IMG/VR virus record: IMGVR_UViG_3300012347_000312 | Coordinates: 1-50,913 of that record | Length of the DNA stretch: 50,913 nucleotides | Strand: one strand, 5' to 3' | DNA from: a virus | Lineage: Duplodnaviria > Caudoviricetes | Part shown: positions 1 to 50,913 of the stretch, in pieces | Layout: every line of letters begins with the position of its first letter | How positions within the stretch are numbered: the first letter of the stretch is position 1 | Made by a program: the position numbers and the translations under genes | The notes under the pieces: generated by a model | What the model saw: the letters and a program-made list of their open reading frames with translations, nothing else | What the model was told of the DNA's origin: nothing | Databases searched by the model: none

Positions 1-1
1 C

Positions 2-370
2 TTCATGAGTCTGCATATTATGGACAAACTCCTTGGTCCACGAAGATAAACCACCATTTCCATACATTAGTCCATTGATATTGTTACGTGCTCTCCAGCG
101 GAACACAGCGTTCTCGTATTCTTCATTAGGAAGAACAAGCGTTTGATTAAAAAACGATGGATCGGGTAAGTTGTCGCCATCGATGAGAATAAATCTGGCT
201 GTATCCGAGGCCTGTGCCGCTGCCTTGTGAGCAGCATCGCTGCCCTGTACGCCATCCACCCGTTTGGCCCAAGGCACCATGTTCTTAATCTTAACCCAAT
301 GTTCTTCTTTTTGTGTTTCATCATAGGATAGGTAAATGCAGTCTAAGTCTGCTATGTCAATTTGTTTCAT
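2..370 (-). CDS. Glycosyltransferase-like protein, GT-A type (3' truncated by window edge; absent from ORF track)
   Basis: Manual translation from ATG at 370: MKQIDIADLDCIYLSYDETQKEEHWVKIKNMVPWAKRVDGVQGSDAAHKAAAQASDTARFILIDGDN...YGNGGLSSWTKEF; DxD-like FILIDGD; overlaps stop of the upstream gene; open to the window edge. Confidence 0.7.
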   Translation of the reverse strand, partial: MKQIDIADLDCIYLSYDETQKEEHWVKIKNMVPWAKRVDGVQGSDAAHKAAAQASDTARFILIDGDNLPDPSFFNQTLVLPNEEYENAVFRWRARNNINGLMYGNGGLSSWTKEFVHNMQTHE

Positions 371-704
371 TTGTTTTTAATCTCCATATTTGATGCGGTT
401 CTGTTTCTGCAACTACAATGCTAACATCAGTAGGATAGCAAGGAGTTCCTGTTTCGCTAGGCATCAACTTCTTTGTGCGTTTGGTTGTTAGTTCTATTAA
501 CTTACCGTCGACTACCTTAACTTGCATGCTAGCACGTTGGTATTGTTCAGGGGTTACATCAATATAATTACCTGGTTTATCTTCCTGGGTGTAAAACAAT
601 GGGTAACCAGATTCGTTGTAATACAATCTCCAGAATACAACAGGTGGTTGCCAAGGCGCTAAGTTAGCGAATACATCTAGTAGGTTTTGTGTAGTGTCAT
701 TCAT
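357..704 (-). CDS. Hypothetical protein in glycosyltransferase cluster
   Basis: 115-aa ORF overlapping both neighbours (coupled arrangement). Confidence 0.7.
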   Translation of the reverse strand: MNDTTQNLLDVFANLAPWQPPVVFWRLYYNESGYPLFYTQEDKPGNYIDVTPEQYQRASMQVKVVDGKLIELTTKRTKKLMPSETGTPCYPTDVSIVVAETEPHQIWRLKTNETN

Positions 705-1473
705 CTATACGATCCTTTACATGTAGATGCACAAAGCCCCATTGTGCTACTGTTTGAATACGCAGAGGATTCATTTCCCAAACTAATTCATCAGTCCAAT
801 GTGGCGCAGAGAACGGACTCATCCCAGTCTTCATATGCACAATCTGTGGACCTAGCCCCGACGGTAATGTCACTTGCTCTGGCCCTAGTATTTGTGCAGC
901 CATTGCATACACTACATCGGTAGACGGGACTTCTTCGGGAAACTTTAATAAAATCTTGTAGCTTTCCCAATTTGTAAAGATTTTCCTTACAAGTTTAAAG
1001 AAATCTGTGGCAGTTTTGCTTACTCGCCAATAAGTTATAGCGTTGTACACATCCGGCAAGTTGTTTGTATCAAACAGTTTGCGATACTTTCTACTTGTAG
1101 CAGGTTGATCGTAGAAGTCCCTACTGCCTTGACTAATAACAACATCCCGATGCTCAAACAGTGTCCACCAATGGTCAACAGGACTTGCAACCATCATATC
1201 TGCTTCTAGCTTGATTGTTTGTCTAAAAGGTGATTGTGCAGCTACTAACCAATCGTTTGCGTAAGGATTAGCAGTATCAATATCTTCTACTATGTGTGTA
1301 TAAGCAAACAAGTGATGATCAGTAGCATACTTGTCGTTGGTTAACAAACAGATTCTAGCATCAGGATGATGCAGCAACAGCGTTTTTGCTAACGCTCTAG
1401 CACAGTCAACATAGTCAACTGATCCTGTGTTAAATGCAGGAATAATGTATCCGCGTTCTTCAACTGGCGTCAA
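697..1473 (-). CDS. Glycosyltransferase-like protein (GT8/GT-A-like)
   Basis: N-terminal RGYIIPAFN..YVDCARALA, SPFRQTIKLEADM (DxD-position variant), TDVVYAMA, C-terminal IVHMK; similar to the neighbouring ORF. Confidence 0.65.
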   Translation of the reverse strand: MTPVEERGYIIPAFNTGSVDYVDCARALAKTLLLHHPDARICLLTNDKYATDHHLFAYTHIVEDIDTANPYANDWLVAAQSPFRQTIKLEADMMVASPVDHWWTLFEHRDVVISQGSRDFYDQPATSRKYRKLFDTNNLPDVYNAITYWRVSKTATDFFKLVRKIFTNWESYKILLKFPEEVPSTDVVYAMAAQILGPEQVTLPSGLGPQIVHMKTGMSPFSAPHWTDELVWEMNPLRIQTVAQWGFVHLHVKDRIDE

Positions 1474-2269
1474 TTACAGCCTCCAAATACTTTTTACCCA
1501 TTGCATGAAAGTCTTGCCCTGCAATGCTAACACTTTTAGGCTTTCCGTCACGGCCTGCATACTTCATGATCCAGGCTTCGGCACTGCCATGCGTGTCTCT
1601 TGTTAATTCAGTATCGGGCATAGCACTCAACAAAGGCCAGGGAATAGAATCTACTTTTAATGTGTGACCGGATACAATACCCAGGGCAATACTCAGAGAG
1701 TAATCGTTACGGTAATGATGTTCTGTTATTCCGTATAAGTTTCTGTAGTGATTCCAGTTGTGTTTGATCATTTCCATACAATCAAAAATGTATTGTGCAG
1801 TAGGGCTTTTACGAAACATCATTACTGTGGCCCACCACATGGGAAACTTGTTGCGCCCGAATGTGTCTAAAAAAGGTTCTTCAGGGCGAGCAACATTAAA
1901 CGCATCTCTGTGTGCTAGAAAGTCTTGTGGAGCGTTTAAGACTTGCTGTAACTGATCGGAAGAGACAACGTAGTCTGAGTCAAGGACAATTGTTTGTTCA
2001 AAAGGTGATAAATTAAAGGCATCTGTTCGCCCTGCGTTGTGCCACGACACAGTGTCTGCATAATCTTCAAAGTACCTAGAACCCCCGGTTTGGGGTTCCA
2101 CTCGTATGACATGCTCAAATCGTGTATTGAGTCCTGGATCTGTTGAATCAGTGACGATTGCAACCGGAATGTTGAGAAAGCGACGAATCCTTTCAGCACT
2201 CCAAGAGGCCATCTTAACGTAATCAGTTTTTTCATTGTTGAACGCAAATATCAGTGCGCCTGTAGTCAT
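1460..2269 (-). CDS. Glycosyltransferase-like protein (GT8/GT-A-like)
   Basis: Likely start MTTGALIFAFNN at 2269 (ATGA overlap with upstream stop); SPFEQTIVLDSDY DxD motif, RNDYSLSIA, DFHAMGK. Confidence 0.7.
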   Translation of the reverse strand: MTTGALIFAFNNEKTDYVKMASWSAERIRRFLNIPVAIVTDSTDPGLNTRFEHVIRVEPQTGGSRYFEDYADTVSWHNAGRTDAFNLSPFEQTIVLDSDYVVSSDQLQQVLNAPQDFLAHRDAFNVARPEEPFLDTFGRNKFPMWWATVMMFRKSPTAQYIFDCMEMIKHNWNHYRNLYGITEHHYRNDYSLSIALGIVSGHTLKVDSIPWPLLSAMPDTELTRDTHGSAEAWIMKYAGRDGKPKSVSIAGQDFHAMGKKYLEAVIDAS

Positions 2270-2571
2270 CGTTTGTTGCTCATTTCTGTATACTCTACAT
2301 GCCAAGCATTCATTTGTTCATGGTAGTGTTGCTGCAACTTTACTAGGAATACTTGTTTGTCTACTTCAATTGGGTTGTTATACAAGTCTGCAATATACAG
2401 TTCAGCAATAGGCCAGCTTTGCACAAATGCAAGCAGTTCAGGAGTTGCTCTAAACATACCGCCGTTGTGGGCAAATATCAGTTTGGCCTGGTATTTTTCT
2501 TTAAGTACTCGTTTCGCACTCTCGTGATCAAACCGAGCTCGTGCGTGTGCAACAATGTTTTCAGTATTCAT
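2266..2571 (-). CDS. Hypothetical protein, first gene of the GT cluster
   Basis: 101-aa ORF after a terminator and a putative promoter. Confidence 0.7.
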   Translation of the reverse strand: MNTENIVAHARARFDHESAKRVLKEKYQAKLIFAHNGGMFRATPELLAFVQSWPIAELYIADLYNNPIEVDKQVFLVKLQQHYHEQMNAWHVEYTEMSNKR

Positions 2572-2577
2572 TTAAAC

Positions 2578-2606
2578 AGTATACAGGAACAATAGATAAA
2601 AGTAAA
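2578..2606 (-). promoter_or_regulatory. Putative sigma70-type promoter TTTACT-N17-TATACT, 6 nt before ATG 2571
   Basis: Minus strand tttact tttatctattgttcctg tatact gtttaa ATG; no SD sequence. Confidence 0.45.
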
Positions 2607-2624
2607 GGGCCCTAAGGCCCTTTT
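2595..2624 (-). terminator. Intrinsic terminator after the fibre genes
   Basis: Minus strand AAAGGGCC-TTAG-GGCCCTTT with a TTTACTTTT tail; 8-bp perfect stem. Confidence 0.75.
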
Positions 2625-2641
2625 GGTTAACCTAATTTAGG

Positions 2642-3616
2642 TTAGGATACTCCGGTAGTAGCAGAAATGCTAATTGCGCCCCATGTATTAGCGATGTAGG
2701 TTGTTTCAGGTGCAACATAGTTAACTACAGTAGTTGGGCCTGTGCCAGCTGCGCCGCCTGTGATAATTTCAGTAGAACCCGGTGTGGCCGAACTTGCGTT
2801 GATCCAAGCTGTGGTCATTGTCAACACTGTGGGGTTGGTGTTGTCGTTAACAGCGGCTTGTATTCTAATATGGTCACTAGTGTAAGGAGAACTATCTGCG
2901 TATTGATCATACAAAGTAGTTGCTACAGTAGTTAAGTTGTAGAATCCAACTGTGGTGTTCAATGTGGTAGGAGTTCCTGTGCCGCCCGACTTGGTAGTTC
3001 CAGTGTATGCAGTACCATTAATTGTATGCGAAGTGTTTGCGCCGCTGAGGTAAATGACCCCTGATAGCGTTTGCACTAGATCGTTCCATTCTGTATCAGC
3101 TTCTGTACCAGTAGATGTTTTTACAGCGTCCCATTTAATTAACCCGCCGGAGTTAAAGAAATAACGTGCTGCTGCTGCGTTAGCGAATGTAATTGTATGT
3201 GTCGTTGTAATTGTCCAAGCAGAGTTTGGAGTATTTGACGCTTGCCACCAAGTTCCAGTTGCTGGAGAAATAGTACTACCAGAACTAACTGCGTTGTTAC
3301 GGTTAGTAAAACAAGTAGACAAGTCAGTTGACACTGCATTTAAAATTGCAATTGTGTTACCAGCAACAGGGGCAGTTCGCGCAGTTATTGATGTTCCTTG
3401 GTGACTTGCAATAGAACTAATTCTATTAACCAAGTCGGCCCATTGTGTAGCTGTTACTGTTCCGCCTGCTGACACCGTTGATAAAGTTGTCGACTGTCCG
3501 TAACCGTAATTTCCGGCGCCTGTGCCCCAAATTGCATTAACGTTTCCGCCAGCAGTGGTACTAGCAAATCCATTATAGTCTGTTGATTGTATTAATCCAC
3601 CTACTGAATAAGTCAT
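2642..3616 (-). CDS. Virion structural / tail-fibre-associated protein (Thr/Gly/Ser rich)
   Basis: 324 aa, T/G/S/N-rich, motif FANAAAARYFFNSGG; directly after a fibre gene. Confidence 0.65.
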   Translation of the reverse strand: MTYSVGGLIQSTDYNGFASTTAGGNVNAIWGTGAGNYGYGQSTTLSTVSAGGTVTATQWADLVNRISSIASHQGTSITARTAPVAGNTIAILNAVSTDLSTCFTNRNNAVSSGSTISPATGTWWQASNTPNSAWTITTTHTITFANAAAARYFFNSGGLIKWDAVKTSTGTEADTEWNDLVQTLSGVIYLSGANTSHTINGTAYTGTTKSGGTGTPTTLNTTVGFYNLTTVATTLYDQYADSSPYTSDHIRIQAAVNDNTNPTVLTMTTAWINASSATPGSTEIITGGAAGTGPTTVVNYVAPETTYIANTWGAISISATTGVS

Positions 3617-3629
3617 TATTGATTCCTAA

Positions 3630-4919
3630 TTATTTGATCGTTACAATCGCTTCAACTGTGCCTAGTCCCGAGTCTGCCTTAGCAGTTAGGCTACGACCAA
3701 TAACGTTGAAAGCTGTTGCTTCGCCTGGTTGTGCAGCTCTTGCAGTACCGTTACCGGCAGAAACAAGACGATCGCCTTTATTAATTTGTCCAACGACTTT
3801 AACAGGAACACGGCCTGTCATAGCAACTGGTGGGTGAGTCTCGTCGTTACCAGCAGAGCTATTCATTAGATAAGCTGCTCGTGTACTTATGACCCCAAAC
3901 ACTTTATCGCTTAGGTCAGAAGTAACTCTTGTAATTTCGTTAATACCGCCTAGTTCGACCACAGTGCCTGCTTCGTACACTTCGTCTGCTGCAAATCGTT
4001 CTGCAACGTCAGCATAGTTAGCATTAACTTGGTTACCAGCAACTGTGCCGTTTGCACCGTAGATAGTAAGTGCTGTAGTTGGTGTGCCGCCTACGTTAAC
4101 AGAGAACGTCATATTTTGACCGCTTGTTTGGTTAGCAAGTGTAACAACACCTGCGCCAGAAACACTTAATTTAGCATCACTGTCTTGACCGACTGATAAT
4201 CCAGAATCGTTTAAGATAGCCAGTGTGCCAGTTGTAGAGTCATTGCTTGTTGCGCTCAAGAAGCCTGTAGAATCAATACCGTCTAGCAATTGCGAGTCTG
4301 TTGCAGTTCCCTGGAACAACGGAGTTTGACCACCAACAGTTGTTGCCATTGTCATACCAGGTCGAACTGTTGTAAACCCTGTGATAGATGATTGCGGCGT
4401 AAAGGTAGCATCCTTGCTCATAATAGCAACAACGCTGTCTTCCACGTAGAATTTAATAACAACGTGACTAACTGCAACGTTGTCAACAATAGTGTCAACA
4501 ATAGCGCCAGTAGTGCCTGTGCCAGCAGTAAATGCAGGGCCGACCAACAACCAGGCTGCTCCAGTATACACTTTTAATTGAGCGTTTGTAGAATCGTACC
4601 ACAAGTCACCTTGCTCACTGGTTGCGCCGCTTGGAGCAGATGCACTAGCAGTTGCGCCGCCGATACGCTTCCATGCAGAACCGTTATAAACGTTTAAAAT
4701 TCCGTTACCCGAATCCCACCAAATTTGACCTGTTAGTGGTGCGCCAGGTGCGGTTGTGTTAGATGAATTTTCTAGCAAGTGAATAAAGTTTTCGTCTAAA
4801 AACTCGCCGTATCCAGCGTAGTTCTTGCCTACTAAAGTCATTGAACTAGATGTGTTGATGGTACCATCTGCAATAGTAGCAAAGATTGCGCCATCAGTTA
4901 GGTTGATTGTATATGCCAT
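3630..4919 (-). CDS. Tail fibre/spike with C-terminal intramolecular-chaperone (autocleavage-type) domain
   Basis: N-terminal LVGKNYAGYGEFLDENFIHLLE, paired GQIWWDS / GDLWYDS fibre repeats; C-terminal NYADVAERF...GTVV...FGVIS...VAMTGRVPVKVVG resembling the phi29 gp12-type (Peptidase_G2) chaperone domain; SD GGAG upstream. Confidence 0.75.
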   Translation of the reverse strand: MAYTINLTDGAIFATIADGTINTSSSMTLVGKNYAGYGEFLDENFIHLLENSSNTTAPGAPLTGQIWWDSGNGILNVYNGSAWKRIGGATASASAPSGATSEQGDLWYDSTNAQLKVYTGAAWLLVGPAFTAGTGTTGAIVDTIVDNVAVSHVVIKFYVEDSVVAIMSKDATFTPQSSITGFTTVRPGMTMATTVGGQTPLFQGTATDSQLLDGIDSTGFLSATSNDSTTGTLAILNDSGLSVGQDSDAKLSVSGAGVVTLANQTSGQNMTFSVNVGGTPTTALTIYGANGTVAGNQVNANYADVAERFAADEVYEAGTVVELGGINEITRVTSDLSDKVFGVISTRAAYLMNSSAGNDETHPPVAMTGRVPVKVVGQINKGDRLVSAGNGTARAAQPGEATAFNVIGRSLTAKADSGLGTVEAIVTIK

Positions 4920-4947
4920 TTGGGTTACTCCGTGTCCTTAATTTATT

Positions 4948-4955
4948 TATTTACC
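4948..4955 (-). promoter_or_regulatory. Late promoter-like box GGTAAATA (tandem TAAATA)
   Basis: ggTAAATAAATAAA upstream of the fibre gene; resembles T4 late promoter TATAAATA; a gp55 homologue is in the window. Confidence 0.6.
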
Positions 4956-4970
4956 GATAATCTATCCATA

Positions 4971-5576
4971 TTACGCTTGACTTAAATTAGTTAAAGTCTG
5001 AATTCGTAATGTATAATCAATTTGAATCTGACGGTTCAAACTCTTTTGAACTGGATGAAAAATAACGTGTGTAATTAGACGCAAGTTATCTACGTCACCG
5101 TTCCAACATTTTAACCCCAATTCGTCGAATACATATTCGCCGTTGAAGTTTGTTGAATTGTCAAATGCTTGTTGCCCTGGTGGCTCGCCATAGTCTAGCA
5201 AGCAAGAAACTAAAATATCAGTATAAACTTTGCCAGTTGTGTGCAATACTGTCATTTTGTTATTTGTTGCATCTGTATTTGCACTCGAATTATCATCAAC
5301 AACTTTTGCATAAGTTTCGTTGTACAAATCAGCATTCTGACCTGTAGTATTTGGGGGCAAATACGTAATAACCCCTGTTGGGTCAACAGAACTTCCGCCG
5401 TTGCCAAAAGCCATAGCGTAAATCCAGCCCAGATCTCTGTTGCTCAAAGTCTGTGCCATTGCAATACTGATGTTTTCATAATGAATTGCATTATGATCAT
5501 CGTAGAAAATTTCCCCGTTGTTTGGGTCATGCACTTTGACATGTCCCGAAATCTTAGCCAAACCAGGCTGAATCAT
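4971..5576 (-). CDS. Baseplate/fibre-attachment virion protein
   Basis: 201 aa; MAFGNGG, FDELGL, LITHVIFHPVQKSLNR..IDYTLRI motifs; lies between giant baseplate gene and fibre genes. Confidence 0.65.
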   Translation of the reverse strand: MIQPGLAKISGHVKVHDPNNGEIFYDDHNAIHYENISIAMAQTLSNRDLGWIYAMAFGNGGSSVDPTGVITYLPPNTTGQNADLYNETYAKVVDDNSSANTDATNNKMTVLHTTGKVYTDILVSCLLDYGEPPGQQAFDNSTNFNGEYVFDELGLKCWNGDVDNLRLITHVIFHPVQKSLNRQIQIDYTLRIQTLTNLSQA

Positions 5577-5728
5577 GCTCGTTTCTCCACAAATTTTTCT
5601 TTTGTATTTGGATCAAAAATCCTTACAAATCCTTCAACACTAATGCTACCAGTTTCATTTGGGCGCTTGTTAGGAGACTGTTTAACAGTCTCCTGGGATT
5701 GTGGTAAATTGTTATCTTTTTGATCCAT
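5573..5728 (-). CDS. Small 51-aa protein (below ORF-track cutoff)
   Basis: MDQKDNNLPQSQETVKQSPNKRPNETGSISVEGFVRIFDPNTKEKFVEKRA*; GGTAAATA box 4 nt upstream; ATGA overlap with next gene. Confidence 0.65.
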   Translation of the reverse strand: MDQKDNNLPQSQETVKQSPNKRPNETGSISVEGFVRIFDPNTKEKFVEKRA

Positions 5729-5732
5729 GAAC

Positions 5733-5740
5733 TATTTACC
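5733..5740 (-). promoter_or_regulatory. Late promoter-like box GGTAAATA
   Basis: GGTAAATA-gttc-ATG. Confidence 0.55.
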
Positions 5741-5745
5741 TACAT

Positions 5746-8700
5746 TTACAGCCCGCGTAAGAACCTTGCGGCCTGAGTATTAGTATCCTGCAACGCTACT
5801 CCATCACTTGGTGTGTTGATACCTGGTTGATACCAATTTACACCTCTGCGCACTAAAATAGTAATACCAGTTCCATCTGCAGGCGCGGTGTCGAATTCAA
5901 CTCCAACTGGGGTAGCGCCGGTGATAGTATAACCATCGGTTACTCTAGTGCCGCCTACCCAAACTTCGACTGCGTCAACTTCTAATGTGCTATCAGTGTC
6001 ACTGAACGTAATGTTAGTTGCTTCGAATGCCACGGTAGAGCCATCGCCCAAGAAGTAGTTACTATCGATATAGTTTTGGAATTCTGCAGGCATAATCTCA
6101 CCGCGACCCATAGCATATACGATATCATCTGCTTCGTGTGTTGCAATAGCTGTACCAGCAGTACCGCGACGCAAGCTGCTAACAGTGTTATTGCCAACAT
6201 CTCTGTTTCGGTACATAATTCTTTCGCCACCAATAGTTAGTACTCCCCAGATGTTAGCTGCAATATCTGGCTCGTCGAGGTTAGACGCATTGTCAACATA
6301 AATTACATCATCATTCTCTCCAAGTGTTTGAGTCAACGCAGTAGTAGAATTAGATGTAATTCTGTAAGTTGCTTGAACTCCACGCATGTCTTGGAATATA
6401 CGGAACGCCATTTCGTTTGGAACCTGACTATTTGTAAACTCTGTGATCATTACAACATCTGTAACACCAATGACACCAATTGAGCTAGCAAGGATAATCT
6501 CCCCGTTAACTACTGTAAAGTCATCACCAAAGAACAAGCGGTACCCGTTTAGAGTCACAGCCATTCTTGATGGGACTGTATCAGGTCTTGCCATAAACAA
6601 GTCATTGTTAGTTACAGTTACACCATTGGTGTAGTCAAAACTGCCCGGATCGTTGTTCACCGATGCTGGAGAATAATCAGTAGTATCAAATCCTTCAGTA
6701 ACCACAGCGCCAGATGTAACTGGGCCAACGTACACAGTTGTTATCAGATCCTGTTGTCTAGTATCATTCCAGGTTGCAACACTAATAACATCTCCAGCAA
6801 TAGGAGTAATACCCTGTGTTGTGTCAATGTACAACGATGTTCCGCCAGTAACTCTAGCCTGTGTTTGAGTTGTTACTGCAATTAAGATACGCTGACCTTC
6901 AGCCGGAGGAGATGCAAATGTAATTTGACGAGTATCGCCAACATACGGATCAACAGTGAAATCAACTCCTAATGTTTGTGGAATATCATCAACGTAGACT
7001 AATACTTCGTTGTCCGAAATAAGAGCTTGACTAAATCCTAATCTATCAGGCAACACATACGCAGAGCTTCCGTCTGCATAGTGTTCGATACCAGCTGGGG
7101 TTCTTAGACGTTTACCGTTGATACCAACTATCATATTAGCCGGGTTACTATAAGCAAGACTGTTAGTCAACGCAAATAATGTAGTAACTCCGTCAGCAAC
7201 AATAAATTGTGTAGTCGGAGAGCTCCAGCTATAATTTACAGTGCTGCCGTCGATTGTGGTTGGTCCTAATGCATACAATGTTACCACGTGGTTAATTGTA
7301 AACGTTGTAGCAAAGGTAACCACAGTTGTGTTGCCTTCGCCAGCAGCATAAGTCAAGTTAGTATATCGTTGTCCATTAACCCATACGTCAATTTCCTGAA
7401 GTTGAGAGTATGCAACTGGAATAGTAACACTATTTCCAACTTCATTTCCTTGGTATGTGTTTCTATAGAGCTGATTGCCACCACCTACGCCAAACGCAAC
7501 ACCCTGAAGTACATCGCCAGGGTTAATACCCGATGTAACTGTGAATGTTTTAGATACCCAATTTACAGTATAGTTCACTCCTGGCACAAGGTTAACATTT
7601 GTTGTACGGTTGGTTAAGGTTCCACCTACCAAATACGGAATTTGAGTGTACCAATCACTGAAGCTAAACACTGCCGGAACTGTGTCTACTTCAATTGCTT
7701 GCCCATAAGTTGGGAATCCGTGTCCATTCAATGCCCAATCTGCACCTGGGCGTGTATAGATGCGCATGTCAAGCGTATCAAACTCTGCGCCAGGCACTAA
7801 TTCTTCAGGAGCAAAGCTCGAGAATGTGTCAATATATGCGCCACCGTCGACGTTGATGTCTGTGGCACGAGTTCCAAGGAACGGGTCTAAATATGGGCTT
7901 TCGTATATTGCATCAAGGATCGCAGGATCGTATGTTGCGCGACCTTCTGGTCCATACGATATGTTATCATATGGATTAATGTCAAAGTTTCCAATATCAA
8001 AACCAGTGTTCTGATTAAAGTCAGGGCCTGCAACTTGCACACCAGGATACTCAATTCCATCAATTAACAATGGAAGCTGTACACCTGGCTGGTTAACAGT
8101 AGGTGCGTAATAACCTTGCACACGATCAGCTGCACCTAATGTATCAGCTGGCACTTGTGTCCAAAAATCTGGATCAAATGTTGCTGCTGTAATAGTTGAA
8201 TCTGCTTCCCAGACTTGATCTTCGTAACGAACTAAGCTACCGGCAGCATAAGTTGTATTTGCTTCCCAGTTAACAATAGTCGAAGTATATTCACAACGAT
8301 CATACTTTATGGTAGTCTTTACGGATCTTACAAGCTGGTTGCCCATTACTGCATAAGCTCTTGCACCAACTCCATTACCTTCAGTGATTGTAATTACTGC
8401 GGTAGTTGAATAGCCAACACCTGGTTCAATGACATTGATAGCAACAACTGCGCCAGCACTGTTGATCACAGCTTCTAGCTCAGCTGGAACTTCACAGTCA
8501 CCGGTTACAGTAACCGATGGTGGTTCTGTGTATCCTGTGCCGCCGTCGATCATATTAACACTATCGATGCTCAGTAGATAGTTTGCATACCATTGACTCC
8601 AAGGCCAACGTGTCCAAATCTCAGAATCGCTATATGCATCTGAATCTCCATTTGGAGTTCCTGTACCCACTGCATTGCTCTTTGTGTACGGCAGTAGCAC

Positions 8701-11700
8701 TGGGCTAATGTAACGTGGAACATCAAGCAAGCGATCGTAATATGCAGGCACATCAAAGTCAGACATTTGCCCATCATACATGTCCTGGCCATTGTATGTT
8801 AAATTAAATTCTCTAATTTGTACATGGTAAGGTTTAACTTCTCGAATGTAATCAAGCACAAAGTCTTGATTATCTTGTCGGAAGATCTGGAACGGCAACA
8901 ACTCACGAATCTTGTGATTTACATCAATCAAACTAGTCTTAGTCAACCACTCAGGTGCTTCAAACTCGCTCAGCATGTAGTTAAATGCTAGAATCAATGC
9001 TTTGTTACGATAAATTGCCAAATCATCAATAAACAATTCTTCGTTAATTGCTTGGATAATTTTTCTAGTTTCGATAACTGGCTCAGAGTCAAAGTATTGT
9101 ACATCAAACACTTCAACGTCAAATCCAAAGCGTCCAGCTGCATAATCCCATAATACATTGCTAAACGCAATAGTGCCATCTTCTAAACCAACACGAGCCC
9201 ATCCGTCAACTACTCGTTGATAGATCTCCCACTTATTTTGTGAGTTAGCAGTAACTTTTACGCTAGCACCAACTGGGATTGTTAGTTCTATTGTGACCAA
9301 GTCTGCGTAAATTGGAACTTCGGCGACTAAAACTTGTGTATTGTTATATCCTGTTTCGAACCAATCAATGTAACTCCAATATTTTCTTGTATCGTAGTTT
9401 TGAACTCTTGATAGTTGAGTATAACGTGGTGCACCAACTAAGTCTGTTCCTTGAACTACAGTGTAGATAGTCCATAGGCCACCGTTACTACTGTCTGAAT
9501 CAATGAGATACTTGTAACCAACATTAACTTCATACAAGTTTTGATATGACAATTCTTGAATGTTGTTTAATCGCTTATTCCATTCCCCGCTAGCAGCAGT
9601 CGGCTCTGGTTCTGAACTATTCAACAAGATGAATGAACGAGTTTCGGCAATTGGGAATTGAGCTAACACTGAGTTAGAATATGTTAGGTAGTTGTTAAGA
9701 GCATTAAATCTGTCCACAAACATACTCTGACGAGGACGGAACTGCACACCATATCGCTCAGCTGGGCTCAATGTAACATCTGGCACAAGGGCACCAGCTG
9801 CATTTACTCCACAGAAACTATCTTGCAATTTTTTATACAAATTGTCGCTCAAGAAACTATCTGGGTTATCCTGTGCAATTAATTCATATTCAGTGTGAAT
9901 GTTGTCATCATTACGTTCTCTATCAAAGCCAATGTTAATAATAGTATCAGATGCGCTTAGGTATTCTATCGAATTATACAACGCTATAGTGCTAGAATTA
10001 ATTGGTGCAATATAAGAGATTCCCGAGCTACGAGGATTTTCAATGTATCTTGCAATGCCTGTTGTGCTTAATGTTTTGCCAGCAGTAGTATTGATAATAT
10101 CAATACCCGATACCCAGAAGTAATAGCTAGTAACGAACACTCCTTGTTGATTTAAGTTGGTTCTAACTGTGTAGCTAATAGCATTTAATGGAGTACCTGG
10201 TCCAGAATACGAAGCTGGCGGAACAGCACTTTCGACCCATTGATAAATGTCAACAGTGCTTCCAGGGAATAGTTGGCCCCAACGACGGCTTGTATATACA
10301 ATATCATTTTGGTTTGGATCAATGAATCTTGAAGATCTAATATCCCACCAAATTTTTCCTACATTCTCTTCTGCCCAGAAGTTACCATTATTGTTCATTG
10401 GGCCTGCATTATATTTTGCAGGGTCGTCTGATCCAATAAAATCAATGTTTTGTCTTGCGGCACCAAGAATCTTACCTTGTAACGGGTTGATATAATCAAG
10501 GAATTGTGTCTTGCTTGATTGCAACTTATTGTACATGTAGACATTGTTAAACAAAGTTACATCTGCGGTTGGCTCTTGGACGTGTATAGGATACCACGCT
10601 GGACGGTTTGTTGTATTTTCAAATATGTCAACTTTGCCGTAGTTTACCGAGCTGTCACCAAGGTCGCTGCCCGGTGCGCCCACTAACAATCTGCCGCTAA
10701 CATAACTAACCGCGGTACCAAATTGGTCAAGTGGTTCTACTCCGCTGTTATAAATTTGTTGTCCGAAAACAAATTTAACAGGGTTTGCAATACTCGAGTT
10801 TGCGCTTTGAAGCATATCATATGAATACACGACGCCGCCTTCAACAACTGTCGAGAAGAATGTAGTGCTTCTATCATCAAACACAGTAGTATTGTCATCG
10901 AACGTAACAGGCTCGTAAGTGTTACCGCCTGGAGCGCCCACAATCAATGTTAATGCATCAGATGATATTGACAATGAAGAGCCAAACTTTGCATTTACAG
11001 ACGGGTTAGGACTTGTGATTGTTTGTGTATGCACATAAACATCAAACCCTACGTCATCGAAAAGCGTAGATGTAATGCCAGGTAACACTGATAGCTTATT
11101 AAATTCTGTAGCGGCGTCTGAGTTAATAACACTAATTGTTATTAGACCGTTTCTAACCGACGATGTAATATTTGGTAAATTTGCAGAATTAATATCTGAT
11201 GATAGCAATTCAACCCAGCTACTTGGCTTCCAATAAGCTGTATTAGTAATTTGTGTAGGTACAGGAACAGTTCGAATAGCTTCGTAAATATTGCCATCAG
11301 TAATAACAAAATCACCTTTTGCGTATTCCACTAACGAATCCCATGTCTCAGGTGTCGACAATGTAACTTCGAACCCGCTAACAAGAATAGTCCCACCAGG
11401 CACTAAAGTTGGATACACATTAGTAGATGTTATCACCCCATACAATCTAGCCTGGTTTACATATCGATCCACTGATCCTGCTCGAGCTTGTACTGAGCTA
11501 TCAGTTGGCGACCCAATGTAAAGGCTACAATTAGTTGGGCAAACATCCAATGAGCTTCCAAACCCAGCATTGTCAGAAGGAGTTCCAGCAGCCACAGTTT
11601 GAATTAGATTGAAAATATTATTTTCTATTTCAATTATGTCACCAACATTTAATGTTACAGAACTGTCAAGGATTATATCTGTTCCAACAACTGAATATTG

Positions 11701-14700
11701 TCCATTGATGTACTGTGCAGAATTAGTTAAATATTGCCCATTGAGAATTACTGCCGCAGGATCTTTAAACGCTGCTGGCAATTCAAATGTTGTTTGAGAT
11801 GCGTCATCAACAATATACTTGACGAATCCGCGACTAAACACATAGCTAGCGCCGCTGTTATTAGCAGTAGTGTTTGTATTGGCTGCACCGACCACAACAA
11901 ATCTTCCGCTATCTGTTTGTGCAACACTTGTACCAAATCTATCTATTGGAGATAACCCTGTTACAGACAGTGTGTCAACAAATGTAAATTGTGTCTTTGC
12001 GGTAACTGCAATATTTGTGCCTGCTGCCGGAACGGTATTAAACACAATGTCAAATGCTTCTGCGCTATCGGTATTAAAGTCGTAGTCAATAAACGGTCTT
12101 TGTAAAACTCCGTTAACTGTTACAGACATTGACCAAATATTTTCAATTCCATATAGATATGGGCTAATAGGGAAAATATAATTGTTTGTTATGCCGTTGC
12201 CGCTGATAGTAACCGCAGTAATTCCGCCGTTATCATCAATACCAGTTACTGTTAAAACTAAATCGTTTGTAGGAGTAGTTGGCGCATTAGGTAAAGAATT
12301 TTCTGTTCCTAATGTTGATCCATCTACGGTTACAGTATCGCTGATCGCATAGTCTTCACCTAGAGATGTAATTGTTACAAAATATTCTCCGCGTGTGTTT
12401 GTAACTGTAAACACTGCGCCAGTGCCAGATCCCGATGTGCTGTCTTGACTTATATCGTAATACGTTGCAGTATCTAAAATCTGGCCTTGCTTACGTTGAA
12501 TAATAACTGACTGACCAGCAGGAGGTAATACAGTTAATACCACGCTAGTACCAGTAACCGAATAGTCAACCCCTGGGGCTAACAATTTGTTGTTATAAAC
12601 TACAGAAAGTTGTTCAGGGTATTCAGGATCGATTACAATTTCGTTAGCAAACGAATAGATTTTTGTAACACCGTTAGTGGTGTGTCGAGATACTTGTAAT
12701 TCTACATCCTGGCGGGCAAATGCATAAACTTTGTTGTTGGCCGGAGCGCCAATATACATCCATCGCTCGTCTTTGCTAACTGACACAGAGTAACCAAATT
12801 CGCCGCTGCTAAAATCTTGGTCTGGGGCAACTAGGAGCTGTCGTTGTTCAAACGAATTGCTATCTTCTGCTCGGAATATCGCAGAAGCATATCCCATATT
12901 ATTGTTAGATGCACTTGCGCCTGCAGCCAACCAACTTTGATAGCCAATGTCAACTGCATTGCCGTACCCAACAGTACCAGTAGTCCCTAAATTAAGTATA
13001 GTATTCTCTGCATATCTATTTGAATTATCTCTCAGATATGGATATACTGCACCAATTGGGGTAGACTCTTCGTAAGGAGTTCTATACCCTGGTGCGCCCA
13101 CAGCAGCAATAATATTCTGATTGCCTTGTGTCACAGTGCTACCAAATTGTGCGCCGTACATAGGTGTATCCAATGGCAGAGAATTTGCTACTGTTTGGAC
13201 AAACGGGGTTTGCTTTTCAAGCACTTGCCATAAGCCACTACCGTTGTCATCTACCCATGCCTTAGCACCAGCACCGAGCTCATTAGAATAACTTAAATTA
13301 ATAACGTCACTTGCTTGTGCAACCCGCATAGTTCTTAGAACAACTGCAACACCTTTGCCAGTGATAGTTCTTGCCACTGGAGTTTCAATTACCACTGTAT
13401 TAGCAGACGGCACTGATAACACTCGATGAACACCATCTACGTTGCTAGCGAAGTTTCGAATAACAATAACATCATTTAACGATAAATTATGTTTGCCAGT
13501 GAATGTAACGACCGCAGTAGAATTCAAATTAGAAGTTACTTGTTCCACTGAACCGGGCACAGGCATGCAACGGAATACACCCCAATCGTAAGCATTAATT
13601 TTTGCTGCCCAGATAGTTGTCCCTACACCAATTGAATCTAATACCCCTGGCGCAAGATCTAAATTAGCATCTAAAGAGAATACAGTAAGACTAACGTCGT
13701 CTAAATTAACATATCCAGCAGTAGGCAATGCCGAATCTTGGATCGGTGTCGTAGTTGTTGGGAATACATCCGTTGTCGGAATCTTGTAACTTTGTCTCCA
13801 CAAATCGCTTAACAAAATTTGTTGATCTGCTTGGCTTTCTTGCCCAACATCGACAATTTGAATTGTAGCAGGATCTGCTAACAGCAATGCTTCATTTAGT
13901 CTTAATTCAACAAAGCTCTTATTTGCAGTAGCACCGTATGTTCCGCGAAGTATTGCCCAATTTTCGTAAAGATCGTATTCGGCAGTTTCTTTGTCTGTCT
14001 TAGCATTGCCGATTAATCGTACACTACGAATAGTTCCTTTGTCTTTTAAGAATTGTTTATAAACATTAACTTGGCTAACATCGTCGAGATTCAGTGCGGC
14101 CATGTATTCTCTAGGACGGAATCCAATCAACCCAAATGCAACCAAATCTTGATCTGTTTCTAAATTAGCATTATTAGTGTTATAAGAATTAGCCAATTGA
14201 TCACTTAGGTTAGGTAAGTTTTGCAGCAACCCCTTTTGAATTTTTGTATAGTCGCTCTTAACCCACTCGCTGTAATCAAATTCCAACTTAGGTTGCACAA
14301 TAGTTTGTGCCGACCAGTAGTTGTTCTTGTAGGTAACAATCTCACCCTTGGCATATTTCTTAATTGAAGACCATGGCTCAATGGTTGCACTATTATTGAA
14401 GATAAATCCTTGTGCATCTAATTGACCGTTCCAGTCAGAGTTAATGATAGCAGTAACGTTCACTCTGCTTTGGCGTGCTCCTGTCACAGGTTCGTAAATC
14501 AAATCATTAAAGACGCTAGTGTTATCTAGTACAACAATACTTTCGTAGTTTGTAAATTTAAGATCTAGATAGCTAATAGTTTGTTCGTTTAATGTAGATA
14601 CCTTAAAGATATTTTCGTTACGATCTACTACTAAATTACGCACAGGTACAGTAGTTCTATTTTGATCAAGTATGCTGTTCTCAGGAGTTTGAACCACAAT

Positions 14701-17700
14701 GCTGTCAATGATAGCTTGAGGGCGAGTAGCAGTTAGACTGAAAGCAGTTGGATTAAGGTTAACAACTGCGCCTGGCTCCCATCCTTGATTAGCCCAATAT
14801 AAAAATTCCTGAGCCATTTGATTCCAGTTGAGAGAGTATCCATTTTCTCTGTCACTGAATACTACGCCCTGTTGTTCAAGTAACGCACCGTAGCTTAACA
14901 GGAAGTCAACTACTACAGTTTTGTTAGTAAACACATATCCATAAGGCACCTGCACAACTTCATCAGTATATTGAGTAGGAACAGTTATATTCTGACCGCC
15001 TGCGCTGATTGTAGTTTTTGTGCCGTATGTTTTGCTAACCAATGTATTAAAATATGGCGCAGTAATGCTATAGCCGTAAACTGCATAACCATTTTCTACC
15101 ACTTGGAAAATAACAGAACTGTATACTATGCGTTCAAACGGTTGATTTTTATATAGCATCAAGCTATAACTTTCGTCTGGCAACAACAAACTAGAATTCA
15201 GGCTGTTAGGGCTAGACTTCTCTGTGTAAATCTTCAAGTACTGTTTGTCAGTGAATGCACCAACGCGATAGCACAAACGAACATCAAGGCTTGCAAGATC
15301 CTTTGTTAAATTTTCAGAAGTGTGTACTCCTGTTTGCTGGTTATAGTCAACAATCCAGTTAATAAAACTGGCTTTGCTTGTGCCCAATCCGTATACCTGA
15401 ACGCCATTGGCATCAAGTCTATAACGTCCGTTATACAGATACTGATTGTAATCAGTATCAAATTTATAAAGATCTCTGTCTGCAAACAATGCGAAGAATT
15501 CTGCAGGACGAGTTAGTGCTAACAAACGCATTAATGCAAATGGGTAACTAGAACTACGTCTCCATGAGTATTCAACTGGGCCTTCGTCGCCAACTGCCCA
15601 TGATTTCTGGAATTGACTCGAATCGTACGAACCAATTACACTGTCAAATGGGCTTAACAATTCGCCTTCGGTACCAGTTGGGATAACTTCAGTTAACCGT
15701 GGACGAGAATACTGTGGCAAGTAATATTCGCCAGCAGGGTCTGCAACTTTACCAGCTGCAAGATCGTCCCATAGAACTAAGTTGTCGCTAGTATAAGGTG
15801 CAGCGCCGTACACATCTTCCCACCATGTTGGCTCGATGCTAAATCCAAGCATTTCCCATGGTGTGGTATTTGGACTAGTAGTATCGTAGAAGAATTGATA
15901 CAACCCTCTCCATGCGCCAACTGGCACTGGAACTTCTTTCGGTCCAGTTAATTTGTTACCACAAGCACTATAATTCCAAGTAAACTCATTTGTTGAAATG
16001 TAATCTTGTGATTGATAGTTAAGTTTGTTCCAACCGATCCAACTCAAGAAGTCAGTAGATAAGATTGTATTAATTTCGTTTAATGTATAATCAGTTGTTC
16101 TAAATTGTCCAGGGATAACATCAACCGCAGTTACCGGAATCTTACTATGAACTTTTAAGTTATTAAAAATACGAGTTTCAAATTCTAACAATAGATCATC
16201 GCGGAAATCGCCGAACGCAGCGGTTAAGCTACCGTCGTGACCTTGAATCATTGTTTGAGGAGTTATGTAGTTTGTGTCTACATAAATGCGCGGTCTAAAC
16301 GCAGGATACAATCCCATTTTTGTTGGGGTATTTGGAACAAAATTACCATTGGTACTAGCATATTCTCTGATAGTAACAGTATCACCAACTGATAAAGTAG
16401 TTGTGATAGTCAACTGAGGACTATCCGAAGATACAGTGTAATCTTTGTTGATCATTAACAAAGTATCGTTCAAGTAAACTAACAATCCTTTGTAATTTGA
16501 ACTTGTAAAATCGTAGGTTGTAGACAAATCAAACACATTTGTGCTGATTGGAGTAATTTTTACAACAGTCTGGCTATAGATAGAACTAGCTGGCACCATG
16601 TCTGACCAGTAGAATGGTGACGTTTCAATCTTGCCAGTGTTGATATCGTTGATTGCTGCCGTAAGCATGTTAGGAATGGTGTAGTTCGTATAATCATTAC
16701 GAGTTACAGTATCCAACAATTGTGCTTTAAATTTTTCATATTCGCGGCTGTTGTATTCGAGTGCTGCAAAAATATTATATTCTTGGCTGCGCATAAAGTA
16801 GCCAGCCATGGTCATTGGCGAACTTTGTTGCAAGATGTTTTCGCCGTAAGGAATAATATTACCTAAGTCTCGTGTATTGTTAGCACCGTTGATCTTTCCT
16901 GTTAGTCCTTTGAGGTTCTCGCCAATTGATTCATAGTGAGATCTTACTGTACCCAGGGTAAAGGTTTTGCTGTTGCCGTTCAGTGGGTTGTTTTCCAAGT
17001 TAACAGGAACTTGATAGAACCCATACTTGCTTGTTAAATCACTAAGTGCATCAACTTCAATGCTGCTACCTAGACCATCAATTAAATTTGAATTAATTAC
17101 AATAGTTGTGGTATCGTTGGAAACAGTAAAAGTATAATCACTTGGATCAACAAAAATGCCACTTACATAAATTTGAAGTGCAGGAAACACAGAAGTTGTA
17201 TCAACCGGAATGTCAAGAACTAAAGGTGCACCAGTATATGTAAAACTAAACTGTTGTCGAGCTATACTCTTTGCTGCGGCAGGTTGCCAGCCAATTTCTT
17301 TTACGTAAGCTGTTCGTGTACTGTATTCTCTTACATTACCTTGGCTAATAAGTTCAGTGTTTGACACACTGTCTTTGGTGTAAGTGAACTGGTCAGCATA
17401 TAAGTTATTGGCAAATACAATATCACCAACATTGCTCAAGCTCAAATACTTTAGTGGGAAACCTAATACAGTGTCATCTGTACCAGTGCCTACTGCATAA
17501 GAGAATAGTTTACTGCCAACAAAGTTAGTCGATGGATAGGTAACACGGTCGCCGAGACTAATATTGTTAACATCATACACATTAAACAATGGTGCCTGGT
17601 TGGTTTGAGTCTTTTGTTGTGATGCTAACCACTCAACTCCGTCGAAGTAAAAACTCTTACCTTGTTGGATAACTCCCGACAAACATACTACAGTTTGTTC

Positions 17701-20073
17701 AGCTTTGATATCTGCATCCGATGCTGGTACTAGATTGATAATTGGTTCAGCAATCAGTGGTGCGACTGTGTCCGGGGTAATAAATTCAACAACATAAATT
17801 TTATTACGGACTGCTGGATCAGCATCGGCCGCAAAAATAACTCTAGAACCGTTGATAAACGAATATCCATCAATGCTATAACCCACACTACCGTTAATTG
17901 TGCTTAATGCATCTGTGGCAGCAAAATCAATAATATCAACTGGCTGTTTACCTTCTGTGCCGAAATCAAACAATCGAGTGCCTGCACGGAATTCAATGAT
18001 AGGGCGTTTGGCTCTAAAATTATTATCCAGCACTGGGACAATATTATTGTATTCTGCAGATGCATTAATAACATCAATGTGGAACCAACGGTTAGATCGT
18101 GTCCACGGATTAAGGTCAAGACTTGCTCGATTAATAGTAAGATAGTCTGGCACCAGCGGCTGGTTTAAACTTGCATCAAAGTTACCAACATCGTATCCAC
18201 GGCTATCATACGGAATAGATGCACTTTGAGTGTATGTTTCAGGAGTTACAAAATTTGCAACTGGTAGCAATTTAATTGCTGTGCCCACACCTTCAACATA
18301 ATAGCTGTTGTTTTGATAGCTTGCTGGTTCGACATTCCCAATGAAAGTAATTTTTAATCCGTTGGTAAACGCTACACCATTTGGGCTAGTATAATTTTTC
18401 TTGCCAATGATTTCGTTAACGTCTAGTGTCCCGGCATTTTGCTCATCAACAATTTGAATTCTACCAAAAATTTCTGGGTCGGTACCATCTTGGTAATACA
18501 AAGTTGACTTGACTGCGGTTAGAAGTGGCACTTGCTCAAATACGCCAACTGAATTTTTAAACCACTCGGTGCTCGAGTATTCAGCCCCAGACAAGATTGT
18601 AAACTTTTCAAGATTGTTTACTGTTGTTACAAGATTCAATTTAAGGTATTTGTTGCCACCTTGGGTTGTAACATAATTTATTTGCCATACACCGTAACGT
18701 TGTGTTGGATTAACAACGGTAGTCTGATCAAACAATGTAGTGTCATATGATCCGGGGAAGCCGTTATTGCTCGATGATTCGAGCAACGGATCAAATTGGG
18801 TAGTAATTTCCCAACCACCAGCTTCGGCATCAGATTGTTGTTCTAAGAATACAACTGTTTTGCCATCCAAGTTTGTAATGCCATCAATCCCAGTTGGGTT
18901 TTGAATTAAGAACTGATCAACAAACACATTGTTGATTTGATCAAACTTTAGCGAGGTAACCAAGTCAACGCCGTTGGTTGGTAAACTGCTGTTAATGTCA
19001 GTTAGTCCATAGTAAAAACTTTGTGCTGTTGCAGACGGAACATTAAAAGTTACTGTTCCTAGATCTTCTCCGTTATTGACAACGCCAAACACATCGCGGC
19101 CGCTGATATTAGGAGTAGCAATTAATTTGCCATCCACACCTGGATCAACTTGAATCCAGAATCCAGGTCCAGTGCCAGGCACAGCATCAACGATGTTTAA
19201 TGTGCCTTTGAGATTTCGCTGAATGTCGTTACAGTAATACAATGTATCCGGTGCATCTTGCGGAACTGTGAATGTAATTCGTCCGTTAACAGAACCGTTG
19301 TTTGTTACCCCATTGGTATATTGATTTGTTGTGCCTAACGTATCATTTGTTTTGATATAAAACGCATATTCATTTCTTGTTAGATTGAATACGTAGGTAT
19401 TTCCTCTAACCAGTGTTAGTGTTGGGTTATTTTGATAATCAATTACAAAAGAAGATATACCATCATTGGTCACGCGATAGTTAACTGTTTCTTTGGCATT
19501 TTGTGCTACATTAAAATTGTAGGTTCCGCCGCGCACCAAGCGAATAACTGGATTGTCACCGCTTTGGCCGCTGAATGTATAAACGCCATTTTCTCTGAGA
19601 ACATCAAATGTGTCAGTTAATGGTAACTGTCCTGCAAAAACATCCACTGAGTTAGGACCTGCAGGAATCCAGTAGTATTGACTAAAGTTTGAAAACTTGT
19701 CAAGATCAATGAACGGATCCCAAGTATAATAGTCGCTAGTGTATAATCTATCCGAGTTGTCTGTGAGGCCACCCGCTAATCCCATAGCGTCAGTGATACC
19801 CGGGTATGTAATAACATCCTTGACTTCGTTTGTGTCGTACTTCTTGATTACAACACCTGGCTCAAGTTGATAATTTGTTCTTACATCAGTTTCTTCTTTA
19901 ATGTATTCATCGTTGGGGTTAACACCTGGACCAACCCGACGACCAACAAATCCTTGCACTTTAGTAAATGCTGGTTCTTGTACTAGTTGATCTAACGTTG
20001 CTGCAAGAAATTGTTGATTCGTGGAAGTTTGAAAAATCTCAGGTAAAAATTCTACTGTTCTAACTCGTGCCAT
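5746..20073 (-). CDS. Giant (4775 aa) baseplate wedge / adhesin-like virion protein (gp7 position)
   Basis: Follows the gp6-like gene by 1 nt; starts with FLPEIFQT..N..FL..TLDQL; contains IREVKPYHVQIREF, seven FG-GAP-like repeats, W...Y..G..V.....W/Y motifs and many Ig-like beta segments. Confidence 0.8.
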   Translation of the reverse strand: MARVRTVEFLPEIFQTSTNQQFLAATLDQLVQEPAFTKVQGFVGRRVGPGVNPNDEYIKEETDVRTNYQLEPGVVIKKYDTNEVKDVITYPGITDAMGLAGGLTDNSDRLYTSDYYTWDPFIDLDKFSNFSQYYWIPAGPNSVDVFAGQLPLTDTFDVLRENGVYTFSGQSGDNPVIRLVRGGTYNFNVAQNAKETVNYRVTNDGISSFVIDYQNNPTLTLVRGNTYVFNLTRNEYAFYIKTNDTLGTTNQYTNGVTNNGSVNGRITFTVPQDAPDTLYYCNDIQRNLKGTLNIVDAVPGTGPGFWIQVDPGVDGKLIATPNISGRDVFGVVNNGEDLGTVTFNVPSATAQSFYYGLTDINSSLPTNGVDLVTSLKFDQINNVFVDQFLIQNPTGIDGITNLDGKTVVFLEQQSDAEAGGWEITTQFDPLLESSSNNGFPGSYDTTLFDQTTVVNPTQRYGVWQINYVTTQGGNKYLKLNLVTTVNNLEKFTILSGAEYSSTEWFKNSVGVFEQVPLLTAVKSTLYYQDGTDPEIFGRIQIVDEQNAGTLDVNEIIGKKNYTSPNGVAFTNGLKITFIGNVEPASYQNNSYYVEGVGTAIKLLPVANFVTPETYTQSASIPYDSRGYDVGNFDASLNQPLVPDYLTINRASLDLNPWTRSNRWFHIDVINASAEYNNIVPVLDNNFRAKRPIIEFRAGTRLFDFGTEGKQPVDIIDFAATDALSTINGSVGYSIDGYSFINGSRVIFAADADPAVRNKIYVVEFITPDTVAPLIAEPIINLVPASDADIKAEQTVVCLSGVIQQGKSFYFDGVEWLASQQKTQTNQAPLFNVYDVNNISLGDRVTYPSTNFVGSKLFSYAVGTGTDDTVLGFPLKYLSLSNVGDIVFANNLYADQFTYTKDSVSNTELISQGNVREYSTRTAYVKEIGWQPAAAKSIARQQFSFTYTGAPLVLDIPVDTTSVFPALQIYVSGIFVDPSDYTFTVSNDTTTIVINSNLIDGLGSSIEVDALSDLTSKYGFYQVPVNLENNPLNGNSKTFTLGTVRSHYESIGENLKGLTGKINGANNTRDLGNIIPYGENILQQSSPMTMAGYFMRSQEYNIFAALEYNSREYEKFKAQLLDTVTRNDYTNYTIPNMLTAAINDINTGKIETSPFYWSDMVPASSIYSQTVVKITPISTNVFDLSTTYDFTSSNYKGLLVYLNDTLLMINKDYTVSSDSPQLTITTTLSVGDTVTIREYASTNGNFVPNTPTKMGLYPAFRPRIYVDTNYITPQTMIQGHDGSLTAAFGDFRDDLLLEFETRIFNNLKVHSKIPVTAVDVIPGQFRTTDYTLNEINTILSTDFLSWIGWNKLNYQSQDYISTNEFTWNYSACGNKLTGPKEVPVPVGAWRGLYQFFYDTTSPNTTPWEMLGFSIEPTWWEDVYGAAPYTSDNLVLWDDLAAGKVADPAGEYYLPQYSRPRLTEVIPTGTEGELLSPFDSVIGSYDSSQFQKSWAVGDEGPVEYSWRRSSSYPFALMRLLALTRPAEFFALFADRDLYKFDTDYNQYLYNGRYRLDANGVQVYGLGTSKASFINWIVDYNQQTGVHTSENLTKDLASLDVRLCYRVGAFTDKQYLKIYTEKSSPNSLNSSLLLPDESYSLMLYKNQPFERIVYSSVIFQVVENGYAVYGYSITAPYFNTLVSKTYGTKTTISAGGQNITVPTQYTDEVVQVPYGYVFTNKTVVVDFLLSYGALLEQQGVVFSDRENGYSLNWNQMAQEFLYWANQGWEPGAVVNLNPTAFSLTATRPQAIIDSIVVQTPENSILDQNRTTVPVRNLVVDRNENIFKVSTLNEQTISYLDLKFTNYESIVVLDNTSVFNDLIYEPVTGARQSRVNVTAIINSDWNGQLDAQGFIFNNSATIEPWSSIKKYAKGEIVTYKNNYWSAQTIVQPKLEFDYSEWVKSDYTKIQKGLLQNLPNLSDQLANSYNTNNANLETDQDLVAFGLIGFRPREYMAALNLDDVSQVNVYKQFLKDKGTIRSVRLIGNAKTDKETAEYDLYENWAILRGTYGATANKSFVELRLNEALLLADPATIQIVDVGQESQADQQILLSDLWRQSYKIPTTDVFPTTTTPIQDSALPTAGYVNLDDVSLTVFSLDANLDLAPGVLDSIGVGTTIWAAKINAYDWGVFRCMPVPGSVEQVTSNLNSTAVVTFTGKHNLSLNDVIVIRNFASNVDGVHRVLSVPSANTVVIETPVARTITGKGVAVVLRTMRVAQASDVINLSYSNELGAGAKAWVDDNGSGLWQVLEKQTPFVQTVANSLPLDTPMYGAQFGSTVTQGNQNIIAAVGAPGYRTPYEESTPIGAVYPYLRDNSNRYAENTILNLGTTGTVGYGNAVDIGYQSWLAAGASASNNNMGYASAIFRAEDSNSFEQRQLLVAPDQDFSSGEFGYSVSVSKDERWMYIGAPANNKVYAFARQDVELQVSRHTTNGVTKIYSFANEIVIDPEYPEQLSVVYNNKLLAPGVDYSVTGTSVVLTVLPPAGQSVIIQRKQGQILDTATYYDISQDSTSGSGTGAVFTVTNTRGEYFVTITSLGEDYAISDTVTVDGSTLGTENSLPNAPTTPTNDLVLTVTGIDDNGGITAVTISGNGITNNYIFPISPYLYGIENIWSMSVTVNGVLQRPFIDYDFNTDSAEAFDIVFNTVPAAGTNIAVTAKTQFTFVDTLSVTGLSPIDRFGTSVAQTDSGRFVVVGAANTNTTANNSGASYVFSRGFVKYIVDDASQTTFELPAAFKDPAAVILNGQYLTNSAQYINGQYSVVGTDIILDSSVTLNVGDIIEIENNIFNLIQTVAAGTPSDNAGFGSSLDVCPTNCSLYIGSPTDSSVQARAGSVDRYVNQARLYGVITSTNVYPTLVPGGTILVSGFEVTLSTPETWDSLVEYAKGDFVITDGNIYEAIRTVPVPTQITNTAYWKPSSWVELLSSDINSANLPNITSSVRNGLITISVINSDAATEFNKLSVLPGITSTLFDDVGFDVYVHTQTITSPNPSVNAKFGSSLSISSDALTLIVGAPGGNTYEPVTFDDNTTVFDDRSTTFFSTVVEGGVVYSYDMLQSANSSIANPVKFVFGQQIYNSGVEPLDQFGTAVSYVSGRLLVGAPGSDLGDSSVNYGKVDIFENTTNRPAWYPIHVQEPTADVTLFNNVYMYNKLQSSKTQFLDYINPLQGKILGAARQNIDFIGSDDPAKYNAGPMNNNGNFWAEENVGKIWWDIRSSRFIDPNQNDIVYTSRRWGQLFPGSTVDIYQWVESAVPPASYSGPGTPLNAISYTVRTNLNQQGVFVTSYYFWVSGIDIINTTAGKTLSTTGIARYIENPRSSGISYIAPINSSTIALYNSIEYLSASDTIINIGFDRERNDDNIHTEYELIAQDNPDSFLSDNLYKKLQDSFCGVNAAGALVPDVTLSPAERYGVQFRPRQSMFVDRFNALNNYLTYSNSVLAQFPIAETRSFILLNSSEPEPTAASGEWNKRLNNIQELSYQNLYEVNVGYKYLIDSDSSNGGLWTIYTVVQGTDLVGAPRYTQLSRVQNYDTRKYWSYIDWFETGYNNTQVLVAEVPIYADLVTIELTIPVGASVKVTANSQNKWEIYQRVVDGWARVGLEDGTIAFSNVLWDYAAGRFGFDVEVFDVQYFDSEPVIETRKIIQAINEELFIDDLAIYRNKALILAFNYMLSEFEAPEWLTKTSLIDVNHKIRELLPFQIFRQDNQDFVLDYIREVKPYHVQIREFNLTYNGQDMYDGQMSDFDVPAYYDRLLDVPRYISPVLLPYTKSNAVGTGTPNGDSDAYSDSEIWTRWPWSQWYANYLLSIDSVNMIDGGTGYTEPPSVTVTGDCEVPAELEAVINSAGAVVAINVIEPGVGYSTTAVITITEGNGVGARAYAVMGNQLVRSVKTTIKYDRCEYTSTIVNWEANTTYAAGSLVRYEDQVWEADSTITAATFDPDFWTQVPADTLGAADRVQGYYAPTVNQPGVQLPLLIDGIEYPGVQVAGPDFNQNTGFDIGNFDINPYDNISYGPEGRATYDPAILDAIYESPYLDPFLGTRATDINVDGGAYIDTFSSFAPEELVPGAEFDTLDMRIYTRPGADWALNGHGFPTYGQAIEVDTVPAVFSFSDWYTQIPYLVGGTLTNRTTNVNLVPGVNYTVNWVSKTFTVTSGINPGDVLQGVAFGVGGGNQLYRNTYQGNEVGNSVTIPVAYSQLQEIDVWVNGQRYTNLTYAAGEGNTTVVTFATTFTINHVVTLYALGPTTIDGSTVNYSWSSPTTQFIVADGVTTLFALTNSLAYSNPANMIVGINGKRLRTPAGIEHYADGSSAYVLPDRLGFSQALISDNEVLVYVDDIPQTLGVDFTVDPYVGDTRQITFASPPAEGQRILIAVTTQTQARVTGGTSLYIDTTQGITPIAGDVISVATWNDTRQQDLITTVYVGPVTSGAVVTEGFDTTDYSPASVNNDPGSFDYTNGVTVTNNDLFMARPDTVPSRMAVTLNGYRLFFGDDFTVVNGEIILASSIGVIGVTDVVMITEFTNSQVPNEMAFRIFQDMRGVQATYRITSNSTTALTQTLGENDDVIYVDNASNLDEPDIAANIWGVLTIGGERIMYRNRDVGNNTVSSLRRGTAGTAIATHEADDIVYAMGRGEIMPAEFQNYIDSNYFLGDGSTVAFEATNITFSDTDSTLEVDAVEVWVGGTRVTDGYTITGATPVGVEFDTAPADGTGITILVRRGVNWYQPGINTPSDGVALQDTNTQAARFLRGL

Positions 20074-20074
20074 C

Positions 20075-23000
20075 TTATATTACTCCACTGCCCGGTGCTG
20101 TACGAAGGTTCGTACTTGTGAGGGCTTCAATCACATCAATGTTATTTACTGTCGCTGCATTCACGAAAATTTGACTTGGGGTTGATCTAATCTCGTACAA
20201 GTCGCCAAAACTCTTCTGTGAGTCTAATGGCACTAACACTATTGAGCTAACTACACCTGCTAAATTATCGTGTAGATATGCCGCCAGTTCCGAGAAGTAG
20301 AATGTGTTTCCAAAATCCCATTTGTCAATGCTAAAGTATTCATTCATGTATGTAACAACTAAATTTTTAATTTCGCTAATACTTGCTGTAGTGTTAGCTG
20401 CTTTGATAACTTTAATAGTTGCTCTTAAACTCTCGTCAGCTTTTTCGCCAAACAATGGTTTAAATTCAACTGAATTTAAAATTACAGTATCGGAGATCAT
20501 CTTGAAATCTTGCAGACCTTGGTAAGCTGTTGTCAGCTCATTGATCGTTGGCGGGGTTGGCTCAGGAACTGTGCCAGTCACGTCACGAATATAATTTTGG
20601 TAAGCGGTATAGTACTGAGAGGTCACAACATACAAGTCAATAATGTTGGTTGTACCTGGGTCAATTCTAGACGTCAATGGACTGTTGTGTCTGTACTGGA
20701 ACGATAAGTTTTGTCTACCAGTGCGAGCAATCCAACTTGTGCTAACGTTAAACAATGTTCTAACCCCAGTGACAATACTTACTGCCAATTCATAAAATGC
20801 AGATTCGGTAGTGGCATAAAACACTTGGCCGTTTGCATATTGTTCTTTGACCAGTTCAATAGAATCTTGTGTACCATATTCAGAATTCACGCGGCCGCTT
20901 TCGACCAATAGGTATCTTTCTAGATTATCAAAATCAACTGTCTTTTCTAAGAAAACTAATTTTGTTGTAGGGTCTACGCTCGGCGCAACAATGTCGTTGA
21001 AGAAGTCAGGATTATCAGGAACGCCATCGGCGTCACTATCTTTAAAACTTACAAGCACCTGGAAGTCGTCAACAAACCCATCGCTAAGAACAGGTTGGTC
21101 AACAATATCAAGTTTAATGTCTTCAGCTAATGGCAAAGCACTATCAGGTTTGCTATTTGTTTTTAACACATTAACAAAATCTTTGATCACTGTGCCAGTT
21201 CTGCTATCATATACTTGTTCAGCACCATAGAAGAAAAAACGATTTTGTAAGACAGAACCAAAGAAATATTCAAGTGCTCGTGAACTTACAGTATATGTGC
21301 TACCGTCTGTAACAAATTGAACTAGCCAGCTTGCATCTACTCCGGTACCTGCTGTGCTTCCAGCATTTGATAAACTAAAGTCAGCGCCTTGGGCCAAGTT
21401 AGTTGACGTAATCAAATACCAAGCGCCAGCTGTGCCTGTGATGTCTCCTTGGCTGTCATACCCAATGCCAAAATTTCTGTTTAATAAAATTTGTTCAGAC
21501 ATTAATTTTTCAAATTCAACTGTTAAGTCAGTAATAAAAATTGGAATGACCTCGGTGGCTATAGCGCCAGTGGGCACAAAGTTGTTTAATACAACAGGTC
21601 CGATTCCGCTAGGCAAGTTACCTTCGCCGTTGCTGGTTCCATCTAAGTAAACACTAGTAGGGCTTGCCCATATTACTAATTTTTCATCAGCACGAGTTGG
21701 GACACCAGCTTTGAGTCTGTTGTTGGCGTCAAAGTAATATCCTGCCGGCGGCTCAAATTTAATCAAACTGCCAACTATAATATATTTTTTATTATCAGCG
21801 GTATACGGACCAACTGGCACAGGGTTGCCAAGATTGTTTTTAAAATATCCAGTTGTTGTATTGGAAATTGTGGTACTTTGGTTCCAGCTTACTATTAAAC
21901 TAGTTAAACTAGGTCTTGGGAATTCAGCATAGTAAAATTGCTGCATTAAACTTGCACGTAGAATAGGCTGAATTCTATTACTGATAACGTTTGCAACTTC
22001 GTTGCTAGTTGAGTAAGTGAACTGGAACGCTGGCAATGCATAGTTCTCATATAGCGCACCGTCGCTAGAAAAATTGTTAGTAGATGCATATTTTCCAGTG
22101 CCATCCACTAACTCTAAATATCTACTTGTACCAATGCTTGCACGGTTTAATGCTTTAGATTTTATGATTGAGTTATAAGCAGTAAACGGAAAGTTGTTGT
22201 AGTCTTCGCCGTTAACCATACGGTTTTGTGTATAATAACGAGCAGGGGCACGTTGCTTAATCTCGTCAATTGTTTCACGTGGTTGAGCATTAGATACTGG
22301 ATTTGTGATACCACAAGTAAATGTTATTGTCTCTAATTGTCCTGTGCGACTGATGTAGCTGATTGGAATCACTACACTTTGCATTTCTTCAGGATTGATG
22401 ATATACTGTAATCCATTGGAAGCACGAACATAAGCTCTGAAAGTTCCAACTGGGATGGCAGAGAATACGCCATCGCCAAAGTTTAATGTGACTTGATCAT
22501 TGGTTCTGCTTGTGATTGAGAATAGTTTTCTAACACCAGGTTCAGTTTGTTCAGCAGCAGCGGCATAAACGCTTTCAACATATTTCCACTCTGACGCTAC
22601 TGATCCAACATCATCCAGCTGATACAACCAATGGTCGTCGTTGTTGCATCCTTCGATGTTGATAGGAACAGCTCTGTTGCTAACACGGTCAGCTAAGTTA
22701 AAGTCTTGGCTTTGCAAGACCCCTTGTTTAAACAAGAAGAAATAACCTGTGTTTGCCGAGTTGAATCCCAAAGAGTCGTTACGGAATAAAATGTTGAATT
22801 CACCGTTGGGCTGTGGGCTTGGTTCGTAGATATATTCCTTGTTTACTGAAGTAGCATTCACTGCTTCAAACGGCATGCTTACTCCATCAACAACTGCGGT
22901 ATAAGGAATAACTGGCAGATAACCTGTAACTAAGTTAACAGTATATTCCGATGTGTCAACGCCCAAAATTTCAGTTCTGTTACCTGGACGTCCAATACGC

Positions 23001-23503
23001 TGGCTGCTCACTAGACTGGCATTAACGATAGCAGAGAATTGCTCTTGCCAGTTAAAGTTAGTTGGATCGGCCCAATTAACTGTAACGTTAGCTAAGTTGA
23101 TACCGTTTACGTCTGTGACATTTTCTGTTGTAGTTACAGAAAAAACTTTAAGGTAGCCAGAAGCAGATGTGTTACGCTTGGGTGTATAGCTTACTAAGTT
23201 TGCTAATTTTACAACACTGTCGCGACGCTCTGCTGTGTCAATATAGCTCTCTCTAGTGTTTAAGTCGTTGCGGAAAGCCAACGACTGGCCCATAAACGCA
23301 ATAACGTCGAGCAATGCGATAAATTCCGAACTTTCAATGTAATCGTTGAAAGTTTCAGGGTAGTATAAACGTAGATAGTCTACAAAACTTTTACGTAATG
23401 TTTCAAAGTCGTAGCTTTGAAAGTCCGCTTCGCGGTAAGTTTGGTAGATTCTTTTCCAATCCTCTACACCGAAAATAGCAGTTTGTCTAGTAGTCTTAGC
23501 CAT
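20075..23503 (-). CDS. gp6: Baseplate wedge subunit, T4 gp6-like (extended)
   Basis: DFQSYDFETLRKSFVDYL...FNDYIESSEFIALLDVIA...YIDTAERRDSVVKLANLVSY; FGDGVF; ETIDEIKQRAPARYYTQNRMVNGEDY (baseplate J/gp6 signatures). Confidence 0.85.
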   Translation of the reverse strand: MAKTTRQTAIFGVEDWKRIYQTYREADFQSYDFETLRKSFVDYLRLYYPETFNDYIESSEFIALLDVIAFMGQSLAFRNDLNTRESYIDTAERRDSVVKLANLVSYTPKRNTSASGYLKVFSVTTTENVTDVNGINLANVTVNWADPTNFNWQEQFSAIVNASLVSSQRIGRPGNRTEILGVDTSEYTVNLVTGYLPVIPYTAVVDGVSMPFEAVNATSVNKEYIYEPSPQPNGEFNILFRNDSLGFNSANTGYFFLFKQGVLQSQDFNLADRVSNRAVPINIEGCNNDDHWLYQLDDVGSVASEWKYVESVYAAAAEQTEPGVRKLFSITSRTNDQVTLNFGDGVFSAIPVGTFRAYVRASNGLQYIINPEEMQSVVIPISYISRTGQLETITFTCGITNPVSNAQPRETIDEIKQRAPARYYTQNRMVNGEDYNNFPFTAYNSIIKSKALNRASIGTSRYLELVDGTGKYASTNNFSSDGALYENYALPAFQFTYSTSNEVANVISNRIQPILRASLMQQFYYAEFPRPSLTSLIVSWNQSTTISNTTTGYFKNNLGNPVPVGPYTADNKKYIIVGSLIKFEPPAGYYFDANNRLKAGVPTRADEKLVIWASPTSVYLDGTSNGEGNLPSGIGPVVLNNFVPTGAIATEVIPIFITDLTVEFEKLMSEQILLNRNFGIGYDSQGDITGTAGAWYLITSTNLAQGADFSLSNAGSTAGTGVDASWLVQFVTDGSTYTVSSRALEYFFGSVLQNRFFFYGAEQVYDSRTGTVIKDFVNVLKTNSKPDSALPLAEDIKLDIVDQPVLSDGFVDDFQVLVSFKDSDADGVPDNPDFFNDIVAPSVDPTTKLVFLEKTVDFDNLERYLLVESGRVNSEYGTQDSIELVKEQYANGQVFYATTESAFYELAVSIVTGVRTLFNVSTSWIARTGRQNLSFQYRHNSPLTSRIDPGTTNIIDLYVVTSQYYTAYQNYIRDVTGTVPEPTPPTINELTTAYQGLQDFKMISDTVILNSVEFKPLFGEKADESLRATIKVIKAANTTASISEIKNLVVTYMNEYFSIDKWDFGNTFYFSELAAYLHDNLAGVVSSIVLVPLDSQKSFGDLYEIRSTPSQIFVNAATVNNIDVIEALTSTNLRTAPGSGVI

Positions 23504-23548
23504 AGTAGTCCATTATTCCTTTATTTATGGCTACTAAAAACGGCTCAG

Positions 23549-23923
23549 TTAAACATAACTTGCGCTTCGTGAATTTTGATCAAAAAAGATTGCCAGTCGC
23601 TCCGGCTCTGTACTAGGGACTAACAGTATTTCAATTTGTATGAGTATTCCATTTTCCTGAGGGAACACTTCGACTTGCGATATTTGTAATCTTGGGTCGC
23701 CACCGGCTACTCGTTGTACTTCGTTAATAATAGATTGTTCTGTTTCACTTGACTGATTGTCAAACAAACTATCCCACAATATTGTACCAACTTGCGGTCT
23801 TCCAGGAACTTGACCTTGACGGATATTAAGAGCGTTCAGCAAGTCGCGTTTAATCAACGCTGAATCTGTCAACGTAAACTTCTTGAACTGTCCTTGTGTA
23901 TTAAAACCAATAAATGCAGGCAT
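23549..23923 (-). CDS. gp25: Baseplate wedge subunit / sheath initiator, gp25-like
   Basis: 124 aa; IKRDLLNALNIRQGQVPGRPQVGTILWDSLFD...DPRL; lies between gp5-like and gp6-like genes. Confidence 0.85.
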   Translation of the reverse strand: MPAFIGFNTQGQFKKFTLTDSALIKRDLLNALNIRQGQVPGRPQVGTILWDSLFDNQSSETEQSIINEVQRVAGGDPRLQISQVEVFPQENGILIQIEILLVPSTEPERLAIFFDQNSRSASYV

Positions 23924-23928
23924 GTGTA

Positions 23929-23936
23929 TATTTACC
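23929..23936 (-). promoter_or_regulatory. Late promoter-like box GGTAAATA
   Basis: GGTAAATA-tacac-ATG of the gp25-like gene. Confidence 0.55.
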
Positions 23937-26349
23937 CTTGATTGTTACCCGGAGCAAAACGGAATAATCCATCTTCTTCGGTTGTAGGTGGTTTATTAAC
24001 TTTAATTAATGCCCCGTCGGCTTGTATAACCGTTTCTGTAGTATTAGTAAATTCTGTAGGTGTCTCGGTATATTGAGGCACTGGCACTTTGGGATTGTCA
24101 ATAATCTCAGCCATGTCCTGATCAACAACTTCTCGTTGAGTTATTCCTTCAGCAGGTACGTTTACTAGGTCAATCTCTTCGCCGTAATATTCAACAAAAT
24201 CTATTGCAAACTGCCCTTGGCGTGCTGCAATTTTTATTTCTGTTGTTTCTTCTGTTGTTGCAAATCCGTCGACCCATTTTACAACATCAGTAACACCATA
24301 TTCTGTAGCTGGTTGCAACAATGTAGCAACTAGTCTAGGATCCTCGTTTTCACTTACTGCACCAGAATCGACTAATCCAACAAATGCCGCGGCCATAAGT
24401 CCAACTTGCACAATATTTTGTATAGGCTTGCTGCTCAGATAGTCTAATATACCACTAATGCCATATTGTCCAGACCAAACAGAATCAGAACTTAGCACTG
24501 TTGAAGGCGCAGCGCCGCCACTGATTAATTTAAGAGCTGACGATTTAACAAATCCAGCAGATACCAAGCCTTCGACGCTTTGTCCATATTCGCCAACTCC
24601 TCTGCCGGGCTTGCCCAAGTCAGGGCCAACATACACAGGATTGTTGTCCTCAGTTAGTTGCCACCCTGGCATTAGATTGCCGTCGTCGTCGTATGCAGGA
24701 AATTGCGCGGCCTTTGCTTGTGCTGTTTGAGCTGTTAACGCAGTTACTTGTGAAACTGACAGTGGGCCAACAGTTGATACTGCAACTGGTTCAGCTACTA
24801 ATCTTTCTAATGTTACACCGTTTTGAACTGGCTGTGCATTAATTTCTTCGTAGGCTTTTCTAATAATACTATTCGAATCCGGAACATCAATTTTAACTGG
24901 ATTCATGTTAGTGGTAACATCTGCGCCTCGATTATGACCAAAATAAGGTTCGTGCGTTGGAGCTCTATTGCAAACTGTTGTTAGAGATGCATCTTTAATT
25001 GTCCACCCTTTGCCTGTTATATATTCAGTGTCGGGCAAATTATATTCTGGTAATCCAGGAAACGCCGGAACTGGGATACTTTGGCCACCGTTGAGATTTA
25101 TCATTTTGCCGGTCAAGTTGAGTTGAGAGTCGCTTCTTGCACTTACCATTTTTCCTTGCAGAGCAAGAGTTCCGTCACTTCTTAGTCCCAACGTTTGTGA
25201 CGATGACAATAGTGCGAAGTTTTCACCTTTCATGAGTAGTTTGTCATCGCTTTCAACAATCATAGTTTTTTTACTTTTGATTCTAAAGTTTCCGCCGGAA
25301 AACATGTTTATGCCTTTATCACCATGGAAGTTAAGCACACCTTCGGATCTAAGATTAATAGAATTTGTAGAATAAACATCAACTGTTCCTTGTTTGCCAA
25401 GCTCAATCCAGGTCTGTCCGTTGGCATGGGTAATGAAGAAAGCGTCACCATCGTCGCTCATTGTAATCTGATGGCCTTTAGCAGTGCGAATACGAACTAG
25501 CGTATCATTGCCGTCAATATCTCCGTCGTCCATAACAAATGTATGTCCGCCTTGGCGTCCAACTACAGCAATGTCTTGAAGTTTAACTTGGCCTTTTTCA
25601 AACGCTGCCTTTAAGGCCTTGTCGCTACCACCACCTTGATAGATTGGCTTACCAGGAGTTGAAATACCGTAACAATTAGATGGGCTTTCTCGTTGGGCAC
25701 TACTTTTAATTGGCCCACGGACAGGGTCTTTATTCAGACCCTGTTGATATAAAATTGCTTCCACTGTGCTTTGCACCGGCTTTTCTTTGTCAAAGAATCT
25801 TGGATCGTCTGTAAATTTTGGATCAATGTCATTGACTTCTGCAACTGGTGCAGCGGTAGTTCCAGCAAGAAGTTGTTGTTGTGATGTACTGTTTGCGCTG
25901 TAGTTAGATACAGCACCGATAGCAGGAATCATTCTGTTGATACCATCCTCTGGTATACATCCAAGATAATATCCACCAATGGTTGGGTCTCCCCCTACAA
26001 AGAAACACAAAACTTTTGTGCCAAGCTCCGGCGGAGTAAACCACATACCATAACTGTTTCTGTTTCCTGGATATGATCCCACACCAGCTGAGCCAGACTG
26101 CTTTGTCGCTCCGTAAAATGGAGAGATATATCTAACAGTTCTCCAGGTTGTTGGATCGTCTAGATTTGGGCTTCCATCAGTATCAGTTGCACCAAATTGC
26201 TGAATCCATACTTGAAGTCTTCCTGACCTAGTATTGTCGATATTGTTAACTACAATACCCACAAACGGTCCCATCTCAACAGGGTTGCCGCCACGGTCAA
26301 ATTTGTATTCCTCGGGACGACCTAAACTTCTCTGTAAATTATCTGCCAT
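23932..26349 (-). CDS. gp5: Baseplate central spike, gp5/VgrG-like
   Basis: OB-fold N-terminus (GIVVNNIDNTRSGRLQVWI...YGMWFTPPELGTKVLCFF), beta-helix region (GHTFVMDDG..RIRTAKGHQITMSD), RAPTHEPY..H motif, long C-terminal extension. Confidence 0.8.
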   Translation of the reverse strand: MADNLQRSLGRPEEYKFDRGGNPVEMGPFVGIVVNNIDNTRSGRLQVWIQQFGATDTDGSPNLDDPTTWRTVRYISPFYGATKQSGSAGVGSYPGNRNSYGMWFTPPELGTKVLCFFVGGDPTIGGYYLGCIPEDGINRMIPAIGAVSNYSANSTSQQQLLAGTTAAPVAEVNDIDPKFTDDPRFFDKEKPVQSTVEAILYQQGLNKDPVRGPIKSSAQRESPSNCYGISTPGKPIYQGGGSDKALKAAFEKGQVKLQDIAVVGRQGGHTFVMDDGDIDGNDTLVRIRTAKGHQITMSDDGDAFFITHANGQTWIELGKQGTVDVYSTNSINLRSEGVLNFHGDKGINMFSGGNFRIKSKKTMIVESDDKLLMKGENFALLSSSQTLGLRSDGTLALQGKMVSARSDSQLNLTGKMINLNGGQSIPVPAFPGLPEYNLPDTEYITGKGWTIKDASLTTVCNRAPTHEPYFGHNRGADVTTNMNPVKIDVPDSNSIIRKAYEEINAQPVQNGVTLERLVAEPVAVSTVGPLSVSQVTALTAQTAQAKAAQFPAYDDDGNLMPGWQLTEDNNPVYVGPDLGKPGRGVGEYGQSVEGLVSAGFVKSSALKLISGGAAPSTVLSSDSVWSGQYGISGILDYLSSKPIQNIVQVGLMAAAFVGLVDSGAVSENEDPRLVATLLQPATEYGVTDVVKWVDGFATTEETTEIKIAARQGQFAIDFVEYYGEEIDLVNVPAEGITQREVVDQDMAEIIDNPKVPVPQYTETPTEFTNTTETVIQADGALIKVNKPPTTEEDGLFRFAPGNNQG

Positions 26350-26362
26350 TCTATACTACCTA

Positions 26363-29164
26363 TTATTGATCTTTGACTATGTTTTGCGGTCCGGTGCGTA
26401 TTCCCGGTAGTGCAAAATTGGCTGCATTGTTAGTTCCAGCAGCAAATGATGCTTTAGCTGCTTCTAATGCTGCTGCCGGGGTTGCGCCGCCACGTCGTGC
26501 TTGTATATACACCGGACTTGCCTGGAGCTGACTTAAACTAGGATTGTCTGCTTGCACTGCTGGTGTCAACAGTTGTTGAGTTCCTTTGGCCAACGAGGAC
26601 GATGGTGTTGGATCTGTAACAGTTGACCTTGTGTACTGCCAAGGTATAGCCTTAGTAATTGTTGGTGCAGCTCTATTAGAAGATGTTCTAATGTCCTGAG
26701 GCGCTGGGCGACCTTCGCCCTTGCCCGGTGGGTAAAATACCATTAACGACCCTTTGATCTCCTGGGTAAACTTACCTTTGTTAAAACTACTTGTAAGTTC
26801 CTTGGCAATGTAAATGCGACTAACTTGTGCGTTTTCTGGTGTTTGTGTGTATTGATCAGATTGTGCTGTAGAGTTTAACTTATCGGCGCTGGGCTGAATC
26901 AAGCCTGTTGCTAAGTTATAGTCTCTAGGTGTGTTGAATGCAACCTCAAACAAGATTTGTTGACTGTCAAAATTGATTGTGCCGTCAGACAAGAATGCTC
27001 TAAAATAATAAGGATCGCCCTTGGGCAAAGATACAAACGCTTCCCCTTGTTGTAGCCAAGCAGGATCTCCCACAATAGACATATTACATTCTTTTAAATC
27101 GCCAGGATTGTATAGTTGATCTGATGCATTAGCTGCTGGTTCGTTTGCACGACCCTCGGCGCCGGTCGTTGATTGTCCACTAGTGGTACTAGGTGCGTAT
27201 TTTAATAGTTCATTGATATTCTCTGCGCCGCTAACTGAACTAGTCATGCCTCCTAAGTTTGTATTAGTTAGAACAAGATAGTACAAGCCATTTAAATTTT
27301 CTTCATAGCTTAAAACAGAATTATTTTGCCCAGTAAACCAATATTTGTAACTTTTATGCACACCATTGTAGACCGGCGGTTTAAAGTATGTGCTATTCAA
27401 TTGAGATACTTTGTATGGGGCAATAGTATAGGTTATCTTGTAGGCGTAATCATTTCGTTTTTCGTCATACTGATCATACTTTGGCTCTGCTTTGAATCCA
27501 ATCTTATACCAAGCGGTGTTTTTTAAATTCACACCTGGCCCGGCAGTTTCCTTGCCGTTGTTGGCATTAATAATAAGAGTTTGTTGGTCTCTAATGTAAC
27601 TACTGTTTTTAATCTGGTTATCAATGAACTGAACAATTTGCATACCGGCAGTAGCAGCGATTGTTTGCGAATTAGGATCCATGCTTTGTTTTGATCCTAA
27701 TTTTTGGTCCGCGGCAGTACCCGGAGTTGACATCGATGTTGCACTTTTGTTCAGGCCTGGATTTATAATAGTAGCAGATGCCATGCTATCTAATATAAAC
27801 TCAATATTGTATTCGTCGGCGTATTGTATAACTCCGTCATTTTTTAATTTTTGTTGATACTCATTTAGTGCCGTGACTAAACTTTGTCTGACTGTTTTCT
27901 TGTTAGTAGTAGCTGCCGGTGCGTTGGCAGGTGCAGTGCCAGCGGCAGGTAACCCAGATCCACCAAGTACATCCTTGAGAGTCTTGCCACTAAATTCTAC
28001 GTTGTAAGGGATAGTGCCTCGTTGAGAACTTGCATTAATTTGATATGGCGGTGCTTTAGCAACAATCTCATATTCAACTGCTTTGTTTGCAATTCTAAAT
28101 CCTACCTTGGAAATAATCAACGGATACCATTTTTCAACAAATGCGTTAGGATCGCTAGTGCCATTTTTGGCTGTGCCACCACGCACTAAATTACCTCGGT
28201 CGTCGTATCCATAGAATCTCACAACAAACAAATAAATTTGGCTGGTAAAGTTTCGTTTTTTGTTTTCTGCACTACCTAAAAATTGTTGTACTGCCGCGTC
28301 AAGATTTTGCACGAAGCTTATGCCATTTGGTTCAACGATAGTCATTGAAATTTCTTTGACATTATGAGACAAGCGAACAGACTTGCCAGCAATAAAACTT
28401 TTGATATCAAATCTGTCAATATAGTAATCTAAATTAAAGAAATCGTTTCTTCCAGCACCTTGTGGTGCGCCGCCAGTTTGCACCAATAGTTTTGCATTGG
28501 CTAAACTTTTATTGCCTGTATTGATAGATTGCTGGTAAGAGTTTTTGTCCATCAAGTACAAACTAGCCTGGTATGTATAACTTGAGTATTGGTCAAGCAC
28601 GTTAGGCTGGGGTTTTATTTCTGATTCCCAGTCAATTGCGTTTAAAGATGAAACAATCGGGCTGCTGCTACCGCCGCCGTCGTCGTTTCTTGCACCAACA
28701 CCTGGCAAGCCACCTGGCTGAGGAGTTGTTGAATTAGCAATTCTTGGACCCGTGGTCGCAATAGACCCTCCCACCGACGGGCTTTGTGTTTGTAAGTAGG
28801 GTCTTAACTCTGCATCTGTCCCAAAATCATTGATTTTTGTTGGATCGAATTTGTTTGCATTTGAGCCAGAAGTAGTGTCTGGTGCTGGCTTTATTCTACC
28901 ATTGTCGGCTGTTAATAATCCACTACCGGGGTTAATCTCATTGGCTCGATCAACTTGTGCTGCTTGGTCATCTCGGACAACTTGCCCTGAACTTGCAGTG
29001 GCTTGCAAATTATCAATTTGCAAAAGTGTTGTTCGTATTTGAGAATTTAAATCCTGTATCTGAGGCAGCAGATTGTTTTCACCAGCTTCGTACCTAGCAC
29101 CTAATGCATCTCGTTGTGCAACGAGTCGTTGATACTTAATTTCTAATTCGACTAAGCCTGACAT
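26363..29164 (-). CDS. Baseplate hub / tail structural protein
   Basis: PNVLDQYSSYTYQASLY, MTIVEPNG, MSIVGDPAWL, SSFNKGKFTQEI; lies between gp53-like and gp5-like genes as hub genes do. Confidence 0.6.
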   Translation of the reverse strand: MSGLVELEIKYQRLVAQRDALGARYEAGENNLLPQIQDLNSQIRTTLLQIDNLQATASSGQVVRDDQAAQVDRANEINPGSGLLTADNGRIKPAPDTTSGSNANKFDPTKINDFGTDAELRPYLQTQSPSVGGSIATTGPRIANSTTPQPGGLPGVGARNDDGGGSSSPIVSSLNAIDWESEIKPQPNVLDQYSSYTYQASLYLMDKNSYQQSINTGNKSLANAKLLVQTGGAPQGAGRNDFFNLDYYIDRFDIKSFIAGKSVRLSHNVKEISMTIVEPNGISFVQNLDAAVQQFLGSAENKKRNFTSQIYLFVVRFYGYDDRGNLVRGGTAKNGTSDPNAFVEKWYPLIISKVGFRIANKAVEYEIVAKAPPYQINASSQRGTIPYNVEFSGKTLKDVLGGSGLPAAGTAPANAPAATTNKKTVRQSLVTALNEYQQKLKNDGVIQYADEYNIEFILDSMASATIINPGLNKSATSMSTPGTAADQKLGSKQSMDPNSQTIAATAGMQIVQFIDNQIKNSSYIRDQQTLIINANNGKETAGPGVNLKNTAWYKIGFKAEPKYDQYDEKRNDYAYKITYTIAPYKVSQLNSTYFKPPVYNGVHKSYKYWFTGQNNSVLSYEENLNGLYYLVLTNTNLGGMTSSVSGAENINELLKYAPSTTSGQSTTGAEGRANEPAANASDQLYNPGDLKECNMSIVGDPAWLQQGEAFVSLPKGDPYYFRAFLSDGTINFDSQQILFEVAFNTPRDYNLATGLIQPSADKLNSTAQSDQYTQTPENAQVSRIYIAKELTSSFNKGKFTQEIKGSLMVFYPPGKGEGRPAPQDIRTSSNRAAPTITKAIPWQYTRSTVTDPTPSSSLAKGTQQLLTPAVQADNPSLSQLQASPVYIQARRGGATPAAALEAAKASFAAGTNNAANFALPGIRTGPQNIVKDQ

Positions 29165-29165
29165 A

Positions 29166-29468
29166 TTAGAATCCTAATGTTTCTTGAAGCGTTGTGATCT
29201 TTGGCAAGTATATCAATGTTCCTGTTTTAAAATCCAGCGGAGGTGCTTGTAATGTGTTGGGATTTCGTTGATAGAACACCCACCATAATGTCGACGTTTG
29301 ATACAAGTCGTAAGCTAACAAATCGGGTCTGTACTGATATGTTTCTGTAATAACCCATTCCTGGTCATCCTGGAATTTAGGAATAGGTCTGTTTACCATG
29401 ACGTCAAGGTAAAATTGTGTGTATCCTGTATTAAAATACGGACTTGTTGATTCGTAACTTGTTGCCAT
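29166..29468 (-). CDS. gp53: Baseplate wedge protein, gp53/LysM-like
   Basis: YQYRPDLLAYDLYQTSTLWWVF..RN...G..IYLP. Confidence 0.8.
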   Translation of the reverse strand: MATSYESTSPYFNTGYTQFYLDVMVNRPIPKFQDDQEWVITETYQYRPDLLAYDLYQTSTLWWVFYQRNPNTLQAPPLDFKTGTLIYLPKITTLQETLGF

Positions 29469-32413
29469 TACCAGTATCCACCTTTTAGTAAATTACCGTT
29501 TGCAAATTCCTTGACACTGAAGTTATTACTTATTTGTGAACGGCTTTGTATTGGTAATAATGTAATTGATATTTCCATCTTGGTCGGCACGTAGGTCGGG
29601 CTCGAAGATGCTAAATTATTTGCCAGTGATAACGGCGAATTTGATAATGCACCTGCCACTAAGTTGCTGTTTAATAAACGATTCACACTGTACGACAGCG
29701 GGTTATTTGCAAGAGGATTTCTCAAACGACTGTTAAGTCTGTTAGTATTATTCTGAAGTGTACTTTGGCATCGGATGTAGTCAACATCAGGCGGCAATGT
29801 ATAGTTAAATTGACTTACAACGCAAGGGTGCTCGGCAAATTGATAATCGCCATACCCATTTAAGTAAACCAAAGGTGGCGGAGCTCCTCGTTGAGTGTCA
29901 TTACCATAAAACATTTTAGTGCAGCTACGGAAGAAGTGTATTACTGCCAACAAGTAATCGCCTTCTTTTGTATCCTGGGCTGTGAATGTTCCGCGGATGT
30001 TAACTGCATCAACATAACTGCCTTTGTAAAAGTAACCTCTATAGTTTGAGTGTGTTAAATCGTATGCGTCATAGTTTGCTTTGTACGCTGTTTCAATAGA
30101 TGGTGTATAAGGAAATATCACACCGTCAGTGAGTTTCAACGCCGACAAAATTCCCGGCTGCGGAGAGTTATACAAATAATTACTGTTCGGTGCAAGTTTC
30201 AATCGTACACGCCAATCTGTTGATTGTGCTTTGGTATTTCTTAATTCTCTAATTGTTTGTTGAGCTCTTGCCTGATTGGTCTGCGCAACTGTAATCGTAT
30301 TGGTTGTAGATGTCGCATTAGCGCCATCGGGTCCAGTAAACAAATTAGTTATACTTGATATTGCATTTGCACCGGCACCCACGATTCCAGATGCAATAGC
30401 AGACACTGATGCCGCTACACTAGTTAATGTAATGCCGCTAGAAATATTTAAATTATTTTCGGCTGCGGTAGCCTGTTGCTGTGTTAATCCTGTTTGTACT
30501 GTTTGCCCGGTTGTGCTATCAAAAATAGAAAAGGTATTAGTTGCAGAATCGTATGCTGTTTTAAATTTGCTAGCACCAGTGTCAAATACCGCGGCGGCTT
30601 GTCCTAATACACTAGTATCAGTAGATGCAACTACCTTTGCTGCTGAGTCTCGTGCGGCAGTTACGGCCTCGGCGGCAGCATTAGTCTGTTCCAATGCCCT
30701 TTGTGTTTCAGACAATTTAACATACTCACCTTTTAATTGTTCTTCGAGTATTGCACGTTCTTCTGCACTGGTATTTGGATTTTCAAGTCGTTGATTGATA
30801 TTGTAGATATTGTCCGAAGTTTTGACAATATCTGCTGTTGCTACTTTTCTATCATTGTCATACTGTTTTAATGCAGCATTTGTTGAATCAACGGTTGCCT
30901 TGGCCTGATTATAATTTTCATTATTTTTAGCAGTAGCTGGATCAACTAAAGAACTCACAAATTTTGGGTTGATATTCTTTTCAAGTTCAGCAGTAGCTTT
31001 AGCATCTAATATAACAAGACCATATTGATCAACTTGATACGGTGACTTGATTGTATTTAAATTTGTACCGGCAACAACTTGTGCCGCTTGATCACGTGCA
31101 GCAATGACCGCTTGTTCTGCTGTATTAGTTTGTTCAAGAGATTTTTGAGCTGTAGCTAATTGATCGTATTGCGCCTTTAATTGTTTTTCAGCAATCGCTC
31201 GTTCTTCATTGGTGGTCTCTGGATCATCGAGTTTTGACTGAATCGTGCTGATGTTGTCAGACGTTCTTATAATATCTTGTGTTGCTGTGGCTTTGTCGGC
31301 ATCGTATTGTTTCAATGCTTTGGTAGTAGAATCAACAGTTGATACAGCCTGGTTGTAATCAGTTATTGTTTGTTTTGTTTGAACTGCGCTAGCAAGTTTA
31401 ATTGTGCTGGTATCAGTGGTTGCAACTATCTTTGCTGCTGAATCTCGTGCGGCAGTTACTGCCTCGGCAGCAGCATTGGTTTGTTCCAAAGACTTTGACG
31501 AAACTGCTAACTTATCGTATTCACCTTTTAACTGTTCCTGGGCAACTGCTCTTTCTTCTTCAGAGATATTAGGATCTTCAAGTTTGTTTTGAATAGCATA
31601 AATGTTGTCCGAGGTGCGTACAATATCAGCTGTATACGTTGCTTTCTCAGAGTCATATTGTTTGAGTGCAGTGTCAGTAGATTCAACAGTTTTTGCAGCT
31701 TGGTTATATGTTTCAGCTTTTTCTGTTGGGCTAGGGCCAAAAAAATCAGAAATAGAGGATCCTGTTTGACGAGCACTGGTTATTCCACTAGATACTCCGC
31801 CAGCTACACCAGCCGTTGCGCCAACAACAGAAACTGCGGCTGTTAACGGTTGTATAATCTGATTGATTGGGTTTTGAATTCCCAATGCGTTCGAAGCAGC
31901 ATTAACAGCTGGAGCTACTTTTTGATATGATGCTAATACCTTCTGTGCGCTTTTGGCAATTGTTCCTACTTCCTTGGATACTGTGTCAGCAACTGATTTG
32001 ATTTTGTCTAGAGACGGCAGTGCATCTTTAACTGCGGTATAACCTGTTGATATAGAGTCTCCCACTGACTTGGCGACATCAGTGAATGAACTAAATGACG
32101 GAAAGGAATCAGTAATGGAACTAAAACTAAAATCCCCAACGCTAGGAATTGAACTTAAAATAGATCCAGAATTAAATGTGTCAAACCAATCAGTGCTACC
32201 TGCAAAGCTACCGGTTGCAGACCAGGCATCAATACTTGCAAGATCACTAATAGGAACGTCAAACGTTGTGCCAAAATCACCAACCGCTCCGATACTAGAT
32301 AAGAATTCTGTACCCGATGTATCAACAACAGAAGTTACGCTACTAAAGTCTGCGAAACTACCAAAGTCAGTAAACGATCCGGCGTCAAAGCTACTAAAAA
32401 AGTCAAAAGGCAT
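29468..32413 (-). CDS. Tail-tube initiator/baseplate protein (gp48/gp54-like C-terminal domain) with a long repeat-containing N-terminal extension
   Basis: C-terminal ~250 aa DWRVRL...GVIFPYTPSI...THSNY...FTAQ...GAPPPLVYLNGYG; N-terminal ~700 aa low-complexity with three helical repeats. Confidence 0.65.
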   Translation of the reverse strand: MPFDFFSSFDAGSFTDFGSFADFSSVTSVVDTSGTEFLSSIGAVGDFGTTFDVPISDLASIDAWSATGSFAGSTDWFDTFNSGSILSSIPSVGDFSFSSITDSFPSFSSFTDVAKSVGDSISTGYTAVKDALPSLDKIKSVADTVSKEVGTIAKSAQKVLASYQKVAPAVNAASNALGIQNPINQIIQPLTAAVSVVGATAGVAGGVSSGITSARQTGSSISDFFGPSPTEKAETYNQAAKTVESTDTALKQYDSEKATYTADIVRTSDNIYAIQNKLEDPNISEEERAVAQEQLKGEYDKLAVSSKSLEQTNAAAEAVTAARDSAAKIVATTDTSTIKLASAVQTKQTITDYNQAVSTVDSTTKALKQYDADKATATQDIIRTSDNISTIQSKLDDPETTNEERAIAEKQLKAQYDQLATAQKSLEQTNTAEQAVIAARDQAAQVVAGTNLNTIKSPYQVDQYGLVILDAKATAELEKNINPKFVSSLVDPATAKNNENYNQAKATVDSTNAALKQYDNDRKVATADIVKTSDNIYNINQRLENPNTSAEERAILEEQLKGEYVKLSETQRALEQTNAAAEAVTAARDSAAKVVASTDTSVLGQAAAVFDTGASKFKTAYDSATNTFSIFDSTTGQTVQTGLTQQQATAAENNLNISSGITLTSVAASVSAIASGIVGAGANAISSITNLFTGPDGANATSTTNTITVAQTNQARAQQTIRELRNTKAQSTDWRVRLKLAPNSNYLYNSPQPGILSALKLTDGVIFPYTPSIETAYKANYDAYDLTHSNYRGYFYKGSYVDAVNIRGTFTAQDTKEGDYLLAVIHFFRSCTKMFYGNDTQRGAPPPLVYLNGYGDYQFAEHPCVVSQFNYTLPPDVDYIRCQSTLQNNTNRLNSRLRNPLANNPLSYSVNRLLNSNLVAGALSNSPLSLANNLASSSPTYVPTKMEISITLLPIQSRSQISNNFSVKEFANGNLLKGGYW
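30610..31710 (-). repeat. Three ~100-aa coding repeats
   Basis: YNQA..TV.ST..ALKQYD......DI..TSDNI..I...L..P....EERA....QLK..Y..L......LEQTN.A..AV.AARD.AA..VA.T x3; 31431-31477 and 30636-30682 match at 44/47 nt. Confidence 0.9.
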
Positions 32414-32419
32414 AAATTA

Positions 32420-33142
32420 TCAATCCTTCACAATCACTGTTTGTTCCAGCGACTCAATATCTTTAGCATCTGTTGCATGGATGCAAAACCAAACGCTGTC
32501 CTCTAGTGCAAGAATAGTATGAGCAACATCTTTTCTAACTTCTATCATTGCAGGAGCAATATACTCTTGAACGATTGCTCCGACTGCAACTCTCACACGC
32601 CCTTGCGCCAGTATGCTAAGATGATTATATACATGCTCATGGGTCGGTACTGTTGTTCCTTTTGGTATGACCATTTTTCTGGCATACACACCGTCAGTAA
32701 AAAAATGTTCTATTTCCGAAGCTTCTTCGTCCAAGGGCACTATCTTTTGATAGTGTTGTCCAATGCCGTAGCAAATAACGTCATCTAGAGTGATCATATC
32801 AATGGGCACTCCTTTAGGGAGGATAAAATGCGCTGGGGCCACAGCCTTGAATCCTTTGCTTGCATCGCCGTCTATTAATACTGCAACTGTTCCTTGACTT
32901 ACAACAACTACTCGTTCTCTTGTTGCGGACTTTAGTTGCAATTTTTTACCTTTTGGAATATTCAACGCATGCACATCCATATCGTGCCCTTCGGTTAGTG
33001 TTTTTAATACTCGTTGCTCAGTAGGCAGCTCATCGGATGTTGCGGTGTTATCTGCAACTAATGCAATGTCAACATGTTCAGACTCTAACAGTGCAGGGTC
33101 GTCATTGAAAGTATCAGTAGGGTTATAGGTTTGGTTATGCAT
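32420..33142 (-). CDS. Tandem cupin-domain protein
   Basis: C-terminal cupin HFFTDGVYARKMVIPKG...THEHVYNHLSILAQG...HTILALED; N-terminal degenerate copy; likely start MHNQ at 33142. Confidence 0.75.
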   Translation of the reverse strand: MHNQTYNPTDTFNDDPALLESEHVDIALVADNTATSDELPTEQRVLKTLTEGHDMDVHALNIPKGKKLQLKSATRERVVVVSQGTVAVLIDGDASKGFKAVAPAHFILPKGVPIDMITLDDVICYGIGQHYQKIVPLDEEASEIEHFFTDGVYARKMVIPKGTTVPTHEHVYNHLSILAQGRVRVAVGAIVQEYIAPAMIEVRKDVAHTILALEDSVWFCIHATDAKDIESLEQTVIVKD

Positions 33143-33147
33143 AGCTT

Positions 33148-33155
33148 TATTTACC
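33148..33155 (-). promoter_or_regulatory. Late promoter-like box GGTAAATA heading the baseplate operon
   Basis: GGTAAATA-aagct-ATG. Confidence 0.6.
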
Positions 33156-33186
33156 CAGATCAATATCTGCCCAGTTTATCTAACTG

Positions 33187-33214
33187 TTGACAACTAGTGC
33201 TTTTGTGTTATAAT
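33187..33214 (+). promoter_or_regulatory. Consensus sigma70 promoter for the gp55 gene
   Basis: TTGACA (33187-33192), 16-nt spacer ending TGt, TATAAT (33209-33214); SD AGGAG at 33227-33231. Confidence 0.8.
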
Positions 33215-33241
33215 AAGTAATCTATTAGGAGATTTTTCCCT

Positions 33242-34141
33242 GTGTCAACACCATTAACAAGAACGCCTGCCAAGGTAAATTACCTCAACAATCGCGACAT
33301 TTTAAAAGAAATTCATTTAAGCAAGAACACATATTGCTGGTACCAAGATCGTGTAAACGACCATCAATACGACATTATTTTGCCTAGCTTGAGCAAGATC
33401 AATCAACGTACAATTGCAGAAGCACGCCGAAACAGAGTTGATCGTATCAAACGTGAAACTGGCGAAGTGTTAAACGAAAAGAAAATTCCACACACTGATT
33501 TAGTGTTTCGTATTACCTGTTGGGACCACGTGCCGTTGGCTCCCAAGAAAATTCCAAAAACAGCGGCTAAAAAGAAAAAGATCGAAGACATTCTAGAGTT
33601 TGAAGAACTAATCGAAAATGATGATGGGTTAGATGAAACACTAGAAACACCAGTGCAAGACACTGCAAAAATGCGATTAAACTTCCCGCCGTTTGAGCAT
33701 TATCGGTTAGATGAAGAAAAGAATCCTGCGTTAGTAGGTAGGTCGCACTGGAAGGGCGATTTAAAAACAGGCGAGTTCTCCAAGGACCACGGCAACATGA
33801 CCAAAAAGCTCGCCTTGATGTTTATAAAACTATGCGAACGCTATGCTACTCGTTCAAACTGGCGTGGCTACACTTACAATGAGGAAATGCGTGGACAGGC
33901 TCTACTACAACTATCTCAAATTGGTTTACAGTTTGACGAATCCAAAAGTCAGAATCCCTTTGCATATTACACTGCCGCCATTACTAACAGCTTTACAAGA
34001 ATTCTTAACATCGAAAAGAAGATGCAAAATATCAGAGATGACATTTTAGAAATAAACGGGTTGAACCCAAGTTGGACAAGACAAAACTCAGGAACGGGCA
34101 ACTATGCGTCCGGACCGGTTGTTTCTACCTACAGCGAGTAG
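33242..34141 (+). CDS. gp55: Late-transcription sigma factor, T4 gp55-like
   Basis: NYLNNRDILKEI; YATRSNWRGYTYNEEMRGQAL...FDESKSQNPFAYYTAAITNSF.RIL..EKK; GTG start after AGGAG. Confidence 0.85.
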   Translation: MSTPLTRTPAKVNYLNNRDILKEIHLSKNTYCWYQDRVNDHQYDIILPSLSKINQRTIAEARRNRVDRIKRETGEVLNEKKIPHTDLVFRITCWDHVPLAPKKIPKTAAKKKKIEDILEFEELIENDDGLDETLETPVQDTAKMRLNFPPFEHYRLDEEKNPALVGRSHWKGDLKTGEFSKDHGNMTKKLALMFIKLCERYATRSNWRGYTYNEEMRGQALLQLSQIGLQFDESKSQNPFAYYTAAITNSFTRILNIEKKMQNIRDDILEINGLNPSWTRQNSGTGNYASGPVVSTYSE

Positions 34142-34147
34142 TATAAT
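34119..34147 (+). promoter_or_regulatory. Putative sigma70 promoter TTGTTT-N17-TATAAT, 6 nt before gp47 ATG
   Basis: ttgttt ctacctacagcgagtag tataat caatag ATG. Confidence 0.5.
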
Positions 34148-34153
34148 CAATAG

Positions 34154-35170
34154 ATGAGTAATCTATTTAAAAAAGCTGCAATCTTTACCGACATCCACTT
34201 TGGCTTAAAGTCAAACAGTATTCTCCACAACGAGGACTGTTTGTCTTTTGTCAAGTGGGCAACTGCTAAAGCAAAAGAGGAAGGGTGCGAAACTTGTTTG
34301 TTCCTTGGTGATTGGCACAACAACCGATCGACTATTAACATTGTTACCCTCAACTACAGCTTACAAGCGCTGGAACACCTTAATGACAATTTTGAACGTG
34401 TGTATTTTATTCCTGGTAACCACGATTTATATTATCGCGATAAACGTGACATTCAAAGCGTGGAGTTTGCAAAGCACCTCCCTCGTGTTCAAATTTGCAA
34501 TGATTGGTTTAGCGACGGTAATGTCACTATTGCCCCTTGGCTATGTGGAGACGATCATAAGAAACTGGCCAAACTAAAAGGCGAGTACTTGTTTGGGCAC
34601 TTTGAGCTGCCCGGTTATTTGATGAACGCAATGGTGGAGATGCCAGATCATGGGGAATTGCAACGAGATCAGCTTGGGGGCTTCGGTCATGTGTTCACTG
34701 GGCACTTCCACAAGCGACAGACTAAAAAGAACATTACCTATATCGGTAATGCGTTCCCTCACAATTATGCAGACGCTGGCGACGACGACCGAGGTCTCAC
34801 TGTACTGGAGTGGGGATCAGCGCCTGAGTTTCATGCTTGGCCTGATCAACCGACCTATAGGGTATATGGCCTTGCGAACCTTATCGACAACGCTGAAACA
34901 CTTCTTAAAGCCAAAATGCACGTTCGTGTCAATCTAGACATTGAGATCAGTTACGAAGAAGCAGGCTTTATCAAAGACAACTTCATCACAAATTACAACT
35001 TGCGGGAAATGTCGTTGATTCCGAACAAAGCGGTTGGAGTTGATGAGGACATGGCACCCGGAGATGTCAAGTTTGAATCAGTGGATCAAATTGTCACTGA
35101 TCAGATTACTAATATTGAATCAGAATTCTACGATAACAAACTTCTACTAAAGATTTATCAAAATCTATGA
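34154..35170 (+). CDS. gp47: Recombination nuclease, gp47 / Mre11-SbcD family
   Basis: Metallophosphoesterase motifs FTDIHFG, LGDWH, PGNHD, FGHFE, FTGHFH. Confidence 0.92.
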   Translation: MSNLFKKAAIFTDIHFGLKSNSILHNEDCLSFVKWATAKAKEEGCETCLFLGDWHNNRSTINIVTLNYSLQALEHLNDNFERVYFIPGNHDLYYRDKRDIQSVEFAKHLPRVQICNDWFSDGNVTIAPWLCGDDHKKLAKLKGEYLFGHFELPGYLMNAMVEMPDHGELQRDQLGGFGHVFTGHFHKRQTKKNITYIGNAFPHNYADAGDDDRGLTVLEWGSAPEFHAWPDQPTYRVYGLANLIDNAETLLKAKMHVRVNLDIEISYEEAGFIKDNFITNYNLREMSLIPNKAVGVDEDMAPGDVKFESVDQIVTDQITNIESEFYDNKLLLKIYQNL

Positions 35171-35976
35171 TCTACTGTGTTTGGTATCCCAGCGGAGGGT
35201 TCGGGCACTTTGTTAATGCAGTGCTGACGTTGCATGGCGATGGGTTTGCAAGACCAAAAAACGACGTTAAATTTAGTGCAGTTGGGGATTTGCATTATCT
35301 TGATTTAGTGTTACCAAAATATCTTCACAATCATAATTACAATTATAATTTAGAAACCGTTGACCCAAACAAAAATTATTCTGTACTAATTGACAACGGT
35401 ATCAATGACGAATCAACGCTGTTCCGTGAAAAATTTAAAAACTCAGAAGTTATCAAAATATGTTATACTGATCGCAGTTGGCCAATAGTTGCAAAAACAT
35501 CAATCATCAAAGCATTGAAAACTCAGCTAGATAGCGAGTTGCTACTAGAGGATAACTGGGAGTCGAGCAACAACTGGGCAGTAAGAGAAAAGTATTTTCT
35601 CTATCTCAAAGATCATCCAAACCGACATGCGTGGAGACCGAGTCCTGCTAGCCACACGTTATCAGTTGAATCGTTGCTCGACTACAAGTTGTTTGTAGAA
35701 TCACTGCTGTCATTTGGTATCAACTGCACTGATTTTAAAAGTTTACACAGTGAAATGTCGAAGAACAACTACCAACATTTTTCTGGATTCCATTCTTCAG
35801 TTAAAATTATAAATGCAATTAAAACCAATGATCATATAGACATCACTGATGTTACTGATCTGTGGGATCAAGCAGTTGTAAATTATTTGTTATATCTTGA
35901 GTTCGGTGTCGAAGTACCAGCAAACACTTATGCCAACTGGTTTACTAACACTTCAGAAATTAGTAAAATACTTTAA
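35167..35976 (+). CDS. Hypothetical protein, possibly sulfotransferase-like fold
   Basis: N-terminal beta-strand plus YPSGGFGHF loop; inserted between gp47 and gp46; function is a weak inference. Confidence 0.5.
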   Translation: MIYCVWYPSGGFGHFVNAVLTLHGDGFARPKNDVKFSAVGDLHYLDLVLPKYLHNHNYNYNLETVDPNKNYSVLIDNGINDESTLFREKFKNSEVIKICYTDRSWPIVAKTSIIKALKTQLDSELLLEDNWESSNNWAVREKYFLYLKDHPNRHAWRPSPASHTLSVESLLDYKLFVESLLSFGINCTDFKSLHSEMSKNNYQHFSGFHSSVKIINAIKTNDHIDITDVTDLWDQAVVNYLLYLEFGVEVPANTYANWFTNTSEISKIL

Positions 35977-35984
35977 CAATTTTT

Positions 35985-36611
35985 ATGTCAATGAATACTA
36001 TAACACCGAATATACTGTATCGCGATGATAAATTTTTATCGTTGAGTGAAATTACTCACTATCAAAATTTATTGAAAAACAAAAATTGGGGTCTCTCTAA
36101 TACGCCAACATTGGATACACTGCAATATGTTAGCCAAGACTTGTACAACCATTACAAGTGGGACGGAAATTGGGACGATGTTGGATGGTTAGATTCAACG
36201 CCAGTGGATTGGGAGCATTTATACAATAAAATTGCTACCCATTTGCCACCGCATTATGTACACTGGGTCGACGCTAAACTGACCGGATCTCTTCAAGGCG
36301 GAACTCCTATTCACAAAGATGCAGGCCCTGATAAATCTGGCGGAGACACAACAAAATTTAGTGAGTCATTAACTGTATTGTGTAACCTAAACACTAACTG
36401 GGATCCTTTGTGGGGAGGAGGGTTAGTAGTTTATCAAACGTCAGTTGATTCTGATAATCGTCTAACGCATCAAGTGGGCGAAACAATACCGATTGTTCCC
36501 GGGCAATTGTTGATTGTTAATAACTGTTATCATTCTGTCGAATTAATCACCGAACCGTCCAAATGTAGAGTGTCTTTCATACTACATGTGTTAAAATATA
36601 AGCAATCATGA
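35985..36611 (+). CDS. 2OG-Fe(II) oxygenase
   Basis: HxD (IHKD), LTVLCNLNTNWDPLWGGGL, distal His (YHSV), RxS (CRVSF). Confidence 0.8.
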   Translation: MSMNTITPNILYRDDKFLSLSEITHYQNLLKNKNWGLSNTPTLDTLQYVSQDLYNHYKWDGNWDDVGWLDSTPVDWEHLYNKIATHLPPHYVHWVDAKLTGSLQGGTPIHKDAGPDKSGGDTTKFSESLTVLCNLNTNWDPLWGGGLVVYQTSVDSDNRLTHQVGETIPIVPGQLLIVNNCYHSVELITEPSKCRVSFILHVLKYKQS

Positions 36612-38689
36612 TCAAATTTAAAAATTTAACTGTTAAAAACTTTATGAGTGTGGGCAACGCCACACAAGGCATCGACTTTGATCGCAAGGATCTTACCCTT
36701 GTGCTAGGCGAAAACCTAGACCTAGGTGGCGACGGTAGCCGTAATGGCACTGGCAAGACCACAATCATTAATGCTCTAAGTTATGCACTATATGGCAATG
36801 CACTCAGCAACATCCGCAAGGATAACTTGGTAAACAAAACCAACGGCAAGAACATGCTTGTTAGTTTAGACTTTTTTGTAAACAATACTGAGTATAGAAT
36901 CGAGCGAGGTCGCAAGCCCAACGTTCTAAAGTTCTATGTAAACAACGAAGCGCAAGCAGCAACAGACGAAGCGCAAGGTGAGAACAAAGAAACTCAAGAA
37001 GCAATTGAACGAATCCTGGGAATGAGCCACGATATGTTCAAGCACGTTCTTGCACTTAACACATACACCGAACCGTTTCTTAGTTTAAAAGCAAATGAAC
37101 AACGCACTATCATTGAGCAGTTGCTGGGTATTACTTTGCTGTCTGAACGTGCCGACAAGATCAAAGAACTTAATAAAGCAACCAAGGATGGTATTGCACA
37201 AGAAGAGTTTAGAGTACGTGCAGTTCAAGAAGCTAACACTAGAATCGAAGAACAAATCGAAAGTTTAAAACGCCGCAGTGGATTGTGGCAAAAGAAAGTC
37301 GACTCTGATCTAGCATACCTTGCTGCCCAATACGATGAACTTGCTAAGATTGACATCGAAGTCGAATTGCAAGCACATAAAGACTTAGCAGTTTGGTCTG
37401 CAAAGAAGTCACAAGCTGACACCTACAATGCTCTAATTGCTAGAGAAACTGCGTGGCGACAAAAACACAATGCCGAGGTGCAGGCCGCTGGTCGTGCTTA
37501 CTTAGACAAGAATCGTATCAACATCGAAACAGAGTTAGCTGCATGGACTGCGTTAACGGCATACAATCAAAAAGCCAAAGACATTGCTGAACTAGAAAAG
37601 TATATTGCTAGATGTGAGGCTGACGAGAAGAAAGAAAACAAACTTGTTGAAAAGTTAAAGGCCGATGTCGAAGAACTAAAGAACCACAAGTGTTATGCTT
37701 GCGGACAAGACTTCCATGATGCCAATCACGAATCTGTTTTAGAAGCAAAACAAAAAGCTCTACAAGACGCAGCCCTACAAGCACTAGCAACAAACACACA
37801 ATGGATAGAAAATACCGATGCACTCAAAGCACTAGGTGTGTTGGGTGTAAAACCCTCAACACATTATGCAACAGAAGCAGAAGCCATTCGTCATTCTAGT
37901 GAACTCAACAGTTTGAAAGCAGCACTGGATGCCAAGGAAGCAGAAGCCAATCCTTTTACTGAACAATTAGATGAGTTGGAAGAAGTTGTTGTCCCGCCGC
38001 AACCTACAACACATTACGACAAAGAGTCCGAAGCAATCGAACATCGCAGCAGAGTAAACAACTTGCTAGATCAGATTGCCAAAAAGGGCGATGAGAAAGA
38101 TCCGTACACTGAACAAATTGAAGAGATGCAAAAGCAAGCTCTTCAAACAGTAGACTACGAAAAAATCAACGAGCTTACACGTTTACAAGAGCATCAAGAC
38201 TTCTTGCTTAAATTGTTAACTAGCAAAGACTCGTTTGTTCGCAAGAAGATTATTGATCAGAATTTGGCTTATCTAAACCAACGGTTAACTCATTACTTAG
38301 ATCGTATTGGATTGCCGCACACTGTTAAATTTAACAATGACTTATCTGTTAGTATCGAAGAGCTTGGACGTGAACTCGACTTTGACAACTTATCACGTGG
38401 TGAGCGCACACGATTAATTTTGAGTATGAGCTGGGCATTCCGCGATGTTTGGGAATCACTATACCACCCTATCAACTTGCTATTCATCGACGAACTTATT
38501 GACAACGGATTAGACACAGCAGGTGTCGAAAACGCACTTGGCCTGCTAAAGAAAATAAGCAGAGAGCGTCACAAGTCGATTTGGTTAGTATCGCACAGGG
38601 ACGAGCTGGCAGGCCGAGTAGAGAACATTCTCAAAGTAATTAAAGAGAATGGGTTCACATCATACAATACTGATATAGATGTTGCGTGA
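36608..38689 (+). CDS. gp46: Recombination ATPase, gp46 / Rad50-SbcC family
   Basis: KNFMSVG, Walker A NGTGKTT, zinc hook CYAC, signature LSRGE, Walker B LLFIDE, H-loop VSH. Confidence 0.93.
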   Translation: MIKFKNLTVKNFMSVGNATQGIDFDRKDLTLVLGENLDLGGDGSRNGTGKTTIINALSYALYGNALSNIRKDNLVNKTNGKNMLVSLDFFVNNTEYRIERGRKPNVLKFYVNNEAQAATDEAQGENKETQEAIERILGMSHDMFKHVLALNTYTEPFLSLKANEQRTIIEQLLGITLLSERADKIKELNKATKDGIAQEEFRVRAVQEANTRIEEQIESLKRRSGLWQKKVDSDLAYLAAQYDELAKIDIEVELQAHKDLAVWSAKKSQADTYNALIARETAWRQKHNAEVQAAGRAYLDKNRINIETELAAWTALTAYNQKAKDIAELEKYIARCEADEKKENKLVEKLKADVEELKNHKCYACGQDFHDANHESVLEAKQKALQDAALQALATNTQWIENTDALKALGVLGVKPSTHYATEAEAIRHSSELNSLKAALDAKEAEANPFTEQLDELEEVVVPPQPTTHYDKESEAIEHRSRVNNLLDQIAKKGDEKDPYTEQIEEMQKQALQTVDYEKINELTRLQEHQDFLLKLLTSKDSFVRKKIIDQNLAYLNQRLTHYLDRIGLPHTVKFNNDLSVSIEELGRELDFDNLSRGERTRLILSMSWAFRDVWESLYHPINLLFIDELIDNGLDTAGVENALGLLKKISRERHKSIWLVSHRDELAGRVENILKVIKENGFTSYNTDIDVA

Positions 38690-39542
38690 TATAAAGATCT
38701 TACACTTGGAAACAACGGATGTGTGCCAGGCGGCATGCCCGTTGTGTGCTCGCGAAACTGATCCAGAGTTCAACAAGAGTACAAAGCATCACCTCGACAT
38801 GAATAAAATCGTACAGGTGTTTGATACTACTCAAATTTCTAAGTTAGATAAAATGTTTATGTGTGGCAACTACGGTGATCCGGCTGCTGGCAAACACACC
38901 CTAGACATATACCGAGAGTTTCGCAAACTTAATCCCGACATTGTATTAGGGATGAATACAAATGGTGCATTACGAACCCCAGAGTGGTGGCACGAGCTAG
39001 GAAGTATATTAAATCAAACACAAGACTATGTTGTGTTTAGCATTGACGGGCTTGAAGATACCAATCACATCTATCGCAAAAATGTAAGCTGGAGCCACTT
39101 GATAACAAATATCAAAGCATTTGTTGCCGCAGGAGGATCAGCACACTGGGATATGTTGGTGTACCAGCACAATGAACATCAAGTTGACCAATGCCTGCAA
39201 CTTGCACGTGACTTAGGGTTCAAATGGTTTAGATCCAAGGTTTCGTTGCGTAAGCTGACAGATAATTTAAGTTGGCCAACAGGTTGGTTGCAATCTAAAC
39301 AAAACAGTAGTACAATACATTGTCATGCATTAGAAGAGCAAAGTCTTTTTATTGATGCACAAGGTCGGGTAAGTGTTTGCGCCTGGTTAGGGGCAACGCA
39401 AGGAGATACCATAAGTGATGTTGAACAAGTTAGGGCTACCTGGACATCGAGTAAGCCTCATCCTATTTGTTTAAGAATGTGTTCAATGCAGTCATCTGGT
39501 ACAAACTTTACCAACCAATGGAAATACGAAATAGAACTATGA
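38679..39542 (+). CDS. Radical SAM enzyme with C-terminal Cys-rich (twitch/SPASM-like) region
   Basis: CQAACPLC (CxxxCxxC), CGNYGDP, TNG, FSIDG, later C..C..CLRMC. Confidence 0.88.
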   Translation: MLRDIKILHLETTDVCQAACPLCARETDPEFNKSTKHHLDMNKIVQVFDTTQISKLDKMFMCGNYGDPAAGKHTLDIYREFRKLNPDIVLGMNTNGALRTPEWWHELGSILNQTQDYVVFSIDGLEDTNHIYRKNVSWSHLITNIKAFVAAGGSAHWDMLVYQHNEHQVDQCLQLARDLGFKWFRSKVSLRKLTDNLSWPTGWLQSKQNSSTIHCHALEEQSLFIDAQGRVSVCAWLGATQGDTISDVEQVRATWTSSKPHPICLRMCSMQSSGTNFTNQWKYEIEL

Positions 39543-40570
39543 CTGCGAAGATTGTTAAGATTACTCCTACAGAGGACTTGTTCTCTATTACTTGGAGCAT
39601 GCACAAAAGATGCAACAACGACTGCATGTACTGTGGTGACTTCTTGCACGACAACACTTCTCCAGTTAGACCACTTGCTGAGTTGCAAGAACATTGGTTA
39701 CAGGTATTTGAGAAAACAAAGCACCTTGGACTCAAATACAAGATCTCAATCACAGGCGGCGAAGCAGTAATCAACAAGGACTTCAGACCGTTTGTTGACT
39801 GGCTAACTGACAACTACAGCAACAATATTCAAGTTATCGGGCTAACTAGCAACGGAACTTCTAGCAAAAACTACTATCTAGGTCTACTCGAAAAAGTAAC
39901 ATTTTTAACATTGAGTACCCATACTGAAACAATGGATGTGGAACGATTTGTTGATACCGCTATTGCATGCAACACATATTCACAAAATACACCAGGTAAA
40001 TTTTTCATGGTTAACATCATGGAAGAGTACTGGGCACTGGACACAATTAAACATCTTATTGATGTTTGCAAAGCCAACCAAATACGATATAGCATTAACA
40101 AGATCGATTACTACCGGTCTGGGTCAAAAGAGTATCCTGTGTTTGTAATTAACAAACAAAACGTTCCTCGCCCAGATTTGCAAAAGTCGCCAGAAGTAAT
40201 AGAAGCAGCACATCGTGCCATTCAGGATTATGCTAACTTGCACACAGTTCCTACTGATTACTACTACAACGTAGAAGTTGGGTACGACGACGATTCGTCT
40301 ATTAATACGTATGCTACAAGACTCAAGTTTTTGGGTTTTAGCCAATTCAAGGGCTGGCAATGTTCAGCAGGCTATAAACGGATTTCTATTGCGTCAGACA
40401 CTTCTGTGTACAGTGGCGAATGCAATAATCGATTGTTAGGTAAACTTTCAGATAACAGTTTTCAACTTTTGCAGGCACCGGATATATGTTTACAGCGTAC
40501 ATGTACCGGTAACCCAGACGATCTAATGATAAACAAACAAATTTTAGGTGACGACCCCCAGCAAGCATAA
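39539..40570 (+). CDS. Radical SAM enzyme
   Basis: CNNDCMYC, TGGEA, TSNG; C-terminal WQCSAG..GEC..ICLQRTC; likely start MTAK at 39539 (ATGA overlap). Confidence 0.88.
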   Translation: MTAKIVKITPTEDLFSITWSMHKRCNNDCMYCGDFLHDNTSPVRPLAELQEHWLQVFEKTKHLGLKYKISITGGEAVINKDFRPFVDWLTDNYSNNIQVIGLTSNGTSSKNYYLGLLEKVTFLTLSTHTETMDVERFVDTAIACNTYSQNTPGKFFMVNIMEEYWALDTIKHLIDVCKANQIRYSINKIDYYRSGSKEYPVFVINKQNVPRPDLQKSPEVIEAAHRAIQDYANLHTVPTDYYYNVEVGYDDDSSINTYATRLKFLGFSQFKGWQCSAGYKRISIASDTSVYSGECNNRLLGKLSDNSFQLLQAPDICLQRTCTGNPDDLMINKQILGDDPQQA

Positions 40571-40579
40571 TTACTGTTA

Positions 40580-41011
40580 ATGTCGTGGCAATATCAAAAT
40601 CAACTCGTAGAAACTTTACCAGAAGACTGTGTTGGCTTTGTATATCTAATCACCAACATTACTACTCAACGCAAATACATAGGCAAAAAACTAGCAAAAT
40701 TTAAGAAAACAACTTACAAAACAGTTAAACTTAAAAACGGCACAAAGAAAAAAAAGAAAATTAGAGGAAGCATTGATTCTGATTGGCGAGAGTATTACGG
40801 TTCTAGCCCAGAATTAACCAAAGATGTACTAGCATTAGGCACAGCAAACTTTACTCGTGAAATATTGTTTTACTGCAAATCAAAAGCAGAATGCAGTTAT
40901 ATCGAGGCTAGAGAACAGTTTGCAAGGCGTGTGCTAGAATCAGCAGATTATTACAACGGGCATATTCAAGTACGTGTACACGGAAGTCACGTAATAGGTA
41001 AAATTAAATGA
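40580..41011 (+). CDS. Small GIY-YIG family endonuclease
   Basis: GFVYLITN..RKYIGKK, basic insertion, YYGSS, conserved Glu (YIEAREQ), YYN. Confidence 0.8.
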   Translation: MSWQYQNQLVETLPEDCVGFVYLITNITTQRKYIGKKLAKFKKTTYKTVKLKNGTKKKKKIRGSIDSDWREYYGSSPELTKDVLALGTANFTREILFYCKSKAECSYIEAREQFARRVLESADYYNGHIQVRVHGSHVIGKIK

Positions 41012-41796
41012 CAGTATCTCTATTCGTAGGATGTTCTTTTACTTCAGGTAAAGGGTTTGATCTTGAAAAAGACGAGCCGGGCCTATGGGTTAATCAAGTA
41101 CATTCAACTAACAGAGATCTACAAAAAACCGAACTTGTTAATCACGGTGTGTCTGGAGCTTCAAATTCAGAAATTTTCTACAATGCAGTTAGCGGGTTAG
41201 TTAACTTCACTCCTAAGTATATGTTTGTTCAGTGGACTCGAAGCCCACGATACAGAGTACAATTAGGTGTCGAATCTTATGTTGCTAGTCAGTACTTTGG
41301 TATGGACGGCGAAGTATTTGACCACAACTTGCACAGTATAAATTACACCGCTGGGTATCTCGAAGATGTAAGAAATAGATTTCTATCGTTACATCATCCG
41401 CAAGGCGGAATAGTAGAGATAATTAAGTACACAAACACTCTTATAAATCTTTCAAAAACTACAAACACTAAAGTATTTTTTATCAACGGACTGTGTCCGT
41501 GGGATGATCAATTTTTTAATAAAATTAACGGCAACACTCCAAGCGATTACACCAAATACACACAGTATCTACTAGATTCAGACACTAGAAGCGACCAAGA
41601 AGTTTTTACACTTTACAATAAAATCCACGACGAATACACACAAGCTGGCAACATACAACAACAGTACTGGATTAATTTATATAATTCTTTCACTGACAAC
41701 AAAATCGACGTTAACAACGACAACACACATCCAGGCATCAAATCCAATCAGCTGTATTTTGACATCGTCAACAAATCCTTAACAAACACAATTTAA
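41008..41796 (+). CDS. SGNH/GDSL-like hydrolase
   Basis: FVGCSFTSG (block I Ser), NHGVSGASN, VQWT, C-terminal DNTHPG (DxxH). Confidence 0.7.
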   Translation: MTVSLFVGCSFTSGKGFDLEKDEPGLWVNQVHSTNRDLQKTELVNHGVSGASNSEIFYNAVSGLVNFTPKYMFVQWTRSPRYRVQLGVESYVASQYFGMDGEVFDHNLHSINYTAGYLEDVRNRFLSLHHPQGGIVEIIKYTNTLINLSKTTNTKVFFINGLCPWDDQFFNKINGNTPSDYTKYTQYLLDSDTRSDQEVFTLYNKIHDEYTQAGNIQQQYWINLYNSFTDNKIDVNNDNTHPGIKSNQLYFDIVNKSLTNTI

Positions 41797-41799
41797 GCA

Positions 41800-42260
41800 G
41801 TTACGACTCGCACAGGTCAATCTCATGTGCCTAGAGACAACCGGATAAAAACGGGGACGGAAGCCTCGCCGCGCTAGCGAGCACTCAATCACTATCCTTA
41901 ACAGGACGACGATCGCTTAACACCTGCGGTTTGATTGTTTGAACAGAATTTTAAAAGGGAAAAAGACGTAGCAGTGATGCTACACGATCAATATATGTGT
42001 TAGCGTATGTATATTGACCCGCCGTTGTTATAAAGACGCAACTCGAGGTACCGGACAACCGCCTCTGTAATGTTGTAACGCTATGTGGCTGTATGAACTC
42101 AGATGAAGTTCCAGTTTTTATCTTTGCCCTGTGCGGGCAAAGTGTGACCATTGAATCTAGATGAAGCATTAAATCGCTTCGCTCTTGCTTCTTTACTACT
42201 TCTTAAAAAACTGTTGTTGAGCGATAGCGATAACAACAGATGTCTGTAAGACATCTCCTA
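41800..42260 (+). ncRNA. Candidate large structured non-coding RNA (or structured DNA element), family unknown
   Basis: No credible ORF; at least 10 helices, e.g. GTAGCA-GTGA-TGCTAC (GNRA loop), CTTTGCCC/GGGCAAAG, TCAATATATGTG/TATGTATATTGA (G-U pairs favour + strand), CAATCA..TGATTG three-way junction. Confidence 0.6.
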
Positions 42261-42272
42261 GTGTGTTACTAG

Positions 42273-42509
42273 TTAGAAGAAGGGTAATCCTGACTTCTTA
42301 GTTGTTTCCATATTGTCTTTGATGATAGTGCTAATAATTTTTCGTTCCTCTTGACTTAGGTTAAGGGCATGGTCGTAGGTAATACCTCCTCGCATGAACC
42401 ATGACATTTTCAAAGCCTCCTGTCTTATCGCATTACAATCGGTTTCCATTTGGTCAACGATTTGCGAAATTGTGTCTGAGTCGGATGTCAGGAGGCGGGA
42501 GCGAAAAAA
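42273..42509 (-). CDS. Short gp51-position ORF; probable -1 frameshift extension of the gp26-like chaperone (absent from ORF track)
   Basis: Frame opens right after a TAA at the slippery site: FFRSRLLTSDSDTISQIVDQMETDCNAIRQEALKMSWFMRGGITYDHALNLSQEERKIISTIIKDNMETTKKSGLPFF*; internal ATGs at 42449 and 42407. Confidence 0.7.
   Translation of the reverse strand, partial: FFRSRLLTSDSDTISQIVDQMETDCNAIRQEALKMSWFMRGGITYDHALNLSQEERKIISTIIKDNMETTKKSGLPFF
42415..42509 (-). other. Candidate programmed -1 ribosomal frameshift signal
   Basis: Heptamer T TTT TTC (42509-42503), 6-nt spacer, stem GCCTCCTG (42496-42489) / CAGGAGGC (42422-42415). Confidence 0.6.
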
Positions 42510-43327
42510 TTAGACATGTCTAATGTAAGCATCTGCTGGTATTCTTTGGTACATTCGTGACAAGTCATGTTCATTGGCTGTATTTCAGCTTTTGATTTTT
42601 CAGAAACAATGTGATCTTTGATTTGATTAAACAACGCACGATCGGCATTTTTAAGAAAGTCAACAAGGTACGTCGGTTCATTAACCAAGGCATTTGGCGT
42701 CTTAATCGCTGCAATACTTTGTGCTAATGCCTCTACAGTAACTTCGGTGATCTGCTTTAGTGCTTGGGTTAGCGCATTGATTTTTTCATTTTCGTTGCCA
42801 TCTGTCAAGTCTAAACTTTGCAACTTGCGCTGTTCTGCAAACTGCTTTTGATTGTTATCGTTAAGATTCTGATAAGACATTGGCTTGAAGTAAATTTCCA
42901 TGTCTCTAAATCTGATAATTTTATTGTAGTCCGGACTTTTAATAGTATCAAGGACTGTGCGCAAATCAATGCCATAGGTAGCTTCATTTCCACAGTGTGG
43001 GCATCGACTTTCTAGCTCCATTTTATGTCCGTAGCTGGCAATACGAATACTGACCAAGATGGTATCAACGTCCGTAGCTGGTATTGCCCAGGGATTTCTA
43101 ATGCCTGGAATACAGCTTTGGATTACACTGGTAGTAGCACTGCCGTTGAATAAAGCATCTGGTGTGCGATATGTAATCTCGTCGATTGCTGTCATTGGGT
43201 ACACAGGAATTTCGCCAGTGGGCGGCATATCGAGCGAACCCTCTGGATAAAACTCACCGCCGCTGGGCAGTTTAATGTGAATAGCAGGTTGTCTAAAATA
43301 CTGCTGTAGTGGGTTGTTATGGATCAT
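42488..43327 (-). CDS. gp26: Baseplate hub / tail assembly chaperone, T4 gp26-like
   Basis: Start MIHNNPL at 43327 after GAGG; IKLPSGG..Y, PMTAIDEI, IRIASYG, CPHC and CHEC Zn pairs, ends NFFAPAS. Confidence 0.8.
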   Translation of the reverse strand: MIHNNPLQQYFRQPAIHIKLPSGGEFYPEGSLDMPPTGEIPVYPMTAIDEITYRTPDALFNGSATTSVIQSCIPGIRNPWAIPATDVDTILVSIRIASYGHKMELESRCPHCGNEATYGIDLRTVLDTIKSPDYNKIIRFRDMEIYFKPMSYQNLNDNNQKQFAEQRKLQSLDLTDGNENEKINALTQALKQITEVTVEALAQSIAAIKTPNALVNEPTYLVDFLKNADRALFNQIKDHIVSEKSKAEIQPMNMTCHECTKEYQQMLTLDMSNFFAPAS

Positions 43328-43338
43328 TTTTTTACCTC

Positions 43339-43354
43339 GGTAAATATAATTATG
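43339..43354. promoter_or_regulatory. Back-to-back divergent late-type boxes: GGTAAATA (+, tape measure) and CATAATTA (-, gp26-like)
   Basis: Only 24 nt separate the divergent ATGs at 43327 and 43352. Confidence 0.5.
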
Positions 43355-45463
43355 GCTAACCAATACACCCCCGACGAAATCCAAGAGATCTTTGATCGAT
43401 ATCACGAAGCAATTAACAAGGGCATACCTGTTACTAAGGAGCTGGCCGAGGAGCTGGCCGATGCAAAAAAGGGTATTAAAAACTACACTTTTACCCTGAA
43501 TCAGAGCCTGAAGCAACTGGGGCAAACTACTAAACAAACAATCGGGAATATTGCAAACGGAGCCAAGGGTGTATCTGTATTTAATGACAACTTGAGTGCT
43601 GCTGCTGACACTGCATCTACTGTGGCTGCTAGTTTTGGACCTCTGGGCGTAGCAGTTGGGTTAGTAGTAAAAGCTCTAACATTCTTTGTTACCACAGCTA
43701 ACAAACAAAGTGACAAGCTATTTGAGTCCTTTCAAAATCTAAGTAGATCTGGAGCAGTTGGCGCACAGGGCATGACTGATGTATTCCAAAGCATGAAACG
43801 CTTTGGATACACAATCGATGAGCTAGACAAAATGACAACAGTTCTAGCAGAAAATAGTCGTGATTTTGCAATGTTTAGTGGCACCGCTGCTACAGGTGGC
43901 AAGCAATTAAGTGAGCTAGTTGAAGGATTTAAAGATGCAAGAGTTAACTTGCAGGCATTGGGATTGAGTACCGACGAACAAGTTAGAGCAGCTTCTGGCT
44001 ACTACAAACAAATGGGTAGACTGGGACGTGCAACTGAAGCTACATCATCTGGTGCGATTGCTTATATTAAGGAAATGGAAACGTTAACTCGATTAACGGG
44101 TTTACAACGTGCTGATCTAGAAGCCCAGCGCGAGCAAGCAGAAGCAATTGATGCGTTCCAGGCTGCACTTGCAGATGCAGGCCCAGGTGCTGCTAAAAAT
44201 ATGCGAGAAACCTTTAATAGGTTATCGGCAATTGATCCTGAAATTGCGCAAGGTTACGCAGAATCTGTAAACGGTATTATTACAGGCAGCGAAGCGCAAA
44301 TGAAATACTTGCGCTCTACTAACTTTGAAGGTTTAGAGTTAGCACAAAGAACAACACATGACTTGTCAATGACAGCGTCAAAAGTTGGTGATTCTTTAGC
44401 AGATCTATATAAAGGTAACCAACAACTGCAACGTGATTTTGCTAGAGTAGGTGTTGATTATTTTGGCAAAGGCCGTTCGCATACAATTTTAGCAAACAAA
44501 GAATTTTCTAAAGCAACTGGTAAGGCAACTGAAGAAGTCGAAGGACTATATTCCAGCCTGGATGCTGCAACCCGAGCACAAGCTGAAGCTAGAGTTTCAC
44601 AAATTGATGCATCGAATAACATGCAGAGCTTTGTAAACATTGGAGTAGCACCAGCAACTCGAGCATTGGCTTACTTGACTGAAGTTGTTGAAAACTTAAC
44701 AAGTATTTTACCTGGCAGCAAGAGCAAAGGTTACGGACAATCGGGTACAGGCACAGCAGGCGGAAGCCTTGCAGCAACAGGTGCTGGCGCAGCAGCTGGC
44801 GCAACCGCTGGTAGTTTTCTAGGCCCACTTGGCACTGTTGCTGGCGGAGCAATTGGTGGATTAGCAGGGTTTGCTGGGTATCAAATGCACGGCGGTGGCG
44901 GCGGAACAACTGCTGGATTAAGAATAAAAAGCCCCGAAGCAACTGCTGGCGGCGAAGCTAATGCAAATCTATACGCACTAGCACAACGAATTCAAAATCA
45001 ATTAGGCGGCGATTTACACCACTTTAGTGCGTTTAACGATAGCTATCATCAAGGTACTAACAGTGCCCACACCCGCGGAACTGCTTTAGATTTTACGTTA
45101 ACTGATCCTAGTAAAGCTGCACAAATTGCTGGAATTCTACGCGGTATGCCAGGTGTAGCAAAAGTACTTGATGAGTATACTAATCCTAGCAGTCGTTCAA
45201 CTGCTGGACATATCCATGCTGAAATTAACGGAGCAGCAGGATTTAGAGGTGCCCTTAGTGGACCAATGAGTGGATATAGCCCTAACGTTTTGATGCATGG
45301 CAACGAAGAATTATCTATTAGACCTGCAGGCGGTTCGTCAAATTCAAATTCGGGTGCAAGCGAAGGCACTATGATGAAGCTGATTGAACGAGTGGATGAC
45401 TTGATTTATTTGAACAAGAGCCAACTCAGCACAGCCGAGAAAATGTTAAAGTATCAACAGTAA
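43352..45463 (+). CDS. Tape-measure-like protein with C-terminal Zn-peptidase (M15/LAS-like) domain
   Basis: Start MANQY at 43352; Ala/Gly-rich helical body, hydrophobic GPLGVAVG and glycine-zipper stretches; SAHTRGTALDF...HIH (HxxxxxxD...HxH). Confidence 0.7.
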   Translation: MANQYTPDEIQEIFDRYHEAINKGIPVTKELAEELADAKKGIKNYTFTLNQSLKQLGQTTKQTIGNIANGAKGVSVFNDNLSAAADTASTVAASFGPLGVAVGLVVKALTFFVTTANKQSDKLFESFQNLSRSGAVGAQGMTDVFQSMKRFGYTIDELDKMTTVLAENSRDFAMFSGTAATGGKQLSELVEGFKDARVNLQALGLSTDEQVRAASGYYKQMGRLGRATEATSSGAIAYIKEMETLTRLTGLQRADLEAQREQAEAIDAFQAALADAGPGAAKNMRETFNRLSAIDPEIAQGYAESVNGIITGSEAQMKYLRSTNFEGLELAQRTTHDLSMTASKVGDSLADLYKGNQQLQRDFARVGVDYFGKGRSHTILANKEFSKATGKATEEVEGLYSSLDAATRAQAEARVSQIDASNNMQSFVNIGVAPATRALAYLTEVVENLTSILPGSKSKGYGQSGTGTAGGSLAATGAGAAAGATAGSFLGPLGTVAGGAIGGLAGFAGYQMHGGGGGTTAGLRIKSPEATAGGEANANLYALAQRIQNQLGGDLHHFSAFNDSYHQGTNSAHTRGTALDFTLTDPSKAAQIAGILRGMPGVAKVLDEYTNPSSRSTAGHIHAEINGAAGFRGALSGPMSGYSPNVLMHGNEELSIRPAGGSSNSNSGASEGTMMKLIERVDDLIYLNKSQLSTAEKMLKYQQ

Positions 45464-45468
45464 CCGAC

Positions 45469-45476
45469 GGTAAATA
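45469..45476 (+). promoter_or_regulatory. Late promoter-like box GGTAAATA
   Basis: GGTAAATA-ctatct-ATG of the portal gene. Confidence 0.6.
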
Positions 45477-45482
45477 CTATCT

Positions 45483-47258
45483 ATGAGCTGGAAAAAATAT
45501 TTCAAAGTCGCTAACCCTAACGGGGACATGAGTCCGATATCGGGCACAAACCAATTTGGTTTGCCTGGCTACGGCAAAACTGGTAATGCAGGTGGTGCAA
45601 ACGGCGGGCTTTATACAGCCAACGACTTTGCATATCGCAACTATGCCAGCAGACTACCAGAAGTTTATTCTGGACATCCGAACCGTATTGAACGCTATAA
45701 CCAATATGAAAATATGGATTGCGATTCAGAGATCAATGCATGTTTAGATATTATTGCAGAGTTCTCCACACAAACAAACCAAAACAACGACACACCGTTT
45801 GATATCAAGTTTACTGATACTCCGACTGATCACGAAGTTGAATTAATTAAGAAGCAACTACAACAATGGACTAAACTCAACAAGTTAGACCAACGTATGT
45901 TCAAGTTGTTCCGCAATAGTATCAAGTACGGTGATCAAATTTTTGTGCGTGATCCAGAAACATTTGAAATGATGTGGGTTGACATGACCAAGCTCAGCCG
46001 CATTATTGTTAACGAATCAGAGGGCAAGCGCCCTGAACAATATGTTATTCGTGACTTAAACCCTAACTTCGAAAACATGACTGTTGCTGCTAAAACAGCG
46101 CAGGACTTTGCAGTTAACCCTAGTGTCGGTAGTATTACTAACCAAGGCAATTACACTTCGCCGTCAGGTGGCGGTGGTTTATCTGGCAACAGCCGTTTTG
46201 CTAGAACAGTGAACGAAGCTACACTAGATGCCAAGCACGTGGTTCACATTAGTTTAAGCGAAGGCCTGGATGTATTTTGGCCTTTCGGTAAGAGCATTTT
46301 AGAAAACATTTTTAAAGTTTACAAACAAAAAGAATTGCTAGAAGATGCTGTTCTTATCTATCGTGTAAGTCGTGCCCCAGAGCGTAGAATCTTTAAGATT
46401 GACGTTGGTAACATGCCATCGCACATGGCCATGGCATTTGTTGAGCGTGTTAAAAATGAAATGCATCAACGCAGAATCCCTACCATGAGCGGCGGTGGAC
46501 AGAACACAATGGATGCTACCTACAATCCATTATCGATTAACGAAGATTACTTCTTCCCACAAACTGCTGACGGTCGTGGAAGTTCTGTCGATACACTACA
46601 GGGCGGTCAAAACCTTGGCGAGATCGATGACTTGAAGTATTTCAACAACAAAATGGCCCGTGGATTGCGGGTTCCTAGTTCATACTTGCCCACTGGCCCA
46701 GATGAAAGTTCTCAAGCAGTTAACGACGGCAGAGTCGGAACTGCTCTTATTCAAGAATATCGCTTTAACCAATACTGCGAACGTTTACAAAAGCTGGTCA
46801 TTCAAAAGCTAGATGACGAGTTTAAAATGTTCTTGCGCTGGAGAGGTTTTAACATTGACGCAGGATTGTTTAACTTAAACTTCTGTGCTCCACAAAACTT
46901 TGCTGCTTATCGTGAAATTGAGTTAGACACCAGCCGCGTAAGCACATTTACTTCACTGGAACAAGTTCCTTACTTGAGCAAGCGTTTTATGCTTAAACGC
47001 TACTTGGGCCTAAGCGAAGAAGAGATTGTAGAAAACGAAAAAATGTGGCGCGAAGAACGTGATCAGCCTGATTTGCAAACAACACAAGGACAAGATTTAC
47101 GTTCGATTGGTATTACCCCAGCTGGGCTCGAAACTGATATTTCAACTGGTGAAGATCTGTCAGGCCTTGCGCCAATGGGTGCAGAAGCTGGCGTAACAGG
47201 TGGCGCCCCTGGTGCTGCTCCTGGTGCTGCTCCTGTAGCACCTCCCCCTGCAGGATAA
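45483..47258 (+). CDS. gp20: Portal protein, T4 gp20-like
   Basis: LLEDAVLIYRVSRAPERRIFKIDVGNMP; EDYFFP...GRGSSVDTLQGGQNLGEIDDLKYF...LRVPSS. Confidence 0.95.
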   Translation: MSWKKYFKVANPNGDMSPISGTNQFGLPGYGKTGNAGGANGGLYTANDFAYRNYASRLPEVYSGHPNRIERYNQYENMDCDSEINACLDIIAEFSTQTNQNNDTPFDIKFTDTPTDHEVELIKKQLQQWTKLNKLDQRMFKLFRNSIKYGDQIFVRDPETFEMMWVDMTKLSRIIVNESEGKRPEQYVIRDLNPNFENMTVAAKTAQDFAVNPSVGSITNQGNYTSPSGGGGLSGNSRFARTVNEATLDAKHVVHISLSEGLDVFWPFGKSILENIFKVYKQKELLEDAVLIYRVSRAPERRIFKIDVGNMPSHMAMAFVERVKNEMHQRRIPTMSGGGQNTMDATYNPLSINEDYFFPQTADGRGSSVDTLQGGQNLGEIDDLKYFNNKMARGLRVPSSYLPTGPDESSQAVNDGRVGTALIQEYRFNQYCERLQKLVIQKLDDEFKMFLRWRGFNIDAGLFNLNFCAPQNFAAYREIELDTSRVSTFTSLEQVPYLSKRFMLKRYLGLSEEEIVENEKMWREERDQPDLQTTQGQDLRSIGITPAGLETDISTGEDLSGLAPMGAEAGVTGGAPGAAPGAAPVAPPPAG

Positions 47259-47266
47259 ATAAAAGT

Positions 47267-47488
47267 ATGATCTTAAACGAACTTTATCAACGTCAACCTG
47301 AAGGATTGCAAGACCTGAGTCAAGATAACTCGCAGCCTCAGATTGGCGATTTGCGTAAAACTCATTTGACCTTGCGTCAACTTCGTAAATTAAGAATGAT
47401 GAATGATGTTAGAACTTACGAGTATAAAGAAAAACTTGCATTGATTCGAAAACAGTATGCACCACCACCTGCACCACCTGGGTTGTAA
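47267..47488 (+). CDS. Small head-cluster protein
   Basis: 73 aa; TAAATA box (47256-47261) 5 nt before ATG; RKTHLTLRQLRKLR. Confidence 0.7.
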   Translation: MILNELYQRQPEGLQDLSQDNSQPQIGDLRKTHLTLRQLRKLRMMNDVRTYEYKEKLALIRKQYAPPPAPPGL

Positions 47489-47593
47489 AAAAATTAATGA
47501 AACTGCCTTTTTAGGCAGTTTTCTGCATGTAAACACCCGATATTTTAAATTATATGTAAATAAAATTACGAGCCATACTTTACGGAGGATATT

Positions 47594-48397
47594 ATGACAT
47601 CGAAATTTGAACAGTTGATCGAATATGTGATCAATGATGAAGAACAAAAAGCTCGCGAACTATTCCACGACATCGTTGTAGAAAAGAGCCGCGAGATCTA
47701 CGAAAACCTCATGCAAGAGGAAGCAGAAGAAGAAATCGAAGAATCTGCAGACGAAGACTTAGACGAAGGTCTTGAAAACGTTGATGAATTTGGCGGCGAT
47801 TCTGCCGAAGAATTCATGGACGAAGTTGAAGTTGAAGAAGAAGGCATGATGGAAGGCGACGACGAAATTGAAATCGACGGCGAAATCACAGGCGACGACA
47901 TGGGCGATGCCGACGAAGCTGACGAAGGCAATCTTGAAGACCGCGTTGTTGACTTAGAAGACAAGCTAGACGAACTCATGGCCGAATTCGAAGACCTAAT
48001 GGGCAGCGAAGGCAACAGCGACATGGGCGTTGATGGCGGTGACGAACTAGAAATGGACGACACTGAAGAATTCAGCGACGAAGAAGGCGAAGAAGAATTT
48101 GAACTTGCTGAAGGTATTGACCTTAAGGCAGCTCCAAAGCCAACAACTTCTGAAGAAGGTTCTGTAAACAAGAAGTCTACTGTAAAAGCTAACTCTGGCG
48201 CTGCCGGTGCAATGGCTCAACCAGTTAGAGCTACAGGTACAGAAGCTAAAGGCCGTCCAGCTCCATCTGTTGGTAACTTGTCTGGTGCAACACCAACACA
48301 AGATGCAGGCAGCAAAGCATTTAAAACCGCAGCACCTAAACCAGTTACTACACAAGCAGCTGGTGTAAATGCTCGCACACCTTTCCCTAAAGGTTAA
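47594..48397 (+). CDS. Acidic prohead core protein (gp67-like position)
   Basis: Highly Glu/Asp-rich; lies between portal and protease; TAAATA box at 47557-47562 and SD GGAGG. Confidence 0.7.
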   Translation: MTSKFEQLIEYVINDEEQKARELFHDIVVEKSREIYENLMQEEAEEEIEESADEDLDEGLENVDEFGGDSAEEFMDEVEVEEEGMMEGDDEIEIDGEITGDDMGDADEADEGNLEDRVVDLEDKLDELMAEFEDLMGSEGNSDMGVDGGDELEMDDTEEFSDEEGEEEFELAEGIDLKAAPKPTTSEEGSVNKKSTVKANSGAAGAMAQPVRATGTEAKGRPAPSVGNLSGATPTQDAGSKAFKTAAPKPVTTQAAGVNARTPFPKG

Positions 48398-48406
48398 ACG
48401 TAAGAT

Positions 48407-49048
48407 ATGGCTCAGTATCTAAAAGAACATCTCAGCTTCACTCAAGCACACTGTCAATTGGTGCTTGAGGATGCTGCGGATGGTTCTGGTAAAAAGCTCT
48501 GCGGTATGCAAGGAATCTTCATTGAAGGTGACAAGCGCAATGCCAATGAGCGCATTTACCCCGGCCATGAAATACGACGTGCAGTTGATACTATCAATGC
48601 ACAAATTAACGAAGGTCAATCTGTTCTAGGTGAAGTCGATCACCCAGATGATTTAAAAATTAACTTGGACCGTGTGAGTCACATGATTGAAAAAATGTGG
48701 TACGAAGGTTCAACTGGATACGGTAAACTCAAGTTATTGCCAACACCAATGGGTCAGCTCGTAATGACAATGTTGGATGCAGGTGTAAAACTTGGAGTTT
48801 CAAGTCGTGGATCGGGAAACGTCGACGACAGAACAGGACATGTCAGTGACTTTGAAATAGTTACTGTTGATGTAGTTGCCCAACCTAGCGCACCTAATGC
48901 TTATCCCAAAGCAATTTATGAAGGTCTTCTTAACATGAAGCACGGTCATAAATTACTAGAGATGGCAAAAGATGCACAAACGGACAACAAGGTACAGAGA
49001 TATTTGAAGAGCGAAGTTGTCAAGCTCATCAAAGATCTCAAGATCTAA
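48407..49048 (+). CDS. gp21: Prohead protease, T4 gp21-like
   Basis: GIFIEGDKRNANERIY, LGEVDHP, RVSH, PTPMG, GVSSRGSG, DVVAQPSAPNAY. Confidence 0.95.
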   Translation: MAQYLKEHLSFTQAHCQLVLEDAADGSGKKLCGMQGIFIEGDKRNANERIYPGHEIRRAVDTINAQINEGQSVLGEVDHPDDLKINLDRVSHMIEKMWYEGSTGYGKLKLLPTPMGQLVMTMLDAGVKLGVSSRGSGNVDDRTGHVSDFEIVTVDVVAQPSAPNAYPKAIYEGLLNMKHGHKLLEMAKDAQTDNKVQRYLKSEVVKLIKDLKI

Positions 49049-49058
49049 GGAGATATTG

Positions 49059-50159
49059 ATGCTAGATGCAATCAAACCATTACTAGATAGCGACTTGATC
49101 AACGAGGACACTCGTCAAGAGATCAATGAAGCTTGGGAAACCAAGTTGAATGAAGCTCGAGAACAAGCTCGTGCAGAGCTCCGCGAGGAATTTGCACACC
49201 GCTACGAACACGACAAACAAGTGATGGTGGAAGCCCTTGATCGTATGGTAACAGAAGGTCTACAAGCAGAAATCCAGCAAGTTGCAGTTGAAAAGGCTCA
49301 ACTAGCTGAAGACCGCGTTAAGTTCCAAAAGAAGATGACTGAGTCAGCTACAAAGTTTAACAGCTTTTTAGTTACTAAGTTAGCTGAAGAACTTGGCGAA
49401 CTGCGTAAAGATCGCAAGACACACACCGAAGGCCTCGAAAAACTCGAAGGATTCGTTGTTCACGCTCTTGCACGTGAGATTCGTGAATTTGCACAAGACA
49501 AACAAGACTTGGTTAACACCAAAGTCAAACTTGTGGCCGAAGCTCGTGGAAAATTGGAAAGTCTAAAAGCACGTTTCGTTAAGGAAAGTGCTACCAAGAT
49601 GACCCAAGCTGTTAGCCAGCACTTAAAGGCTGAACTTAGTCAGTTACACGAAGACATCAAGATTGCTCGAGAGAACAATTTTGGTCGTCGTATTTTCGAA
49701 GCGTATGCAAGTGAATTTGGTGCTACTCATCTCAATGAGAAAGCAGAAGTTCGCAAATTGCACAATACAATTGCTGAGAAAAACCGTAAACTTGGCGAAG
49801 CCATCAAACTATCAACTCGTGCTAAAGCACTTGTTGAAAGTAAAGAACGTGATTTACGTATTCTTCGTGAATCCAATGAGCGTGAAAACACTCTTGGTGA
49901 ATTGCTACGTCCCTTGAACAAGGAAAAGCAAGAAGTGATGCGTAATTTACTCGAAAGCGTTCAAACTTCACGTTTGAAAAACGCTTTTGAAAAGTATCTA
50001 CCAGCTGTACTAGCTGAGAACAAATCAGTAAAAGCCAATAAAGTAATTACTGAAAACATCTCTGAAGTCACTGGCGATAAAACTGCCGCAAGAGTACAGG
50101 AAAACACCGCTGAAGAAAACAGCAACGTTTTTGCGCTCAAGCGCCTGGCAGGTATTTAA
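49059..50159 (+). CDS. gp22: Prohead core scaffold, T4 gp22-like
   Basis: Coiled-coil; GRRIFEAYASEF; between protease and capsid; start MLDAIK at 49059 after AGGAG. Confidence 0.85.
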   Translation: MLDAIKPLLDSDLINEDTRQEINEAWETKLNEAREQARAELREEFAHRYEHDKQVMVEALDRMVTEGLQAEIQQVAVEKAQLAEDRVKFQKKMTESATKFNSFLVTKLAEELGELRKDRKTHTEGLEKLEGFVVHALAREIREFAQDKQDLVNTKVKLVAEARGKLESLKARFVKESATKMTQAVSQHLKAELSQLHEDIKIARENNFGRRIFEAYASEFGATHLNEKAEVRKLHNTIAEKNRKLGEAIKLSTRAKALVESKERDLRILRESNERENTLGELLRPLNKEKQEVMRNLLESVQTSRLKNAFEKYLPAVLAENKSVKANKVITENISEVTGDKTAARVQENTAEENSNVFALKRLAGI

Positions 50160-50181
50160 AAAGAAAGAAAAGGAGACTTAA

Positions 50182-50913
50182 ATGTCACAAGAACTACTTG
50201 AAAGCCGCTGGGGCGAGACCAAAGAAGCCTTAATGGAAGGCCTTAACGGTACCAAGCGCAATAGCATGGGTGTTATCTTAGAAAACACTCGTAAGTATTT
50301 GAAAGAGAACGCAAGTTCTGGTTCAACTGCTGCTGGTAACATTGCAACACTTAACCGTGTTATTTTGCCAGTTATCCGTCGTGTAATGCCGACAGTTATC
50401 GCTAACGAATTGGTCGGCGTTCAGCCAATGACCGGTCCAGTTGGACAAATCCACACTCTACGTGTGCGCTACGCTCAGTCTTTAACAGACAGCAGCGCAG
50501 CAGCAACCAGCGTTACTGCTGGTCAAGAAGCTTTGAGCCCTTTCACAATCGCTCAAGCATATTCTACAGTGCCTAAAGACGCTACTACAGCTACATCTTA
50601 CACTGGCGGTTCTACTGCTAGCATGGAAGGTAACGGCGGTAAGCAAATTAGCATTCAAATCTTGAAGCAAGCTGTTGAAGCTAAGACTCGTAAGTTACAA
50701 GCACGTTGGACTTTTGAATCTGCTCAAGACGCACAAGCTATGCATGGTATCGACGTAGAAGCCGAAATCATGGCAGCATTGGCTCAAGAAATTACAGCTG
50801 AAATTGACCAAGAGATTCTATTGTCTCTGCGTACATTGGCTGCTACTGAGTTCACATACAACCAAGCTACTGTTTCAGGTACTGCTACATTCGTTGGTGA
50901 CGAACACGCTGCT
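50182..50913 (+). CDS. gp23: Major capsid protein, T4 gp23-like (3' truncated; absent from ORF track)
   Basis: MSQELLESRWGETKEALMEGL...ILPVIRRVMPTVIANELVGVQPMTGPVGQI...AVEAKTRKLQARWTFESAQDAQAMHGIDVEAEIMAALAQEITAEIDQE; SD AGGAG. Confidence 0.97.
   Translation, partial: MSQELLESRWGETKEALMEGLNGTKRNSMGVILENTRKYLKENASSGSTAAGNIATLNRVILPVIRRVMPTVIANELVGVQPMTGPVGQIHTLRVRYAQSLTDSSAAATSVTAGQEALSPFTIAQAYSTVPKDATTATSYTGGSTASMEGNGGKQISIQILKQAVEAKTRKLQARWTFESAQDAQAMHGIDVEAEIMAALAQEITAEIDQEILLSLRTLAATEFTYNQATVSGTATFVGDEHAA

Follow-up and report, generated by a model that had tools for sequence, protein, structure and literature searches.

The Polynucleobacter-1 RNA motif continues, beyond the part described in 2010, into a 3′ module with two direct repeats of seven bases, which are identical to each other in 186 of the 189 distinct modules or loci pooled, while the 7-mer itself takes 20 different forms. 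The three exceptions are single A/G transitions. Because the words must be equal, vary freely and differ between paralogues, the simplest explanation is that one repeat pairs with the complement of the other, and we consider this probable. More tentatively, and at slightly less than an even chance, the RNA may act in cis and prime replication at an R-loop origin, by analogy with ColE1 and T4. Polynucleobacter-1 has been without an assigned function since 2010, and the matched repeats offer a specific mechanism. New here are the 3′ extension with its repeats, the class structure and a testable mechanism for a known family; the literature searched, with most subscription papers lying outside it, holds no description of the repeats, of the RNA classes B to D or of an origin in these phages.

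The window, the whole stretch of 50,913 nt that was analysed, is a 50.9-kb piece of a large T4-like phage belonging to a freshwater clade; among cultured phages, its portal protein is closest to those of PA5oct, Atu_ph07, Phosso and CBB (45–56% identity). On the plus strand follow gp55, two genes that we take to be gp47-like and gp46-like from reading their translations, two radical-SAM genes (38679–40570) and a SegE-type GIY-YIG gene; then come a gp26-like gene on the minus strand and the head genes. The RNA lies in a gap of 476 bp (41797–42272), flanked by convergent genes of 262 aa (plus) and 58 aa (minus). The first-pass annotation had singled this out as the only long gap, and among the gaps checked it is indeed the longest true one, since the sole longer gap in an ATG-only scan, 33143–33670, is filled by a GTG-started ORF of 299 aa. 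The neighbours are:

40580..41011, plus strand: small SegE-type GIY-YIG nuclease gene (Pfam PF19835, E 6.6e-32)
41008..41796, plus strand: 262-aa ORF matching no family, which separates the nuclease gene from the RNA
42273..42449, minus strand: conserved 58-aa ORF, the convergent right boundary, after the gp26-like baseplate hub gene (PF12322)

The RNA starts 8 nt past the stop of the 262-aa ORF. The 58-aa ORF has 257 related stretches among viral contigs. A 72-aa minus-strand ORF at 41951–42169 has no PHROG match and is taken as incidental. At the end of the gp26-like gene, a TTTTTTC run lies on the minus strand (42503–42509).

The 5′ part of the RNA matches the Polynucleobacter-1 family in Rfam far above the cut-off of 37 bits, over model positions 1–141 of 141. 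With E-values allowed up to 10, the window gave only three further matches, all by chance. The elements described up to the end of the 2010 alignment, together with two pairings absent from the 2010 consensus, are:

41805..41940, plus strand: Polynucleobacter-1 RNA motif (Rfam RF01718) with P1, P2, P3 and three-way junction (92.6 bits, E 1.2e-18)
41941..42088, plus strand: second half of the RNA as aligned in 2010
41968–83, plus strand: GNRA hairpin
41988–42017, plus strand: stem
42038–76, plus strand: nested stems
42001–06 with 42078–83, plus strand: pseudoknot 1 (99.5% paired, with compensatory changes, in alignment A3)
42024–28 with 42055–59, plus strand: pseudoknot 2, absent from the 2010 consensus (in A3, 100% of cells pair and compensatory changes occur)
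41805–07 with 41816–18, plus strand: leader-loop pairing, absent from the 2010 consensus

The motif comes from Weinberg et al. 2010 (PMC2864571) and is named nowhere else in the literature searched. Its supplementary alignment comprises 16 sequences, several of them ~300 bases long and reaching the equivalent of 42086, with pseudoknot 1 included, so about 285 of the 371 bases had already been described. The same hairpins and pseudoknot 1 are found here, and the downstream helices of that alignment are met again; it ends short of the repeats, shows no leader pairing and has a GG/CC helix where covariation speaks for pseudoknot 2. The loci studied here place the motif in large T4-like phage contigs. 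The element had been presented as undescribed, with an Rfam search named beforehand as the check on its novelty; that search returned Polynucleobacter-1, and with most of the same helices present in the 2010 alignment to ~42086 the claim had to be given up. The annotation had also recognised no tRNA, tmRNA, RNase P or group I/II intron, in agreement with Rfam, which likewise matched none of the known small ribozymes, and with ARAGORN, which found no tRNA or tmRNA.

We collected homologues with a 17-base anchor, which occurs in an estimated 1,800 viral stretches. This yielded 147 distinct anchored loci; 133 were kept once lambdoid coding matches had been dropped, and 124 of these have both repeats. 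The class A set used for the fold comprises 61 sequences of <95% identity to one another (mean identity 65%). Within 41805–41940, 90% of cells are paired in this set, including GCACA/TGTGC (98%), CAATCA/TGATTG (97%) and GATCGC/GCGGTT (99%). Further values are 89% for the 12-bp stem, 90% for GCAAC/GTTGT, 95% for GAGG/CCTC, 87% for CTTTGCCC, 82% for CTCGC, 83% for TCCT/AGGA and 68% for GTAGCA. An independent alignment of 34 sequences, A3, has 93% of cells pairing, compared with 36–52% in slid controls, and the covariation check among homologues that had been proposed gave compensatory changes in 30 of its 39 pairs. Mutual information across the 61 class-A sequences brought out the helices together with both pairings that the 2010 consensus lacks. 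In the leader-loop pairing, 41806:41817 co-varies between G-C and A-T in 57 of 61 sequences.

G-U cells outnumber A-C cells (346 vs 152), and the class-A upstream loops comprise 32 GNRA and no GNYA loops; for these reasons the plus strand is the one that folds, most likely as RNA. The earlier view of a plus-strand structured RNA is thus borne out, and all stems it listed are present in the sequence. Most of them co-vary among homologues, which upholds the dense structure; the statement that nearly all of the region can pair was too strong. The GG-acaa-CC helix, paired in 50% of cells in fixed register, gives way to pseudoknot 2, in which ACAAC pairs with GTTGT at 42024–28 in 100% (mutual information, 61 class-A sequences). 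The single 371-base sequence folds no better than its shuffles (z −0.39 for plus, −0.95 for minus); its stems of 5–6 bp are as frequent as in the shuffles, and an excess exists only for the two stems of at least 8 bp.

Beyond the 2010 alignment, conservation extends through ACTC plus a 7-mer, a hairpin, TGAC, and ATCT plus the same 7-mer:

42097..42107, plus strand: repeat 1 (ACTC plus 7-mer AGATGAA, the 7-mer at 42101–07), located within or at the loop of a hairpin whose register varies
42122..42142, plus strand: spacer hairpin between the repeats (88% paired, 3 of 8 pairs compensatory in A3)
42155..42165, plus strand: repeat 2 (ATCT plus 7-mer AGATGAA, the 7-mer at 42159–65), with no co-varying hairpin around it

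The repeats are spaced by 48 to 61 nt. A helix GAACT/AGTTC had been proposed around repeat 1; in fixed register it pairs in 49% of cells, and what survives of it is a hairpin of shifting register, as the flanks of repeat 1 co-vary (class A, z −6.5; class B, z −5.1). For the flanks of repeat 2 the same test gave z +1.2, and for pairing between the flank of repeat 1 and that of repeat 2 z −1.6, +0.2 and −0.6.

The identity of the two repeats is strict. The columns 42101 and 42159, 42105 and 42163, and 42107 and 42165 agree in 61 of 61 sequences; hexamers are equal in all 124 loci having both repeats, and all seven positions in 122 of 122 distinct loci, where chance identity at the variable positions is 0.51, 0.49 and 0.61. 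A search with repeat 1 left unconstrained returned 110 distinct hits, comprising 102 matched pairs, 7 chance hits without a hairpin and a single pair with a one-base difference. Hits in genome contigs (n = 67) were set aside as mostly chance, 43 differing between the repeats and 34 of these lacking a hairpin. On a tree of the 61 sequences built without the repeats, whose bootstrap is not settled, the word changed at least 29 times, so the identity does not reflect shared ancestry. Within −420 to +260 nt of repeat 1, no consistent third site, complementary or identical, was present (best bin 18 of 122, G-U allowed). Repeat identity without a complementary partner in the RNA is, as we infer, the outcome to be expected if a repeat pairs with the opposite strand.

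The flanks of the 7-mers give mixed signals on such a hybrid. The commonest flanking difference, G in repeat 1 and A in repeat 2, fits what would be expected of RNA repeat 1 lying on the template of repeat 2, and at offset +7 the rG-dT wobble type is found in 125 loci vs 2 of the reverse type, although these are not independent events. At offsets −1, −3 and −6 the wobble bias has the opposite direction, and the invariant CTC vs TCT block beside the 7-mers would leave two mismatches and one wobble, a point against the hybrid.

The module also ends three other RNA classes, for which our covariance model R1 scored 71 bits (class B), 33 bits (class D) and 25 and 16 bits (class C), and none of which has a family-level Rfam match. 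Classes B (52 distinct modules; L009, L229) and C (39; L007, L236, L259) are found at this same locus in contigs of T4-like phages from freshwater and the sea. Class D is a ~500-nt element in Rhodobacteraceae, mostly within roseobacter integrase islands that carry toxin-antitoxin pairs and no GIY-YIG gene (L348, L349, L353, L355, L357, L358, L368, L403, L412–L421); it was found in 3 of 401 Rhodobacteraceae genomes searched, with up to three copies per genome. In five of six island loci a late-type ATAAATA motif lies ~360 nt upstream, and in four of the ten island loci listed the copy is 0.5–2 kb upstream of a small integrase-like gene, three of these genes having Pfam PF00589 and one, in L420, being assigned from its sequence alone. 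Judging from sequence, the 5′ half of the Polynucleobacter-1 RNA is exchangeable.

Among five long records of the freshwater clade, four have one significant copy of the RNA, and G003 has two, 110 kb apart, with different repeat words that are each self-matched. The second copy (G003:C1:165700-166100) places the Polynucleobacter-1 three-way junction on a class-C-like core. Second pattern matches in G002, G004 and G005 proved on inspection to lie in coding or unrelated DNA, and a weak model match at 274 kb in G002 lies inside an ORF.

BLAST searches of classes A, B and C against cultured phages gave no match. At the syntenic place, cultured RaK2-like phages have a conserved non-coding stretch (72 records) with the order of parts known from the window: two co-varying pairings, a hairpin between short direct repeats, and GNA hairpins. 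There are five copies in CBB, four in 121Q and five in XaC1, on one strand within each genome; in CBB this co-orientation is expected by chance, as 84% of its coding is on the strand of the copies. The copies are more evenly spread than random, with P 0.002 (CBB), 0.026 (121Q) and 0.022 (XaC1), P values that are non-independent given the relatedness of the genomes. A TATAAT promoter-like motif is aligned upstream in eight of nine loci. Of 20 RaK2-like loci, one did not parse; at two variable repeat positions the copies match in all 19 parsed loci, and at a third position in 11 of them.

A descriptor of pseudoknot 2, written after the class-A and RaK2-like RNAs had been seen, found one site in the window, one in G002 and exactly the five copies in CBB, with none in 10 shuffles of each; it also matched 75 of 83 class-A, 46 of 48 class-B and 15 of 15 further RaK2-like loci, and no class C or D locus. 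Profile HMMs gave no cross-match between the RaK2-like RNA and class A, model R1 reached at most 12 bits on the former, and Rfam had no match at the CBB locus. Based on synteny, topology and this post hoc descriptor, the RaK2-like RNA is probably homologous to the Polynucleobacter-1 family. With related copies in cultured Escherichia, Pectobacterium and Serratia phages, the question shifts from metagenomes to the bench.

The several copies per RaK2-like genome behind promoter-like motifs and the ornate fold with its multiple pseudoknots would suit a large RNA or RNP acting in trans as scaffold, decoy or ribozyme, in the manner of GOLLD, ROOL and OLE, with the repeats as tandem sites for a dimeric protein. 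GOLLD, ROOL and OLE are likewise large, pseudoknotted RNAs, and GOLLD and ROOL are associated with phages; none of these families matched in the window by Rfam. Contigs of relatives cover the element in four metatranscriptomes, although they reveal neither strand, ends nor level and the runs holding the element share at most 0.14 of words, the pieces being mostly from relatives. Protein sites usually tolerate differences between copies, and here the copies match throughout the pooled set although A and G are both common at two repeat positions. The different self-matched words of paralogues within one genome argue, at the level of sequence, against the specificity of one protein, and in all classes the RNA is attached to downstream hairpins with loops of a DNA type. 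We regard a trans-acting role as unlikely.

These hairpins lie in DNA of lower G+C content. In the window, G+C is 0.37 past repeat 2, compared with 0.47 for the RNA and 0.41 for the whole stretch. Beyond repeat 2 the classes average 0.27 to 0.35; class A drops there from 0.45 to 0.35, and class D from 0.53 to 0.31. Two elements were delineated in the window:

42176..42182, minus strand: template-strand sequence GCGAAGC, a mini-hairpin predicted to form in single-stranded DNA
42212..42256, plus strand: two hairpins (GCGATAGC mini-hairpin with tandem G-A steps; GTA loop), fold z −5.1 both as DNA and as RNA

Past repeat 2, the hairpins contain tandem G-A steps and have GTA, GCA, GAA or GNNA in the loop. 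Of 73 class-A loci, 61 have a G(N)A or G(NN)A hairpin, 44 of these with a triloop, and 57 have YTTCG within 60 nt of repeat 2. GAA-loop sequences are also present on the opposite strand, so that sequences of GNA-loop hairpins occur on both strands. Mini-hairpins of the type GCGNAGC/GCGNNAGC are far less stable as RNA than as DNA and occur at the priming sites of phage G4 and RSF1010, according to the available text of PMC13037366. The hairpins at 42212..42256 are likely single-stranded-DNA signals, as far as their sequence indicates.

If the RNA is a primer, it would be made by read-through from the gp55-gp47-gp46-GIY-YIG operon, and its folded 5′ part would display repeat 1. While the polymerase moves through repeat 2, the RNA of repeat 1 would pair with the template strand there, the spacer hairpin being looped out, and the RNA downstream of repeat 2 would remain hybridised to the template. 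Cleavage by RNase H would leave a primer, and the displaced strand would expose the mini-hairpins for the loading of a helicase or primase. We favour this primer reading because the downstream DNA is richer in AT, its hairpins are of a DNA type and the copies in cultured phages are evenly spaced; among the roles listed in the first-pass annotation (ribozyme or RNP scaffold, protein decoy, primer of an R-loop origin), it is the one that the new 3′ evidence favours, while none of our tests spoke for a ribozyme or a decoy.

In ColE1, a folded RNA of 550 nt hybridises to the template and is cut by RNase H to a primer, and the helicase is loaded on the displaced strand (PMC5043065, available text). 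The likeness is that of a folded RNA of several hundred bases; hybrid and priming are proposed here. In the work of Masukata and Tomizawa, a G-run of the upstream ColE1 RNA reportedly pairs with a C-run of the template, which amounts to a direct repeat, whereas the repeats here are mixed 7-mers ~55 nt apart. The comparison with ColE1-like origins gave one chance match (E 0.9), and none in 72,556 plasmids.

T4 has at least five dispersed origins, of which the two shown are R-loop sites with a promoter and an AT-rich stretch, and three are near strand switches; they need only ~100 bp and no specific sequence of the unwinding element (available parts of PMC3016281). The analogy to oriF and oriG would rest on the T4-like phage, the dispersed copies in the RaK2-like relatives, the AT-richer downstream DNA as a possible unwinding element and the position at a convergent junction, T4 origins often lying near strand switches; transcript priming is again proposed. 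In contrast, those parts of PMC3016281 describe no conserved folded RNA or matched repeats for T4. They also state that T4 origins are shut off late, and the late-type ATAAATA motif of the islands thus counts against the primer reading. A further point against it comes from G002, a near-complete relative (345 kb, 99%), which carries a single copy and whose GC skew does not switch at that place; GC skew was discarded as an origin marker, as it follows the coding strand in G002, G003 and CBB.

If the primer reading is true, replication in a large group of jumbo phages starts from a ColE1-like folded primer RNA; if not, the identity of the repeats still demands an explanation. A broader proposal, well short of an even chance in our estimate, is that Polynucleobacter-1 is one 5′ variant within a widespread superfamily of structured RNAs that serve as primers in integrative islands and in jumbo T4-like phages. 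A short RNA guide would capture the template at the matching repeat one hairpin downstream, which would make an origin free of initiator protein, with a spacing of ~50–110 kb in RaK2-like phages, and islands with a late-type promoter motif may borrow it as satellites.

Base pairing of the repeats could also serve a DNA transaction other than priming: recombination, either site-specific or by slipped strands, template switching, cutting by the GIY-YIG nuclease under the guidance of the RNA, or a step that mobilises or packages the element. The need for a match in a 7-base core whose word may vary recalls the overlap of a tyrosine recombinase or a guide-target pair, and the integrase-like gene near four of the ten island copies listed points the same way. 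Among 92 motif-anchored phage loci flanked by at least 850 nt, 78 have the GIY-YIG gene upstream; none of eight island loci has it there, and the gene adjoins neither RNA copy in G003, nor the island copies, nor the RaK2-like loci. It is thus the usual, not the obligate, upstream neighbour of the RNA, and since obligate linkage fails on these counts, an RNA-guided or RNA-associated nuclease system of the HEARO/OMEGA type is not supported. The alignments show no inverted arms around the cores, the repeats are only 48–61 nt apart, and in 8 runs no contig joins 42101 to 42159, contigs being prone to drop rare forms. Such a transaction seems decidedly unlikely to us.

The RNA begins few bases past the upstream stop in most loci, and the 2010 table (PMC2864571) labels the motif a probable cis-regulator. 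Together with four terminator-like sites vs 0.8 expected, this would suit a cis-regulatory 3′ element by which the DNA-metabolism transcript is terminated, stabilised or processed at the convergent junction. Such a role would leave the identity of the repeats unexplained. On the plus strand, none of the 61 class-A loci has a U-tract after the last hairpin, and none of the class-A G(N)A or G(NN)A hairpins has five or more T among the next eight bases; moreover, the RaK2-like and island copies have promoter-like motifs of their own and varied neighbours. We consider a cis-regulatory 3′ element very unlikely. Within the window, no sigma-70-like promoter was found near the RNA, although the middle promoters of this clade may differ, and ATAAATA is upstream in none of 53 class-A loci; both results count against the primer reading. 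The only three ATAAATA motifs of the window (4950, 23528, 47255) directly precede ORFs of structural gene blocks and resemble the late promoter predicted for CBB (PMC5259590, available text).

In the loci of PA5oct, Atu_ph07, Phosso and Xoo-sp13 that were examined, the pseudoknot 2 descriptor had no match, which also counts against the primer reading. The syntenic site of PA5oct (L422:3588-4900), which also lacks an Rfam match, has a sigma-70 promoter of perfect sequence and an AT-rich tract, along with long hairpins and tiny ORFs in the annotation; the four published ncRNAs of this phage are located away from its syntenic gap and were not considered further. The Sinorhizobium phage Phosso (L434:2950-3850) has an RNase HI gene close to its syntenic site, directly behind an unannotated stretch rich in hairpins.
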